A stretch of 64,000 nt of DNA from Ignavibacteriota bacterium. Lineage in GTDB: Bacteria > Bacteroidota > Ignavibacteria > UBA10030. Positions within the stretch are counted from its first letter, which is position 1; the number at the start of each line of letters is the position of its first letter. Below, piece by piece: positions 1 through 64,000 of the stretch. The position numbers were made by a program, and so were the translations under genes. The stretch covers positions 1,016-65,015 of the forward strand of contig JAKEEG010000091.1 in the NCBI GenBank assembly GCA_022616555.1, read 5' to 3'. The notes under the pieces are model-generated. The model was not told the DNA's origin, did no database searches, and saw nothing but the letters and a program-made list of their open reading frames with translations.

Positions 1-332
1 TAGGTTGCAGGGTCGATATCCACGTACACAGGTTTCGCACCCAAAAGCGCGATGGTTTCCGTAGTTGCAACAAATGTAAACGGGGTCGTGATCACCTCAT
101 CTCCCGGACCGATGTTTAGCGCCATTAAGGCAATTTGCAGCGCATCAGTGCCCGACGCGCAACCAATGGCATGCTTGACGCCGAAATACTTCGCGACATT
201 CATTTCAAAGTCCGTGACCTCTTTACCCAAGATATAATGCCCCGACTCCAGCACGCGTAGGACGGCAGCATCGATTTCCGGTTTAATCTTTTTATACTGT
301 GTAACAACATCAACCATCTGGATATTCATCAT
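1..332 (-). CDS. DegT/DnrJ/EryC1/StrS-family sugar aminotransferase; N-terminal ~110 aa only, the rest lies beyond the window start
   Basis: The reverse-complement translation starts MMNIQMVDVVTQYKKIKPEIDAAVLRVLESGHYILGKEVTDFE…ITTPFTFVATTE, a typical PLP sugar-aminotransferase N-terminus. Its ATG overlaps the stop of the upstream sugar transferase (ATGA). Confidence 0.8.
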   Translation of the reverse strand, partial: MMNIQMVDVVTQYKKIKPEIDAAVLRVLESGHYILGKEVTDFEMNVAKYFGVKHAIGCASGTDALQIALMALNIGPGDEVITTPFTFVATTETIALLGAKPVYVDIDPAT

Positions 333-1741
333 GCGTGGCCTTTCCCGCGCAACATGACATACATCGTATTAAACAGGATTTTCAAATCTAACCGCCAGGA
401 GAGGTTTTCAATATAGAAGAGGTCGTATTTCACCTTCACGCGCACGTCTTCAATGGACTCGTCATATTTGAGCTTCACCTGCGCCCAGCCGGTAATACCC
501 GGACGAACTTTCAGACGACGTTTGTAAAGCGGAAGTTCCTTTGTCAATTTTTCAACAAAAAAAGGGCGCTCGGGGCGGGGGCCTACGACACTCATGTCAC
601 CTTTCAGAACATTGATGAATTGAGGCATTTCATCGATATGCGTTTTGCGAATGAGCCTCCCGACACGCGTTACTCGTGGGTCGTTTTTCCCTGCCCAGAC
701 CGGACCCGATTGTTTTTCCGCGTCTGATGTCATCGAACGAAATTTGTAAATGAAAAACGATTTACTATTTCTGCCAACCCGCTCTTGTTTGTAAAACACG
801 GGGCCACGCGTATCGAGCTTGATCAGCAATGCCACAAGAATCCAAAGTGGGAAACCGAGAACAAGAATCAACAACGACACAGCAATATCGAACGCCCGCT
901 TGAGGGCGGCTTCCCACGGTTTCAGAAGCTCTGGGCTGACTTCAATTAGCGGTACTCCGTAAATCGAGCTCATACGAGCTTGTCCGCTTACAATATCGTA
1001 TAAGTCGGGGATAATTTTCATTCCAACTTCTTCTCCGTCACAAGCACGAATAACCTCAAGCAATTTATCGTGCTCGGTCGAGTCGAGTCCAATTAGCACT
1101 TCGCGCACGTTGCGTTGACGCATGAGGGTCGGGAGCTTCTCCAGGGCGCCTAACACGCGGATGCTTTGATATTCTTGTTTCTTGCCGCTCTTCGTCTTGC
1201 CCTTGCTCACGCTGACGAAGCCTATAAGCTTGTAGCCAAGAGCAGGAGATTTTAACACCATATCACAAAGCTCGAAAGCTTTTTTCGACCAGCCGATGAT
1301 CAGCGTATTTCGTGCGCCGATACCGGACTCAAGTAAACGCCGCTGCATAGCCCTGATGACGAGCCGCCCAGCGGAGACAAAGATGAAAAGCGTTAACCAA
1401 TATGCTGCGATAATTAGTCGATTCGTTTGTTGCGAACCCGTTGATGAATCATCGATGAAAATAATGAAAAAGAGAAACAACACCCCAACGCCCGTTGTGC
1501 GAAAAATCGTTATCACTTCATCAAGGCGGGATTTCGCATACCACGATTGATAGAGACCGAAAAACCCGAACCACATTAGCCAATACACGTAGACAGCAAT
1601 CATCGGAAGCCACAATTCGGGCTCAATGGGATAATCAACCCATCCGCTCCGCACTCTCAACAGATAGTAAGCGTAATAAGCCGCATTGGCGGTTAGGAAA
1701 TCAACCAAAAAAGAGAATATGCGTTCAGCGCGCTTGGACAT
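329..1741 (-). CDS. Exopolysaccharide polyprenyl glycosylphosphotransferase (bacterial sugar transferase, WbaP/EpsB-like priming enzyme)
   Basis: 470 aa with multiple N-terminal TM helices and the conserved C-terminal sugar-transferase domain (…VGPRPERPFFVEKL…PGITGWAQV…). Confidence 0.9.
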   Translation of the reverse strand: MSKRAERIFSFLVDFLTANAAYYAYYLLRVRSGWVDYPIEPELWLPMIAVYVYWLMWFGFFGLYQSWYAKSRLDEVITIFRTTGVGVLFLFFIIFIDDSSTGSQQTNRLIIAAYWLTLFIFVSAGRLVIRAMQRRLLESGIGARNTLIIGWSKKAFELCDMVLKSPALGYKLIGFVSVSKGKTKSGKKQEYQSIRVLGALEKLPTLMRQRNVREVLIGLDSTEHDKLLEVIRACDGEEVGMKIIPDLYDIVSGQARMSSIYGVPLIEVSPELLKPWEAALKRAFDIAVSLLILVLGFPLWILVALLIKLDTRGPVFYKQERVGRNSKSFFIYKFRSMTSDAEKQSGPVWAGKNDPRVTRVGRLIRKTHIDEMPQFINVLKGDMSVVGPRPERPFFVEKLTKELPLYKRRLKVRPGITGWAQVKLKYDESIEDVRVKVKYDLFYIENLSWRLDLKILFNTMYVMLRGKGHA

Positions 1742-1750
1742 AATGTTGCT

Positions 1751-2419
1751 TCAGCTACGTTCACGATTTGCGGAGTAAGCAACAACACAAAATAGTTTGC
1801 CCACAGAATGAATTTCAAATCGCTGGAAGCCGGCTTCGCGCAACACGGCGACAAGTTTTTTCTTCGTGTAGAAATAGACTGGGCAACCTCTCAGCCCCAG
1901 CCGAATTTTTCGGACAGGCGCCCGCCACGTCCAGAACCGTGGAAAGGAAAGAATTACTCTATCAGTCGTGACCTGTTTCATTTTTTGCAGTACTGGTACC
2001 GCATCCTGAATATAGTCAAACAGTCCGATGCCGATAGAAATATCAAATATATCATTCACGGCATATTCCAACAAATCACTTTGTATAAACGAGCATCGGT
2101 CCTGTACGCCTTTCGCAGTCGCAAATTGCGTGCAGAGTTCTAACATATTCTTAGCGATATCAATGCCGGTGACATGCTTCGCTCCCCTGAGCGCAAATTC
2201 CACTGCATAAAGACCGTTTCCGCAGCCGACATCAAGAAAAGTCCTGTTTTCAATAGGTGCTGAATGCTCAAGCGTAAACAAAAACCGCTCATACATATCT
2301 TTCCTAAAGAATTTATCCAGCCAAACGGACAAAGGGGATTTTTCGTGCGAGTAGATTTTTTGAAATGAATCCGCTTCGCTATCCCAGTAGGTCATTTGTG
2401 TTTTGATTTCAGACTTCAT
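1751..2419 (-). CDS. Class I SAM-dependent methyltransferase
   Basis: Motif I LDVGCGNGLYAVEFA and a Rossmann-like layout; the 10-bp overlap with the downstream gene suggests an operon. Confidence 0.75.
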   Translation of the reverse strand: MKSEIKTQMTYWDSEADSFQKIYSHEKSPLSVWLDKFFRKDMYERFLFTLEHSAPIENRTFLDVGCGNGLYAVEFALRGAKHVTGIDIAKNMLELCTQFATAKGVQDRCSFIQSDLLEYAVNDIFDISIGIGLFDYIQDAVPVLQKMKQVTTDRVILSFPRFWTWRAPVRKIRLGLRGCPVYFYTKKKLVAVLREAGFQRFEIHSVGKLFCVVAYSANRERS

Positions 2420-3236
2420 TCCTTAATACCTCCCGTACAGTCGTAAATCGAAAATCATTCAGGAGCTTTCTCATTTTTTTCTCAGTATGCTCAAGGCCAT
2501 AATAATGCCGAATACGTTTAGAGAACGGCAAGCGTACCCGCGGCTGACCGGGGTCCAATTCCCACGGGTGGATATAAAAAATAACCGGTCGCCCCTGTGC
2601 GTTGCATTGGCGCAGCGCTTGTTGCGTGTAGAGATACGGCGCCAGTCTCAAATAAGCGCCGCCACAACAAGGCAGTCTCTGTCCGAACATTTCCGCACAC
2701 GATAGCGGGAACTCCACCAATGACGGCGTAACTTGATACGGCGCCAGCGGGGCATCCGAAATACCGTAATCAGGGTGAAACCCAATTGGGAACACCGAAG
2801 AATCGTACCAAAACCCTTGTTGTTCGAGAATCGGGAAAGCCCACATCGTTTGCTTGGTAATGCTGAACGACGGAGCGCGAAAACCCCCCAAATGCTGTTT
2901 CACTCCACACTGGCGCACGGCTTCCACCGCCCTCTGCAGGTCCATGCTAAATTCATCCCTGCTAATCTTCGTCAGTTGGAGATGATAATAACCGTGAATG
3001 CCTATTTCATGTCCTTGCTGTTCAATTTCGCGAAGCAAATGTGGAACACGTTCGGCAACCCACCCTAATGCAAAAAATGTCGCCTTCACATTCGATGCCT
3101 CAAAAAGATTCAATAGCCGATGGGTGTTCTGTTCGACGCGAAGCTCGCACCGGTGCCATTGTTCCCGCGGGATCTTCTCGTTAAGATTGGATACGCAGAA
3201 CCAATCTTCGAGGTCAACGGTCATGGCGTTATTCAT
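2409..3236 (-). CDS. Polysaccharide deacetylase family protein (PEP-CTERM/EPS-locus type)
   Basis: NodB-like motifs (TVDLEDWF, FFALGWVAE, HEIGIHGYYH). The likely start is MNNAM at 3236, overlapping the GT4 stop as TAATG. Confidence 0.8.
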   Translation of the reverse strand: MNNAMTVDLEDWFCVSNLNEKIPREQWHRCELRVEQNTHRLLNLFEASNVKATFFALGWVAERVPHLLREIEQQGHEIGIHGYYHLQLTKISRDEFSMDLQRAVEAVRQCGVKQHLGGFRAPSFSITKQTMWAFPILEQQGFWYDSSVFPIGFHPDYGISDAPLAPYQVTPSLVEFPLSCAEMFGQRLPCCGGAYLRLAPYLYTQQALRQCNAQGRPVIFYIHPWELDPGQPRVRLPFSKRIRHYYGLEHTEKKMRKLLNDFRFTTVREVLRNEV

Positions 3237-4402
3237 TAGGATCTCTTGTGATTCAGGAGCGGTTGCATTGCATTGAGAAAGCGGTCGGCGAGAAGATCCC
3301 ATGTATACGTCGAGAGCACCAACTGCCTACCATGCTCGATTCTCTTTTGCTTTTCTGTTGGGTCATCCAAAATCGAGCGGATTTGGTCCATAACTTCTTC
3401 TAGTGTGTCCGCGTAATAAAATATCTCTCCGCGCTCATCAATGCGCAGTAATCCAAACAATCTAGTGGAAACAATCGGCTTACCGTTAATTAAGTACTCG
3501 AACACCTTGATAGGAGACGCAGCATGAGCGATCTCTCCCTTTTTTCGTAAGTTGAGACAAACCTGCATTTCCGAAATATACTTCATCGCCTGTGGATGCG
3601 GTACCGCACCTGTGAGCACTACGTTATTCAATTGCTTCTTGACAACGAGTTCTTTAATCCGAGGGAAATCACGCCCGGCTCCCACAAACAGGAATGCGCA
3701 ATCGTTCATCCGTTCGGCGACGGTAAGCATCAAATCCAAATCAATCGAATATTCGAATGCACCTACATATCCCACGACAGGCTTGGACTTGTTCACACGC
3801 AGCTCCGTTGTCTCACGAAATTCAGCAGGAACATCAGCACCGTTGGAGATAACAATTTTCGAGTTATTCTGGATTTTTTCTTCTAAAACTTTCGAAACAG
3901 CCACCACGAGAGAGGATTTCTCAAACATCTTACGGAGCATCCAAACGCTCAATCGCGAGAGAATGTTTGTAGGCGAAATTTGTAACTCATGCTGCAACAT
4001 TGATACATAATCATCTGCATAATCAAAAACGATCGGCATGGAATTTCCGAGCGTATAGAGATATAGCGGGAAATTGTTCAGGATCAACACATCGGGTTGA
4101 TGCACCCTGATAAGGTATCGAAGTACGAAAAATGTTTTTATCGTGTAGAAAGCCTTCTTGAAAATTTTATCCACCGGGAATTTTGTATTCCAGAACCAGG
4201 GAGAAATGGGCACAGTGTGCAAGACGATGTTTTTATGTACTTGCGCCGGGATTTCTATGTAATTTGTTTCTTCGGACTCCCGGGGAGGAGGCTGAATGAC
4301 AATGACCGTATGACCCTTTTCCGCAAACTTCTTAAACAGGTGATGCCATCGGGAATGGTTGGCCGAATTCCACCGCGCCATATAGGGAAAAATAATTTTC
4401 AT
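3236..4402 (-). CDS. Glycosyltransferase family 4 (GT-B fold)
   Basis: 388 aa. The C-terminal half carries the GT4 EX7E-like region (…VGAFEYSIDLDL…GEIFYYADTLEE…) and it sits in operon context with other EPS genes. Confidence 0.85.
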   Translation of the reverse strand: MKIIFPYMARWNSANHSRWHHLFKKFAEKGHTVIVIQPPPRESEETNYIEIPAQVHKNIVLHTVPISPWFWNTKFPVDKIFKKAFYTIKTFFVLRYLIRVHQPDVLILNNFPLYLYTLGNSMPIVFDYADDYVSMLQHELQISPTNILSRLSVWMLRKMFEKSSLVVAVSKVLEEKIQNNSKIVISNGADVPAEFRETTELRVNKSKPVVGYVGAFEYSIDLDLMLTVAERMNDCAFLFVGAGRDFPRIKELVVKKQLNNVVLTGAVPHPQAMKYISEMQVCLNLRKKGEIAHAASPIKVFEYLINGKPIVSTRLFGLLRIDERGEIFYYADTLEEVMDQIRSILDDPTEKQKRIEHGRQLVLSTYTWDLLADRFLNAMQPLLNHKRS

Positions 4403-4408
4403 GTAGTG

Positions 4409-5611
4409 CTATTCCTGTACAACCGCTTTCCTGGCTTGGAGATATACTTTCTCAAATTCTTCTGCGATACGTTCCCAGCGATAGTGGCTAACCGCAAGCC
4501 GATAAGCGTTCTCGGCGAGTTTCTTCCGGAGCGGGGAATTTCTCAGAAGCCTTACCACCTGCGAAGCGAATTGTTGTTCAGTATCAGCAACCAGAAGATG
4601 CTCGTTATCTTTTCCGAGAATACCTTCGCATCCGATGGAGGTTGAAACAACGGGGACGCCCATGGCAAAGCTTTCTACAATCTTGAGCCGCATCCCGCCA
4701 CCAATCCTCAGCGGAACAACGGCTAATTCGTACCGCTGCAGTTCATCTTTGATATCCGGGACAAATCCGCGAATAACTATCTGCCGGCTGTTCATCTGTT
4801 GCACATTTGGCGGGATGTTCTTGCCAATGATATGCAATACCGAGTCGGGCTGTTCCTGTTGAATTTTTGGAAAAATTCCGGAAAGAAACCACATCAGAGC
4901 GTCCTTGTTAGGAAGCCAAGCAAAATTCCCAACCAAAGCAATCGATGATGGCAATTTATCCTGCACAGATGGAGACTCGAAATAACGCTCCTCCACACCC
5001 GCCGGAATTGTATGTGTCTTGACGTTCGGATTAAGCTGCCGCAGCCGCAATGTGTCGTTTTCGGTTATTGTGCAGCACATATCGAACTGCGCTGTCATCT
5101 TCGCTTCGAACGCACGAATTCTGCGTGCCTGCATATCCAACCATTGGCGGAATACCGGCGTGTGATTGTTCTCTGCGTAACGCTCCAGTATTGCACTCTC
5201 AACATTGTGCTCGCGCAACACGATGGGTAAACCAAACTGTTGCTTGCAATAAACCCCGTATGGCGACATGTGTAAATGGTCAACGTGAACAACGTCAAAC
5301 GTTTGCGACGCCAATATGTTGCGCAGCGAGTCCAGGTATAGCGGCGATACATATTTCTGGATATTGTAAGACATATCTGAAAAAAGATTCTTCAATGCCG
5401 CAAAAACGTTATTCTTATTGGAATGTGGCACAGTAACCAATTCGCATACATCTTCGAGAGGTTTTCGCTCCTCCGCCCGCGTTTGCTCTAGCGCGAGCAT
5501 CGTAATCTGATGACCGCGCTTGGCGAGATGCTTCGTTATGTTAAATATACCAACTTTTCCCCCGTCTGTGAGAGGATAAGGAACTTGTGGGGAGAGCTGG
5601 AGAATATTCAT
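4409..5611 (-). CDS. Glycosyltransferase family 4
   Basis: 400 aa with the N-terminal motif LTDGGKVGIFNITKHLAKRGHQITMLAL, typical of GT4 N-domains, and a C-terminal GT1/GT4 domain. Confidence 0.85.
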   Translation of the reverse strand: MNILQLSPQVPYPLTDGGKVGIFNITKHLAKRGHQITMLALEQTRAEERKPLEDVCELVTVPHSNKNNVFAALKNLFSDMSYNIQKYVSPLYLDSLRNILASQTFDVVHVDHLHMSPYGVYCKQQFGLPIVLREHNVESAILERYAENNHTPVFRQWLDMQARRIRAFEAKMTAQFDMCCTITENDTLRLRQLNPNVKTHTIPAGVEERYFESPSVQDKLPSSIALVGNFAWLPNKDALMWFLSGIFPKIQQEQPDSVLHIIGKNIPPNVQQMNSRQIVIRGFVPDIKDELQRYELAVVPLRIGGGMRLKIVESFAMGVPVVSTSIGCEGILGKDNEHLLVADTEQQFASQVVRLLRNSPLRKKLAENAYRLAVSHYRWERIAEEFEKVYLQARKAVVQE

Positions 5612-5654
5612 TTTTAATTAGTGCTTAACTTACTTTTTTTGCAAAACTTGAAGA

Positions 5655-6908
5655 TCAAGCACTTATGGCGCCAAATGTTTTCCATGTTCCCGGGCTACCA
5701 GCTGTAACACATACCCAACCTATAGTGCCACCGGCAGATGGCGTAGTGTTATAAATAACATCACCTCTCGTCCATGTTCCTGATCCAGGGGACGCAGTTC
5801 CATAGAATATTCGGACACCATTCGTAATAAGGCCTACACGTTCTGTATCAAGACGCGTTTTACATGTCACACCACTGCCATCCAAATGAATAACAGAGCT
5901 CCCACTGCTATAAGAAATGAATGTATTTCCACCAGTTGGCAACATTGTCTGATTTATTGTTACTGTAGCTCCAGTTTGAACTATCATGTTATAACTATCC
6001 CGTGGTGTAACAAAATTTTCAAATCGACAGCCATTTAAAGATACCTTGGATGCCTCAAACCACAAATACGCTCGAGTACCACCGGTAACACCATCGATAT
6101 CATATGTTCGGAATCCATTTACAACCCCCTCTGTGTACAAAAACTGTAAAACCTCTCCGGTAACATCTTCAGTTCCACAACCATTTAATGTAATTCCGTG
6201 ACAAACATCAAACTTGTAGGCTGCAGTTGTAATGTGGTCACTGCCACAACTATTGAAGGTCGAGTAAACAAGTCCGTAAATATCATACCCGATAGAACTG
6301 GTGTTCGCAAAAACACGTGTTGCTGTCAAAGTCGTGCCAGTTCCTGCGTTAGATCCATCGTTTGCATACTTCAACGCACTAGTACAAGTAAAAACTTCAA
6401 ACGCTTCTATAATTGTCAGCCATGAATCGTAAGTAAAGAAACCAAAGTTACAGTCGATAGAAATAACGTTTCTTATCGTAAGGTAAGCAGTCCTTGGGGC
6501 ATAAATTGCATATGTATTGTCCGTTGTATGTCCCTGCAGGGTAAGGTTCTCAATGATGATATTGTACCCATAATCGTTATCAGGGTGATCAATGCTAAGC
6601 AGGCTGTCAACAACAAAAGAATCTGTTACCGTTCCTCCACGAGCGGCTCGATTGGGAGTTGAACCGTTTGTATTAGTCGTTTTCTTTATAATCGTACCTC
6701 TGCAATTATTGCCGGTGAGACTTATACGGCCGTTTACGGGTAAGCGCAGAGGAGAAGTAATTTTATACGTTCCATCGGGAAAATATACTACACCATTAGT
6801 ACTCGCAGCTGCATTTATAGCATTCTGTATACTTGTTGTGTCATCCGTCATTCCGTTGCCTGCAGCCGAGTAATCTGTCTTTACGTTATATACATTGAAC
6901 GTTCCCAT
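5655..6908 (-). CDS. Right-handed beta-helix / pectate-lyase-superfamily protein (possible polysaccharide depolymerase or glycanase)
   Basis: The N-terminus (DYSAAGNGMTDDTTSIQNAINAAASTNGVVYFPDGTYKITSPLRL) is the classic pectate-lyase-3-like signature. Composition is Gly/Thr/Asn-rich and repetitive, and GC is lower than in flanking genes. Confidence 0.6.
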   Translation of the reverse strand: MGTFNVYNVKTDYSAAGNGMTDDTTSIQNAINAAASTNGVVYFPDGTYKITSPLRLPVNGRISLTGNNCRGTIIKKTTNTNGSTPNRAARGGTVTDSFVVDSLLSIDHPDNDYGYNIIIENLTLQGHTTDNTYAIYAPRTAYLTIRNVISIDCNFGFFTYDSWLTIIEAFEVFTCTSALKYANDGSNAGTGTTLTATRVFANTSSIGYDIYGLVYSTFNSCGSDHITTAAYKFDVCHGITLNGCGTEDVTGEVLQFLYTEGVVNGFRTYDIDGVTGGTRAYLWFEASKVSLNGCRFENFVTPRDSYNMIVQTGATVTINQTMLPTGGNTFISYSSGSSVIHLDGSGVTCKTRLDTERVGLITNGVRIFYGTASPGSGTWTRGDVIYNTTPSAGGTIGWVCVTAGSPGTWKTFGAISA

Positions 6909-7093
6909 TGTGAATCTCCATGTGGTTATTTTTTTGTAGCGGACTATTTTTCGGGCTTCACAAGAGGGCTAAAATTGTTAGCAAACTTAGCCGTAATCGC
7001 GGTTACGTAATAGGAATGCTTAGCAACCTCTACCTCCTCCAAAAAAAATTAGCCCCAACAGCGATAGCATATATGATACCATTTTTTAAAACA

Positions 7094-7747
7094 TTAGAAT
7101 CGATTTTTTCTCGCAAAAACAAAATCTGCAAACCCCAAAATATCCCAAAATACACTTCCCGGTACATACCCTTGAGTTATTTTGGTGAAAACAATTTTTA
7201 CTGGAGTAAGTAGAACCCGTAGCCAATCCCTCCTGACGCCACTCTTCAATACTTGGAATTTATTCTCAGGGAGGATAGAACTAATTTCTTCAACAGTAAA
7301 TATTCTGCAATGCGTCGGGTCGTCATAGAAATTCAACGTGTCTCTTTTACTAGGGAATCGCGTGCTCCGTTTAGAAGGGAATTCGACATAGATAAACCCT
7401 CCGGATTTTAACTTATTCAATAGTAATCGAAGTACTTCATCCCCGTTATGTAGATGCTCAATTACATGTGACATTATGATAACATCAAAAAAATTTTCTG
7501 GAATCAATGTAAAATCGAGCACTGTAAGATCGAGCTCATAAAACTCGGTCATCGCCTCAAAATCCGATGCGTCATTATTGTAGGATTTTTCTTTGTCGAT
7601 TCCATAATAATCACATAAAGGGAACCATTGCTTGGTTATTGTAGCTGAATGGCTTCCAGCCCCAACATCTAACAATGAAAACTTCCTTCCGCTGTATATT
7701 TTCCGCAGTTCTTTAAAACGTGTCGGGACTAATACTGACATATTCAT
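7094..7747 (-). CDS. Class I SAM-dependent methyltransferase
   Basis: Motif I LLDVGAGSHSAT, followed by DVIIMSHVIEHL and GGFIYVEFP, typical of Methyltransf_11/23. The gene is AT-rich. Confidence 0.7.
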   Translation of the reverse strand: MNMSVLVPTRFKELRKIYSGRKFSLLDVGAGSHSATITKQWFPLCDYYGIDKEKSYNNDASDFEAMTEFYELDLTVLDFTLIPENFFDVIIMSHVIEHLHNGDEVLRLLLNKLKSGGFIYVEFPSKRSTRFPSKRDTLNFYDDPTHCRIFTVEEISSILPENKFQVLKSGVRRDWLRVLLTPVKIVFTKITQGYVPGSVFWDILGFADFVFARKNRF

Positions 7748-7869
7748 TATCTTTCTTTTACGCGATTACAGATATTCTCAAAAAAAGCCAACCCGCTTCT
7801 CTTAGCAGGAACAGGGAGTTTCTTACCACACACCCATGAAAGCCTTAAAATATATTGTGATTTTTCGAA

Positions 7870-8301
7870 CTAACGTTCATTGAACGTAAAGAGCCAAGCC
7901 AAAGCATAGACGGCGATTCTTAGAACGACGCCAATCTGCTTTAACAAAATGGTCGAAGCTTGGCTTAAACCGCTTCCAATGCTCTCTACATCATTGATGA
8001 ATCGAATACCATCAATTACAACGTCGTTTACGATCTGCTTTTGAGATGTATTATCCGGAATATCGTTATTAATTTCTATCAAAGGGGCGCTTGATGATAG
8101 ACTACTTCCTTTTTTAATTACGGTCCCGCGTCCCAAAATAGTTATTTGCCGTTGCCTCAAATACACCGTTGAATTCAGTGTATAATCTCGATTAAGGAAA
8201 AGGATAACCCCTCTCTCCAGATCGTCAAAAATCTCTTGTAGGTCGTCAGGATCCAGTTCTTCTGTAGCATATTTATTCTCTATGGCATAGTGGACCTCCA
8301 T
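7870..8301 (-). CDS. Hypothetical protein, possibly the N-terminal fragment of a beta-helix (pectate-lyase-fold) protein
   Basis: 143 aa. The pattern DPDDLQEIFDDLERGVILFLNRDYTLNSTVYL…ITILGRGTVIKK resembles the N-terminal cap of pectate-lyase-superfamily proteins, but no full repeat domain follows. Confidence 0.35.
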   Translation of the reverse strand: MEVHYAIENKYATEELDPDDLQEIFDDLERGVILFLNRDYTLNSTVYLRQRQITILGRGTVIKKGSSLSSSAPLIEINNDIPDNTSQKQIVNDVVIDGIRFINDVESIGSGLSQASTILLKQIGVVLRIAVYALAWLFTFNER

Positions 8302-8414
8302 GCAGTTTACTAGTGGTAGTGAATTGTTTTATGAGCATGCAGATCAAACTGACTAAATAGTTATTTTAGCCATAATCGCGATTCTGGGAATAGGTACCCA
8401 TTGTCTGCACCTCC

Positions 8415-9278
8415 TCACTTTTCAGCTTTTTCACTATGGCTCAACAACACGTCTCGATCAAAGCCTGGGCTTAAGTAATTGGTATCAACCATCGTCGCAA
8501 TAGTCGGGATAGGAGCCCATATCCTCCACCTTCTGCCAAATAAGATTTGACCAGAGCAAAAGAGCCAAGCTTTAACGAGTATCTTAAACAACAGCATATT
8601 TGTAAACAAATATTTGATGAAAAGCACTGGATTAAACACCCTGAACTTGGTAAGGCTTAGCCCTATGCTCGCGTCATAATTATTTTTGGTATAAGTCTGA
8701 AAAACATTTCTAGTTTTCTGTAATGTCGTTTTCGTTGTTAAAAACGTCAAGCAAGTCGAATTAACTGTTCGCCAATGTCTAGCTCCAAATGCTCGTGTCT
8801 CGTTGGAATGGTGGTGCAAATCAAGTGTATAATTATCAGGGTGGTCAAACGGCGTGACAATGTGTGCGTCAGGATTATTTTGTAAGAACTGCACCATCTC
8901 GGAAAATTGATTTGGCAAGTAATAGTAGTCATCTTCTGCAAAATATACCAACTCCGATAAATTTTGGTTTGACAAAATATCAAGCTGCATATTGAATGTT
9001 CCCGCGTTGCCTGTCTTTGACAAAGGAACTAATTCTAAGTCCTCCTCACGAAAATACTGTTTGAACAACGCCTGATATTCCTCTGGGCAGTTATCAAGCA
9101 ATACCCACATTTTTACTTTCAAATTGCCGAGCGAGTCTTTGAATGATTTCAGGCAAACCTCCGACAACTTGTACTTATTATCGCTGAAGATAATTGGAGT
9201 CTTAGATACTCCGGGGTAAATCCGATACGCGATGGCGACATCGTATTTAGACATATTTGAAATAGAGGCAGTCACCAA
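8415..9278 (-). CDS. Putative glycosyltransferase (GT-A-like, with an EDD acidic motif)
   Basis: 287 aa. It has an LLDNCPEEY…VYFAEDDYYYLPNQ DxD-like motif and overlaps the GT2 gene by 7 bp. The assignment is weak. Confidence 0.45.
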   Translation of the reverse strand: MVTASISNMSKYDVAIAYRIYPGVSKTPIIFSDNKYKLSEVCLKSFKDSLGNLKVKMWVLLDNCPEEYQALFKQYFREEDLELVPLSKTGNAGTFNMQLDILSNQNLSELVYFAEDDYYYLPNQFSEMVQFLQNNPDAHIVTPFDHPDNYTLDLHHHSNETRAFGARHWRTVNSTCLTFLTTKTTLQKTRNVFQTYTKNNYDASIGLSLTKFRVFNPVLFIKYLFTNMLLFKILVKAWLFCSGQILFGRRWRIWAPIPTIATMVDTNYLSPGFDRDVLLSHSEKAEK

Positions 9279-10183
9279 GATTTCACGAAGGCTTTAAGGT
9301 AGGATTTTGACTTTTGCAGCCATCGTACGTCAAACGTGAGCAATCCAGAAACAAAATACACCACTACCCTCAGTCCAATTCCAACATACTTCAATACTAC
9401 GGCCATAAACAGCTGAAACCCTCCAAAATGTTTACGAAGGAACAATAGCTGCGTTGAATGAAGCTGGTCAACGTATTTTTCCGTGCTCTCGATTGAGCTG
9501 CCGCCATAATGAATTACCCTCGCTTCAGGCACAAAATACGTTTGCAGACCAAGTTGATGTGCGCGGAAGCAAAAATCTACCTCCTCGTTATACATAAAGA
9601 ACTGCTCATCGAGCAGTCCGATTTTTTCGAACATATCCCTGCGGATCATCATAAACGCGCCCATCACCACATCCACGCGCCTCGCTGTTTCGTGGTCGAA
9701 ATAGGTCATGTAGTATGAGCCGAAAAGCGTTGTACGTGGATACAGTTTGTAAAGAAAAAAACTTTCTGAAAATAAATTCCACACAGAGGGAAAGCTTCTG
9801 CATGAATACTGAAGCGTTCCGTCGGCATTCAGCAGTTTACATCCCACGATCGAAGTATCAGGGTGCTTCTCCATAAATTTGACGATTGTATCAATCGCTC
9901 CGTCAAGAATTTTTGTGTCTGAATTGAGCAGAAGAATATATCTGCCTGCAGCTATTCGTATCGCCTGATTATTTGCAGCTGCAAACCCCTTGTTCTCCGA
10001 GTTAAGGATTTTCTTTGCCTGCGGGAAATCCTTTTCAAGCATTTCTATGCTTCCATCGGTAGAATTGTTGTCTACGACTATAACCTCAAACGAAATCTCC
10101 TTTGTTTCAGAGTAAACGGACGAAAGACATTCGAAGAGAAGCTGCTTGGTATTATAACTGACAACAATGACAGTGAGATCCAT
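9272..10183 (-). CDS. Glycosyltransferase family 2
   Basis: MDLTVIVVSYNTKQLL…VIVVDNNSTDGS…KGFAAANNQAI…LLLNSDT: the canonical GT2 (rhamnosyltransferase-like) N-terminal motifs. Confidence 0.85.
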   Translation of the reverse strand: MDLTVIVVSYNTKQLLFECLSSVYSETKEISFEVIVVDNNSTDGSIEMLEKDFPQAKKILNSENKGFAAANNQAIRIAAGRYILLLNSDTKILDGAIDTIVKFMEKHPDTSIVGCKLLNADGTLQYSCRSFPSVWNLFSESFFLYKLYPRTTLFGSYYMTYFDHETARRVDVVMGAFMMIRRDMFEKIGLLDEQFFMYNEEVDFCFRAHQLGLQTYFVPEARVIHYGGSSIESTEKYVDQLHSTQLLFLRKHFGGFQLFMAVVLKYVGIGLRVVVYFVSGLLTFDVRWLQKSKSYLKAFVKSW

Positions 10184-10200
10184 TCGGAAGCGCTAGGTCA

Positions 10201-11634
10201 TTAGTTTTTTACGGCACCGGCGGCTTTGCCGTTTGTCGCGGGTGAGAAAGCGGCAATGGTTGCCCAGGAAAGCGCGATGAGCAGCACGGGCTCGCGCGTA
10301 TAAAATTGAGGCGAAGTAATAGACACTTGAAGCATACAAATAAGTGTAGCTGTGGCTGCAAGCACCCAGGGTCTATCTTGATCCTCGATCGAACCCCGTA
10401 TATTCCTTACTCCTTGAATAATTTTTCCGCCGTACGCAACCATAAACGTGAGTAGTCCCAAGACTCCCAATTTAAACCATAAGAATAGATACGCATTGTG
10501 AATGTATTCACCGTTAACCGAAAAGCCATGCAAGATACTACGATAAGTATATGATGCACCTAGCCCATATCCTATCAAGGGGTTGAGGCTAATCAGTTCA
10601 ATCACTTTTTCCGACTCGACGAGGCGGTTAGCGAACGATATATCTTGCACGGCAGTTGCAACCGAGGAGAGACGGCTTGCTATAGTAGTGAATAACGCTG
10701 TAAACACATCTGAAAAACCTATCATGAGAACAAGGAGTAAAGTTACAACAACCAAGAGCATTACCCCCATCAATCGCTTACGCTCAGTGTTATTTGCTAA
10801 CCACAAAAGCGCGACAATCCCAAACGCCGCGCCAAGCCAGTATCCGCGCGAGAATGTCATAATCAGTGCAACGGAAAAAAGCGACACGCAGATAAGCGCA
10901 ACAAGACGAGCCCTCGGCTGCGTATACACCATCCACAGGGCAGCGCCCACCAATATCATGACCATAAAAAGAGGTTCATTCATCGCCTGCCTGCCGCCTA
11001 GCACCTCCCATGCGTATTCGGCAACAGACAAACGAGTTCTGTACTGCCAGATATTACGGGCGGCACTAAACAGGGCGAGGGTTATCACCGTACCAAGGAT
11101 AACTTTCTTCCCGCGTTCGGTTTGCATCACTTCACGCGCCGGAAAGTAGAACAACAGTCCTAGAAAAACGAGATACTCGCGAAACCACAGAGACAGACTG
11201 TTCGAATATAGCACGGCAGGCACAATGGACAACAAACCAATAACAAAAAAGAAAATAAGCCAAGAATCGCCGGAAGAAGTAGCAAGTCGTTCTTTTTTGA
11301 TGAACACTTTCTCAAACAACCAATAGAGCAGTATCCCGTAAAACAATACACCGAACGCAAGCTCCGAGGCTGTTATTTCCTCCGTTTTTTGCATAAACAG
11401 CACTACGTGACCAAGAATACTCACAGGCATCCAGACATAAATATTCTTTACGCACACATAGAAGACCAGTACTCCGATGCAGAGAAAGGGAAAATAGACA
11501 ATGATGTCAAAGTAGGTGAGGGCAAAAAACAGGAGCATCTGTCCCACGATGAGAAGAACGGTAAGCGGGGAAAGAGTGTTCAGGCCCGTTGACCCGAAGG
11601 GACTTCGGATGGGAGGATAAAAGACGTTCATCAT
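10201..11634 (-). CDS. O-antigen ligase/polymerase family membrane protein (Wzy-like)
   Basis: 477 aa with about 10–12 TM helices and the Wzy_C-like motif FSRGYWLGAAFGIVALLWL. Confidence 0.75.
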   Translation of the reverse strand: MMNVFYPPIRSPFGSTGLNTLSPLTVLLIVGQMLLFFALTYFDIIVYFPFLCIGVLVFYVCVKNIYVWMPVSILGHVVLFMQKTEEITASELAFGVLFYGILLYWLFEKVFIKKERLATSSGDSWLIFFFVIGLLSIVPAVLYSNSLSLWFREYLVFLGLLFYFPAREVMQTERGKKVILGTVITLALFSAARNIWQYRTRLSVAEYAWEVLGGRQAMNEPLFMVMILVGAALWMVYTQPRARLVALICVSLFSVALIMTFSRGYWLGAAFGIVALLWLANNTERKRLMGVMLLVVVTLLLVLMIGFSDVFTALFTTIASRLSSVATAVQDISFANRLVESEKVIELISLNPLIGYGLGASYTYRSILHGFSVNGEYIHNAYLFLWFKLGVLGLLTFMVAYGGKIIQGVRNIRGSIEDQDRPWVLAATATLICMLQVSITSPQFYTREPVLLIALSWATIAAFSPATNGKAAGAVKN

Positions 11635-12809
11635 CTATTATTCCGGAACCGAAAGAGTGCCCTCAGCAGCTCGTACCGCTCGGGGGATTGGATCTGTATG
11701 TACTTCATCCTCTCCCATATGGCATACGAAAGCACCGTCAAAATAAGCGATGATAAACCTGCCACGGCAGCAATCGTCGAACGTCTCGGCTTCGCTTTCT
11801 TCTCCGCGGGTACTGCGGCATCGAGCACTGCCACAGAAGGCGTCTCGCGCCGCTCCTCCAGGCGGGCTTGTTCTAACAGTGGAATAAGCACTTCAAGAAT
11901 TTTCGTTTGAATGGTGATCGCGCGGAATAAACGCAGATGTTCCAAACCAAGGTCGGGTATTTCCGCAACTCGCTGGCTCAGCAGATTGAGTTCCAATTGC
12001 TTTTGCTTCAGGGTCGAGTTCTCCTTACCCACCGTTTGGCGGAGAAATTCTACCTCAAGTTCGAGGAGTGTTTTTTGGGCGTACAGGTCTGCGACAGATT
12101 TAATTCCGCTTTGGACATTCTCAGGAATAATGACAAAATTCTCTTTCTTCTGAAAATCGCGAAATGTTTCTTCGTAAACTCTCAGTGAATCTTGAGTTCG
12201 AATGACACCGTTTTCGAGAAATTCCCGATATTTTCGAGCAGCCTGAAGTGACAGGTCGGTGCTGATATCATTAACAACCGTAAGGTAAAAATTTGCCATC
12301 TCAGCTGCACGCTGTGGGTCTTTATCGAATACCGTCACGGTGATATGCCCCTCTTCCGCGACATTGATTTCGACATTGGCATCCAACGCCTTCACCGCCG
12401 ATTCCATCGATTGATTTTCAATCTCATACACTTGCATTAAGCCGAAACGGCGTACAACCGCCTCTTTCGCGCTACGGCTTTCCAGAATGGAAAGGTAATT
12501 CCCCATCGCATTTCTCCCCCCGGCAAGGTTGCTCAACCCTCTAAGCGAGGGATTTTGTAATATCGATGATAGCGAGCCTATGCCGGCAGCCAGCCCTGTT
12601 TCACGCGGCGGCACAAAACTCGCCGTGCTTGCATACCAATTTGGCAGCAGCCAAGAACCACCGTAGGTGATGACCGCAACGAGGATTGGGATAACAATAA
12701 GCTGGCGCCTTGCCCGAACCAAAAATGCGACAAACCAAAAAAAACTCCCCAGTGGTTGCAAGTCTGCGGTGGGTACAGCGATTCGCCCTTTTGTTCGTGT
12801 CTCAGCCAT
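11631..12809 (-). CDS. Polysaccharide chain-length determinant (Wzz/GumC-like PCP, no kinase domain)
   Basis: An N-terminal TM segment, a long coiled-coil periplasmic region and a C-terminal TM segment. The 4-bp ATGA overlap with wzy-like indicates an operon. Confidence 0.7.
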   Translation of the reverse strand: MAETRTKGRIAVPTADLQPLGSFFWFVAFLVRARRQLIVIPILVAVITYGGSWLLPNWYASTASFVPPRETGLAAGIGSLSSILQNPSLRGLSNLAGGRNAMGNYLSILESRSAKEAVVRRFGLMQVYEIENQSMESAVKALDANVEINVAEEGHITVTVFDKDPQRAAEMANFYLTVVNDISTDLSLQAARKYREFLENGVIRTQDSLRVYEETFRDFQKKENFVIIPENVQSGIKSVADLYAQKTLLELEVEFLRQTVGKENSTLKQKQLELNLLSQRVAEIPDLGLEHLRLFRAITIQTKILEVLIPLLEQARLEERRETPSVAVLDAAVPAEKKAKPRRSTIAAVAGLSSLILTVLSYAIWERMKYIQIQSPERYELLRALFRFRNNR

Positions 12810-12833
12810 TCGTGTATACTCCGTTTATATTCA

Positions 12834-14555
12834 CTATTCCGTCAATTGTAAAATAATCAGCGTCATGCTCAGTACGACGCTGATGATGCTTGCCGCCTGG
12901 CTAATCATATTCAGATAATAACCGGTAGGATATTTAATGTCCTTCGGAACCCAGACATAATCTCCCGGTTCAATAACCGTATCAGACGGATGCAACCATT
13001 CTCGCGTCTTTGCTTTAATTACTCTTGCACTACCCGCGTCAGCTTCTTCCCCGTAGCCTCCTGCCCGCTGAATGTAGTACCGGAGGTCTGCCCCCGCTTG
13101 ATGCGGCACGAACCCGGGCCTGCCGACCTGCCCATAAACATACACAGAAAGACTGGTATTCGGGATAAATACCACATCTCCATCTTTAAGGATTATATCC
13201 TGCGTCGAATCTTGCCTTTCAAACAAGCTGACAAAATCAACCGAGACGTTCCCCCGCTGGATGCTCGCCTCAAGCTCATAATAAGCTCGTTCTTCAGGAG
13301 TCACAATCAGGTCGTTCATCCTCAGATTTAGCTGTGCCTCCAGCGGAACAGAAATATACCGTTCTTCCGGACTACCTCTTCGGCGAAACACTTCCGCGCC
13401 TGGTAAATACGCAAAATTAGTAAATCCCCCTGCCCTCTGTATCAGTTCGCTCAATCTCGTGTTATCCGAAGTAATAGGATACATGCCAGGATACTTAACT
13501 TCACCACGCACATGGGCTTTGAAATCTCCACGACGATTTGCTTTCTCGCGAACAACAATGCGATCCCCGAGCTGCAGCGGGATATCAGGAACTACGCCAT
13601 CGACAATTTTTTGCACGTCAATGACTTCAGAGACAGCACTCGTGCCGTCGAGAGATAAGCGCGTAAGCTCTACGTTCGTGAGGTCGGCATTCGGGCTAAA
13701 ACCTTGCGCGATGCGAATCATTGCTAAGAGACTGTCATACCCGCGATATTCATACAGTCGGGCATTATTCACGGCGCCGAACACGCTGATGGAATTTCCA
13801 CTACCTTCCCTACGCGGGACAATAATGATATCTCCCTCGTGCAGAAAAGGGTTTAACTCATTCTCGCGTGTTGCAAAGAATTTGTCTAAGTCAACCAGTT
13901 TGTCTTTCGATTGCCCATTGCGGCGCAAAACAATATAGCGACGCGAAAAATCCGGCTCAGGAATCGGCCTACCCGCTGCGGCTGCTTGTCCGACTACTGT
14001 GGCATCTTGTGTTGTGAGCAAATTTGCAAGAGTAATCGCTTTGTCCACACGATAAGCAGACGAAACAAGATACGGACCGGGATTGCGAACATTGCCAAGC
14101 ACAGTTACAACAATCTCTCGCGCTGCAAGAAGAGTAATGGTCGGCTCCGAAACCGTCACTTGTCGCTTGATGGCTTTGCTCAGTTCTTCTTTCACCCTTT
14201 GCAGTGTCTTCCCTCCAACGTGAAACTCTCCTATCTCAGGCACTAGCAACGTGCCCTCGGGTGAAACGAGCAAGGGAAAGCTGAGCTTTGTACCGCCCCA
14301 TATCCCAACGTTGATCCAATCATTCGGGCCTACGATATACATTGCGGGGTCAATTGTATCCTCCATAGGTACAATCGGCAGACGTGTACCGGACTGCGTT
14401 TGAGGATCAAGCAATTTTTCTAATGTTCCGCCCGGGGTCGTTCGCGTGCGATCAGTTTCGCGCTGCGTCCCGATTTGCGCGTGTGACAACGCAACGATGC
14501 TGCACATCCATAATATTACTCCAACCACACGAAGAGAGGTGAAGGTCAGTTTCAT
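12834..14555 (-). CDS. Polysaccharide export outer-membrane protein (Wza/Poly_export plus SLBB domains)
   Basis: A signal peptide followed by a Poly_export-like segment (IVGPNDWINVGIWG…) and repeated SLBB-like modules. Confidence 0.8.
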   Translation of the reverse strand: MKLTFTSLRVVGVILWMCSIVALSHAQIGTQRETDRTRTTPGGTLEKLLDPQTQSGTRLPIVPMEDTIDPAMYIVGPNDWINVGIWGGTKLSFPLLVSPEGTLLVPEIGEFHVGGKTLQRVKEELSKAIKRQVTVSEPTITLLAAREIVVTVLGNVRNPGPYLVSSAYRVDKAITLANLLTTQDATVVGQAAAAGRPIPEPDFSRRYIVLRRNGQSKDKLVDLDKFFATRENELNPFLHEGDIIIVPRREGSGNSISVFGAVNNARLYEYRGYDSLLAMIRIAQGFSPNADLTNVELTRLSLDGTSAVSEVIDVQKIVDGVVPDIPLQLGDRIVVREKANRRGDFKAHVRGEVKYPGMYPITSDNTRLSELIQRAGGFTNFAYLPGAEVFRRRGSPEERYISVPLEAQLNLRMNDLIVTPEERAYYELEASIQRGNVSVDFVSLFERQDSTQDIILKDGDVVFIPNTSLSVYVYGQVGRPGFVPHQAGADLRYYIQRAGGYGEEADAGSARVIKAKTREWLHPSDTVIEPGDYVWVPKDIKYPTGYYLNMISQAASIISVVLSMTLIILQLTE

Positions 14556-15664
14556 TTGGTCTCACTACTTAGTTGTTGAACAAGAATCTTCGCTATACGT
14601 TCAGCCGTTTTTCCGTCCCAGAGTTCCGGTATTGAACCTTTTTTTACTTTCCCACTCAAGACATCCAGGCTTGTTTGCACAACAAGGTCTGTATCAAGTC
14701 CGCAAAGAATATTGGTGCCTGTGTCGACGGTAATCGGGCGCTCGGTGTTTTCACGCATCGTGAGGCAAGGAATACCGAAGAATGTCGTTTCCTCTTGTAT
14801 GCCGCCGGAATCGGTCAACACCAGTTTCGCCCGCTCCATCAGGTGAAGAAAATCCAGATATCCGAGCGGTTCGAGTAATTTCAAATTTTTGATAGCTTCA
14901 ATCCGTTGTTCCAAATTGTAACGACTGAGCATCTTTTTTGTCCGTGGGTGCATCGGGAAAACAATTGTCGTCCGCGCTGCCAAACGTTCAAAAACGCTCA
15001 GAATGCTTTCAAGGCCTTCTTTCGTATCAACGTTGCTCGGGCGGTGAAGCGTCACAAGAATAAAGCTGCCGGGAGTCAGCTCAAGATCCTTCATGATTGT
15101 TGACCGTCCCGCTTTCTCTCGATGACTCACGAGCGAATCGATCATAATATTCCCTGCGAAAAAAATCTTTTTCTCGTCAACCCCCTCACGCTTTAAATTA
15201 ACGACCCCGCTCGGTTCGCTTACGAACAAATAATCGGCGATAGAATCTGTGAGTAAACGATTAATTTCTTCCGGCATTGTGCGGTCAAAACTGCGCAATC
15301 CCGCTTCCACATGTGCGACCGGGACGTTCATTTTCGCACTCACCAAGCTGCACGCTATAGTGGAGTTCACATCACCTACCACAACGACCAGATGGGGCCG
15401 CTGCAATTCCATCACTTTTTCAAATTCTGTCATCACTTTCGCCGTCTGTTGCGCATGCGAACCGGAGCCCACCCCCAGATAAAAATCCGGTTTGGGCAAC
15501 TCCAATTCGTCAAAGAATACTTTCGACATCGCCGGGTCATAATGCTGACCCGTATGGACAATGAGATGCCGGAACGCAGTCGGATATTGCTGCAGCGCTT
15601 TGTGCAGTGGAGCGACCTTCATAAAGTTGGGCCGCGCGCCTACCACGCTGATAATTGTTTTCAC
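14552..15664 (-). CDS. wecB: UDP-N-acetylglucosamine 2-epimerase (non-hydrolysing)
   Basis: MKTIISVVGARPNFMKVAPL…HTGQHYD…VVVGDVNST…HVEAGLRSFD is near-canonical WecB/Epimerase_2. Confidence 0.9.
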   Translation of the reverse strand: MKTIISVVGARPNFMKVAPLHKALQQYPTAFRHLIVHTGQHYDPAMSKVFFDELELPKPDFYLGVGSGSHAQQTAKVMTEFEKVMELQRPHLVVVVGDVNSTIACSLVSAKMNVPVAHVEAGLRSFDRTMPEEINRLLTDSIADYLFVSEPSGVVNLKREGVDEKKIFFAGNIMIDSLVSHREKAGRSTIMKDLELTPGSFILVTLHRPSNVDTKEGLESILSVFERLAARTTIVFPMHPRTKKMLSRYNLEQRIEAIKNLKLLEPLGYLDFLHLMERAKLVLTDSGGIQEETTFFGIPCLTMRENTERPITVDTGTNILCGLDTDLVVQTSLDVLSGKVKKGSIPELWDGKTAERIAKILVQQLSSETK

Positions 15665-15723
15665 AAGTTGATGTGCTTTGCTAATAGCCGGTTCGCTTCT
15701 TTCCGAAAAAGGATTCTCTGAGC

Positions 15724-16734
15724 TTAACGCTCTTCGTACATCTTTTTATAATACTCTTGGTACTCGCCGCTGATGATACGCTTCCACCAACCACTGTTGG
15801 AAACATACCACTTGACCGTTTCTTCAAGCCCATGCTCAAAAACACGACGGGGTTTCCAGCCGAGGTCGCGCTGGATTTTCGATGAATCAATTGCATACCG
15901 CCTATCATGCCCTAGCCGGTCTCTGACAAAAGAAATCAATGACTCCGGTTTCCCAAGGTAACGCAATACAAGTTTTACGACGTCAATGTTCGCTCGCTCG
16001 CTATTTCCCCCGACATTATAAAGCTCACCTTCTTTTCCGCGTTGCGCAACCGTGTCAATAGCTTCACAGTGGTCTTCCACATGTATCCAATCCCGTACAT
16101 TCAGCCCGTCACCGTACACAGGGAGTTTTTTATCCTGCATGGCGTTGGCAATCATGAGTGGGATTAACTTTTCCGGGAATTGAAAAGGACCATAGTTGTT
16201 CGAGCAACGGGTCACGACAACAGGTATGCCAAACGTGTGGTGATAAGACAAGGCGAGGAAATCCGCCGCAGCTTTGCTAGCGGAATACGGGCTATTGGGA
16301 TGAATCGGGGTATTCTCCGTAAATTTTCCTGTTGCCCCAAGCGAGCCGTACACTTCGTCCGTCGACACTTGAACAAATTTTTTCAACGAAAACTCTTTCG
16401 CTAGTTCCAGTAAAACGTTCGTACCGACAATGTTGGTACGCGCAAACTCCGATGAGCCGACGATGCTACGGTCAACATGCGATTCCGCCGCGCAATTGAT
16501 GACAACATCAAACCTATATTCTTGAAAAACGGATTTTATCAATCCACCGTCCGCGATGTCCCCTCGGACAAAACGGTAATTCGGCAGCTGCTCGCAGTCT
16601 TCAAGATTCTCTAAATTACCAGCATATGTAAGCTTATCGACATTAACAATAAGGTTGTCCGGGTGTTTCTGCAACATCCAGCGCACCAAATTGCTTCCGA
16701 TAAACCCCGCGCCGCCTGTGATGAGAATGTTCAT
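15724..16734 (-). CDS. rfbB: dTDP-glucose 4,6-dehydratase
   Basis: ILITGGAGFIGSN…YSASKAAAD (the YxxxK motif) and full-length RmlB similarity. Confidence 0.92.
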   Translation of the reverse strand: MNILITGGAGFIGSNLVRWMLQKHPDNLIVNVDKLTYAGNLENLEDCEQLPNYRFVRGDIADGGLIKSVFQEYRFDVVINCAAESHVDRSIVGSSEFARTNIVGTNVLLELAKEFSLKKFVQVSTDEVYGSLGATGKFTENTPIHPNSPYSASKAAADFLALSYHHTFGIPVVVTRCSNNYGPFQFPEKLIPLMIANAMQDKKLPVYGDGLNVRDWIHVEDHCEAIDTVAQRGKEGELYNVGGNSERANIDVVKLVLRYLGKPESLISFVRDRLGHDRRYAIDSSKIQRDLGWKPRRVFEHGLEETVKWYVSNSGWWKRIISGEYQEYYKKMYEER

Positions 16735-16737
16735 TCA

Positions 16738-17216
16738 TTAATCCAGCGTATACAATGTGTTGGCATCGCTTTCATGTCGAATTTCATCCACCGGGTCCTT
16801 TCTTCCTTCACCCGCGTAAAGCCGATTGGGAAGGTTGATAACCCAACCACCTCTTGATCCGATATTTTTGTACGCATGGACAACCCCAGGCGGAATAATT
16901 ACCGAGCGGGGTGATGTCTCCCCGGCGTCAAGAGTCATTTTACATCCGTATGTTTTTGAACCTTTGCGTGCGTCCCAAAGATACACGCGAAACGTCGAGG
17001 GGCCGAGAAAACAAAACAGGTCGGCTTGGTCGACATGTTCATGCGGGCCGCGGGCAACGCCCGGTAAAGTTTCCGAAATGTATGACATCGCCGGTACATA
17101 CTCGCTCGTAATCTCGTCTTTCCGAAAAAGTTCTACCAGCCATCCTCTGGCATCCGTGTACCGATTGAGGTCTTTCACCACTACGCCGTCTATAGGACCG
17201 ATAGTAAAATGCAATT
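16738..17216 (-). CDS. rfbC: dTDP-4-dehydrorhamnose 3,5-epimerase
   Basis: IDGVVVKDLNRYTDARGWLVELF… is an RmlC cupin. The ORF-track start (17352) adds a non-homologous N-terminal extension. A TTG at 17214–17216 gives MHFTIGPIDGV…, which matches RmlC N-termini, so the exact start is uncertain. Confidence 0.8.
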
Positions 17217-17501
17217 CTCCCTCCCGTAAATAAGAAAAGTACGAAAGAATGAGGCAAAAACAAACGCACAGGCTCAAAAAAAGCCTTGCTTCGGCACAGT
17301 TATTTAAAAAATTGAATTGTGTTGCTTTTAGAACGGTAACGACAGAATGCAAGCCCTAACAGGACAAGCAGTCTTAGCAGGTGCTGTATAGCAGTAGCAA
17401 TAGAGAGGAGTAATACCTCGATGTTGTTGATGAATGCGCTTTCAAACTAAGTAAAAAAATACCAAGAGTCAATCCGTATTGCATACTGCCTACAAGGGAT
17501 T

Positions 17502-19154
17502 TCACATCCGTTCAGGCGCAGAAATGCCCAAAATTGCAAAACCGTTTGAGAGTACTGTTTTCGTCGCCAGACAAAGCCCTAAACGCGCTTGAGAAAGTGC
17601 CTTGTCATCGATCACGACGCGATGGTCGTGATAGAAACGATGGAATGCCGCCGCAACATCATTCAAATAGTTCGGCAGATGATGTGGTTCGAAGTTCGAA
17701 TGGATCCGCTCGATAGTGTCGGGAAACTCAAGCAGTATTTTGGCAAGGTCGATTTCCGCTTGTTCGCGAAGAAGCTCAAATTTTATCGATGCAAAGCCCT
17801 CCAACTTTGGTCCACTCCCTTCACCTTCCGCAAAACGCAGGATGCTCGCAATACGCGCATGAGCGTATTGCAAGTAATACACAGGATTGTTCTCCGACTG
17901 CTCTTTTGCCAGGTTTAGGTCGAATTCCAAATGGCTGGAGATTGACCGCATGATAAAGAAAAACCTTACAGCATCAGAGCCAACTTCATCGATCAGCTCA
18001 TCTAGCGTCACAAAATTCGCGGCGCGCTTGGACATCTTTACTTGTTGGCCATCTTTTAACAACGTGACAAATTGGTGAATGACCACCTTCACCTTTTCGG
18101 AATCGTATCCCAGCGCCTTGACGCCTGCGAGCACATCGGGGATCGTGGCGATATGGTCGGCCCCGAATATATCAACAATGACATCGAAACCTCTCCGGAA
18201 CTTCTCGCGGTGGTAGGCAATATCGGGAAGGCGATACGTCGGCTCACCGGTACTCTTGACAATCACACGATCCTTCTCCGCCCCAAACGTAGTCGCCTTA
18301 AACCATACGGCCCCGTCCTGATCGTACGCCAGACCTTTCGTGCGAAGCTCCTGTATCACTTCCTGAATCTTCCCGCTTGAATACAACGAATCCTCATTAT
18401 AGAAGACATCGAACTTTACGCCCATGCGAGCGAGCACTTTTTTGATCTCCTCAAACAAGAACTGCTCGGCAAAACTCTTGCAAAATTCCAGAGCCTGTTC
18501 TTTGTCCTGCTTGCGAAGAGCACCGCCTTTTTGTGTACGGAGCGATTCGGCTATGTCGCGGATATAATCTCCCTGATAACCGTCTTCGGGAAAGGGGTGT
18601 GAGTCGTCAAAGAGCTGGATGTACCGCGCATAGGTGGATTCCGCCAGCATGCGCATTTGCCTGCCGGCGTTATTGTAGTAGTACTCTCGGGTAACCGCAT
18701 ATCCCATCCATTGCAGGAGATTCGCAAGCGTATCCCCGACTGCCGCTTGCCTGCCATGGCCGACGCTCAACGGTCCTGTAGGGTTCGCACTCACAAATTC
18801 TACTTGTATTTTTTTGCCTGCTCCCAGTGTGGATTTCCCGAAAGCCGCGCCTTGCGCAAGCAGCGTCCCAAGTTGACGAGTAACAAAGCTTCCCGTAAAC
18901 GTGAAATTGATAAAGCCCGGACCGGCGATTTCCACTTTTGAAACATTCTCCGGCTCCAACTTGAGCGCGCCGACAATTTCCTGCGCTACCGCTCGCGGAT
19001 TTTTCTTTAACGATTTCGCAAGCAACATCGCAACATTGGTTGTTAAATCGCCGTGCGCCTGAAGCTTTGGCTTTTCAAACACCAAAGTCATTCCGTCACG
19101 ATAGCCCAGTGTTGCAAGAGCAGCGGAGACTTTTTCTGTTAGGAATTTTTTCAT
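17502..19154 (-). CDS. argS: Arginine--tRNA ligase
   Basis: 550 aa with the class I HIGH-type motif region (SANPTGPLSVGHGR) and a C-terminal DALR anticodon-binding region; full-length ArgS similarity. Confidence 0.95.
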   Translation of the reverse strand: MKKFLTEKVSAALATLGYRDGMTLVFEKPKLQAHGDLTTNVAMLLAKSLKKNPRAVAQEIVGALKLEPENVSKVEIAGPGFINFTFTGSFVTRQLGTLLAQGAAFGKSTLGAGKKIQVEFVSANPTGPLSVGHGRQAAVGDTLANLLQWMGYAVTREYYYNNAGRQMRMLAESTYARYIQLFDDSHPFPEDGYQGDYIRDIAESLRTQKGGALRKQDKEQALEFCKSFAEQFLFEEIKKVLARMGVKFDVFYNEDSLYSSGKIQEVIQELRTKGLAYDQDGAVWFKATTFGAEKDRVIVKSTGEPTYRLPDIAYHREKFRRGFDVIVDIFGADHIATIPDVLAGVKALGYDSEKVKVVIHQFVTLLKDGQQVKMSKRAANFVTLDELIDEVGSDAVRFFFIMRSISSHLEFDLNLAKEQSENNPVYYLQYAHARIASILRFAEGEGSGPKLEGFASIKFELLREQAEIDLAKILLEFPDTIERIHSNFEPHHLPNYLNDVAAAFHRFYHDHRVVIDDKALSQARLGLCLATKTVLSNGFAILGISAPERM

Positions 19155-19256
19155 TAATTGTTTTTGTCATTGCGAGGCGCCTTTTGCCGAAGCAATCTAA
19201 CCACTGAAGTAAAACGGGATTGCTTCGCTGAAAAAACGCTCGCAATGGCGATTTTT

Positions 19257-19688
19257 TTACCCAGCCAACTTCGAAACGCGCTTTCCCTTTGTTTGTCGTT
19301 TTTGCTTTCTTGGTGTCGTTTTGTGGACTTTAACTCCGGTGGGAGAATCATCGACCGTCTGCATCGATGCGTCGCTCCAAAGTCTCTCAAGATTGTAGAA
19401 CGACCGGGCATCCTTGTGAAATACGTGAGCCACGACATCCACAAAATCCAGCAACACCCATTGCAATGATTGGAAGCCCTCCGAATGCCAAACGGAACTC
19501 CCCTGCTCCTCCAAGCCATCTCGTATGGCATCAGCGATAGCCTTCACCTGTGTGTCGGAATCCGCTGAGCAGACGACGAAAAAATCCGCTGGCGCTTGCA
19601 GTTTCCGCAAGTCCATTACCACGACATCCTTCGCTTTCTTCTCTAGAGCTTGTTCCGCAATTTTGCGCGCTAATGTTCGTGCTATCAA
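19257..19688 (-). CDS. rsfS: Ribosome silencing factor RsfS (Iojap)
   Basis: 143 aa; KKAKDVVVMDLRKLQAPADFFVVCSADSDTQVKAIADAI is the RsfS/Iojap signature. Confidence 0.9.
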   Translation of the reverse strand: MIARTLARKIAEQALEKKAKDVVVMDLRKLQAPADFFVVCSADSDTQVKAIADAIRDGLEEQGSSVWHSEGFQSLQWVLLDFVDVVAHVFHKDARSFYNLERLWSDASMQTVDDSPTGVKVHKTTPRKQKRQTKGKRVSKLAG

Positions 19689-19700
19689 GAGCGTACTCCT

Positions 19701-20213
19701 CTATTGTTGAAACGCCTTCAACCGTTGAAAATCCTTACCGATAATGACTGAAGCATCGAGATACAAAGATTTGTCCAGCTCCTGGTGAACCTGTTCCACC
19801 GGGATCCCGAGAGTTGCGGCTACCTGCCGGGCGGCTTCCATATTGCCAACCCTGTCGAGCACGAGGGTTTGCTCCACATCGGATGATTTGTAGTTGCCCA
19901 TCTCCACCACGTCGAAACCGCGTGCGCGGAGAAAATCCGTCATGCGCTGGGCAAGCTTCGATTCTCCCGACCCATTCAAGACATCAAGCTGGATGGCTCT
20001 GGTTCGCCCCTCTGTCTTTATTTCCGGTTCTGCAGGCGCGCTGAAAAACATGCTTTGGAAAACAGCATACAATAACATAACAACCGGGGCAAGAATTGCG
20101 AGCGGAAGAAAACGTTTCCAGACCGGGCGAGAGGCTCGCGGCTTTGAATGTTGCGGAGTCGAAGATGTTCCCTGGGGCGCTTCTTTCATACTACCTTGCA
20201 TACCGCACGGCAA
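19701..20213 (-). CDS. LytR_C (LytR cell-envelope-related transcriptional attenuator C-terminal) domain protein
   Basis: One TM helix followed by a domain (VLNGSGESKLAQRMTDFLRARGFDV) that matches LytR_C. Confidence 0.6.
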   Translation of the reverse strand: MPCGMQGSMKEAPQGTSSTPQHSKPRASRPVWKRFLPLAILAPVVMLLYAVFQSMFFSAPAEPEIKTEGRTRAIQLDVLNGSGESKLAQRMTDFLRARGFDVVEMGNYKSSDVEQTLVLDRVGNMEAARQVAATLGIPVEQVHQELDKSLYLDASVIIGKDFQRLKAFQQ

Positions 20214-20335
20214 ACAACCGCGCGAACCTGCAAAACGGCGTCGTGTGTTCTACTGTGATAAAAAAATTACCGAGCAGACACGCCTGAACACAAGCGGCTG
20301 CTCGGTAAAGAAAAACTCGCTGCGTGACAAAGGTG

Positions 20336-20827
20336 TTAGTAGAGATCTCCGTATCGGTCGATTCCGTAATAGAAACTCGGGTTGCGGTTTCCGCTGAGCC
20401 AGTACATTGCCGGCACTTCTCGGTACTGAATCTGCAACCACATGTTGTCCGTCGGGCGGTAATTTAACTGCGCTCTTCCTAAAAATATCCTGCTGAAATC
20501 GTTCTTATTGCCGAATGAACTGTACGGCGAAGACATGACGTTGACGTCGGCTTGAAAATCGAGCTTATCTGAAAACTGATACATCAAACTATTGGTATAG
20601 ACTCCGAGCGAGAGACCCTCTCCGCCAAAACTCGAATACGACATGGTGAAACTATGCTTCATCGAAAACTTACTCGGGTCGAACAATCCCAACAAGTAGT
20701 CAGATGAGCCGGGCTTCATCATCGATTCACTTACCGGAGGAGGTGTTTCAATTTTGGACTTCAACTGCGCTACGGAAAGCGACCCCGCCAACAATAACGC
20801 TACGAATGTATAAATCACTGTTCTCAT
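20336..20827 (-). CDS. Hypothetical secreted / outer-membrane protein
   Basis: N-terminal signal peptide (MRTVIYTFVALLLAGSLSVAQ), an aromatic-rich beta-strand-like composition and a C-terminal aromatic residue. Confidence 0.5.
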   Translation of the reverse strand: MRTVIYTFVALLLAGSLSVAQLKSKIETPPPVSESMMKPGSSDYLLGLFDPSKFSMKHSFTMSYSSFGGEGLSLGVYTNSLMYQFSDKLDFQADVNVMSSPYSSFGNKNDFSRIFLGRAQLNYRPTDNMWLQIQYREVPAMYWLSGNRNPSFYYGIDRYGDLY

Positions 20828-20953
20828 TCCTGAATCCTCCTCAGCAAATAATACACGTCGCTCGTATTATACGCCCTAGCACTACTACAGTACTATTACA
20901 CTAATATGGTACTTAAAACTCAAATGATTGTCAAGATATCGCCGGACGAAATC

Positions 20954-21721
20954 CTATCCCTGTGCGTTTAAGATTTCTGCCGCAGCTTGTAACTGTTCAT
21001 GCGTGTTGATACCTTGAATTTCATCCGGTGTAGGCGCCTTCACCGCTGCAACCTTCCACCCTTGTTTCCAAAAATAGCCGAACACATCTGTCAGATAATA
21101 CTCTTTCTGCGCATTATGGGTCGTGATATGCTTTAGACCATCGAACAGGCTCTCGCGTTTAAACACATAAATCCCCGAATTAATTTCCCGGACAGCCAGT
21201 TCGCCTTGCGATGCGTCTTTGTGCTCAACGATCTTCTCTACCAATCCTTGCGAATTGCGAATAATTCGCCCGTAGCCCGCCGGGTTTTCAAGTTCTGCCG
21301 TCAGCACCGTAGCGACTGTTTCAGTGGACAAATGTACACGCAAGAGGTCAATTAACGTCTCTTGTTTTAATAAGGGAACATCACCCGAGAGCACGAGCAC
21401 ATTGCCTGAAAAACTTTTCAACAAAGATTCGGTTTGCATCACGGCGTGCCCCGTTCCTAATTGGGGCTCTTGTACAACAAATTCCACGTTAGGATGGGAT
21501 ACATTCAGATATGCCTTCACCCCATCACGTTGAAATCCGACAATGACGAGAACCCTTGTAGAGCCTATTGCTAAAGCCGTATCCACCACGTAGTGCAACA
21601 TCGGCTTGCCGCGCAAATCAAACATCACTTTTGCCTTGTCAGTGCTCTTCATGCGCGTGCCCTTGCCGGCAGCCATGATGACTGTCGCAAGGCTCGTCTT
21701 TATATTTGACGCTGCTGACAC
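20954..21721 (-). CDS. Sugar-1-phosphate nucleotidyltransferase, GlmU N-terminal-domain-like (uridyltransferase domain only, no acetyltransferase LbH domain)
   Basis: VIMAAGKGTRMKS…LSGDVPL matches the NTP_transferase motifs of GlmU; the protein ends after about 255 aa. Confidence 0.75.
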   Translation of the reverse strand: MSAASNIKTSLATVIMAAGKGTRMKSTDKAKVMFDLRGKPMLHYVVDTALAIGSTRVLVIVGFQRDGVKAYLNVSHPNVEFVVQEPQLGTGHAVMQTESLLKSFSGNVLVLSGDVPLLKQETLIDLLRVHLSTETVATVLTAELENPAGYGRIIRNSQGLVEKIVEHKDASQGELAVREINSGIYVFKRESLFDGLKHITTHNAQKEYYLTDVFGYFWKQGWKVAAVKAPTPDEIQGINTHEQLQAAAEILNAQG

Positions 21722-21741
21722 TGATTCAGTTCCCTTTCCAG

Positions 21742-22596
21742 CTATGATGAAACACTCACAAGATGATTATCAATGAGCCGCGTGCCCCCGAATCGAACTG
21801 CCAGCGCGATGAGTACTGATGGCGGTTGAATATGCTCAATTTCTTGAAACAAATCTGGGCGCACAAACGCAATGTAATCGATTTGTGTCGGTTGCGCAGA
21901 TTGCAGCATCCGTTTCATCTCTGCGCGAAGAATATCAACAGAACGCTCGCCTTGTTGAATTTTCTCTTTTGCAAATTTCAGCGAGCGATACAACTGCGTT
22001 GCCCTCTCGCGTTCCGTTCCATTGAGATACACATTGCGCGAGCTTAACGCCAGGCCATCCTTTTCGCGAACTATGGGCGCTACAACGACAGATGTCTCAA
22101 CATTGAGATCGCTCACCATTTTTTGGATCAGGAAGGCTTGCTGCGCATCCTTCTGGCCAAAGACAACCGCGTGCGGCTTTGTGATGTTTAGCAGCTTCAG
22201 CACCACCGTCGTAACTCCCCGGAAATGTGTGGGACGAAACTTGCCTTCGAGTATCCTTGACCCGTGCTCCACTTCAACGTATGAGGCAAACCCTTCGGGA
22301 TACATCTCACGCACATCCGGGCTGAAGATAATCGTAGAACCAGCTTCCTCAGCCTTCTTACAGTCACGTTCGAAATCGCGAGGATAACGTTCAAAATCTT
22401 CGCCGGGCCCAAACTGCGTTGGATTAACAAAGATCGTCGTAATCACTACGTCAGAAAGTTCTCGAGCTTTCACAATCAGGCTTGTATGTCCGGCGTGTAA
22501 AAATCCCATTGTCGGTACAACACCAATGCGCTTGCCCTCGCGGCGCAGCTGCTCGGAGGTTTCCTGCATTTCACGGACTGTAGCAATTATTTTCAT
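21742..22596 (-). CDS. panC: Pantoate--beta-alanine ligase
   Basis: VPTMGFLHAGHTSLI…VVFGQKDAQQ are the canonical PanC motifs. Confidence 0.93.
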   Translation of the reverse strand: MKIIATVREMQETSEQLRREGKRIGVVPTMGFLHAGHTSLIVKARELSDVVITTIFVNPTQFGPGEDFERYPRDFERDCKKAEEAGSTIIFSPDVREMYPEGFASYVEVEHGSRILEGKFRPTHFRGVTTVVLKLLNITKPHAVVFGQKDAQQAFLIQKMVSDLNVETSVVVAPIVREKDGLALSSRNVYLNGTERERATQLYRSLKFAKEKIQQGERSVDILRAEMKRMLQSAQPTQIDYIAFVRPDLFQEIEHIQPPSVLIALAVRFGGTRLIDNHLVSVSS

Positions 22597-22901
22597 ACAA
22601 ACCGAATATCAAATTTGCGCATTAGAGCCTATTTAGAGCAAGTCAAATGGTCAACCCTGTGCGAGATACCACCCGGCGGGTGTGGGAAAAATCCACGCAC
22701 GTTTGGGGAACTTCCACACGTATCGTATAAACGCGTTGAGACCGCTAAAACGCTTTATCCAGCATACGACATTAAAAAAGTTTCAATTTTTGAATATATA
22801 GAACACTGAAAGAACAAGACAAAGCGGATCGTCGCAGATAAAGAATCAAAATAATCCGTTTTGATCCAATTGTTTCAGCGCAAATCCGCGTCCTATTTTT
22901 C

Positions 22902-23804
22902 CTATATAATCTTCTTCCCAAAACCCGATTGAATCAGCTCCACCGCGAACTCTGCCGACTGGTTGTGGTGGTCTAAGATAGGATTGACTTCGACAACCTC
23001 CAATGAGGACATTTTCCCAGCTTCGTTGAGCGACTCCATAATCAAATGTGCTTCGCGGTAATTTAACCCGCCCTTGACCGGAGTACCAACGCCCGGTGCG
23101 ACCGAAGGGTCGATGGCGTCAAGGTCAAGACTGACATGCAGGAAATCCACACCATTCAATTTACGTAAGGCTTTCGCAAGAACCACCGCCATGCCGTGCT
23201 TGTCGATTTCCTCCATTGTAAAGATATTGACGCCCTGGCTCTTAATAAGCGAACGCTCGCCGGGGTCTAATTCCCGCGTTGCGATGAGCACAACGTTCTT
23301 CGGGTCAACTTTTCGCGCGTCGCCTCCGACAGACGTCAGCTCAATCGCTCCCTTTCCAATAGACGTCGCCAAGGGCATGCCGTGGATGTTGCCGGAGGGG
23401 GTTGTTGCGTCGGTGTTTAAATCTCCGTGCGCATCGATCCAGAGCACTCCAAGCTTCTTGCTATCTTTAGAACAGTGGGCGGCAAGTCCGGCGATGGTAC
23501 CGATAGCAATGGAATGGTCGCCTCCAAGGACGAGCGGAAAGCCCCCGCCCTGAAGAATCCTTTCTACCTTGCCGGCGAGGTTTGTGCACGCCCTGACTAT
23601 TTCGGGAAGATAGCGGAGTTTCTCGTTGCGGATGCGCTGAAGTTCTGGAGCCTTGACTGGAACATCACCTTCATCAACAACGGTATGTCCAAGTGTGCGT
23701 AATTTTTCGGCGACGCCCGCGATGCGGATTGCCGAAGGCCCCATATCGACTCCCCGGCGTCCCGCGCCGAGGTCCATCGGAACTCCAAGGATATGAATTT
23801 TCAT
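22902..23804 (-). CDS. rocF: Arginase-family protein (arginase)
   Basis: MKIHILGVPMDLGAGRRGVDMGPSAIR…GGDHSIAIGT…DAHGD are arginase Mn-binding motifs. Confidence 0.85.
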   Translation of the reverse strand: MKIHILGVPMDLGAGRRGVDMGPSAIRIAGVAEKLRTLGHTVVDEGDVPVKAPELQRIRNEKLRYLPEIVRACTNLAGKVERILQGGGFPLVLGGDHSIAIGTIAGLAAHCSKDSKKLGVLWIDAHGDLNTDATTPSGNIHGMPLATSIGKGAIELTSVGGDARKVDPKNVVLIATRELDPGERSLIKSQGVNIFTMEEIDKHGMAVVLAKALRKLNGVDFLHVSLDLDAIDPSVAPGVGTPVKGGLNYREAHLIMESLNEAGKMSSLEVVEVNPILDHHNQSAEFAVELIQSGFGKKII

Positions 23805-23874
23805 ACATGTCCAAAACTTTATAGTGTAGAATCAATGAATCAGTATTAGCTTCCCCTCGTTCACAAATGCCCAG

Positions 23875-24729
23875 CTACCCTTCAATCAACCTTAACATCT
23901 TCGCGATGGTGGCGCGTAAATCTTTACGCGGCGTTACAACATCCACGAAGCCTTTTTCCATCAAAAACTCTGAGCGTTGAAAACCCGGCGGCAAGTCCTT
24001 TCCAACAGCCTGCTTAATGACACGCGGACCCGCAAACCCAATGAGCGCGCCGGGCTCTGCAATATGAATGTCGCCCAACATGGCAAAACTGGCGGTTACG
24101 CCACCTGTCGTTGGGTCGGTCAGAACAGAAATATACGGCACACCGGCATCCGAAAGCTGGGCGAGCTTTGCGCTCGTTTTTGCGAGCTGCATCAGCGAGA
24201 GGGCGCTCTCCATCATACGTGCTCCCCCGCTGGAAGAAATAATAATGAGGGGAATTTCCTCCTCACGAGCTTTGTCGATAACTCTTGAAAGTTTTTCGCC
24301 CACAACTGAGCCCATACTCCCGCCGATGAAGGCAAAATCCATGCATGCCATGGCAACAGGAATTTTCTCAATTTCTCCCGTTCCCGTGCGGACGGCGTCC
24401 ATCAGCGACGTTTTTTTCATCGTGTCCGTCAAGCGTTTGTCGTACGGTTTGGTGTCAACGAAATTCAGCACGTCGACTGAACGCATTTTTTTGTCCATCT
24501 CCTTGAACGAGCCTTCATCAAGAAGAATGGCAAAATACTCTTTACTGCCGATACGGAAATGCGTGTTGCATTTCGGACAGCAAAAAAGATTTTGCTCCAG
24601 TTGCTTTTTGTGGATGATTTCGCCACAGCCGGGACATTTCGTCCACTGGCCGTCCGGCATATCCTTCTTCTGCGCTTCGCCCGTTATGCCTTCCTTTGAA
24701 CGCCTGAACCATGCCATAAGTTTATCCAA
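23875..24729 (-). CDS. accD: Acetyl-CoA carboxylase carboxyltransferase subunit beta
   Basis: An N-terminal Zn ribbon (CPGCGEI…CPKCNTH) followed by the carboxyltransferase domain. Confidence 0.93.
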   Translation of the reverse strand: MDKLMAWFRRSKEGITGEAQKKDMPDGQWTKCPGCGEIIHKKQLEQNLFCCPKCNTHFRIGSKEYFAILLDEGSFKEMDKKMRSVDVLNFVDTKPYDKRLTDTMKKTSLMDAVRTGTGEIEKIPVAMACMDFAFIGGSMGSVVGEKLSRVIDKAREEEIPLIIISSSGGARMMESALSLMQLAKTSAKLAQLSDAGVPYISVLTDPTTGGVTASFAMLGDIHIAEPGALIGFAGPRVIKQAVGKDLPPGFQRSEFLMEKGFVDVVTPRKDLRATIAKMLRLIEG

Positions 24730-24761
24730 TCAGAATGTAATGTTGATACTACGATTGCATA

Positions 24762-25439
24762 CTACCGCGCAGCCTTCACGACGAAATCCTTCAAATACAT
24801 CGGTTCAACTGCAGCAAGATCCGCAACGTCTTTCGCATGGATTTTTTTCAAGCCCAATCGCGCAACTGCTTCAGCACGACAATACTCTGTAAAACTCCCG
24901 AATTGAACTTTTTTATCTAACTCTTTCTCCCACACTTCACGCGAATCGGTGACAATAAATTCCACGCTTTCAGACCGCATCCGTCGGGCTGACTGAGCCG
25001 TCGCCAGTACTTGAAGCTTGCCTACGGACTGAACTTTGTTGCCTTGCGTCAAATATGTCCCAATATAATGCTCGCCTTGCTTTGCATCCAGCACCACCGC
25101 AACCTTTGACGCAGAAGATTTCGAACTGACCACGGTTTCTATCACAGCATCGAAGGTTGAGACGGCAACCAACAGCTTATCCAACGAGTAGCACAAACCC
25201 TTCGCGCTGCTTAACCCGATACGGAGTCCCGTAAAGGATCCTGGCCCGATGGAAACCGAAACACCCGCAATATCGTGCATCTCAATTCGGGCTTCAAGAA
25301 ACACTTCCCGCACCAGTGTCAACAATTTTTCCGAATGCACGCGAGCTTCGATCATCGACCGTTCCGCCAGCACGCCAGAATCACTCAAGAGGCATACACC
25401 GCACACTTCAGTCGATGTTTCAAGGCCAAGAACGATCAT
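24762..25439 (-). CDS. tsaB: tRNA threonylcarbamoyladenosine biosynthesis protein TsaB
   Basis: MIVLGLETSTEVCGV…GPGSFTGLRIG is the YeaZ/TsaB signature. Confidence 0.85.
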   Translation of the reverse strand: MIVLGLETSTEVCGVCLLSDSGVLAERSMIEARVHSEKLLTLVREVFLEARIEMHDIAGVSVSIGPGSFTGLRIGLSSAKGLCYSLDKLLVAVSTFDAVIETVVSSKSSASKVAVVLDAKQGEHYIGTYLTQGNKVQSVGKLQVLATAQSARRMRSESVEFIVTDSREVWEKELDKKVQFGSFTEYCRAEAVARLGLKKIHAKDVADLAAVEPMYLKDFVVKAAR

Positions 25440-25930
25440 GCGCGCGCTTTCCTGCGGCTAACAGACGATGCATCGTCACGCTTGTCTTCCACTGAATGAA
25501 TTTCTATCGTCCGTTCGTGCTCTTGTTCACCGAATGAAAGCCGCACATCATAACGCCGCGGGGGCAACAACTCACCCAAGAATTCAGCCCACTCCACAAA
25601 AGCTATTCCATTGCTGTAAAAAATTTCTTCATAGCCGATATCATAGATTTCTTCAAGCGATTTCACCCTATAGAGATCAAGATGATAAAGCAAGAGCTCA
25701 TTTCCTGTCGAGTCCTTGCCGCCGTAGCGGTTGAGAATCACAAACGTTGGGCTGGTAACCGGCTCATGGACTCCGAACGCCTCGCACATACCTTTGACGA
25801 AATGCGTCTTGCCGGCTCCCAACTCGCCTGAAAGAGCAACAACGTCGCCGCGCCGAAGTTCTGCAGCGAAGGCGCGCGCAAGTGCGCGTGTTTCGTCTTC
25901 CGAGCGCGTCATCGTGCGGCGTTGGGTCAT
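25436..25930 (-). CDS. tsaE: tRNA threonylcarbamoyladenosine biosynthesis ATPase TsaE
   Basis: A Walker A motif (GELGAGKT) with a YjeE-like layout; it overlaps tsaB by 4 bp. Confidence 0.85.
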   Translation of the reverse strand: MTQRRTMTRSEDETRALARAFAAELRRGDVVALSGELGAGKTHFVKGMCEAFGVHEPVTSPTFVILNRYGGKDSTGNELLLYHLDLYRVKSLEEIYDIGYEEIFYSNGIAFVEWAEFLGELLPPRRYDVRLSFGEQEHERTIEIHSVEDKRDDASSVSRRKARA

Positions 25931-27492
25931 TTTGGCGTCAATTTTACGACGGGCAGTATCATCTCTTCCATCGAGATGCCGCCGTGCTGAAAGCTGTCAC
26001 GGTACTGATTGAGATACTTATGATAATCCGTCGGATAGACGAAATAATAATCTTCCTTCGCCAAAATATAATTTGTGGTCACACCGCCGCGGGGCAACTT
26101 AAAATCGGTCGGGTTTTTGACAAACACCGCCTGCCGGTCGTCCACCTTCAGGTTACGGCCGAACTTGTAGCGGAGGTTCGTCGAGGCCTCGCGATCGCCT
26201 ATGACTTTCGAGCCGCGCAAACAGCGCACCGCTCCATGATCCGTCGTGAGAATGATGCTGACCTTTTTTTGCGTCGAGAGCGTTTTGAGCATTCCAAACA
26301 ACGCCGAATGCTGGAACCATGAGCGAGTCAGCGAGCGGTAGGCTGCCTCGTCCGGCGCAATCTCCTTGAGCAACGCGGAATCCGAACGCCCGTGCGCCAA
26401 CATATCCACAAAGTTCACCACGACCGCCGTGAGCTTGCTCTTGACGTATGACAGAATGCTTGCCTCTATCTGTCTGCCGAACTCCGCATCCAAAATTTTG
26501 ACGTACTTCGATTCGGGCTTAAGTTGGATTTTTTTGCGTTCAAGCAACTTGTCGAGTAGCTGATGCTCAAATCGGTTGCGGCTGTTTTCGTCGTCCTCTC
26601 CCGACTGCCAGACTTCCGGGAAACGCCTTTCGATGTCTATCGGAAACAAGCCGCTGAAAATCGCGTTGCGCGAATACGGAGTGGCAGTAGGTAGAATACT
26701 ATAATAGTAATCTTTTTGGATAAAAAAATAATCGGTTAACAGCCGTTCCATCACGAGCCATTGATCCAGCCTCATGCAATCAATGACGAACAAGAATACT
26801 GACTCGGTTTGGTCGAGCTCCGGCAGAACATGTTGTTCCACCACTTCGTTTGAAAGCACCGGTTTGACAGATCGCTGATCGATCCAATTCCTGTAATTGC
26901 GTTCAATGAACTTCCCGAACTCCACGTTGCACTCGCGCTTCTGGTCAATGAGAGTCTGCCGCAACCCCAATTCGGGGTGTTCGTCCAACTCGATATCCCA
27001 GTTCGTGAGCTTGATATACAAATCCACCCATCCGAAATGATCCAACGGGTTCATGAGCGCAAGAGAAATCTGCTGGAATTCCTGCGTATAATCTCTTGAA
27101 ACGTGCTCGCTGGTAATTTTCTTTGCCTCGAGGAATTTCTTGCATGCCAGCAAGACCTGGTTTGGATTTACCGGTTTAAGCAAATAATCGCTGATCTTCC
27201 CTCCAATCGCTTCTTCCATCAGGCTTTCCGCCTCATTTTTTGTCACCATGACGATCGGCAGGTTCGGCAAGAGGTCTTTAATATACGAAAGCGTCTTCAG
27301 GCCACCCATACCGGGCATCATCTCATCAAGGAACACCAGCCCGTAATTTTTGGATTGCACCATCTCCACGGCGTCTTCTCCATTCGTCGCCGTATCGACG
27401 TCATATCCCTTCTGTTGAAGCAACAGCAGGTGCGGTTTCAAGAGGTCGATTTCATCGTCAACCCAGAGAATGTTTCGCGAAGTTTCAATCAT
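25927..27492 (-). CDS. porX: T9SS response regulator PorX (CheY-like receiver domain plus PglZ/alkaline-phosphatase-superfamily domain)
   Basis: The N-terminal receiver domain (ILWVDDEIDLL…VFLDEMMPGMGG…MVTKNEA) is followed by a roughly 380-aa PglZ-like domain; length and architecture match PorX. Confidence 0.8.
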   Translation of the reverse strand: MIETSRNILWVDDEIDLLKPHLLLLQQKGYDVDTATNGEDAVEMVQSKNYGLVFLDEMMPGMGGLKTLSYIKDLLPNLPIVMVTKNEAESLMEEAIGGKISDYLLKPVNPNQVLLACKKFLEAKKITSEHVSRDYTQEFQQISLALMNPLDHFGWVDLYIKLTNWDIELDEHPELGLRQTLIDQKRECNVEFGKFIERNYRNWIDQRSVKPVLSNEVVEQHVLPELDQTESVFLFVIDCMRLDQWLVMERLLTDYFFIQKDYYYSILPTATPYSRNAIFSGLFPIDIERRFPEVWQSGEDDENSRNRFEHQLLDKLLERKKIQLKPESKYVKILDAEFGRQIEASILSYVKSKLTAVVVNFVDMLAHGRSDSALLKEIAPDEAAYRSLTRSWFQHSALFGMLKTLSTQKKVSIILTTDHGAVRCLRGSKVIGDREASTNLRYKFGRNLKVDDRQAVFVKNPTDFKLPRGGVTTNYILAKEDYYFVYPTDYHKYLNQYRDSFQHGGISMEEMILPVVKLTPK

Positions 27493-27587
27493 AACGAGAG
27501 CTGCATCGAGTGTACCAGCAAGAAAAACATAGGCATTAAAGCCAAAAGAAGCAATGAACGCACATCGTACCGAGCATCTACAACATG

Positions 27588-30500
27588 TTATGGCTGTATG
27601 GAAAGCCGGATATCTAAACCAAGATCATTGACAGTCGAGCCCGGAATGCGCGAGCCGCCTTCATCCGGTTTCAGCGCGGTGTACTTGTAAAAGAGCGAAG
27701 CAGTGACGCGTGCACTCAGAACGTACCGGATACGCGTTTCCATCGTCGTGCGGCTGGAACCCTCCAGCGGAGTTCCATCCTTTTTAAAGTCCTCTTTAAA
27801 ATTATACACTCTTCTGGTATTCCGTGAGTACGTGTAGGAGAAGGTAATATCCAAGTCATTCGAGAGCGACAGCCCAAAGAAAGGAAACTCAAATCCCTTC
27901 CGCCCGTACGTTGCCGAGATAGCGATATCGCTGGTATTTGCTTCAACGATGTTCAAGGAGGACGGTGAGAGATCAAGCGACGTCGACGTCCCGTAGCGAA
28001 CATTACTGCTTAAGTTTCCTTTCAAGACTTCGCCGAAGGAGATGTCAAACCCGAGCAGCGGGCTAAAGCCATACACCACTTGCTGACTCTCGGTAATTTC
28101 ATTCCCAGTGGTGACCGAAAGTTTCCAGCGACGACGGTACGTTGACGTATAGCTATGGGTAAAGCTTACGCGTTGAGCCAGCGACGAGAAGAGCGGCAAT
28201 TTTTCCAAGCCATCCCAGCGCAACGACCAATTCGGCCGGGGCAACAATTCGCCAAAAATGCTCTTGCCGATGGGAAGGGCTTCGAGCCCTTCTTCAAACG
28301 CCTGCGAAAGCTTTGCGTCCTCTGTCCTGGTGTCCGTGGAGTTTCTCTTCAGGTTTTCATAAAGCTTATTCATATCCTCGATGCTTGTTTTGAAAAACTT
28401 AAAAAACAGAGTCGGGGGCATCGTGAAAAATGAACGGTCTATGCTGCCGCCCACTACTCTGCTCAGAACTTCCGGGCGCCCCTCGGCATCCGTGCGAATC
28501 GTCTTGTTGACGTTATAATCCCAGTTGAGCGACCAATTCAATTCGAGCCTGGCGCCCTGCCATAACTGGCGCGAGGTTTTCATCGAGACACGGTTCCCCT
28601 GGCTAAAGATGTCATTCATGCTGCCGTTCGGTGCGCGCAGTCCGGGAATGGTCGTCGCAGTAAAGAAGGGGAACCTCCCACTGCTGTTCAGCAGAACCTT
28701 CCCGTGTGGGTCAGATGACAACCCAAGTTGATATAACAACGACGGTCCGTACTCCGGCAAGGATTCCTGAAAGAATGGTACTCGAGCAAACAGATTGTTA
28801 AAACCGGTCCTCCCTATCAGTCCACTGTTCTGCGAACGGTTATTTTGCGAAAACGAAATACTGAATTTATCAAAATCAAAAAATGGAATTTTGATAAACA
28901 GCCGGCTTAGCTGTTCCAGCCTCGAGCCAAGCGTTGCCCCTTTACCGGCACTCGTATCGTTCGGGCTGGGTGCGGGTTTGACATCAGGCCAAATCTTGCT
29001 CCCAAGCTGCTTAATATTAATATCGAAATTTGTGCTGAGGCTGCTATTCCATTGTCCTGATCTTCCCAGTTCGCCGGCCTGAATATTATTCTGCCAATTG
29101 TACCGTGAACTGTAACGGCTGTTGAGTGTGATAATTTTATCAAGTTCCCAAATAGGCGGCACCGTTGGTCGTGGGGTGATGTTAATCGTCTGCGCGTAAC
29201 CTTGAGTTACACCAAAGTCAATGAGACGTGTTCCGCCAAAGATATCTCCCAAAATGCTCGTAAACGGACGTTGTCGCCCGAGTGAATCCAATTCAAAATG
29301 GAGCAGGCTGCTGGTAATCGACAAATCATAATCAGTCGCGAGGTTAAGCAACCCGCCATCGGCTATCGGCCAATTAAAATTGAACGAGCGCGTGGCATTT
29401 AGGTTACGCACAGTGGGTTTCGGCAACGCCTGCAGCCGGGTATGTTCATAAGCTTGGCTGCGATTTAATACGGCGGAAGTGCCAATCGACTTCGGCGCAT
29501 AGTAAAGACGAACTTTCTTCCATGGGCTCAATAAGAAAAAATCACCTAACACCGAAAACGGCTCAACGTAATTATCGCCGTAATCCGCGGCGTACGCAAG
29601 TCGGGAATTCCATCCCCATTGACGGTAATACAATGTTTGCGGATTACGTCTGGTAGACGTATTGTACGTGAACCCAAACGTCAAGCTATTTATCGTTTTC
29701 GTTACCCACCACGATTCCGAAGGAAGAACAATTTTAACGTTCGGCAGGGCATAATTTTCCGTCACAACAAGCGTCTGGCTCCTGAGACGTATGTCGTTCG
29801 CTTCCTGATTTGCCGCACCGTTAGACCCGTTTTGCTGCTGAACAAGGTCCACCGCTTCGTCCACAACAATGTCCGTCCCGGGAAGATACTTTGGTCGTTG
29901 CATCACTTCCGTATGCGAGTAACTAAAAGCGAGCTTCGAACCTCGCCACGAAGCTGGAAGAAACTTTTCAAAACCGACATTTGCCGCAAGATTCCAATTG
30001 CGATCGGTATTGCGGGAACCAAATCTGTCTTCAAGGCCGTGGAAGAATGGGTCGCGTTCGGTCAAAGCGAACGAGACACTGGCAACATCGGCAAATTTGA
30101 TACTGGTATCAAACCGATACGCCCAACCCGGGGAATCATCCACGTCCGTAACGCGCATTTCGTTTACCCACAGTTCCCCGTTGAGGAACGCGGCTCCCTT
30201 GCCTGCGGGATTTTCCACACCGATGGTAATAAAGCGAATGGTTGTCAGCGTCGGAGAGCCTCGAACGCGATACACGGCACCGGGAGAACCGTTCGGCACC
30301 GGCACCGGCGGGCTAATGTTCACGATTGCGGCGCTATCCCGGCCTAATTTAATCGCCGTCAGCTCTTCAAATCGAATGGTGATGTCGTTGCCTACCCAAC
30401 CCGGGTGAACCGGGGCGCGGTACTCGTAGTAGTTCAATGTATCGGCGCCGAAACGCAAATAAATTTCAGCGTCGTAATTATCAAGATTTACATAGGCAAA

Positions 30501-33500
30501 TGTTTGACCCGGCCTATTTTCACCATGGATGAACATTTTCAGCGTACTATAGTTGAACACATCCATCGGGCGCGCAAAACGTTTGATCACCTCCCGTGTG
30601 TCGCCGTCGCCCAAGCCGTTGATCACGAGCGCGAGCGATTGTTCATTGAGCAGAATCTGCTCATCTGGCCTTGAACGGTCTCTCGCCCTCACAACGCCGG
30701 GCGGGGGCTCATAAAATCCGGGATTGTCCTCCACGCTGCGTTCCGTAACGCGGAATGTCGGGTCGTTTTTGATTCGTTCTTCCCAATTACTGCCGACCAA
30801 ATTGAATTCTGCAAGCCGGAGAAACACGCTGTCCTGCGCTCCTTCAATCCAGACACGAACAGCTTCGACAACAGTAAGGGTTGGCTCACCAATCTTCGTT
30901 GTAAATTCGTTCAGGGGAATACGGATTTGATGCCATTGGTTTGCGCCGCCGCCGGCGATGTATTTCCGGAAATTGGGGTTTGTCGTATCCATTGGAATAA
31001 CGTACTCGAAGTAGCTATTCGTGCGATCCAATATGCCATTATTGTTCAAATCCTCCGTGTCCGGAAATTGCCCAGCTTGACTCTTCGAATTTCCCTCTGT
31101 CCCATTGATTCCGATGTAATCTCTCGGCGTAGGGTCAATCGAATTTGTGAACGGCTGAACCCAGTCATCGCCGGAGGGGTCGGACGCGTACTCCCGGTAG
31201 CGCTGGATAAACGCCGCATATTTCGCTTGTTCCTGCGCGTTAGTTAGGGTATCCAACCCGATATCCTCTCCGGGATTCAAGATACCATTTCGACGGAGAG
31301 GATCTCCAAGACCGTCTTCCGTGTTAAGCTCTCTATTCGGGATGACGTCTTCGCTGATTTGCCCCAGATCGATGTGTAGCTTCACTGTCGGCTGGGCTTG
31401 GCCGATCTTCACCCAGAATTCGATATAGTTAATATTCTCATCAATGAGGTTCGTACCGGTCGTCCCTAATAACCTCATCATACCACCCCATGCTTGGGTT
31501 GGGTTCGCGCGAAACTTTGTATCGAGGTCCAACGAATAGTTGTACGCCCCACGCTGCCTCGGCTCGTAATAGAGGTCCAATACTCTCACCTGTTCACCGC
31601 CGCTCCTCACACTCTTCTCCGGACGCAACTCCGTTATTTCGACGTCGCCCGGGATGAGGTTAAACCATGTGAGCCGTGCCTTGTACTCCATCTTTGATGT
31701 ATCGGGCAGCAGTTGCGCAAGCACAAATGGGTCGTTTGTCGGGACTGTGGGGTCGTCGGGGTCGGGAACATACGTATCCAACTGCGACATGTAAAACGGC
31801 GGACTTGCATCAAACCACCTGCTATATTCAGTACCGAGGTAGACAGTTTTACGTGTACCCTCGAAATCATCGATAAACGCGATACCGCTGCCGCCATCCT
31901 GCGGGATCGTGCTCTTGCGCGTATTTGGGTCGGGAAGCATGTACGCCGCTTCACCTTTGAGAGAAAATGACGACGGCGCGTTCGTTTGAATACCGGGCAG
32001 CGCGTTCATGGCGCGCGTGAGAAAATCGAGATTGACGTTCGTTCCGCCATCAAAGCCGAGAATCGTATTACTAATCGGCTCCTCGCCGATCCGGACTTTA
32101 TCGTTCAGCGTTTGCTGATTCAGGTTCATCACAGTAAAACCCAGCCCTGTAGATTTTGAAAGCGCAAGATCTCCGCGCGCGCCCAAGAGCGATTTTGACG
32201 CCAACTGAAAGAGGTCGTTCGCCTCATAACTAATTCGCACGTTCCGCCCCGGCACTAACAAGGATTGATTGCGAATCACCAACTGGCCTGTGATATAATC
32301 GACCGTGTAATCTGCCCCGGGAGTAGCCTCAACCCCATCAACCAAAACCTTGACGCTGCCTTCTACAAGGTTGCCAAAACCTAGATTATATGTTGAAGCG
32401 ATGGAGGCAGTCGTTTGCCCTTTGATAAGGAACCGGTTCCTTCGTGTGTTGTACAGGGCAGCCGTGTAGGTAGTATCATAGATATCCCCAAAGGTAAACG
32501 AATCCGCCTGTGCAATTGTCTTACCTTCATCAAGATAAAATCTGCGGATTCCTTCACGGAATGGTTCTAATGTCGGAAAAATCAGCTCGCCACGCGTTTC
32601 ATTGATAGTATAGGTGGAATAGTCAAATTTACCGTCAGAAGGCGAACCCGGTTCTTCACCGAATCGATCCAATCCCAGCACCTCCAATAGATTGAACTCA
32701 TCTATTGTTTCCTCCGCCGGCCTACCGGACGGTTCATAATAGACATTAAGCTCAAAGCCTTCCTTCTTGATGCCTCTGCCGCCAAGAGGGTAGATGTTTT
32801 TTAACATCAACGGCCACGCGCGCTTAAAGGAAGGGTCTAACTTGCGAGGACGGACAAGTTTCATCACTAACTTGAGGGTTTTTGATGTATCTTTGGCTCC
32901 AAAGTTGCCGATATCGATTGTTCCTTGTAACCCAGGTCCTGGTAGTGTGTACGCTACCGCAATTGCCTGTTCGTGTTGAATCGAGCGATTAAGCGTAATA
33001 AAACCGGCACTTTCGTCGTATCGATAGTCCTCAGGATAGTTGAGCTTATAGAAAAGCCCAACCTCAACCTCGCCCTTCTTCTCTAAATCGCCAAAGTCAC
33101 CTTGCCGAGCGACTAAATCTGTTTGATATTTCTCAACAAGCTCCCGGTCAATAAATGCCACCACCTCGCGATCGGTGGGGTCTTGAATACCGGTACGCGA
33201 AACCCAAACTTCTATGTCACGAATCTGCTGTGAAAGATCTGGATCAGAGGGAATCTGTCCGAATATACGGTCAAACAACAGTATGTAGGCGGAATCCAAA
33301 AAGAAGTGTTGGTCCTTTACATAGTCGGTTGCTCGCCGCTCGAACGGCTGTGCTTGCGTGCCTCCTGAGATTTCGAACTCTTTGATCTGCCCCTTCTTTT
33401 GTGACGCCAGTGTCGTTAGGGTTAACGGGCCCAATTGAAACGCCGCTTTGACGCCAAAGAGAGCCTGGTTGCTGGAGATAAACGACGACTTTGTCGCTAA

Positions 33501-34532
33501 AGACACGTTACCTGCCTCAACGCTCTGCACGATATCGTCTTCATAGCCTTTGTAGCGGACTTTAACCTGATTTTCGTACTCGAACTCACGGCTTGTGTTC
33601 CAGTCCGCGTCAATGGTTAATTTGTCGCCGATTTCGCCCTTCACGTTTACCTGCAACTCCTGCGCGAAGTCCGGCTCATTGCGCTCTTGCGCGAGCGGGT
33701 TGAGTTGAAACTGGTCGGATTTGGTGTTGCGCAGCCCGGCGTGAATATCGACAGAACCGTTGATGTTCAACCGGATTCGGTTGGGACCAAAAATGCTGAA
33801 GAGCGGGTTCTTGGGGACTGGAATTTCTAACGTGGTGATTTTACCAAAGACATCGCTGAGCCCTTGCTTCTTTTCACCTTCAAACTCATAACTCTGCGCT
33901 AAAATTTCCCAGTTTTTTCGGACAGCCGAACGCAGCCTAAGCATGGTATACTCCTCAAAGGGTATCTCTTGGGGTATCTTCACATCTTCATTATTGACGG
34001 TCTGCCGAATGTAATACACCCATCGCAGCGAGTCCAGCATGTGTTGAACGCGGACGAGGCTTGGAGCATCCAGGTACATCGGTGAGGTTGCCGGAGTAAC
34101 AGGTTCTGCCAGCGGAATATCCTTGCGCACATGCTGAAACTGCGCGAGCCGTGCGGATGAATCGCGTGTAATCGCCCGAATAGAATCTAGCAGTGTTTTC
34201 GTGATCTGACGCGTTCCACTCGTGTTAACTCTGCCACTCTTGAGTTGCGCGGCGCGGGCACGCCGCGACGGCTGCCTCACTTGTCGCCTTCGTGGAAGCG
34301 TATCCTGTGCGGCAGAAAACTCGACAAACGAAAAATCCGCCGCAAGAAGCGAACCGGCAATAGGAACTACGCCGGCGCCTTGTACATGCGGAGAGCTACC
34401 CATAAAGAGCAGTGCCGCGACCGCAACCGTTCCGCATCCGCTTAGAATAGCGAACGGGCTGAGACGACGCTCGCCGGCTCTCCGCAAGGAGAACGATACC
34501 GTATGGATAAGTGAGCCGCTACCGGGGTTCAC
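27588..34532 (-). CDS. sprA: Cell-surface protein SprA (T9SS translocon)
   Basis: A 2314-aa secreted beta-rich protein. Its size, its FCB-group context (PorX adjacent, a T9SS-CTD cargo nearby) and its low-complexity N-terminus are typical of SprA/Sov. Confidence 0.88.
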   Translation of the reverse strand: MNPGSGSLIHTVSFSLRRAGERRLSPFAILSGCGTVAVAALLFMGSSPHVQGAGVVPIAGSLLAADFSFVEFSAAQDTLPRRRQVRQPSRRARAAQLKSGRVNTSGTRQITKTLLDSIRAITRDSSARLAQFQHVRKDIPLAEPVTPATSPMYLDAPSLVRVQHMLDSLRWVYYIRQTVNNEDVKIPQEIPFEEYTMLRLRSAVRKNWEILAQSYEFEGEKKQGLSDVFGKITTLEIPVPKNPLFSIFGPNRIRLNINGSVDIHAGLRNTKSDQFQLNPLAQERNEPDFAQELQVNVKGEIGDKLTIDADWNTSREFEYENQVKVRYKGYEDDIVQSVEAGNVSLATKSSFISSNQALFGVKAAFQLGPLTLTTLASQKKGQIKEFEISGGTQAQPFERRATDYVKDQHFFLDSAYILLFDRIFGQIPSDPDLSQQIRDIEVWVSRTGIQDPTDREVVAFIDRELVEKYQTDLVARQGDFGDLEKKGEVEVGLFYKLNYPEDYRYDESAGFITLNRSIQHEQAIAVAYTLPGPGLQGTIDIGNFGAKDTSKTLKLVMKLVRPRKLDPSFKRAWPLMLKNIYPLGGRGIKKEGFELNVYYEPSGRPAEETIDEFNLLEVLGLDRFGEEPGSPSDGKFDYSTYTINETRGELIFPTLEPFREGIRRFYLDEGKTIAQADSFTFGDIYDTTYTAALYNTRRNRFLIKGQTTASIASTYNLGFGNLVEGSVKVLVDGVEATPGADYTVDYITGQLVIRNQSLLVPGRNVRISYEANDLFQLASKSLLGARGDLALSKSTGLGFTVMNLNQQTLNDKVRIGEEPISNTILGFDGGTNVNLDFLTRAMNALPGIQTNAPSSFSLKGEAAYMLPDPNTRKSTIPQDGGSGIAFIDDFEGTRKTVYLGTEYSRWFDASPPFYMSQLDTYVPDPDDPTVPTNDPFVLAQLLPDTSKMEYKARLTWFNLIPGDVEITELRPEKSVRSGGEQVRVLDLYYEPRQRGAYNYSLDLDTKFRANPTQAWGGMMRLLGTTGTNLIDENINYIEFWVKIGQAQPTVKLHIDLGQISEDVIPNRELNTEDGLGDPLRRNGILNPGEDIGLDTLTNAQEQAKYAAFIQRYREYASDPSGDDWVQPFTNSIDPTPRDYIGINGTEGNSKSQAGQFPDTEDLNNNGILDRTNSYFEYVIPMDTTNPNFRKYIAGGGANQWHQIRIPLNEFTTKIGEPTLTVVEAVRVWIEGAQDSVFLRLAEFNLVGSNWEERIKNDPTFRVTERSVEDNPGFYEPPPGVVRARDRSRPDEQILLNEQSLALVINGLGDGDTREVIKRFARPMDVFNYSTLKMFIHGENRPGQTFAYVNLDNYDAEIYLRFGADTLNYYEYRAPVHPGWVGNDITIRFEELTAIKLGRDSAAIVNISPPVPVPNGSPGAVYRVRGSPTLTTIRFITIGVENPAGKGAAFLNGELWVNEMRVTDVDDSPGWAYRFDTSIKFADVASVSFALTERDPFFHGLEDRFGSRNTDRNWNLAANVGFEKFLPASWRGSKLAFSYSHTEVMQRPKYLPGTDIVVDEAVDLVQQQNGSNGAANQEANDIRLRSQTLVVTENYALPNVKIVLPSESWWVTKTINSLTFGFTYNTSTRRNPQTLYYRQWGWNSRLAYAADYGDNYVEPFSVLGDFFLLSPWKKVRLYYAPKSIGTSAVLNRSQAYEHTRLQALPKPTVRNLNATRSFNFNWPIADGGLLNLATDYDLSITSSLLHFELDSLGRQRPFTSILGDIFGGTRLIDFGVTQGYAQTINITPRPTVPPIWELDKIITLNSRYSSRYNWQNNIQAGELGRSGQWNSSLSTNFDINIKQLGSKIWPDVKPAPSPNDTSAGKGATLGSRLEQLSRLFIKIPFFDFDKFSISFSQNNRSQNSGLIGRTGFNNLFARVPFFQESLPEYGPSLLYQLGLSSDPHGKVLLNSSGRFPFFTATTIPGLRAPNGSMNDIFSQGNRVSMKTSRQLWQGARLELNWSLNWDYNVNKTIRTDAEGRPEVLSRVVGGSIDRSFFTMPPTLFFKFFKTSIEDMNKLYENLKRNSTDTRTEDAKLSQAFEEGLEALPIGKSIFGELLPRPNWSLRWDGLEKLPLFSSLAQRVSFTHSYTSTYRRRWKLSVTTGNEITESQQVVYGFSPLLGFDISFGEVLKGNLSSNVRYGTSTSLDLSPSSLNIVEANTSDIAISATYGRKGFEFPFFGLSLSNDLDITFSYTYSRNTRRVYNFKEDFKKDGTPLEGSSRTTMETRIRYVLSARVTASLFYKYTALKPDEGGSRIPGSTVNDLGLDIRLSIQP

Positions 34533-34692
34533 GCAATAGCTTTAAACTATGGATGGTTAATGAAAGACCGCGCTGGCTGCCCAAGACATCTACAGCTCAA
34601 CTCTAGACACGATGGTAGCGAAGAGGTTAATTCTACTCCGTATTGATATTCGAGGGACCGACGATGCAAATCGGCTTTTCTTTGCTGTTTAA

Positions 34693-34717
34693 TCATCCCA
34701 GTACAGGTGGGATGATG
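34693..34717 (-). terminator. Hairpin downstream of pdxH (putative terminator, no U-tract)
   Basis: ATCATCCCAgtacaggTGGGATGAT, a 9-bp perfect stem. Confidence 0.35.
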
Positions 34718-34763
34718 TACTATTAAAAAACTTAATGAAAAGTAGACTGAATTGCAAGCTCTG

Positions 34764-35432
34764 TTACGGACTCAATCTCTCGATGCGCCACCCGTGAGCG
34801 CCACGGGAATAACGGAATCTATCGTGCAATCGATTTTCGCGCCCCTGCCAAAATTCAAATAAGCCGGGGAGTACTCGGAAACCGCCCCAAAAAGAAGGCA
34901 GAGGCACTATTTCTCCTTTGTAACGCATAGCAAGTTCATCGAATTTTTTTTCAAGCTCCTCGCGACTGCGAACGACACGGCTTTGTTGTGAAATCGTTGC
35001 AGCAATGCGGCTTGCAAACGGACGTTCATCGAAATATGCCTTAGACTCCTCTTTCGATACGCGCTCGATTGTGCCTTCAATTCTCACCTGCCGCTCCAAC
35101 GCATCCCAATAAAACAAAAGCGAAGCGTTGGGATTCTCCGATAATTCTTCTCCCTTCCTGCTTTCATAGTTAGTGAAAAATACAAAGCCGCGATCGTCAA
35201 CCTTTTTCAATAGCACCACACGGGCGGAAGGTTTGCCGTCCTTCGTGGCGGTCGCCAGCGTCATTGCTGTCGGCTCGAGAAACGGCGCGGCAATCGCTTC
35301 ATCCAGCCAATGCCGGAACTGCACAAAGGGGTCGGCATCCAACTCCGATTCATCCAACCCTTTATGCAGGTATTCGCGCCGTAGTTTTGCTAAAGCTTCG
35401 CTTCGCTGTGCTGAGTTATTTTTGATTTCCAT
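34764..35432 (-). CDS. pdxH: Pyridoxamine 5'-phosphate oxidase
   Basis: The C-terminal [10 protein letters not shown]…[14 protein letters not shown]…RLSP is the PdxH signature. The start is chosen at MEIKNN by alignment to PdxH N-termini. Confidence 0.9.
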
Positions 35433-35562
35433 GTTCGCCAATATAGCGAGTGTCCTCCGTAAAGGCAATAAACTCTCTACGAGTTGGCAATAAAATACGA
35501 CCGTTAGCAGGTTCTGACACACGCATCTTGTAATCCGCTCACAATGTCGCTATATTTAGACT

Positions 35563-36927
35563 ATGTGGATTCTTTGGCGGCATATTCTCCGATCACATCT
35601 CGTCCCCTTCGTGTTTGCGTTCACCGTGTTGATGGGGATTTTCCTCTTGCAGTTCATCGTGAAATCCCTAGACCAGCTCGCGGGCAAGGGACTTTCCGCG
35701 TGGGTGATCATCGAGCTCACAACGCTTAACCTTGCTTGGATGGTGGTTCTCGCCGCTCCGATGGCTGTGCTCGTTGCTGCAATCATGGCTTTCGGAACGC
35801 TTTCCTCCACGCACGAAATCACTGCGATGCGCTCCAATGGCGTCAGCCTTTACCGGATGATGGCGCCGGTCGTGCTGGCATCGCTTGCGCTTTCGTATGC
35901 TGTGCTCTGGTTCAACAACGAGGTCCTGCCGGATTCGAATCACCGCGTACGCGCGCTCATCAACGACATCAACCGCAAAAAACCCACGCTCTCGCTCGTG
36001 CCCGGATTATTTTCGCAAGCACTACAGGGCTACAGCATCCTCGTGCGCAAGACGTTTGAGTACTCCAACGACCTTGAGGGCGTCACAATTTTCGATTACA
36101 CCAAGAACGACTTGCATGCCACAGTTACCGCAAAACGGGGAACGATTTCGTTTTCATCCGATTACCGTAAGGTGATCATGGATTTATACGACGGTGAGAT
36201 TCACGAAATCAGCACGACAAATTTTTCCGAGTACCGAAAAATTCGTTTCGAAAAACACCGCATAGCAATGAACGCGGAAGGTTTTGATTTCCAGCGTTCG
36301 CAGGAAAACGCTTTTTCCCGCGGCGACCGCGAGCTGAGCGCAAGCGCCATGCGTCATCTCGTTGACAGTCTCCAACAGCTCCGCACATCTGCAGAAACAC
36401 GCATCGCTCAGTTTACCGCATCGAAAAATGATACAACAAAAAAAATAGATTCGACTGTCAACCTCGGCATACAAAATCCGAACCTCCTCGCCCTCACGCA
36501 AGCTTCAACATTGCAATCGAAGATCGAGCAAGAGAAAGCATTTATCGATAGACTCGAACGGCAGTCACGCGAGTATCTGGTGGAAATCCATAAAAAGTAC
36601 GCCATTCCGGTGGCGTGCTTCGTCTTCGTTCTGATCGGTGTGCCGCTCGGCATTATGGCGCGCAAAGGAACGTTCGGCATGGCGGCAAGTTTAAGCCTGG
36701 GATTTTTCCTGCTCTACTGGGCATGCCTGATCGGCGGAGAAAAGCTTGCGGACCGCGGCGCCATCGACCCGTGGTTAGGGATGTGGATCGCCAATATCAT
36801 CATCGGAGCGTTGGGGGTGTATCTCACGATCCGCTCTGCGCGGGAGAATCTTACAATTAACTGGTCGATATTTACGCGCTTTATTCCTAAACAATGGCGC
36901 ATGGAAGAGGAGCCCGCCCAGACATAA
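35563..36927 (+). CDS. LptF/LptG family permease (YjgP/YjgQ)
   Basis: N-terminal MWILWRHILRSHL… with 3 TM helices, a large periplasmic insert and 3 C-terminal TM helices. It pairs with a second copy downstream. Confidence 0.85.
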   Translation: MWILWRHILRSHLVPFVFAFTVLMGIFLLQFIVKSLDQLAGKGLSAWVIIELTTLNLAWMVVLAAPMAVLVAAIMAFGTLSSTHEITAMRSNGVSLYRMMAPVVLASLALSYAVLWFNNEVLPDSNHRVRALINDINRKKPTLSLVPGLFSQALQGYSILVRKTFEYSNDLEGVTIFDYTKNDLHATVTAKRGTISFSSDYRKVIMDLYDGEIHEISTTNFSEYRKIRFEKHRIAMNAEGFDFQRSQENAFSRGDRELSASAMRHLVDSLQQLRTSAETRIAQFTASKNDTTKKIDSTVNLGIQNPNLLALTQASTLQSKIEQEKAFIDRLERQSREYLVEIHKKYAIPVACFVFVLIGVPLGIMARKGTFGMAASLSLGFFLLYWACLIGGEKLADRGAIDPWLGMWIANIIIGALGVYLTIRSARENLTINWSIFTRFIPKQWRMEEEPAQT

Positions 36928-38033
36928 TGTTGCTTATTGACCGCTATATCATTCGCCAATTTATTGCCGCATTCCTGTTCGGATTGCTCGCCTTCACGTT
37001 GATTTTTATTCTGATCGACATGATGGAAAAGATTGACGATTTCTTCGACGCAAACACTCCGACCGCGGTCATCGCCGAATACTATCTCTACTTCTCGCCA
37101 GAGATCATTAAACTGATGACGCCTGTTGCCATGCTGCTCGCCGCGCTGTTTGTGATGGGCCGACTGACAAACCTGAACGAACTTCCCGCCATGAAAGCGA
37201 GCGGCGTGAGCTTGTACCGTATCCTTTTGCCCTTCATCATTGTCGCCTTCCTTGTAAGCGCTGTGTCCGTATATTTCAATGGCTGGGTTGTGCCTGGCGC
37301 GAACCAGAGGAAATTTGCCATCGAGCGTCAGCATTTGCAGCGGGTTGATTCTTATAACCGGTTCAATATTTTCTTCCAAGACGGACGCACGCGCGTTATC
37401 TCGCTCGGCTTTTATGAGCCGCAATCGCAATCCGCCACACGCGTGAGCATTATAGACTTTGCCGATACGAATCTGACAGTGCTCTCACACCGGTACGATG
37501 CCGACCGGATGACGTGGACGACGCTCACCGACAGCATCACCGGTACAACATCCGAGGGTTGGGTGCTCGACTACGGTACTAAGCGGCTCATCACAGGAGA
37601 CCGCGATTCAATCACCTACTTTAGCCAGTTCCCCATTGGCAAGCTTAGCGTAACGCCGGATGAGATAGCCAAGAAGCAACGCAAACCTGACGAGATGGAC
37701 TACCCGGAACTCAGCGAGTTTATCGAGAGCCAGCAGCGTGCAGGACAAGACGTGGCGCGTTGGGAGGTCGAGTATAACGCCAAGGTCGCATTCCCGTTTG
37801 CCAGCGTTGTCGTGACGCTGTTCGGTGTAACATTCGGTTCCGTGCGTAGGCGAAGCGGCGTAGCGGTGGAGTTCGGTATCTGCGTCGCTATGACCTTCCT
37901 CTACATGGGCTTTATGAAAACAAGCCAAGTCTTCGGCTACAACGGCGACTTTCATCCGTTGCTCACCGCGTGGCTCGCAAACCTCATCTTCCTCGGCATG
38001 GGCATGGTGAATTTGTTGAGAGTGCAGAAGTAA
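36927..38033 (+). CDS. LptF/LptG family permease (second copy)
   Basis: MLLIDRYIIRQFIAAFLFGLLAFTLIFILID is the canonical YjgP/YjgQ start. A TAATG overlap with the upstream permease gives 36927 as the start. Confidence 0.85.
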   Translation: MLLIDRYIIRQFIAAFLFGLLAFTLIFILIDMMEKIDDFFDANTPTAVIAEYYLYFSPEIIKLMTPVAMLLAALFVMGRLTNLNELPAMKASGVSLYRILLPFIIVAFLVSAVSVYFNGWVVPGANQRKFAIERQHLQRVDSYNRFNIFFQDGRTRVISLGFYEPQSQSATRVSIIDFADTNLTVLSHRYDADRMTWTTLTDSITGTTSEGWVLDYGTKRLITGDRDSITYFSQFPIGKLSVTPDEIAKKQRKPDEMDYPELSEFIESQQRAGQDVARWEVEYNAKVAFPFASVVVTLFGVTFGSVRRRSGVAVEFGICVAMTFLYMGFMKTSQVFGYNGDFHPLLTAWLANLIFLGMGMVNLLRVQK

Positions 38034-38034
38034 G

Positions 38035-38838
38035 TTAGGCGGGAGAAAGACGTTGCATAATATCTGTTGCAAACTCAATGTTTAGCTGACCGAGTGAAAA
38101 AGTAATCGGGTTATCCTTCTTTCGTAGTCGCGGTTCAGGCATTTGATCATATGTCCGTCCGTCAAGCACTCTCCCCGTCGCCTTTTTATTTAAACCGCCC
38201 CACTGCTTAAAGAAGAATTTTACTTTATGCCCTTTGCATAGCCCTCTGATTTGACGAACCCACTCTGGTTTTATCGGACGTGCATGAGGTCCCGATTCTC
38301 CACCAACAATGACCCAGTCAATTCCTTCAAGCGGCAAGTACGGTATTGGGGCTATCAACGGCTCGACAGATAAGAACCTCACAGCAGCAGGAACTTTAGC
38401 TAGTTGCTGAACGCGAAAAACATACTCAGGCGATTCTACACTTACCCCCATCCACACATTTTCAGGCCAAGGTAACCTCGATGAAATCTCAAGCAAACGA
38501 TCAGACCGCTTTGTAAGGATTTGAAACGTGTGCCAGTGAGCTTTCTGCATAGTAGCAAATACCTGAGCGATAAAAAACTCAGGCACCTCTTTGTGGAACA
38601 GGTCGCTCATGGAGTTAACAAAAATGACCTTCGGTTCTTTCCAACGAAGTGGCAAGCTGACAAGGTCGTGGTGGAGCGTTACTTCAAAGCCGTTACGATA
38701 GCGATACGAGCCCATCGCTTTCAAACGCTCCGCCATACGCTCCGCGTAGCAATGCTTGCAACCCGGACTAACTTTATCACACCCTGTTACCGGGTTCCAC
38801 GTCGCTTCAGTCCACTCGATTGATGATTGTTGCGCCAT
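38035..38838 (-). CDS. DUF5131 (phage Gp37/Gp68 family) three-Cys-motif protein
   Basis: N-terminal [27 protein letters not shown], a Cx6CxxC three-Cys motif characteristic of PF07505. The gene sits in an AT-shifted islet. Confidence 0.7.
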
Positions 38839-39676
38839 ATTGATTCTTATATTTTTTCACAATATCGTTTCCAATATTCACTGCAGTTCTATTATTGGAA
38901 GCAAGATATAAATGGTACATTGGTGACCGCCTCGAATTTTTCAGTTCGTACGGATTCGACACAAACTTAAATACTTCTTTAAGTCGGCTTTGATAAAGTT
39001 TTGCAGCTTTACCAATAGCATTAACTTCCTTTTCGCTTCTGGTAATATCATTAAACAGAGAGGGTATTTCAACGTAAAAATATTTCTTTACTTCCATTCT
39101 TGATAATCCTAAAAACTTTTCAAGCCGCTCTAACCAAGAGTCAGATATGTCACCATCGGTTTCTAATAGACGATTTACCCCTAACCCAGTAGGAACTAAA
39201 ACCCACAGATCCACTGGCAATTCTCTTAGCGATTCAATCGCGTTCCATTCTAACTGCATGCCACAAGGGTCGATATAAGCTAAAGTCCTATAGTGCGCGT
39301 TCTCCTTTTTTGACAGGAATTTTGATAAATCAAGTATTTTTTTATTACAATCTCCAGACACTGTATAAATTTCTTTTTCGGGAAAAGCGTCTTTAGTATT
39401 TTCTTTAAGAAGTTTAAAAGTCTTTGGATCTTTTTCAACGAAGTAATAGACATCAAAAGGTTTAGGATGACTAATTTCGAGTATTCTTCTGGCGGCTCCA
39501 ATGGTTACGTCAATTCCAAATTTGCTATCCTTAACAATAAAACCCGAACCTGCGAATCCGTCAAAGTACAATGTCTTAAAATACTTCCGTGTATTCATTA
39601 TCGTTAAGTAAGCATTCGCGTACTCAACAAGTATTTTAATTTTTATTTTTGTCCAGTTTCCTCCGAATTGCTTCAT
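38807..39676 (-). CDS. TcmP-like (three-Cys-motif partner protein) candidate; uncharacterised
   Basis: 289 aa, very AT-rich, directly upstream of and overlapping the DUF5131 gene. It contains FDGFAGSG (a SAM-MTase motif-I-like sequence) and IDPCG. The partner-family assignment is recalled from memory and was not searched. Confidence 0.5.
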
Positions 39677-40054
39677 TTCCTTCCTCGTAGGATTTTAAAG
39701 CGGATGATGGATACAATACGACATTTTTGTCATATTGTCAAATTAATAAATAGCATATTTGTCGAGAGCGAATAGAAAAGTGAACATAAAATATGAATTT
39801 GTTTACACATCGTCAAGTACACACCGTTACCCTTGCGCTTTTGAGCGCCTCAGAAAGACGTCTGGTCGTGGGCGATTTTGATGTGCGATATGTTTTTCTA
39901 TCTGGTTACTTCTATTGCTTGCCAATACCGTTCAACAGCAGCCCCGTAGGGGCAGGCGGGATGCTAGAAGCGCATTTCACTCAGCTTTCCTTATGATATC
40001 CTAATCGAAGGCGTCGCACCGAGGCAAAGAAGAAGTTGACGACAAATAGATTCA

Positions 40055-40275
40055 CTCGGCACGGCCAGCCAGGAGCATGCCCGCGGGACAGACCCGGGGA
40101 ATCCAGAGCCCGAAAACCGCGTTGAGCGGTTTTCGTGTCGTAGGCCCTTACAAAGGATTCCGTGAGGGACGCCTTGCGTTAGGAATAACCGGATGGTTTC
40201 TCGGGCATCGTGGCCACTCTGCCCAAGAACCGGAAATTCAATTTACCCAATATACAGTACCGAACCCCCGCTCGT
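40055..40275. other. GC-rich, hairpin-dense non-coding segment (candidate structured RNA or gene remnant)
   Basis: It has local hairpins (AAAACCGCgttgaGCGGTTTT and GGGCAtcgtggccactcTGCCC), GC content well above its AT-rich flanks, and no credible ORF. Confidence 0.3.
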
Positions 40276-40295
40276 CAATACAAGATTTGTAATTT

Positions 40296-40339
40296 GTTTG
40301 TACAATTTTGGTAAAAAGATTGTACAAATTTTGTAAAAC
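40296..40339. repeat. Tandem ~22-bp direct repeat containing the palindromic core TTGTACAA
   Basis: TTGTACAATTTTGGTAAAAAGA followed by TTGTACAAATTTTGTAAAACCG. The TTTTGTAA motif recurs again at 40376–40394. Confidence 0.7.
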
Positions 40340-40342
40340 CGC

Positions 40343-40369
40343 GTAGGGGCGTATAATATACGCCCCTAC
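40343..40369. repeat. REP-like palindrome GTAGGGGCGTATAATATACGCCCCTAC
   Basis: It has the same GTAGGGG…CCCCTAC arms as the RAYT-associated REPs and lies in the non-coding tail of the tcmP islet. Confidence 0.75.
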
Positions 40370-40487
40370 AAAAACATTTTGTAATTTTTACAATAATGTA
40401 ATTTCAATGAATACCAATATATACCGGGAAATGGTATTTGTCAACTCGAATTTTAGAAAAACTTTACTCGAAATTTAGAATACGTTG

Positions 40488-41360
40488 TTACAACACCGTA
40501 TAACTCACGCCAAACGCCAGCGTTTCCTTCACCTGTGTGCGCGGGTTTACTTTTTTATCGTTAATCACCTGTGCGTTCACCTTCACAATGAAGTATTTGC
40601 TCACCTGCACCGCCAGAGTATTATCGCTCCTGAGCGAAAAATCGCGGTATCGCTTGAACGGCGAGAAGAGCTCGATCTTCGACGTAAACAACACTTGCTC
40701 TTCGATTTTCCATTCGACCTCGGTAATCGATTCCAAGCCGCCGTCGGTTTTAATGCGCTCGACAACCGTTGTCGCTGGGTCGTCCGCATAGCCGACGAAT
40801 TTTGAAGTGATAATCTCGCGCAGCGCAGCGCCAAGCCGCGTCTTGACTTGAGGAATGGGCTGGTAGCCGATGCCGATACTTTGCGTCAGGTACGCCGGGT
40901 CGAAGAATTTCGAAACGACCGTTTCATTTCCCGCGGCGTCGTACTGCACGCCTTTGGTGAACTGCGTTTTCATTGTCGCTCCGGCATAGGGGTTTACGTG
41001 CAATCCAAATTTATAGGTAAAGACCGATTGCAAGTCGATCTTGTCATCCGTCTTTCGAAGTCCCTGACCGCTTAAACGCGTCTGACCGAACGCAAGCTTG
41101 TAGGTGTGCGCCCAGTTCAATTTGGAAACATCCAATTCCGTTTTGCCGTCTGCGGAGACGGCGTAGGCGAGCGCGTTTTGTCCGCCCTGCGCCCAGTTGG
41201 TGTGGGAGACCTGCGTGAAGGTCAACGCTCCGACGAGGCTGTGCTTCCACGGACCCGGCGGCAATGGAAGCGGAGCGGCCGTGTCGGGCTTCGTTTCTTG
41301 AAATGCGTAGAGCGGAATGAAAAAAAATAGCGACAGTACAACAACTATAGACTTCTTCAT
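40488..41360 (-). CDS. Secreted beta-barrel protein (DUF3078-like)
   Basis: A signal peptide (MKKSIVVVLSLFFFIPLYA) followed by an alternating hydrophobic beta-strand pattern and an NWAQGG motif. Confidence 0.5.
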   Translation of the reverse strand: MKKSIVVVLSLFFFIPLYAFQETKPDTAAPLPLPPGPWKHSLVGALTFTQVSHTNWAQGGQNALAYAVSADGKTELDVSKLNWAHTYKLAFGQTRLSGQGLRKTDDKIDLQSVFTYKFGLHVNPYAGATMKTQFTKGVQYDAAGNETVVSKFFDPAYLTQSIGIGYQPIPQVKTRLGAALREIITSKFVGYADDPATTVVERIKTDGGLESITEVEWKIEEQVLFTSKIELFSPFKRYRDFSLRSDNTLAVQVSKYFIVKVNAQVINDKKVNPRTQVKETLAFGVSYTVL

Positions 41361-41369
41361 AGTATCCCC

Positions 41370-42572
41370 CTATTTAAGAATAGCAATCACTTCTTCCTGC
41401 ATCGGTTCGCCAGTGACGATCACTTCGCGGTTGGCGGAGATAAACACGTCGATCTCGCTGCGCACGCCGAATTTTCCCGGGAGGTACACGCCCGGTTCAA
41501 TGGAGAACGACGTCATAAGAATAACCTTCCGCTCGTCACGTGTTTCCAAATTATCCATGTTCGCGCCGTTGCCATGGATTTCCTCGCCGATGGAATGTCC
41601 CGTGCGATGTACAAAATACTCGCCATAGCCCTTGGATTGAATATATTCCCGCGCTGCATCATCTACCTGATAGCCGTAAATCTCTTTCCCCACTTTAAAC
41701 GATGAACGCACAAAATTCAGGGCGGAGTCGCGGCCGCCTCTCACAACGTCGAATATCAGCTTGTAGTCATCCGGCACACTCGCACCGACAAAGCCCGTCC
41801 AAGTGATATCCGCGTACACTGAGTGGGGCTTGTCCTTCTTTGCCCATAAATCGATCAGCACGAAGTCCCCTTCATGGATTGGACTGTGCACATCTTTCGT
41901 CGGTTCATAATGCGGGTTAGCGCTGTTGGCGTTGACTGAGCAGTTCGGGTCGCTGTCAGTTTTAATGCCACGACGTTTGAATTCGTCCAACATAAACTGC
42001 TGAACGTCGTACTCCGTCAACGCCCGTTTGGAGCGAATTTGTTCCCTGATGAACCCAAACGTCAGGTCGACGATCTGGCGTAAATGTTTTGCCGTCTCGA
42101 AATTATCCCGCGCCTGCTCGTCCGTCCACCGCGCTTCAAAGCGCTGGACGAGGTTCATCGATGAAACAACTTCAACACCAGCTTCCCGCACGAGTTCTAT
42201 AGTTCCTCCATCAACATTAGAGACATACGGAATGGCGTTTCGCTGGGAGTATTCCATCGCAACCCGCTTGGCTCCATTGAGGATGGTCTTTAGTCCATCC
42301 TCCAACGATTTCCAACTCAAATACACCTGTTTCTTACCGGGCAGGGCGTCAAGATTCCACTGCTCGATATTATGGACGAGCTTCTTCGGTTCGCCTTTAG
42401 CGGGAATAAAATAAAAATACCGGCGTGTTTGCAGAATATGTTCCGGCAAAGCCAGCACGCGTGTGGCAAAGACGTTCGAGCCGCGAAAATTATACAACAG
42501 CCAGCCGTCAATTTTCTCTTCTTGCAGGGCTTGCTGGATTTCCTGGATTTTTTGCGTGTAATCTTGGGGCAT
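41370..42572 (-). CDS. M24-family metallopeptidase (Xaa-Pro aminopeptidase / creatinase-like)
   Basis: The C-terminal pita-bread domain carries HRTGHSIG and the EPG…E metal ligands. Confidence 0.85.
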   Translation of the reverse strand: MPQDYTQKIQEIQQALQEEKIDGWLLYNFRGSNVFATRVLALPEHILQTRRYFYFIPAKGEPKKLVHNIEQWNLDALPGKKQVYLSWKSLEDGLKTILNGAKRVAMEYSQRNAIPYVSNVDGGTIELVREAGVEVVSSMNLVQRFEARWTDEQARDNFETAKHLRQIVDLTFGFIREQIRSKRALTEYDVQQFMLDEFKRRGIKTDSDPNCSVNANSANPHYEPTKDVHSPIHEGDFVLIDLWAKKDKPHSVYADITWTGFVGASVPDDYKLIFDVVRGGRDSALNFVRSSFKVGKEIYGYQVDDAAREYIQSKGYGEYFVHRTGHSIGEEIHGNGANMDNLETRDERKVILMTSFSIEPGVYLPGKFGVRSEIDVFISANREVIVTGEPMQEEVIAILK

Positions 42573-42631
42573 GAAAAGCTTCCTTATATAGCGTCAAATG
42601 CAAAAAATGTTTTATAGTTCTTCATTGGCTA

Positions 42632-42679
42632 CCCCTGCGGCTCAAACAGCGAGCCGCGTCCCCCTTGATGAAGAGGGGC
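42632..42679. repeat. G-rich palindromic intergenic element (CCCCTGCG-hairpin-CGTCCCCCTT…AGGGG)
   Basis: CCCCTGCGGCTCAAACAGCGAGCCGCGTCCCCCTTGATGAAGAGGGG; related to the elements at 59357 and 63822. Confidence 0.7.
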
Positions 42680-42790
42680 AAAAAATAATGGCACGGATTT
42701 CCCCTTCTTACTAATCGCAATATACGCAACAAAAATAAAAAAGCCCGCAACGTTGTGCGCCGCTGGCTTGGTGTGCGGTTCAGTAAAGCC

Positions 42791-43960
42791 TCATTTCCCT
42801 ACCAGCTCGATTTCGTGTTCTACTTCATGCTCAGTGCGCTTTGGCACGTAGGCTTTTTTCTTCTGGCCGTTGCGCTTGCGCATGTATTTCTCTTCCGGGA
42901 CTGGTAATTCCGGCTCGGTCTCTGGCACATCGGGATAGGTATAGACTTCGTACTTGAAATTACGGAGCAGAATATCGTTCCCGTTCCTGCCCAGGACATA
43001 CTGCGGCAGGAGGGGTATTTTCCCTCCCCCACCCGGAGCGTCAATGACAAAATACGGCACGGCAAGTCCGGATGTATGTCCGCGCAGCTTGTCCATAATC
43101 TCCAGGCCAACACGCACCGGCGTGCGGAAATAATTCGTGCCTTTCGTAATGTCCGCCTGATATATATAGTACGGACGCACGCGCATTTTGAGAAGCTTGC
43201 GGTGAAGCTCCAGCATGACATCCGGGTCGTCGTTGACACCCTTCATCAACACAGCCTGGTTGCCGACTGGACAGCCCGCGTCGGCGAGCATCGCGCAGGC
43301 GCGTTCGGCTTCCGGCGTGCACTCCCACGGGTGGTTAAAATGCGTGTTAACATAAATAGGATGATACTTTTTGATCATCTTGCACAGCTTGGCTGTAATG
43401 CGCTGGGGAAGCACGCAGGGCATTTTGGTGCCGAGCCGTATGATTTCCACATGCGGGATGGCACGCAAACCGGCGAGAATACGCTCAAGCACATAGTCCG
43501 TCACCATCAGCGGGTCGCCGCCGGAAAGAACAACGTCGCGCACCTCGGGATGCGCAGCAATGTAGTCGATACCGTCCTGAATCCACTTGGAATTGATCTT
43601 ACTCGAATCGCTTACTTTCCGCTTACGAGTGCAGAAGCGGCAATACATGGAGCACTGGCTGGTGACCAAGAACAACACGCGGTCGGGATAGCGATGCGTG
43701 ATGCTCGGCACCGGGCTATCAGCTTCTTCGTTGAGCGGGTCCTCAGGAAAGCCGTCGTCTTCCAATTCTTTGGCGTCGGGAATACACTGCAGCCAGATCG
43801 GGTCGCCGGGGTAGCGAATCAAGCTGAGATAGTACGGATTGATCCGTGTGTGAAACAGCTTGTTCAGTTTTTCTGCGAGGTCCTTATCAAATCCAAATCT
43901 CTCAACTAAATCCTTGCTGCTATCGACGCTCTCCCGCAACAGCTCTTGCCAGAGTTCCAT
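42791..43960 (-). CDS. kamA: Lysine 2,3-aminomutase (radical SAM, PLP-dependent)
   Basis: CSMYCRFCTRK (the CxxxCxxC radical-SAM cluster) plus the KamA-family core; full-length similarity. Confidence 0.9.
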   Translation of the reverse strand: MELWQELLRESVDSSKDLVERFGFDKDLAEKLNKLFHTRINPYYLSLIRYPGDPIWLQCIPDAKELEDDGFPEDPLNEEADSPVPSITHRYPDRVLFLVTSQCSMYCRFCTRKRKVSDSSKINSKWIQDGIDYIAAHPEVRDVVLSGGDPLMVTDYVLERILAGLRAIPHVEIIRLGTKMPCVLPQRITAKLCKMIKKYHPIYVNTHFNHPWECTPEAERACAMLADAGCPVGNQAVLMKGVNDDPDVMLELHRKLLKMRVRPYYIYQADITKGTNYFRTPVRVGLEIMDKLRGHTSGLAVPYFVIDAPGGGGKIPLLPQYVLGRNGNDILLRNFKYEVYTYPDVPETEPELPVPEEKYMRKRNGQKKKAYVPKRTEHEVEHEIELVGK

Positions 43961-44008
43961 ATCGTCAGCCTCTTCCTTCCGTTGTTGATGGATTTACAGC
44001 TTGTAACC

Positions 44009-45109
44009 CTACCTGCTACGTTCGAGCGCATGCTCGACAATCTTGCACACTGTGTCCTCGAACGTCAATCCGTACACCCGCGCGGAGCGCGCAAAGCCCG
44101 CGTCATCGGAGATGTCGGGGTTCGGATTAACTTCGATAACGTACGGCGTAAAATTCTTCGTCAGCCGGATGTCGACGCGCGCATAATCGCGCAATCCTAT
44201 AATTTTAAACGCACGGAGAGCGATCTCCTTCGCCCGCTTCTCGACGTCGGCCGGTATCTTTGCCGGACATACGCCCACCGTGCCGATGAACTCCGGCGAG
44301 CCTTGCATCCACTTCGCGTTGTAGGTAACAATCTTCGGATAATCTTCCGGCAAACCGGAGAAATCGATTTCGGAAATCGGAAGCGCGACCGCGCGCTTGT
44401 TGCCAAGGATACCGACATTGATCTCCCTGCCGTCGATGTATTCTTCAACAAGCGCGGGCTGCTCGTACTCGCTGAAGATATACCGGACACGCTTTCGGAG
44501 CGCCTGCATGTCGTCTACAACCGAATCGTTCTCAATGCCGATGCTAGCATCCTCGCGCGAAGGCTTGACGATGAGAGGAAAGTTCAAATCGAAGTGGTTC
44601 CCATCAAGCTCTCCGATGTTTTGAAACATTGCGGAGCGGGGCGTAAGTAACTTATGCGCTGTGAGGATTTCCTTCACACGCGCTTTCTGCAAACACGTGC
44701 CGAGAGCGAACGCTCCTGCTCCGGTATAAGGAACGCCCATCAGTTCATAAATGCCGGCGACATGCATTTCATGGATAGCCAAGTTACCGACAGACTCGCA
44801 CAGGTTAAAAATCAAATCCGGTTTCTTCAGTTCGAGGAATCGGATAAGCCGCTTGATGTCGCCGTTCATATTAAAGAGCGACGTATTGTAGCCTGCGCCT
44901 TCGAGAACCCGTTGAACATGCTCGCGTTCCTCCAGCACGCCGACTTCGGAGAGGTCAATCGATTCCGGACTTAGCCCGGCTAACAACTGCTCGCGTGTCG
45001 CAAATTCCTCGATCTTCCCATTCTGCGAAACATACTTCCTCACACCGTTCGTTTCAGTCGTCGGCTCATTAAAGATAACCGCGACATGGACTTTTCTTGC
45101 CATCAGCAC
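44009..45109 (-). CDS. ATP-grasp ligase, D-alanine--D-alanine ligase family (non-canonical Ddl paralogue)
   Basis: A pre-ATP-grasp region and an ATP-grasp core (…IVKPSREDASIGI…EEYIDGREINVGILG…). It lacks the canonical Ddl HGxxGEDG motif. Confidence 0.8.
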   Translation of the reverse strand: MLMARKVHVAVIFNEPTTETNGVRKYVSQNGKIEEFATREQLLAGLSPESIDLSEVGVLEEREHVQRVLEGAGYNTSLFNMNGDIKRLIRFLELKKPDLIFNLCESVGNLAIHEMHVAGIYELMGVPYTGAGAFALGTCLQKARVKEILTAHKLLTPRSAMFQNIGELDGNHFDLNFPLIVKPSREDASIGIENDSVVDDMQALRKRVRYIFSEYEQPALVEEYIDGREINVGILGNKRAVALPISEIDFSGLPEDYPKIVTYNAKWMQGSPEFIGTVGVCPAKIPADVEKRAKEIALRAFKIIGLRDYARVDIRLTKNFTPYVIEVNPNPDISDDAGFARSARVYGLTFEDTVCKIVEHALERSR

Positions 45110-45142
45110 CCTCAGATTGTTGTTGGATTCGTGTACACCTGC

Positions 45143-45781
45143 TCAGCTCTTCGCGTATTCTCCTACCGTACGTTCCAACTCGTCAAGCTCATCGATGATC
45201 GCATCTCCAAAATAATACCGCACTTCCTCCCGGACTCCTCTGTAGAGAGTCTCGCCGCTATCCAAACACACAAGCGATTTATCGTCAATTTCCACCGCCG
45301 GAACCAACGCGCCGCCGTCATACGTGAGCGGAAACAAACAGCTAATCATAGGTTTCAGCTCGTGGTAGTCTATTCCCTTCTCTATACTATAGCTATGGAG
45401 CATGCACCCGCGCCCATTTTTATTGAGAAAAATGCAGCCACGTTCGTTGGTTTGTGTACGGGTGCAACTCCCCCCGGGGTACTCCTCCTCTGTCCAAAAT
45501 TCGTCAACGAACCACCGGTCCTTTGGAATACCGGTAAATTGTTCCAAACCGGCGGCATGCTGTTCAATCCGACGCAAATTTTTGATATCGACATCAACGC
45601 CAAATGAACAACACCAGTCGTTGCAGAATGTGCAAGACGAACAATGCGTGAAATACTTGATGCGAAAAATATCCGTCTCAACAGAGCCAATGTTCGGTGT
45701 TCCGTAAATACTTGGATAAACCAGACGCAGTTCCTGAATCATCGGCTCCTTAACGTCCCATTCCGTGCCGCGCCAGAGCAT
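45143..45781 (-). CDS. Cysteine-rich hypothetical protein (CxxCxxCxxxCC motif; YkgJ-type metal-chelating-like)
   Basis: YFTHCSSCTFCNDWCCSFG together with additional Cys/His residues. It is embedded between the two ATP-grasp genes and overlaps the upstream one. Confidence 0.5.
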   Translation of the reverse strand: MLWRGTEWDVKEPMIQELRLVYPSIYGTPNIGSVETDIFRIKYFTHCSSCTFCNDWCCSFGVDVDIKNLRRIEQHAAGLEQFTGIPKDRWFVDEFWTEEEYPGGSCTRTQTNERGCIFLNKNGRGCMLHSYSIEKGIDYHELKPMISCLFPLTYDGGALVPAVEIDDKSLVCLDSGETLYRGVREEVRYYFGDAIIDELDELERTVGEYAKS

Positions 45782-46859
45782 TATCGAGCACGTTATTCAA
45801 CAATTGATTGTAATTGATTCCCACTTTCCTCGCCGCCATCGGAAAACACGAGTGGTCGTCCGGGTTCGGTAAAATACCCGGGAGCGGGTTTAACTCAATA
45901 ATATTCGGTTCGCCCGTTTCATCCAGCCGCACGTCCATACGACACCAATCGCGCACACGCAAGACGGTGTATGCCTGCTTGCATATTTCTTGAATCCGCG
46001 CGTCAAGCGCGGCATCAATATTCGCGGGGCAGTCGTACATGTTAATGGGATGGTCAGGCTGGTCCCACATCCATTTGGCTTCGTAGGAATAAATCGGGTT
46101 CGCACCCGGCGGCAACTTGTCGAGCCTCACTTCCACTACTGGCAGAACCCTCACTGATTCACCATTGCCTAATAACGCGACAGTAAATTCCCTGCCCGAT
46201 AAAAATTTCTCGACAAGCGCCGGTTCATCGTACTGTTCCAGCACGCGCTTGACTTCCCGGTGCAATTCTTCGGGAGTGCGCACGATGGAAGAATTCAGCA
46301 CGCCTTTGCTGGATCCCTCATAGAGCGGTTTTACGACGGCAGGAAACGGAGCCTGGATGCTGTTTAACTCTTCGAGAGACGAAACGACCACAAATGGAGC
46401 CGTGGGAATCTTATAGTGCGAGAGAATTTCTTTGGCGCGCGATTTATCAAGACAGATGCCAAGCGTGACGGGGTCTGAGCCAGTGTAGGGAATACCAAGA
46501 AATTCGAGAAAGGCGGGAACTTGCGCTTCGCGGGATGCTCCACGCAAGCCTTCGGCAATATTGAACACGATATCCGGCCGAAGAGCCGATAGTTTCTGGA
46601 AGGCGTCCTCGTTGGCTTCGATGAGGGTGACAGTGTGCCCTTCTTCCAGTGCTGCTTTGACGGCTTGAATGGTTTCTTCACTATCCCATTCAAGATATGT
46701 ATCGTCTCTCGTTAACTTCGCTTTCACAGGCGCGAGGACCTCTACTGTGTCGTCGGCGCTTTCCTCCCGCACGTGTTCGTTCGTCTCAACTTCGGTGTTA
46801 CCGTTCTTCACATTGTAGACGAGAGCGACATGCAATCGTCGTAACAAGCAGTCGTTCAA
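45750..46859 (-). CDS. ATP-grasp ligase, D-alanine--D-alanine ligase family (second paralogue)
   Basis: Same architecture as 44009–45109 (…VVKPLYEGSSKGV…EKFLSGREFTVALLG…). An acidic N-terminal extension is present. Confidence 0.8.
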   Translation of the reverse strand: MNDCLLRRLHVALVYNVKNGNTEVETNEHVREESADDTVEVLAPVKAKLTRDDTYLEWDSEETIQAVKAALEEGHTVTLIEANEDAFQKLSALRPDIVFNIAEGLRGASREAQVPAFLEFLGIPYTGSDPVTLGICLDKSRAKEILSHYKIPTAPFVVVSSLEELNSIQAPFPAVVKPLYEGSSKGVLNSSIVRTPEELHREVKRVLEQYDEPALVEKFLSGREFTVALLGNGESVRVLPVVEVRLDKLPPGANPIYSYEAKWMWDQPDHPINMYDCPANIDAALDARIQEICKQAYTVLRVRDWCRMDVRLDETGEPNIIELNPLPGILPNPDDHSCFPMAARKVGINYNQLLNNVLDNALARHGMGR

Positions 46860-46881
46860 CCTTTCGTTGGTGAGCGATGTG

Positions 46882-47049
46882 CATCGTTCTGGTGAACGAT
46901 GTTCTGTTCTCGTACGAACGAACAGAAGTACTTGCTACAAATATAACCTTTTTACAGTCTGTGTCAAGCATTTTAGGCGTTCGCGCGCATTTTTTTCGCG
47001 ATCGTACTTGACACGAGTCGCGAAAAGTTTTCGCGTTACGAACAACGCG
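46882..47049. promoter_or_regulatory. Palindrome-dense intergenic region upstream of the ATP-grasp/kamA operon
   Basis: Four inverted repeats sharing CGTACGA/ACGAAC cores: CATCGTTCtggtGAACGATG (46882–46901), TTCTGTTC-TCGTACGAAC-GAACAGAA (46902–46927), TTTTCGCGA…TCGCGAAAA (46993–47026) and CGCGTTacgaacAACGCG (47032–47049). Confidence 0.45.
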
Positions 47050-47129
47050 CGGAGAGATAAACACGCGAGCGCATAGAGCAACTGACGACGGAGAAAAACA
47101 AGGTAAGAGAATGAGAGGTTGATGACCGA

Positions 47130-47621
47130 TTAGTTGACGCCGAAGTCCATTCCGCACTTCGGACACGTCGTTGCATCGGGTGGAACGAGCGCTTTGCAGT
47201 TCTCGCAGTAGAAGAACTGATCCTGAGGGTCGGCGGCGCTATCTTCTTGTGCTTCAACGTCTTCGAGCGTTGTTGTTCGTTCCACTCTGGTGTCGTCGTA
47301 TTGCTTTTGAGTGGTAAACCACGCCCTCGCCGCCATGGCGAACGAGAATAGCGAGATGATCCAGCTCTGGATGGAACCTGTCTGAAGCGCCTGATAGAGG
47401 AAGAACCCGGCTACCGCCAGACCAACGACGGTGCTAAAGACCCTCGAAGACGTAACGGGCTGGGAAGGCGAGTCTGATCCGCTTCGGAAGCCGCTCGTGA
47501 GCCGCTCCCACCAGGATTCAGACTTCACATAGCCACAGTGGGGACAAAAGCTCGCCGCTTTGAGGAATGTTTTCCCGCAGCGCGGGCATGTCTGCTCGGC
47601 ATAAAGGTTTTCGCTACTCAC
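47130..47621 (-). CDS. Double zinc-ribbon membrane protein (hypothetical)
   Basis: CPRCG…CPHCG at the N-terminus and CENC…CPKCG at the C-terminus, with one TM helix between them. Confidence 0.5.
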   Translation of the reverse strand: MSSENLYAEQTCPRCGKTFLKAASFCPHCGYVKSESWWERLTSGFRSGSDSPSQPVTSSRVFSTVVGLAVAGFFLYQALQTGSIQSWIISLFSFAMAARAWFTTQKQYDDTRVERTTTLEDVEAQEDSAADPQDQFFYCENCKALVPPDATTCPKCGMDFGVN

Positions 47622-49810
47622 CCAACTTCTCCTAATGACTGAATTTCTTTATAACGCAACTCGAAGTGCCGCCTGATTGCCGCGTTCTCCGTGCGGCGCA
47701 GGTGCGGATCGCTTACCACCAGATCGAATGCTTCCTTCCGAGCAAGCATCATGAGGTCCCTGTCTTCAACGATATTAGCAATCCTGAATTCCGGCATGCC
47801 GCTTTGTTTCGTGCCGAAGAAATCTCCCGGACCGCGAAGCTGCAAATCTACTTCGGCGATTTTGAAACCATCGGTTGTCTCGACCATTGTCTCCAGCCGG
47901 ACTTTCGCGCTTTTCTTTTCTCTTTGGACGTCCATCTCAGCCAATCCTTTGCTGTGGTCAAACCAGCCGTAATCGGCAATAAGAATGCAATACGATTGGT
48001 CGGCTCCTCTCCCAACGCGCCCGCGTAACTGGTGAAGCTGGGAAAGCCCAAACCGCTCGGCATTCTCGATAATCATTATCGTCGCGTTCGGCACGTCGAT
48101 GCCTACTTCAATGACGGTAGTTGCAACGAGAATGTCAATCGCGCCGGATTTAAACTCCCGCATCACCGCGTCCTTTGCCTCAGTTTTCATGCGTCCGTGA
48201 ATAAGCGCGAGCTTGAGGTCGGGAAAAATTTTGCTCAGACGGTCGTATCCGGCAGTAGCCGCTTTGAGGTCGACTTTCTCAGATTCCTCAATAATAGGGA
48301 ATACAATATACGCCTGCCGCCCCTGTGCAATCTCTTTTTGAACAAAATCGAACACTTTAGCCTTTTGGTCTTCCAACCGCACAGCAGTTTTTATCGGTTT
48401 GCGGTGCGCGGGCATCTCGTCTATGACAGAAACATCGAGGTCGCCGTAGAGTGACATGGCAAGCGTGCGTGGAATTGGCGTGGCGGTCATAACCAAAACA
48501 TCGGGCGGGAGTGCGTTAGCTCCCTTGGCACGAAGAGTTGCGCGCTGCATCACGCCGAAGCGATGTTGTTCATCGATAACGACGAGCCCCAGTTTGCCAA
48601 ACTCCACATGTTCCTGAATGAGCGCGTGAGTGCCAACGACAATCTGCGCGCTGCCTCTATGAATATCATCCAGCACATCCTGGCGCAATTTTCGTTTCTG
48701 CCCGCCGATGAGCAGGCGAACATTGACGGGGAGATTTTTCAGAAACTCCGCGAGCGTACGGAAGTGCTGCTCGGCGAGGACTTCCGTAGGAGCCATGAAA
48801 GCGGCTTGGTAGCCGTTTTCAACTGCAATCAGCATAGCAAGTAGAGCGACAATCGTCTTGCCGCTTCCTACATCGCCCTGTAGAAGTCGATTCATCACTT
48901 TAGGCATTCGCATATCGTCAGAGATTTCTTTCACGACTCGGCGCTGAGCTGTCGTAAGCTCAAACGGTAGCGAATCCACCAATTGCCGGGCGAGCTTGCT
49001 CTCAACTGCAAACGAAATGCCGTTTGTGTCTTCCTTAATAGAGCGTTTGCGAAAAGCGAGCATGAGCTGGAGGAAAAACAACTCGTCGAATTTCAGTCTC
49101 CGCTTTGCCGTCTCTAGCGCTGCTGTGTTTTCCGGAAAATGGATATTGCGTATGGCGAACGGCAGGTCAACTAACTGCCCGCTCTGGCGTATGTCGTTGG
49201 AGAGCGTTTCTTTGATTTCGTGAATATGCGAGTTTAGCGCGTTGCGCAGGATGCGTCGAAATCCCCGGCTGTCCAGCCCGACTTTCGTCAAGTCCGCCGT
49301 TGAAGGATACTTGGGAATAATAGCGCCGGTATTAAACATTTTGCCCCAGTCGGGCTCGTCTTCTTCCATCGCGCCCTTCAGCCGGTCGAATTCAGGATGA
49401 ATGAACTGCACACGCCCGAGTTTATCAAAGTCCGGGTACGACGACAGCGAGAGCAGCTCGCCTTGCTCGAACGCGTCTTTATACCATTGCACGCCCTCAA
49501 ACCAGACGCATTGCAGATAGCCGCTGCTGTCTTTCACCGTTAGGACAAAAAACGAGCGCCTCGATTTTTTGGCGTATTTCACCTCGAAGCGAAACACCTC
49601 GCCAACCACAGTCACCTGCTCGCCTTTGCCGGCATAGCGTTTCAGGTCTTTGATGGGAATAATACGGCTGCGGTCGAGATAATCGCGCGGGAAATAATAC
49701 AACACATCGTGCGCGGAGTGGATACCGATGGATTCCAGCGCCTTCGCGCGCTTCGGTCCAACGCCTTTCAGGTACTGGAGGGGTGAGGTATGTTGGGATG
49801 GGGTCTGCAA
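47618..49810 (-). CDS. recG: ATP-dependent DNA helicase RecG
   Basis: 730 aa with a wedge domain, helicase motifs (GDVGSGKT, DEQH) and a C-terminal domain. Confidence 0.95.
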   Translation of the reverse strand: MQTPSQHTSPLQYLKGVGPKRAKALESIGIHSAHDVLYYFPRDYLDRSRIIPIKDLKRYAGKGEQVTVVGEVFRFEVKYAKKSRRSFFVLTVKDSSGYLQCVWFEGVQWYKDAFEQGELLSLSSYPDFDKLGRVQFIHPEFDRLKGAMEEDEPDWGKMFNTGAIIPKYPSTADLTKVGLDSRGFRRILRNALNSHIHEIKETLSNDIRQSGQLVDLPFAIRNIHFPENTAALETAKRRLKFDELFFLQLMLAFRKRSIKEDTNGISFAVESKLARQLVDSLPFELTTAQRRVVKEISDDMRMPKVMNRLLQGDVGSGKTIVALLAMLIAVENGYQAAFMAPTEVLAEQHFRTLAEFLKNLPVNVRLLIGGQKRKLRQDVLDDIHRGSAQIVVGTHALIQEHVEFGKLGLVVIDEQHRFGVMQRATLRAKGANALPPDVLVMTATPIPRTLAMSLYGDLDVSVIDEMPAHRKPIKTAVRLEDQKAKVFDFVQKEIAQGRQAYIVFPIIEESEKVDLKAATAGYDRLSKIFPDLKLALIHGRMKTEAKDAVMREFKSGAIDILVATTVIEVGIDVPNATIMIIENAERFGLSQLHQLRGRVGRGADQSYCILIADYGWFDHSKGLAEMDVQREKKSAKVRLETMVETTDGFKIAEVDLQLRGPGDFFGTKQSGMPEFRIANIVEDRDLMMLARKEAFDLVVSDPHLRRTENAAIRRHFELRYKEIQSLGEVG

Positions 49811-49820
49811 ATATTCATGC

Positions 49821-49848
49821 GTAGGGGTTGAATATATTCAACCCCTAC
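49821..49848. repeat. REP-like perfect 28-bp palindrome GTAGGGGTTGAATATATTCAACCCCTAC
   Basis: Self-complementary; it encodes the last codons and stop of the RAYT and lies 11 bp upstream of the recG start. Confidence 0.85.
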
Positions 49849-50392
49849 TCCGATTTTTCACATTTATTGGATTTTCTTCGTCGTAGAACCAACGCAAAAC
49901 GTTATCGGCAATGTACTGCCTAATCCTAATCAACTCTTTTTCGTTGCGAATGATATGCTCGTAATAATCTCTCTGCCATTTAAACTCTAATGATTTATTT
50001 CGATGGCTGATTCGTGTCACTGCTGCTTTGTAAGAACGAATAATCGATCCAAGAGATTTTGGAATCACATGCTGATATCTGTTTTGTCGTTGTAGGGGTT
50101 CAATATATTGAACCCCTACCCTGTCTGTTATACACAGAATGCCGTGTATATGATTTGGCATCACAACATGCTCATCCAACTGGACATTCGGAAAATGCTC
50201 GGGAATTTTGACCCAGCATTCGTCGGCAATTTTTCCAATTGAAGACAGATTCATTTTCTCTTCAACAATATTCCCAAATACGCATTCCCGTTCGTACGTG
50301 CAAATCGTTATAAAGTACGCTCCTTCTTGAGAATAATCGTACTCTTTCAACCGTATTGATCGGCGGTGAAATTTCTCAAGGGTATCGCTCAT
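49838..50392 (-). CDS. REP-associated tyrosine transposase (RAYT; IS200-like Y1 HUH transposase)
   Basis: HUH motif (MPNHIHGIL) and a catalytic Tyr region (WQRDYYEHII). Its stop is encoded by a 28-bp REP palindrome, and its start overlaps the stop of the M28 peptidase gene. Confidence 0.8.
   Translation of the reverse strand: MSDTLEKFHRRSIRLKEYDYSQEGAYFITICTYERECVFGNIVEEKMNLSSIGKIADECWVKIPEHFPNVQLDEHVVMPNHIHGILCITDRVGVQYIEPLQRQNRYQHVIPKSLGSIIRSYKAAVTRISHRNKSLEFKWQRDYYEHIIRNEKELIRIRQYIADNVLRWFYDEENPINVKNRSRG
50091..50118. repeat. REP-like perfect 28-bp palindrome GTAGGGGTTCAATATATTGAACCCCTAC (in-frame inside the RAYT ORF)
   Basis: Self-complementary. It differs from the 49821 copy by a symmetric G/C swap and encodes GVQYIEPLQ within the RAYT. 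Confidence 0.85.
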
Positions 50393-52509
50393 TACTTTGC
50401 CGTCAACTTCACCGTCCCAACCTTTGCCATCGTGCGCAAATAGGCGGTCAAATCTGCGAGCGGCAGCGGCTCGAACTCGCCGGAGAGGAAATCGCGAATC
50501 TCCAATATGGATTTATTCTGCCCGAGAAGAATATTCAATTCTGCGCGCATGTGCTGGGGAATGATGTTCAGCGTCGCTCGCTCTACATCCGTAAGGTTCG
50601 CACGGGCGATTGCCGCCTGTTGTCCGCCAAATCCGCCACCACCACCCTGCGTCTGCACGCGCTCGACTATCACCTTACCGGCTTCCTTTTCTTCCGAACT
50701 CATTGCAATTTTCGCAACGGAGGTCTTACGTATCTCAGCTTGCATGCGGTAAAATGCATCGACCTCGTTTTGCAATGTCGTCGCGCGTTTGTCAATCAGC
50801 GATTCGAAGCTTGCAAGCTTTTTCTGTGCGTCTGACGGCTTTGCAAATAAGACGCTTGCCGAACGGATGACACCCTTCTCGACTTCCGCCTGATGGCGGA
50901 CGGCGTTTTGCGCTTCTTTATATGAGTGTGACAACTGCGAGCCGTCGGCAATATCCGTCATGTAGCTGAATCCCTTGCGCTGCGCGGCACCCATGCGTTC
51001 GGAGCCGCGTGTGAATGACTCACCCGCAACACGCATTGCCATCGCATCATCTGCTGAGGCAATCGCGCTGAATGCACCGATTCCCACAACCGCCACACGC
51101 TTGAACTGCGTCGGATCCAGCTTATCGGGCGTATCCTGCGAGGAGTGATACCACATATCTGGCCACGTCACGAACATCACCGCGGGGATGCCGTGCTGCA
51201 TGTACGTCACATGGTCGCTCGAGCCGTAATGTTTGTCGATTTTGATATAGAACGCATCCTGACTACCGTTCGGGGCATGGACGGGCAAAGACGGGCGATA
51301 ACCGTTGGCGCGGTATCGCACGCGCTCGCGGTTTGTTTCGGCAACAAACTCCATAAAGCTCGCGCAGATGTCGTTCAAGTACGAGGGGAACGTATCCGGC
51401 GTGCGCTGGAGTATCCAGAAGCTGCTGCTCGTCGAAAGCCGCAAGCCCTCCATATCGAAATTCAAATCGGCGATGGCTTTGGCTTCGATATCCTTATGCG
51501 CGTTGAGCCATGCGTTGGTGCCGCTGATTTCCGGAACCCAGAGAAAATGAATCGCCCGCTTCGGCGGGGGGAGCTTGCCTTCTTTCACCAATCGAATATA
51601 TGCACGGCCCATTTCGAGCGTGACAGCGCAACCGGAGTTGTCGTCGTTTGCTCCTTGTTTGATGTAGCCTTCATACAAATGCGCGGAAACCATCACCACC
51701 TGATCAGAACTGCCGTCTCCTGGAATTGTCGCGTGGACGGTTTCCAACTCGCCGGGAAACGTCTCAGCCTTAATAATAGAGCGGAGAACGACTTTTTGCC
51801 CTCTGCCAAGATAGCCCACAATCTCGCGAGCAACACGCGGAGCAATCACCCAGCCAAATCCCGCTTCCTTTCCTTCCGGGGCGTTCGCTGAGATGCCCGA
51901 AGACAAAATTTCATCCGGATAGCTATCAGCTCGCAGCGATGTGTAACTTACGACTCCAGCAGCACTGCGGTCGAATACTCCCAGCCGCTGCAATGTATTT
52001 GGACTTGTTGAGCCGAGCACGAGCTTGCCCTTGACGTCCTTTCGCGCATAGTCCTCTTCACGAGCGCCGATGCCGACATCGACCACCTCGGCTGTCACGT
52101 CGCCGGACAAGCTATTTCCAGCAAGTGAAATGGCAACGTCATAGATGTCGTACAGTTTCTTCACCACCGGTTCGACCATCCACAACTCGCCCTGGCTTGG
52201 CTGCCACAAGCGGTTTTGCGCGGGGAATGATTCTATCTCCACGTTACTGAAGCCGTACTCCTTTGCATATTTCGCCATGACTTCGCTCTCGCGAAAATGT
52301 CCTTCGTACTCCGATTTCGGTCGCACGCGTGGATACGGAACAAGCTCCAGCACGTGGTGCATTGCCCTTTCGCCGGAAGCTTCGTTGATGATCGCACGCA
52401 TTTGCTCGTGAGAGAGCAGCGTACGGTCTTCGGCTTCCTGGGAGAAAGTCTTTGTGATAGCAATAATCATAAGACAAAACGTTAACGACAAACGGAAAGC
52501 GCGTCTCAT
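50392..52509 (-). CDS. M28-family peptidase with a PA domain (transferrin-receptor-like aminopeptidase)
   Basis: A signal peptide (MRRAFRLSLTFCLMIIAI), a PA domain and M28 metal-binding motifs (HLYEGY…DDNSG…E). Confidence 0.8.
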   Translation of the reverse strand: MRRAFRLSLTFCLMIIAITKTFSQEAEDRTLLSHEQMRAIINEASGERAMHHVLELVPYPRVRPKSEYEGHFRESEVMAKYAKEYGFSNVEIESFPAQNRLWQPSQGELWMVEPVVKKLYDIYDVAISLAGNSLSGDVTAEVVDVGIGAREEDYARKDVKGKLVLGSTSPNTLQRLGVFDRSAAGVVSYTSLRADSYPDEILSSGISANAPEGKEAGFGWVIAPRVAREIVGYLGRGQKVVLRSIIKAETFPGELETVHATIPGDGSSDQVVMVSAHLYEGYIKQGANDDNSGCAVTLEMGRAYIRLVKEGKLPPPKRAIHFLWVPEISGTNAWLNAHKDIEAKAIADLNFDMEGLRLSTSSSFWILQRTPDTFPSYLNDICASFMEFVAETNRERVRYRANGYRPSLPVHAPNGSQDAFYIKIDKHYGSSDHVTYMQHGIPAVMFVTWPDMWYHSSQDTPDKLDPTQFKRVAVVGIGAFSAIASADDAMAMRVAGESFTRGSERMGAAQRKGFSYMTDIADGSQLSHSYKEAQNAVRHQAEVEKGVIRSASVLFAKPSDAQKKLASFESLIDKRATTLQNEVDAFYRMQAEIRKTSVAKIAMSSEEKEAGKVIVERVQTQGGGGGFGGQQAAIARANLTDVERATLNIIPQHMRAELNILLGQNKSILEIRDFLSGEFEPLPLADLTAYLRTMAKVGTVKLTAK

Positions 52510-52548
52510 ACCAGTATCCTTTCTATATGATAAGCTTGCGGCCACCCA

Positions 52549-53520
52549 TTACAATAATGCTTCTCCAGATTTGAATAGAACGGTTGAAATTGCCGGAAGT
52601 TCTGCTGCGTTGAAAAATTTTTCCTCCCGTGAACGCAATTCAGAAACGAGAATTGACAATCGTAAAAACGTTAAGGAACTCGCCGTCCCAAAACCGTCCG
52701 TTTCAACCCGCGTCCCCACCAAAGAGATTATGTCAATGTACTTCACATAGGGCTTCATCCAGTCTTGGGTGTTCATCGCTTGAAGAAATTCGTATAGCTC
52801 TCGATAAAACACAAAAACGCCCTGCGATTGTTGCATTGGAACAATATCCATTTCTCCGAAATCCATCGTCACGGTTATTGTGCGTTCAGCGGGATTGACG
52901 AGCACCGTTTTCACTTGCGTATAGTACGCATGGGCGGCGCTACGCATGCTATTGATTTTCCATGAATCTGAAATATTTGTCGATTCGCTTTTCTCGAGCG
53001 CGTTCAGCTCCTGTTGCAGGTGCGGCGTCACGATTCGCCGATTTTGCAGCAGCTCCATCTCACGTTGAATATCTTCCGTTCTTTGTTGCTGTTTCGGCGG
53101 CGCTTTTTCTTTCTGCTGTAGCTCCGTCCCGGTCACTTCTTTATACACTTTTCGCATTTCAAGCTTTGCCAACTCATCGCTGAGATTGATTCTTTTCCCG
53201 GCAATGTTATCAAACACCAACGTTTTCTTCAGGAAGGGAATCATATGCGGCAGGTCGAGAAACTCAGGGCTAACGTTGTTCAGATACATCAGAAATCCCG
53301 CACCAACAATGACAAACGCTAACAGGAAGATAGACCCCGTCGCAGTCCGGAACGCACCATACACGATTAACAAGACACTACAGAGCATAAGCCACGTTAA
53401 TATCCCTGCGACAGTCGTCGCCCAGTCGGGTGCAGACTCGTGCTCCCATAGGTTTTTCAAATACCTCAGCGGCACGTAAAACAGTAAAAACAACAATGCA
53501 CCGAATATGATGTAGTTCAT
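52549..53520 (-). CDS. Hypothetical membrane protein
   Basis: Three N-terminal TM helices followed by a coiled-coil-like, Gln/Glu-rich segment. Confidence 0.45.
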   Translation of the reverse strand: MNYIIFGALLFLLFYVPLRYLKNLWEHESAPDWATTVAGILTWLMLCSVLLIVYGAFRTATGSIFLLAFVIVGAGFLMYLNNVSPEFLDLPHMIPFLKKTLVFDNIAGKRINLSDELAKLEMRKVYKEVTGTELQQKEKAPPKQQQRTEDIQREMELLQNRRIVTPHLQQELNALEKSESTNISDSWKINSMRSAAHAYYTQVKTVLVNPAERTITVTMDFGEMDIVPMQQSQGVFVFYRELYEFLQAMNTQDWMKPYVKYIDIISLVGTRVETDGFGTASSLTFLRLSILVSELRSREEKFFNAAELPAISTVLFKSGEALL

Positions 53521-53547
53521 ATCGAGGCTCTAAGCATGTTTGCTGAT

Positions 53548-55200
53548 TTACTTCCTCTCCCAGATAATCTTCCCTCCCAGGACTGTCATATCCACCAGTA
53601 CGTTTTCAATCTTCACGGGATCGATTTTTAAAATGTCATCGGACAGCACCACCAAATCCGCCAGCTTGCCAACTTCAATAGAGCCTTTTGTGTTTTCCTC
53701 GAACGCGGCGTAGGCGTTGTCGATCGTATAGGCGCGGACAGCTTGCTTGACGTTTATCTTTTGTTCTGGAATCCAGCCGTTCGGCGTCGCTCCATCGAGC
53801 GTGCGGCGCGTAACGGCGGCATAAATACCGAGCAAGGGGTTTAGCGGCGCAACAGTCCAATCGCTGCCGAAGGTCAATCTCGCCTTGTTGTCCAGTAACG
53901 ATTTAAACGCATATGTCGTCTTGCAGCGCTCGTAGCCGATGCGCTTTTCCGCCCAGCGGCCGTCGTCGATTGCATGGTACGGCTGCATGGAGGCAATAAC
54001 GCCCAACTCGGCAAAACGTTTCAAATCTTTTGGGTGTAAATGTTGAGCGTGTTCGATGCGGAAACGGCGGTCCCATTTGGGATTCGTCTTGATGATTTTT
54101 TCGTAGAGGTCAAGAATCAAACTATTCGCGCTATCACCAATGGCGTGTATGGACAATTGCAATCCCGCTTTATCAGCTGCGAGCGCCCATTGCTCCAGCC
54201 TTCCGTCCTGCACAATATCCATTGCCAAGCCTCTTGTGGAAGGGTCTGATGTAAATGGCTCAAAGAACAATGCGGTAGAAGAACCGAGCGAGCCGTCGGT
54301 ATAAGCTTTCAGCGAGCCGATGCAAATCCACTCATCGCCGAACGGAACTCTAGCGCCTCCAGCTGCGAGTTGTTCCCATTGCGAAATCGGCAGCCGGCAG
54401 TAGAACCGTGCCGTAAGCTCGCCACGCTCTTTGAGAGTTTCATATGTGCGGAGGTCTGCAGTAGAGGACATATCCTGAATGCTTGTCACTCCCAACCGCC
54501 TTGCCTCCGCTAATGCAAGTCGCGCTGCTTCGAGCATTTCTTCTTCTGTCGATTCGGGGATGATGGCATACACCGCGCTCATCGCTTCGTCTTTCAACAC
54601 GCCAGTTGGCTCTCCAGTCTTTGGATCTTTGACAATTGTGCCGCCCGGGGGATCGGGAGTGTCTTTCGTTATTCCGGCGAGCTTCAGTGCATGGGTGTTC
54701 GCCAGCGCCATATGTCCGTCGTATCTATTTACCATCGCCGGCGTTTTCGTTGTGTAGCGGTCGATGAGTTCCTTTGTTGGAAGTTGCGCACTCGCCCAGC
54801 GGTCATGGTCCCAATCGCCGCCGGTAATCCACCTATCGGGATATTTTTCCGCCCGCTCTTTTATCAGACGCGCAAATTCCGCCTCATCGTTGGCATATTT
54901 TAAATCGACGCTCTGTAGTTGAAATCCTCCGCTCATAAAATGTGTATGGTTGTCGATGAACCCGGGGAGCATGCGCCTGCCCTTCAGATCTACAACTTTC
55001 GTCTGGGCACCGATGTATCGTTTTACCTCGGCGTCAGTACTGACAGCAAGAATTTTTCCATCCAGCACGGCAACCGCTTGAGCTTCGGGCTGTGAATCGT
55101 TTACCGTCCACACGTTTGCGTTCACGAACACAATATCCGCCTGCTGCTGTTGTGAAACCGCAGTGAGAGAAAGCAGAAACAGCATGGCAATTATTCGCAT
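53548..55200 (-). CDS. Amidohydrolase-family protein (Amidohydro_3)
   Basis: A signal peptide, the metal-binding motif DNHTHF and the C-terminal amidohydrolase core. Confidence 0.85.
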   Translation of the reverse strand: MRIIAMLFLLSLTAVSQQQQADIVFVNANVWTVNDSQPEAQAVAVLDGKILAVSTDAEVKRYIGAQTKVVDLKGRRMLPGFIDNHTHFMSGGFQLQSVDLKYANDEAEFARLIKERAEKYPDRWITGGDWDHDRWASAQLPTKELIDRYTTKTPAMVNRYDGHMALANTHALKLAGITKDTPDPPGGTIVKDPKTGEPTGVLKDEAMSAVYAIIPESTEEEMLEAARLALAEARRLGVTSIQDMSSTADLRTYETLKERGELTARFYCRLPISQWEQLAAGGARVPFGDEWICIGSLKAYTDGSLGSSTALFFEPFTSDPSTRGLAMDIVQDGRLEQWALAADKAGLQLSIHAIGDSANSLILDLYEKIIKTNPKWDRRFRIEHAQHLHPKDLKRFAELGVIASMQPYHAIDDGRWAEKRIGYERCKTTYAFKSLLDNKARLTFGSDWTVAPLNPLLGIYAAVTRRTLDGATPNGWIPEQKINVKQAVRAYTIDNAYAAFEENTKGSIEVGKLADLVVLSDDILKIDPVKIENVLVDMTVLGGKIIWERK

Positions 55201-55512
55201 GGATATTCCTTACTCTATGTTGGGGATTGGTCTGATGGCGCAAAAGATAGGGAGAGATTCACTCGGATGAAACTCGCACAACATTTTTTAGCCTGATTCA
55301 AAAAAAGAAGCGTGATTGCCTCTATTGTAGAAGTTACAAAATTCGGAGTGGATTCTACTTTTGAGAACTCGATTACACAAGCAATTAACCTGTTGTAATA
55401 TATGCAGTTACGGCATATCTCATAAAAAAGCACCGTTTCTGGCATGTTTGGTATGAGGTTGGAGCTTCTTGGTTCCAGAACCCAACATTAATCCGGGGAA
55501 GGAAAGTACACA

Positions 55513-56271
55513 TTGGAACTCACAACTTCACATATCAAAAGGGCGCTGACGGTAGCAGGATTCACCATTCTGCTGACAGGCGGCCTCCATGCCCAGGCAA
55601 AATTATCGCTGACGAAAAGCGCCTCAAACACAGTGTCGGTAAACCTTGAAAATAGCGTATCCGTCGCCGCATTACAATTTACGGTCAATGGCTCGTCAAA
55701 CCTGACTCTAAACAGTGCCGGAAAAGCAGGCAGAACACAAGATGCAAGCTGGCAGATACACCAACACCAGGTAAACGATTCGACAGTCAATGTCGTCATT
55801 CTCAACGCGGGGCTCGTGAATATCCCGACAGGCGAAGGCGCGGTTGCTGAGTTTTCATTCTCCGATAACGGATCGGCTCATGTTTCCTACGCCACGTTGA
55901 GCAGAGTCGTGGTAGCAAACCAATTCGCTCGGAAGGTTTCTGTAGAGATTTCCAACGTTACGTGGACAAATTCAATTGCACAAGTTGAAGAGAAAGAATT
56001 CACCTTAGAGCAAAATTATCCTAATCCTTTCAACCCTTCAACGACAATTCGCTACAAATTGGAACAGCCGGGACAAGTAACATTGAACATCTATGATATT
56101 ACCGGACGCGAGGTAAAGCGAGTAATGGACCAATACACTTTTGCAGGAACACACAGCGTGACGTGGAATGGACGGGATGAAGCGGGTTCACAAGTTGCGT
56201 CGGGAGTGTACTTCGCACGGCTGAATATGAACGGCAAGTTTGCAACACTTAAGATGAATCTCACAAAATAA
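55513..56271 (+). CDS. T9SS C-terminal-sorting-domain (Por_Secre_tail) cargo protein
   Basis: An N-terminal signal peptide and a C-terminal stretch of about 80 aa (NPFNPSTTIRYKL…NIYDITGREV…SGVYFARLNMNGKFATLKMNLTK) typical of T9SS type-A CTDs. Confidence 0.75.
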   Translation: MELTTSHIKRALTVAGFTILLTGGLHAQAKLSLTKSASNTVSVNLENSVSVAALQFTVNGSSNLTLNSAGKAGRTQDASWQIHQHQVNDSTVNVVILNAGLVNIPTGEGAVAEFSFSDNGSAHVSYATLSRVVVANQFARKVSVEISNVTWTNSIAQVEEKEFTLEQNYPNPFNPSTTIRYKLEQPGQVTLNIYDITGREVKRVMDQYTFAGTHSVTWNGRDEAGSQVASGVYFARLNMNGKFATLKMNLTK

Positions 56272-56310
56272 CCGCTACACCAACTTACCCTTGCATCTCC
56301 CCCCGATGCG

Positions 56311-56355
56311 GAGAGCCGGTCTCCAAGCGTTATCTGGAGCCGGCTCTCACTTTTT
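56311..56355 (+). terminator. Rho-independent terminator for the T9SS cargo gene
   Basis: A 9–14-bp GC-rich stem (GAGAGCCGGTCTCCA…TGGAGCCGGCTCTC) followed by TTTTT. Confidence 0.6.
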
Positions 56356-56371
56356 GTAACACACTCGTCAA

Positions 56372-56421
56372 AGATGTCCGACTTTTTGCCCAGCTCGCGC
56401 AACGCTAAAAGTCGGACATCT
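56372..56421 (-). terminator. Hairpin terminator downstream of pyrG
   Basis: A 15-bp perfect inverted repeat (AGATGTCCGACTTTT…AAAAGTCGGACATCT) lying 5 bp after the pyrG stop. Confidence 0.5.
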
Positions 56422-56425
56422 AAGT

Positions 56426-58175
<1,750 letters not shown>

Positions 58176-58180
58176 CTTTA

Positions 58181-58939
58181 TTACACTGGTATTGAAGTGC
58201 CTTTCAAAACACGAATTACTTTCTCAACATCCGCCTGTGTGTCAACGGGAATGCTATCGAACTCCGTAATGGCTACTTTAATTTTCATCCCCGCCTCAAG
58301 GGCGCGCAACTGCTCCAACTTTTCCGCTTTTTCGAGTGGTGACTCAGGCAGCGATGCGTACTTCAGTAACGATTCGCGGCGATAGACATACAGCCCGATG
58401 TGTTTATAGAACGTGTGATGTGCAAGCCAGCTTTTCGGGTCGCTGCTCTCGCGGATGTGCGGGATAGTCGAACGCGAAAAATACAGCGCGTGCATCGAAC
58501 TGTCGAAGACCGTCTTCACGACATTTGGGTTCGTAAGCTCATCGATTGATTCGATTCGCTTCACAAGCGTTCCGATGTGCGATTCCGGCGCATCCAATAA
58601 CGTCTGCACCGCCTGGTCGATCATCACCGGGTTGATCAGGGGCTCGTCGCCCTGGATGTTCACAAACATATCGCCGCGCACGGTTTCAGCGACAGCCGCA
58701 AGGCGGTCGCTGCCGCTGCGAATGTCAGAAGACGTCATCGCCACCTCGCCGCCGAATGACTGCACAACCGCGGCGATGCGCTCATCGTCCGTAGCAACAA
58801 TCACCTTGTGCAGCAATCGAGCTTTCTGCGCTTGCTCATACACCCGCTGCACCATCGGCTTGCCAAGCAAACCCACAAGTGGCTTCGCCGGAAGCCGCTG
58901 CGAGGCGTATCGTGACGGTATGATTCCTACAATGTGCAT
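58181..58939 (-). CDS. kdsB: 3-deoxy-manno-octulosonate cytidylyltransferase
   Basis: MHIVGIIPSRYASQRLPAKPL…NIQGDEPL is the KdsB signature. The start is set at MHIVG rather than at the longer ORF-track ORF. Confidence 0.9.
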   Translation of the reverse strand: MHIVGIIPSRYASQRLPAKPLVGLLGKPMVQRVYEQAQKARLLHKVIVATDDERIAAVVQSFGGEVAMTSSDIRSGSDRLAAVAETVRGDMFVNIQGDEPLINPVMIDQAVQTLLDAPESHIGTLVKRIESIDELTNPNVVKTVFDSSMHALYFSRSTIPHIRESSDPKSWLAHHTFYKHIGLYVYRRESLLKYASLPESPLEKAEKLEQLRALEAGMKIKVAITEFDSIPVDTQADVEKVIRVLKGTSIPV

Positions 58940-59011
58940 GGTTGTTTTTCGGGTAGCCGCAGACTTTATGTCTGCGGTAAAATACCGCAAGCTTAAGCTT
59001 GCGGCTACCGT

Positions 59012-59305
59012 TTATTTCTCCCCAATCACTTTTGGGACTTTAAAAAACTTGTCGTCTTTCGCTGGAGCGTTCTGCAGAGCCTGCTCCTGTGTTAAACCGG
59101 GCTTTACCACATCTTCGCGCAACACATTCTTCAGCTCAATAACGTGCGAAAGCGGCTCGACATTCGACGTGTCCAACTGATTGAGCTTTTCCATATACGC
59201 TAAAATGTCGTTGAACTGGCGCGTGAACTTCTCTTTTTCCTCAGGCGTAAACTCCAGCCGCGCCAGCGCTGCGATTTTCTCAACGTCTTGTATTGTGACG
59301 GACAT
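59012..59305 (-). CDS. gatC: Asp-tRNA(Asn)/Glu-tRNA(Gln) amidotransferase subunit C
   Basis: 97 aa; IQDVEKIAALARLEFTPEEKEKF…VLREDV is the GatC signature. Confidence 0.85.
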   Translation of the reverse strand: MSVTIQDVEKIAALARLEFTPEEKEKFTRQFNDILAYMEKLNQLDTSNVEPLSHVIELKNVLREDVVKPGLTQEQALQNAPAKDDKFFKVPKVIGEK

Positions 59306-59356
59306 AGTTTTTACCGTTGTGACAATGTCATCTTATTTCTACTATCGATAAAGAAA

Positions 59357-59486
59357 CCCCCTGCGTTCCGATTAGCTATGGCTAATCGGAACACGTCCCC
59401 CTTAGTGAGGGGGACAAAACACTAGCGTGAGGCTCTTCCCCTCCTAACCAAGGAGGGGTGTCCCGCTGTTTTGTAGCGGGACGGGG
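59357..59486. repeat. Composite G-rich structured repeat (four hairpins) between plsC and gatC
   Basis: CCCCTGCG-[GTTCCGATTAGCTATGGCTAATCGGAAC]-ACGTCCCCCTTAGTGAGGGGGAC…CCCCTCCTAACCAAGGAGGGGTGTCCCGCTGTTTTGTAGCGGGACGGGG; co-linear with the copy at 63822–63939. Confidence 0.75.
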
Positions 59487-59509
59487 TGGTTTCCTTCATT
59501 CTATCGATT

Positions 59510-60205
59510 CTATACAAAATTCTTTTCAAGAATTGAATGAACCTGCTCCATCAATTGCATTTCGCTTTCTCTGCTCGCTTCGCCCTGACTTTCAATCGGC
59601 TTATCAATGACGATCTCGATGTCGGTCGCGCGAATGGTAAACGTTCCCTTCGGCAGAATGGCATAGCTGTTCTTAATCGTCACAGGCACAACGGGAACGC
59701 CGGAGCGCGCCGCCAACGCGAACGCCCCCCGCTTGAACGGTTGCAACTTCCCATCCTTTGACCGTGTGCCTTCGGGAAACACTAGAACTGAAGCACCGTT
59801 GCGAATTTTCTTCGCCGCCTCGTCAATCCGGTCCATGGCATCTTTTGCGTTAGCCCGGTCGATAACGATATAATGACCGACATTCAACGACCAGCCCCAA
59901 ATGGGCACGCGGGTAAGTTCCTTTTTTAAGACAATGCGAACGTCGTCCGGAATCGCCGTAAACACCGCAGGTATATCAAACAAACTGGCGTGGTTGGAGA
60001 CATACACGTAGTGCTTCGATGGATCAAGATGCTCCAACCCTTTTGTTGTTACTTTGATGCCGAAAATTTTTAAGGTCATCTTTGACCACCAGCGCGCCGA
60101 ATTGTGGTACGATTTTCCGCTGCGGTCTATAAACCCCAAAAAAATTGCTGCGACAGAAGTCGCAATAGTAATAACAAGCACCGCGCCGATTTTGAGTATC
60201 ATCAT
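59510..60205 (-). CDS. plsC: 1-acyl-sn-glycerol-3-phosphate acyltransferase family
   Basis: An N-terminal TM segment, the HX4D motif (NHASLFD) and an FPEGTRS motif. Confidence 0.85.
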   Translation of the reverse strand: MMILKIGAVLVITIATSVAAIFLGFIDRSGKSYHNSARWWSKMTLKIFGIKVTTKGLEHLDPSKHYVYVSNHASLFDIPAVFTAIPDDVRIVLKKELTRVPIWGWSLNVGHYIVIDRANAKDAMDRIDEAAKKIRNGASVLVFPEGTRSKDGKLQPFKRGAFALAARSGVPVVPVTIKNSYAILPKGTFTIRATDIEIVIDKPIESQGEASRESEMQLMEQVHSILEKNFV

Positions 60206-60218
60206 ACCACACCCCTGC

Positions 60219-61418
60219 TCACGAACCCAACCCCTCTACAAAGCGAACTCGTTTCTCAATTGAGGGGTGACTGTAAAATAAAAATTCAACCAACGGGTGC
60301 GGCGATGTATCTGCTAAATTTGTTTTTGCCAACTTCAGCAGCGCGTTGGAAAAAGCCTGCTTGTTCGATGTCAGTTCCACCGCATAACGGTCAGCTTGCC
60401 GCTCGTGCTTGCGAGACATCGCGTTGGAAAGCGGCGACGTTACTAGCGAGTACACCCCGAGCCAGAGTGTAAGAAGCGGCAGCGCCGCAATCTGGTCGAG
60501 AGATGAAAATCCGAACCACGCCAAACTCGTTTGATATAATGCGGCTGTAAGATATAATCCGAGAAAGGTGCTTATTGTGCCGATCACCATCATTGTGCGA
60601 ATGTGTTTCAGCTTGTAATGCCCCAGCTCGTGCGCAAAGACGGTCTCGATCTCCTCATCCGTAAAATTTGCCACCAGCGTATCGCCCAGAATAATGCGTT
60701 TGGATTTCCCGATTCCTGCGAACGCGGCATTCGCTTTCTTGGTATTCTTACTCAAGTTGAACACGAACACGCCTTCGACTCTCATCCCAACCTTCTCGCA
60801 CAGGGCGATGATCTTGGATTTCAAGCCGCCGTCCTCAATCGGTTTGAACTTATAAAACAACGGGAATATCAGCGTAGGACTCAGCCGAGCGAGCACAACG
60901 GAGAAGAAAAACAGCACACCGCCGACGGGCAGCCACCAGAGTTCCTGAAAATTCTTAATACAATAGTAAAACGCCAGTAATACAGGTGTGCCGATGAGAG
61001 AGCCGACAAGCGTGCTTTTCAACCCTTCCCAAATCCATTTCAGAAAAGTCTGATTGGAGAGATTGTATTTATGCTCGAGATAAAATCCGGAGTAATACTT
61101 TAGAGGAAAAGAAATTATCGCTTCTGCCAACCCAAACACGGCGACAAACAATAGCAGGATGATGTAATCGTTTGACGAGAAACCACGAACAAATTCCTCC
61201 ATAGAAACCGAAAATCCCGCCGCCAGCACTGCGAGCGTGAACGCAAAAAAGAACACCGTGCCTGTAATACCAAGCCAAATTTTCTTTTTGCTATATTCTT
61301 TTGCTTGCGGATTCGAGCTGGGGTTTACTTTTGGAGACGGTGATTCGGAGGCTGAGAGAACGGGTGTTGGGTGTCCGCCAGCATGGCGGACAGAAGTCAA
61401 ATTCGATACATCCTGCAT
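60219..61418 (-). CDS. M48-family zinc metallopeptidase (Ste24/HtpX-like)
   Basis: A multi-TM N-terminus and the HELGH zincin motif (FAHELGHYKLKH). Confidence 0.85.
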   Translation of the reverse strand: MQDVSNLTSVRHAGGHPTPVLSASESPSPKVNPSSNPQAKEYSKKKIWLGITGTVFFFAFTLAVLAAGFSVSMEEFVRGFSSNDYIILLLFVAVFGLAEAIISFPLKYYSGFYLEHKYNLSNQTFLKWIWEGLKSTLVGSLIGTPVLLAFYYCIKNFQELWWLPVGGVLFFFSVVLARLSPTLIFPLFYKFKPIEDGGLKSKIIALCEKVGMRVEGVFVFNLSKNTKKANAAFAGIGKSKRIILGDTLVANFTDEEIETVFAHELGHYKLKHIRTMMVIGTISTFLGLYLTAALYQTSLAWFGFSSLDQIAALPLLTLWLGVYSLVTSPLSNAMSRKHERQADRYAVELTSNKQAFSNALLKLAKTNLADTSPHPLVEFLFYSHPSIEKRVRFVEGLGS

Positions 61419-61577
61419 TTATTCATAACGTGGAAGGGTGATGTGTTCCGTGGTTTGTCTATAATACAAAACAGAATGCTGAAAAGCAAGGGGGTTTTTA
61501 AATAGGTCAATCTTTTCCCAGTGGCGAGGATAGGGACAACTCTGCTTTCCAAGAGCACGCAAAATGTTCTTACTACC

Positions 61578-62564
61578 CTATCTCTTTTCCAAATATATAG
61601 CCAGGTGGTCGCCTCTGTTTTCGCGGTTCAGCTGGTCAGCTTTTTTTCTTAACTGCATGATCTGCCGGCGATTGTAGGAAGATTTTTTTGGGTTTTGCGC
61701 GTAGGATAACTCGGAAAACAGAGCTATCCTTTGTTGAAGCTGTTCACTTCCCCAGAACTGAAAATCGTTGGAATCATACACAATTTGCCGAATGTGAAAC
61801 CCTGTCTGCCGCGCAAGCAACCGGAGGCTCTCAATGGAATGAAGAAAGAAATGGCGCGGTGCATCCAATTGAATCCAGTCGGTTTTATAATATTCCCATG
61901 CATACGATGAAACCGTAGGTATCGTTATAACGCAGATACCTCTGGGCGAAAGCAACGAAAAAATTTTCTGGAGAACGTTCGCGGGAGTTGGCATATGCTC
62001 GAAGGAATCAAAAAGCATAATAATATCCCACGAGCTGGTGAGTTGCGCAAGCTCCTGTTTATGAATGACTACGCCGTTCTCATAGTGGATATCTGACGCA
62101 ATAAACGGATCGATTCCTTCAACGTTCGTAAATCCGATTTCCCCCAGCCTGTAAATCAACGACCCGGTACCGCAACCGACATCAAGTATCCGGGTTGTTT
62201 TCTCCACAGGCATTCTCGTGAGCGCCTCTAACGCCTTGTTGGGAAACCGAGAAAGCAGATACGAGCCTATGAACGTCTTCTTCAGTGCCTGGTCTGACCG
62301 AAAACTGCGTAGAAATCCTAGAACGATATTCTCTTTGGAAGGATTATTCGCGAGGCTGTAATAGTCCGATTGGTAATACCGGGAAAGGTCTTCGGGGATT
62401 TCCCGTAACTGAAGGCAATGACACTTGCTGCATTGGAAATAGTCAAACAATTCTCCGGTTCCGAACATAGTCTCTTTGGCTTTATAGAGAACATTACCGG
62501 CAACATTGCCGCAGATCGAGCACTGTAGGGCCGCATTCATGTGTTCCGGATTATTGCTTGTCAT
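61578..62564 (-). CDS. Class I SAM-dependent methyltransferase with an N-terminal Zn-ribbon
   Basis: CSICG…CSKCHC, then motif I ILDVGCGTGSL. Confidence 0.75.
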   Translation of the reverse strand: MTSNNPEHMNAALQCSICGNVAGNVLYKAKETMFGTGELFDYFQCSKCHCLQLREIPEDLSRYYQSDYYSLANNPSKENIVLGFLRSFRSDQALKKTFIGSYLLSRFPNKALEALTRMPVEKTTRILDVGCGTGSLIYRLGEIGFTNVEGIDPFIASDIHYENGVVIHKQELAQLTSSWDIIMLFDSFEHMPTPANVLQKIFSLLSPRGICVITIPTVSSYAWEYYKTDWIQLDAPRHFFLHSIESLRLLARQTGFHIRQIVYDSNDFQFWGSEQLQQRIALFSELSYAQNPKKSSYNRRQIMQLRKKADQLNRENRGDHLAIYLEKR

Positions 62565-62591
62565 AGTGTTATAAGGAAGCTCTTTTCCACC

Positions 62592-63830
62592 TCAACGATA
62601 CAACAAATACTTCTCCCTGCGGCTGAGGTAATCAGCTTGCTGCCTTTTGATCTTGGCGAGCATATCTTCCACCCGGGCGAAAGTCACTAATTCCCTACGA
62701 ATCTCCGCCGAGCCGAGAATTTTGTCGAAGGACTCGATTTTCTCCTTGCGTGCCCGCGCATAGATATTGCGCTCCGGGAAGAGTGTATAGAGTGCCGATA
62801 AAATATGCAGTTGCACAGCCGTTAGACTAATAGTATCACGGTCTGTGACGTGTATCTGCACGCCGCTGTAGCGCGTGCCGTTGTCGTTGTAAATGCGATA
62901 ATACATGGGGCGAAATTCAACGCCCACGAGCTTCTTGCCGTTGAGATGATCTGCTAATAACGGCGCATCAACCCACGGCGCACCGACAAGCTCGAACGGC
63001 ATCGTGTAGCCAAGCCCCTGATTTGCCGTGCCAAGCTCGCCCAGCAATCCGGTCATCACGTAGAACATCGGCGTAGCGGACCGAGGGATATTCGGCGAGG
63101 GCGGCACCCACGGTAGTCCGGTATCATCCCACCACATTGACCTGCTCCATCCTTCCATTTGCACTACGGTGAGATTGCATTTGACTCCGTTCGCAAGCCA
63201 GCCCTCCTCGTTAACCATCTGCGCCAGCTCGCCAACCGTTAAGCCATACACGTAAGGAATTGGATAGTACCCGACGAACGATTTATACTCCGGCTCAATC
63301 ATTGTGCCTTCCACACGATTACCGGTTAGAGGGTTTGGGCGGTCGAGCACGATAAGCTCAACGCCGTTTTCCGCCGCCGCTTCCATAGCATAGCCCATTG
63401 TAGAAATAAACGTATAGGAGCGCACGCCGATATCCTGAATATCGTAAATGAGCGCGTCTAAGCCGCGCAGCATGTCGGCAGTGGGTTTACGCGTGGGACC
63501 ATAGAGTGAGTACACTGGAAGTCCTGTCTTGGCGTCGTTGTAATTCTCCACCCATTTGCCGGCTTCCACGTCCCCACGTGCGCCATGCTCGGGACCGAAC
63601 AGCGCTACCAGCTTAACTTCAGGCGCGTTGAACAGTACATCGATAGTAGAACGAAGGTTGCCCGCAACTCCCGTTGGATTCGTAATCAACCCAACCCTCT
63701 TGCCGCGAAGAATGTCAAAATTCCGTGCCTGCAATACATCAATGCCGGGCTTTACTTTAGGCTGCGAGAAAACGCTATGAAAAGAAACCAAAAGAGTAAT
63801 CAGAAGAAAAACAAAGGAAACCCCCTGCGG
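62592..63830 (-). CDS. DUF1343-family protein (exo-beta-N-acetylmuramidase NamZ-like); start uncertain
   Basis: LITNPTGV…LFGPEHGARGD…DIQDIGVRSYTF motifs. The ORF-track N-terminus (out to 63953) reads through a palindromic repeat element, so the true start is probably internal. Confidence 0.75.
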   Translation of the reverse strand, partial: PQGVSFVFLLITLLVSFHSVFSQPKVKPGIDVLQARNFDILRGKRVGLITNPTGVAGNLRSTIDVLFNAPEVKLVALFGPEHGARGDVEAGKWVENYNDAKTGLPVYSLYGPTRKPTADMLRGLDALIYDIQDIGVRSYTFISTMGYAMEAAAENGVELIVLDRPNPLTGNRVEGTMIEPEYKSFVGYYPIPYVYGLTVGELAQMVNEEGWLANGVKCNLTVVQMEGWSRSMWWDDTGLPWVPPSPNIPRSATPMFYVMTGLLGELGTANQGLGYTMPFELVGAPWVDAPLLADHLNGKKLVGVEFRPMYYRIYNDNGTRYSGVQIHVTDRDTISLTAVQLHILSALYTLFPERNIYARARKEKIESFDKILGSAEIRRELVTFARVEDMLAKIKRQQADYLSRREKYLLYR

Positions 63831-63939
63831 CTCACAAAACGAGCCGCGTCCCCCTTCTTTAGGGGAACAAGGTGATTGCGCAATATTTTTCCCCTCCTCA
63901 CCAAGGAGGGGTGTCCCGACGTTTTTTGTCGAGACGGGG
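63822..63939. repeat. Composite G-rich structured repeat (second copy)
   Basis: Same order of modules as 59357–59486, but the internal hairpin is a different sequence (GCGGCTCACAAAACGAGCCGC) with pairing preserved. Confidence 0.75.
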
Positions 63940-64000
63940 AAGTTACTCTTCATTCGATGTTCTAGTGCTATATTATGTATTTAATGTCAGATTAGTAATG

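What the first reader, a model, noticed from the sequence alone, without database searches (positions are those of the whole stretch)
49821..50394. Single-copy REP-associated tyrosine transposase, start-stop coupled to a peptidase gene, with one REP palindrome in-frame inside its own ORF
The 184-aa HUH/Y1 protein (HIHGIL…WQRDYYEH) is a RAYT. Its start codon overlaps the stop of the M28 peptidase gene as TAATG, which reads like operon coupling (the tsaB/tsaE/porX genes overlap the same way). Its last three codons and its stop are encoded by the perfect 28-bp palindrome GTAGGGGTTGAATATATTCAACCCCTAC. A second perfect palindrome with a symmetric G-to-C swap (…GTTCAATATATTGAAC…) lies inside the ORF, in frame, encoding GVQYIEPLQ in the linker between the HUH motif and the catalytic Tyr. 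A REP encoded as protein sequence is unusual and may mark recent REP insertion into the transposase gene itself.
Basis: seen in the sequence. Interest (0 to 1): 0.55.

Follow-up and report, generated by a model that had tools for sequence, protein, structure and literature searches.

The report
RAYT gene carrying its own REP
This is an ordinary member of an already described class of REP-associated tyrosine transposases (TnpAREP subclass 2.4 / RAYT group 4), whose genes typically carry one of their target DNA hairpins in frame inside the coding sequence; it is not a recent accident in this genome.

Summary
ORF 49838-50392 (-) encodes a 184-aa HUH/Tyr protein. Its ATG overlaps the M28 peptidase stop (TAATG). 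Two perfect 28-bp GTAG...CTAC palindromes lie at 49821-49848 (over the stop codon) and 50092-50119 (in frame, VGVQYIEPL).

The "recent insertion" reading does not hold. All 34 aligned homologues have the same segment. In 79 metagenomic homologues, 76 have a hairpin in the HUH-to-WQ linker, against 2-3 in controls.

What is conserved is the DNA palindrome, not the peptide:
- Codons are fixed (GGG 29/29, CCC 29/29, GTA 26/29).
- Seven of 12 stem pairs covary by Watson-Crick changes, with almost no G-T.
- The same REP is read in frame 0 or frame 1 in different homologues, never in frame 2, which would give TAG.

Quentin et al. 2018 (PMC6006769) already describe this: in-frame "double-foot" REPs between HuH and Y in subclass 2.4.

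WQ..EH..R is the GTAG-binding motif; the nucleophile is Y160.

The palindrome is not shown to be repetitive: two copies plus one related hairpin in 64 kb, and 1-4 exact copies per genome elsewhere. A close relative has M28-REP-recG with no RAYT.

Verdict: new member of a known kind, low-moderate interest.

The parts
49838..50392 (-). RAYT / TnpAREP gene, 184 aa, subclass 2.4-type (NHIH, WQ, YIADNV)
   Evidence: ORF list. NCBIfam NF047646 scores 48 bits, below its cutoff of 80. Pfam Y1_Tnp scores 17 bits, below its cutoff of 23. Profile hit to PDB 4ER8 TnpAREP, E = 1.8e-6. More than 7,990 homologues, many named RayT by their sources. The exact protein is P0001, from an Ignavibacteriae MAG.
50092..50119 (.). 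In-gene double-foot REP, a perfect 28-bp palindrome read in frame 0 as VGVQYIEPL(Q)
   Evidence: It falls in an AlphaFold loop of pLDDT below 50 (residues 94-109), between the HUH strand and helix 114-131.
49821..49848 (.). 3' double-foot REP, the G/C-swapped variant. It is read in frame 1 as (S)RG-stop, so it supplies the RAYT stop codon. It ends 10 nt before the recG start.
   Evidence: A REP sits at the equivalent place, 8 nt before the recG ATG, in the RAYT-less relative L135.
50390..50394 (-). TAATG: the M28 stop codon overlapping the RAYT start codon by one base
50144..50152 (-). HUH motif codons (H81-I82-H83)
   Evidence: H81 and H83 are invariant in alignment A1 and align to the HMH of 4ER8.
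49946..49978 (-). W139-Q140...E145-H146...R149, the predicted GTAG-guide-binding motif (not the catalytic Tyr)
   Evidence: Alignment to W94/Q95/E100/H101/R104 of 4ER8. The roles of these residues are as stated in PMC6006769.
49913..49915 (-). Y160, the predicted catalytic tyrosine (YIADNV, the family's YIxNNP motif)
   Evidence: Invariant in alignment A1. Aligns to the Tyr of DYIYINP in 4ER8. Y motif as in Table 1 of PMC6006769.
50392..52545 (-). Upstream neighbour: M28 family peptidase gene
   Evidence: Pfam PF04389, E = 5.5e-18
47618..49810 (-). Downstream neighbour: recG helicase gene
   Evidence: Pfam RecG_wedge, DEAD, Helicase_C and RecG_dom3_C
40343..40369 (.). Third GTAG double-foot hairpin, GTAGGGGCGTATAATATACGCCCCTAC, intergenic, with a different inner stem

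Best explanation
The gene encodes a TnpAREP/RAYT of subclass 2.4 (Bertels group 4). This is a single-domain HUH/Y1 nuclease. By homology with E. coli TnpAREP, it should bind a hairpin on single-stranded DNA, read the 5' GTAG 'foot' with its WQ..EH..R motif, and cut and rejoin the strand through Y160.

Its cognate substrates are perfect 'double-foot' palindromes of the form GTAG-GGG-stem-loop-stem-CCC-CTAC. One sits at the 3' end of the gene and supplies the stop codon. One sits inside the gene.

The in-gene copy is a family trait, not a local accident. It lies in the DNA that codes for a disordered surface loop between the HUH strand and the next helix, where almost any peptide is tolerated.

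The DNA palindrome is what is maintained. I infer that it is kept perfect, and kept similar to the genome's other REPs, by continuing turnover. This could be replacement or conversion by REPs of the resident pool, and/or hairpin-templated correction. Selection then acts only to keep the frame open, so frames 0 and 1 occur and the TAG-creating frame 2 does not.

Expression is most likely by read-through from the M28 gene.

Shown here: anatomy, family membership by motifs, DNA-level conservation, the position in a low-confidence loop, and turnover between relatives. Inferred: catalytic activity, the turnover mechanism, and co-transcription.
For: Family and motifs:
- NHIH, WQ and Y160-x3-N164 match the subclass 2.4 signature in Table 1 of PMC6006769.
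- The GTAG-binding residues and the catalytic Tyr align to 4ER8.
- The published description of subclass 2.4 matches: double-foot REPs with three G-C pairs at the stem base, and REPs inserted in frame between HuH and Y.

The in-gene hairpin is a family trait:
- All 34 aligned homologues have [V/R]G...P at the site; G93 is invariant.
- In 79 metagenomic genes the best hairpin score in the linker has median 13. It is at least 10 in 65 genes and at least 8 in 76. An equal-length N-terminal control has median 5 and reaches 8 in 2 genes. Shuffled linkers reach 8 in 3 genes.

The constraint is on DNA, not on the peptide:
- Codons are fixed: GTA 26/29, GGG 29/29, CCC 29/29, CTA 23/25. Their background frequencies are 16, 31, 33 and 7%.
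- Seven of 12 stem pairs show double changes (80 cells). 99.2% of cells are paired and there is only one G-U cell.
- The identical REP GTAGGGGCACGGCATGCCGTGCCCCTAC is read as VGARHAVPL in L020, L022 and L027, and as RGTACRAPT in L030.
- Frames are 0 (31 genes) and 1 (19 genes), never 2.

Position in the protein: residues 94-109 have pLDDT below 50 in a model whose mean pLDDT is 81.

Concerted evolution and turnover:
- REPs outside the gene are identical to the in-gene REP in L030, L033, L057, L061 and L063.
- Genes with 60-75% identical cores share the same REP sequence in only 12 of 463 pairs.
- At the orthologous M28-recG locus, L134 carries a RAYT (59% identical) with a different REP in a different frame. 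L135 has only a REP.

Co-transcription: no terminator-like site lies on the coding strand.
Against: - No subclass 2.4 enzyme has been tested biochemically in the papers I could search (one search covers groups 2 and 3 only).
- E. coli TnpAREP needs a bulge in its REP, and these REPs are perfect palindromes. The binding mode may therefore differ.
- The Y motif here is YIADNV rather than YIxNNP.
- Curated models do not reach their cutoffs (NF047646 48 of 80 bits; PF01797 17 of 23 bits).
- The near-universal presence and perfection of the in-gene hairpin, compared with the rarity of flanking REPs, could equally mean direct selection for a function of the in-gene copy. The data do not separate selection from turnover.
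- The alignment used for the covariation counts was selected for palindromy, so its percent-paired value is circular. The pair-type diversity is not.
Confidence: 0.8

Rival explanations
1. The in-gene REP is a selected cis-acting DNA element and not a tolerated passenger. It could be the enzyme's permanently linked 'master' substrate, which keeps RAYT and REP together through recombination and horizontal transfer and seeds new REPs. Or it could be an autoregulatory site where the protein binds its own gene as single-stranded DNA.
For: - The in-gene hairpin is far more constant than flanking REPs: 76/79 genes have one, against 12/64 with a 5'-flank REP and 8/71 with a 3'-flank REP.
- It stays a perfect Watson-Crick palindrome across proteins only 40-60% identical, with fixed synonymous sites.
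- REPs in the same locus are often identical to it.
- The same 28-mer occurs in many phyla, both inside RAYT genes and outside them.
Against: - All of these patterns are also produced by continual REP replacement at a permissive site plus selection for an open frame.
- The nucleotide position and frame of the REP differ between homologues, and even at the orthologous locus. That fits repeated arrival better than one conserved element.
- Three of 79 genes lack any hairpin, and about 14 have only weak ones.
Confidence: 0.3
2. One reading: a REP recently transposed into the transposase gene of this genome.
For: The internal and 3' copies differ only by one compensated base pair. REPs do insert into genes (PMC3733652).
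Against: - The segment is not an insertion relative to any of the 34 closest homologues, which come from many phyla and carry the same or a covarying palindrome at the same place.
- 28 bp is not a multiple of three.
- This is a published family-wide feature (PMC6006769).
Confidence: 0.03
3. The conserved unit is the peptide VGVQYIEPL, a functional protein motif, and the palindrome is incidental.
For: V92, G93 and P99 are at least 90% conserved in alignment A1.
Against: - Synonymous sites are fixed.
- The middle residues change in the pairs dictated by base pairing: Q..E, E..Q, K..S, R..V, T..A.
- The same DNA is read in another frame, as RGT...APT, in other homologues.
- The segment is predicted to be disordered.
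Confidence: 0.02
4. The hairpin acts in the mRNA, as a translation brake or an RNase target that down-regulates the transposase, as proposed for IS200 and for REPs in REPtrons.
For: The stem is stable. Di Nocera et al. suggest REP hairpins may down-regulate RAYT mRNAs (PMC3733652).
Against: Among 360 pair cells there are 80 double changes but only one G-U cell and no one-sided changes. Selection on an RNA helix normally tolerates G-U, so this pattern points to a DNA-level palindrome. The two effects are not mutually exclusive.
Confidence: 0.1

Closest known systems
TnpAREP subclass 2.4 (Quentin, Siguier, Chandler & Fichant 2018, PMC6006769), equal to RAYT group 4 of Bertels et al. 2017 (PMC5581495)
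   Same: - NH[IFV]H and WQ motifs, and the Y-x3-N motif.
- About 190 aa, with no C-terminal tail domain.
- A variable insertion between beta3 and alphaC.
- Double-foot GTAG...CTAC REPs with three G-C pairs at the stem base.
- A REP inserted in frame between HuH and Y.
- Scattered across many phyla, with low REP copy number.
   Different: - The Y motif is YIADNV instead of YIxNNP.
- The host is an Ignavibacteriae MAG, close to but not among the phyla the paper emphasises (Cyanobacteria, Bacteroidetes).
- The 3' REP supplies the stop codon.
- The paper treats the in-gene REPs as variable insertions. Here the hairpin is found in 76/79 sampled genes and is more constant than the flanking REPs.
E. 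coli TnpAREP (subclass 2.2 / group 2; PDB 4ER8; PMC3479197)
   Same: - HUH and catalytic Tyr.
- W/Q/E/H/R residues that read the GTAG guide.
- A REP hairpin with a 5' GTAG foot.
- Single copy.
   Different: - E. coli REPs are imperfect, with an essential bulge, and carry a single foot.
- They are extragenic and number in the hundreds.
- The E. coli protein has a C-terminal tail that contacts GTAG.
- It has no in-gene REP, and its HUH-to-Tyr spacing is about 23 residues shorter.
IS200/IS605 TnpA (Pfam PF01797)
   Same: The HUH/Y1 fold, and recognition of sub-terminal ssDNA hairpins with a guide tetranucleotide.
   Different: - Pfam score is below threshold (17 of 23 bits).
- The Y motif is of the RAYT type (Y..NNP) and not Y...Q.
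- No tnpB gene is present in the window around it.
- One copy in the window.
- No left-end hairpin upstream of the gene, because the start codon abuts the M28 stop.
In-frame palindromic repeats in other protein-coding genes: GTAG/CGTC REPs in recB and similar genes (PMC3733652), and Rickettsia palindromic elements (from my own knowledge)
   Same: A short palindromic repeat is tolerated in frame within a protein, presumably in a surface loop.
   Different: Here the host gene is the enzyme thought to mobilise the repeat, and the insertion is family-wide at one structural site rather than sporadic.

Membership tests
TnpAREP subclass 2.4 / RAYT group 4 | HuH motif NH[IFV]H | tested here: met
   N80-H81-I82-H83. 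N80, H81 and H83 are invariant in alignment A1. Motif from Table 1 of PMC6006769.
TnpAREP subclass 2.4 / RAYT group 4 | WQ motif with E/H/R (GTAG recognition) | tested here: met
   W139, Q140, E145, H146 and R149 align to W94, Q95, E100, H101 and R104 of 4ER8 (PMC6006769).
TnpAREP subclass 2.4 / RAYT group 4 | Y motif YIxNNP | tested here: inconclusive
   The protein has YIADNV. Y160 and N164 are invariant in alignment A1, but N163 is replaced by D and P165 by V. The homologue consensus is YIxNNP.
TnpAREP subclass 2.4 / RAYT group 4 | Variable insertion between beta3 (HUH strand) and alphaC, giving a longer HuH-Y distance | tested here: met
   H83 to Y160 is 77 residues, against 54 in 4ER8. 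The loop at 94-109 has pLDDT below 50 and lies between strand 81-88 and helix 114-131.
TnpAREP subclass 2.4 / RAYT group 4 | Cognate REPs are long or 'double foot' (5' GT[AG]G ... C[TC]AC 3') with three G-C pairs at the stem base | tested here: met
   All three hairpins in the window have the form GTAG-GGG...CCC-CTAC.
TnpAREP subclass 2.4 / RAYT group 4 | REP inserted in frame inside tnpAREP, between HuH and Y | tested here: met
   The palindrome at 50092-50119 is read in frame 0 as residues 92-101.
TnpAREP subclass 2.4 / RAYT group 4 | 8-residue insertion at the end of alphaB | not tested
   No structural superposition on 4ER8 was made.
TnpAREP subclass 2.4 / RAYT group 4 | Clustering with reference subclass 2.4 sequences (MCL or tree) | not testable with these tools
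   The reference sequence set of PMC6006769 was not available. Assignment rests on the motifs and REP features.
NCBIfam NF047646 REP_Tyr_transpos (equivalog) | Score at or above the curated cutoff of 80 bits | tested here: not met
   48.4 bits, E = 8.6e-13. This makes it a relative but not an equivalog of the E. coli-type enzyme.
IS200/IS605 TnpA (Pfam PF01797 Y1_Tnp) | Score at or above the gathering cutoff of 23 bits | tested here: not met
   17.1 bits, E = 0.0063.
IS200/IS605 TnpA (Pfam PF01797 Y1_Tnp) | Multiple near-identical copies, bounded by left-end and right-end hairpins | tested here: not met
   One copy in 64 kb. There is no hairpin upstream, because the start codon overlaps the M28 stop.
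REP (repetitive extragenic palindrome) in the classical sense | Palindrome with a conserved 5' GTAG | tested here: met
REP (repetitive extragenic palindrome) in the classical sense | High copy number in the genome | tested here: inconclusive
   The window has two copies of this sequence plus one related hairpin in 64 kb. The MAG is absent from genome contigs. The exact 28-mer occurs at only 48 places in 185,579 species genomes, 1-4 per genome. Hairpins of the class occur at about 1-2 per 10 kb near such sites.
REP (repetitive extragenic palindrome) in the classical sense | Extragenic location | tested here: not met
   One copy is fully intragenic and one overlaps the last codons and the stop. 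Only the hairpin at 40343-40369 is intergenic.

The most novel reading that the evidence does not exclude
The in-gene hairpin may be the one indispensable REP of this RAYT class. It would be a DNA-level cis element embedded in the coding sequence, and selection would keep it there. Its role could be to serve as the enzyme's linked master substrate, so that gene and target always travel together. Or it could be a site where the enzyme senses or limits its own gene on single-stranded DNA. This would explain three things: why it is nearly universal while flanking REPs are not; why it is kept as a perfect Watson-Crick palindrome; and why identical 28-mers appear across distant phyla.
Probability: 0.3. 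Interest if true: 0.6.

Novelty: new member of a known kind. Interest (0 to 1): 0.3.

Why it matters
As it stands, the finding is a correct annotation lesson. A conserved-looking peptide (VGVQYIEPL and its relatives VGAKNFSPL, RGTACRAPT and others) in thousands of 'hypothetical' or 'transposase' proteins is the translation of a DNA hairpin. It should not be read as a protein motif or as a fresh insertion.

It also gives a clean natural example of overlapping constraints: a DNA palindrome and an open reading frame share the same 28 bases.

If the in-gene REP proved to be functional, it would make the poorly understood RAYT group 4 systems experimentally approachable. The gene carries its own substrate, so one cloned gene provides both enzyme and target.

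Tried and rejected
- **Rfam.** A scan of the whole window at gathering thresholds gave no hits, so the palindromes and the non-coding stretch near 40.3 kb match no curated RNA family.
- **Second RAYT copy.** tblastn gave only chance-level hits. The collinear weak hits at 30.9-31.5 kb lie inside a 2,314-aa ORF.
- **Genome-wide REP count for this MAG.** Not possible.
- **Conserved M28-RAYT operon.** Rejected. M28 orthologues at 72-75% identity have unrelated downstream genes.
- **3' REP as an intrinsic terminator for the RAYT.** Rejected. The terminator-like matches are on the opposite strand only and are no more frequent than in shuffles.
- **REP turnover rate from close gene pairs.** The metagenome sample has almost no pairs above 75% core identity, so no rate could be estimated.
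- **Caveat on the covariation alignment.** It was built from sequences pre-selected for pairing. I therefore rely on the unselected linker-versus-control hairpin scores and on codon usage for significance.
Full report
**1. Observation**

The - strand ORF 49838..50392 encodes 184 aa with HIHGIL and WQRDYYEH. Its ATG overlaps the TAA of the 717-aa ORF 50392..52545, giving TAATG. That ORF is a Peptidase_M28 protein. Downstream, the recG gene (47618..49810) starts 10 nt after the 3' palindrome.

Two perfect 28-bp palindromes are present. GTAGGGGTTGAATATATTCAACCCCTAC lies at 49821-49848. GTAGGGGTTCAATATATTGAACCCCTAC lies at 50092-50119. The number expected by chance is 0.00. Each folds as ssDNA at -11.5 kcal/mol.

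The 3' copy is read as ..GT AGG GGT TGA, that is S-R-G-stop. The internal copy is read as GTA GGG GTT CAA TAT ATT GAA CCC CTA C, that is VGVQYIEPL.

A third hairpin of the same class, GTAGGGGCGTATAATATACGCCCCTAC, is intergenic at 40343-40369. tblastn finds no second RAYT gene in the window.

**2. What the protein is**

- Pfam Y1_Tnp scores 17 bits against a cutoff of 23. NCBIfam REP_Tyr_transpos scores 48 bits against a cutoff of 80. Both are below threshold.
- The protein has more than 7,990 homologues. Many are named 'REP element-mobilizing transposase RayT' by their sources. The exact sequence comes from an Ignavibacteriae MAG.
- A profile of 34 homologues hits only E. coli TnpAREP (PDB 4ER8) among solved structures, with E = 1.8e-6.
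- In that alignment, WQRDYYEHIIR matches W94, Q95, E100, H101 and R104. According to Quentin et al. 2018 these contact the GTAG guide.
- The Tyr of RQYIADN (Y160) matches the Tyr of DYIYINP, the Y motif of Table 1 in that paper.

**3. The in-gene palindrome is a family trait**

In the alignment of 34 homologues (50-64% identical, from many phyla), every sequence has the segment. G93 is invariant, and V92 and P99 are at least 90% conserved.

The variable middle residues change in pairs: VGVQYIEPL, VGVEYIQPL, VGVQNFEPL, VGVQHVEPL, VGAKNFSPL, VGAQHAAPL, RGTIYRAPT. This is what a palindrome with compensated stem changes would encode.

I fetched 80 homologous loci from metagenomes:
- 52 of 80 carry a GT[AG]G-footed palindrome inside the gene, with a stem of at least 10 and at most one mismatch.
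- Without any requirement for a foot, the best hairpin score in the HUH-to-WQ linker has median 13. It is at least 10 in 65 of 79 genes and at least 8 in 76 of 79.
- An equal-length N-terminal control segment has median 5 and reaches 8 in 2 of 79. Shuffled linkers reach 8 in 3 of 79.

**4. The constraint is on DNA**

- In 29 genes picked by the peptide pattern alone, the codons are GTA 26/29, GGG 29/29, CCC 29/29 and CTA 23/25. In the rest of the same genes these codons make up 16, 31, 33 and 7%.
- On 30 distinct 28-mers, 7 of 12 stem pairs show changes on both sides (80 cells). There is one G-U cell and there are no one-sided changes. This set was pre-selected for pairing, so the 99% paired figure is circular. 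The diversity of Watson-Crick pair types and the absence of G-U are not. They point to a DNA palindrome and not to an RNA helix.
- The same REP, GTAGGGGCACGGCATGCCGTGCCCCTAC, is translated as VGARHAVPL in L020, L022 and L027, and as RGTACRAPT in L030.
- Frame 0 occurs in 31 genes and frame 1 in 19. Frame 2, which would read TAG, never occurs.
- The peptide is therefore a by-product. The AlphaFold model (mean pLDDT 81) puts residues 94-109 in a loop with pLDDT below 50, between the HUH strand and helix 114-131.

**5. This is already known**

Quentin, Siguier, Chandler and Fichant (2018, PMC6006769) define TnpAREP subclass 2.4, which equals Bertels' RAYT group 4. Its features are:
- motifs NH[IFV]H, WQ and YIxNNP;
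- median length 194 aa;
- a variable insertion between beta3 and alphaC;
- REPs that are long or 'double foot' (5' GT[AG]G...C[TC]AC 3'), with three G-C pairs at the stem base;
- as 'a remarkable and unique feature', REPs inserted within the tnpAREP genes, in frame, between HuH and Y.

They suggest the insertions sit in a peripheral loop with little effect on activity. The present gene fits every feature I could test, apart from a divergent Y motif (YIADNV).

Later literature in the searchable library adds nothing on in-gene REPs. Biochemistry exists only for groups 2 and 3.

**6. Beyond the paper**

*Flanking REPs are much less constant than the in-gene one.* Only 12 of 64 loci have a REP within 300 nt on the 5' side and 8 of 71 on the 3' side.

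*REPs outside the gene often match the in-gene REP.* They are identical in L030, L033, L057, L061 and L063. By contrast, genes with 60-75% identical cores share the same REP in only 12 of 463 pairs. This is concerted evolution within genomes and rapid turnover between them.

*Many homologues carry tandem in-frame copies of the left half-REP before the full palindrome.* Examples are VGVQYIVGVQYIEPL in L106 and about a dozen VGxTN units in L052.

*The exact 28-mer is rare.* It occurs at only 48 places in 185,579 species genomes, 1-4 per genome, in Cyanobacteria, Nitrospirota, Leptospiraceae, WOR-3, Ignavibacteriota, Saprospiraceae, Patescibacteria and others. Seven of these places were scored as inside RAYT genes (an eighth, L116, also looks so), and about 40 are outside them. 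Each genome with several copies has only the G variant or only the C variant. The window is unusual in having both. Nearby hairpins in those genomes often have other inner stems. The class is low-copy and diverse, not 'repetitive' in the E. coli sense.

**7. The locus**

- L135, whose M28 is 85% identical, reads M28 stop, 14 nt, GTAGGGGCGTGATGAACGCCCCTAC, 8 nt, recG ATG. It has no RAYT.
- L134, whose M28 is 83% identical, has a RAYT 24 nt after the M28 stop. It is 59% identical over 80 aa. Its in-gene REP is GTAGGGGCACGTTGCAACGTGCCCCTAC, read in frame 1 as RRGTLQRAPT. That gene may be damaged.
- M28 orthologues at 72-75% identity have unrelated neighbours.

The REP just upstream of recG is therefore positionally conserved in this small clade. 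The RAYT is present, different or absent between M28 and that REP.

The TAATG overlap is thus a packing feature of this genome and not a conserved functional link. Nine of 50 homologues do overlap an upstream same-strand ORF, and 34 of 50 have one within 400 nt. No terminator-like site lies on the coding strand. Read-through expression is plausible, as Di Nocera et al. proposed for REPtrons.

**8. Mechanism**

By homology (inferred), the protein binds GTAG-footed hairpins on ssDNA and cuts and rejoins through Y160.

The in-gene REP sits where the protein tolerates any loop. I think it is most likely kept perfect, and kept like the genome's other REPs, by ongoing replacement, conversion or hairpin-templated correction. 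Selection would then act only for an open frame. My confidence is 0.8 for the overall identification and lower for the turnover mechanism.

The main rival is direct selection for the in-gene hairpin, as a linked master substrate or an autoregulatory site (0.3). It is not excluded, and it is the most novel reading. A peptide function, a recent insertion and a purely RNA-level role are each contradicted by specific results.

**9. Verdict**

This is a new member of a known kind, of low-to-moderate interest.

Noticed in passing
window 40343-40369 (within the non-coding stretch of about 39680-40487): A third perfect GTAG double-foot hairpin, GTAGGGGCGTATAATATACGCCCCTAC, with a different inner stem. 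It lies in an unusually long (about 800 nt) stretch that has no long ORF and no Rfam match.
   Followed up: partly
L135 2271-2330 (ENA ERZ27271325 k119_1069615): An 'empty site' relative of the locus. The M28 stop is followed by a single REP (GTAGGGGCGTGATGAACGCCCCTAC, with the palindrome extended by ATTTA/TAAAT) and then recG, with no RAYT gene.
   Followed up: partly
L134 2551-2849 (ENA ERZ27254795 k141_983306): At the same locus, a RAYT with a different in-gene REP in a different reading frame. It has apparent in-frame stops ('DVRY**') before the HUH motif, so it may be a pseudogene or an assembly error. The contig ends inside the REP.
   Followed up: partly
L052 5001-5666; L106 1101-1146; L035; L017; L083 3106-3165: Tandem in-frame duplications of the left half of the REP precede the full in-gene palindrome. 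Examples are about a dozen VG(A/T/M)TN units in L052 and VGVQYIVGVQYIEPL in L106. They suggest slippage or repeated half-site processing at the hairpin.
   Followed up: no
L081-L128 (genome contigs): The identical 28-bp palindrome occurs in genomes of very distant phyla (Cyanobacteria, Leptospiraceae, Nitrospirota, WOR-3, Patescibacteria, anammox Planctomycetota and others). There are 1-4 copies per genome, and each genome holds only the G variant or only the C variant. This window holds one of each.
   Followed up: partly
L094 2355-2750; L112; L120: Several GTAG-GGG...CCC-CTAC hairpins with unrelated inner stems sit within a few hundred to a few thousand bases of each other in one genome. This points to a diverse, low-copy hairpin population, not one REP family per genome.
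   Followed up: no
window 27588-34532 (-): A very long ORF of 2,314 aa. Weak collinear tblastn hits of the RAYT inside it are chance matches. The ORF itself was not characterised.
   Followed up: no
window 19168-19247 and 56372-56421: Other inverted repeats: 30-nt arms at 73% complementarity, and 18-nt arms at 94% complementarity. They are unrelated to the GTAG class.
   Followed up: no
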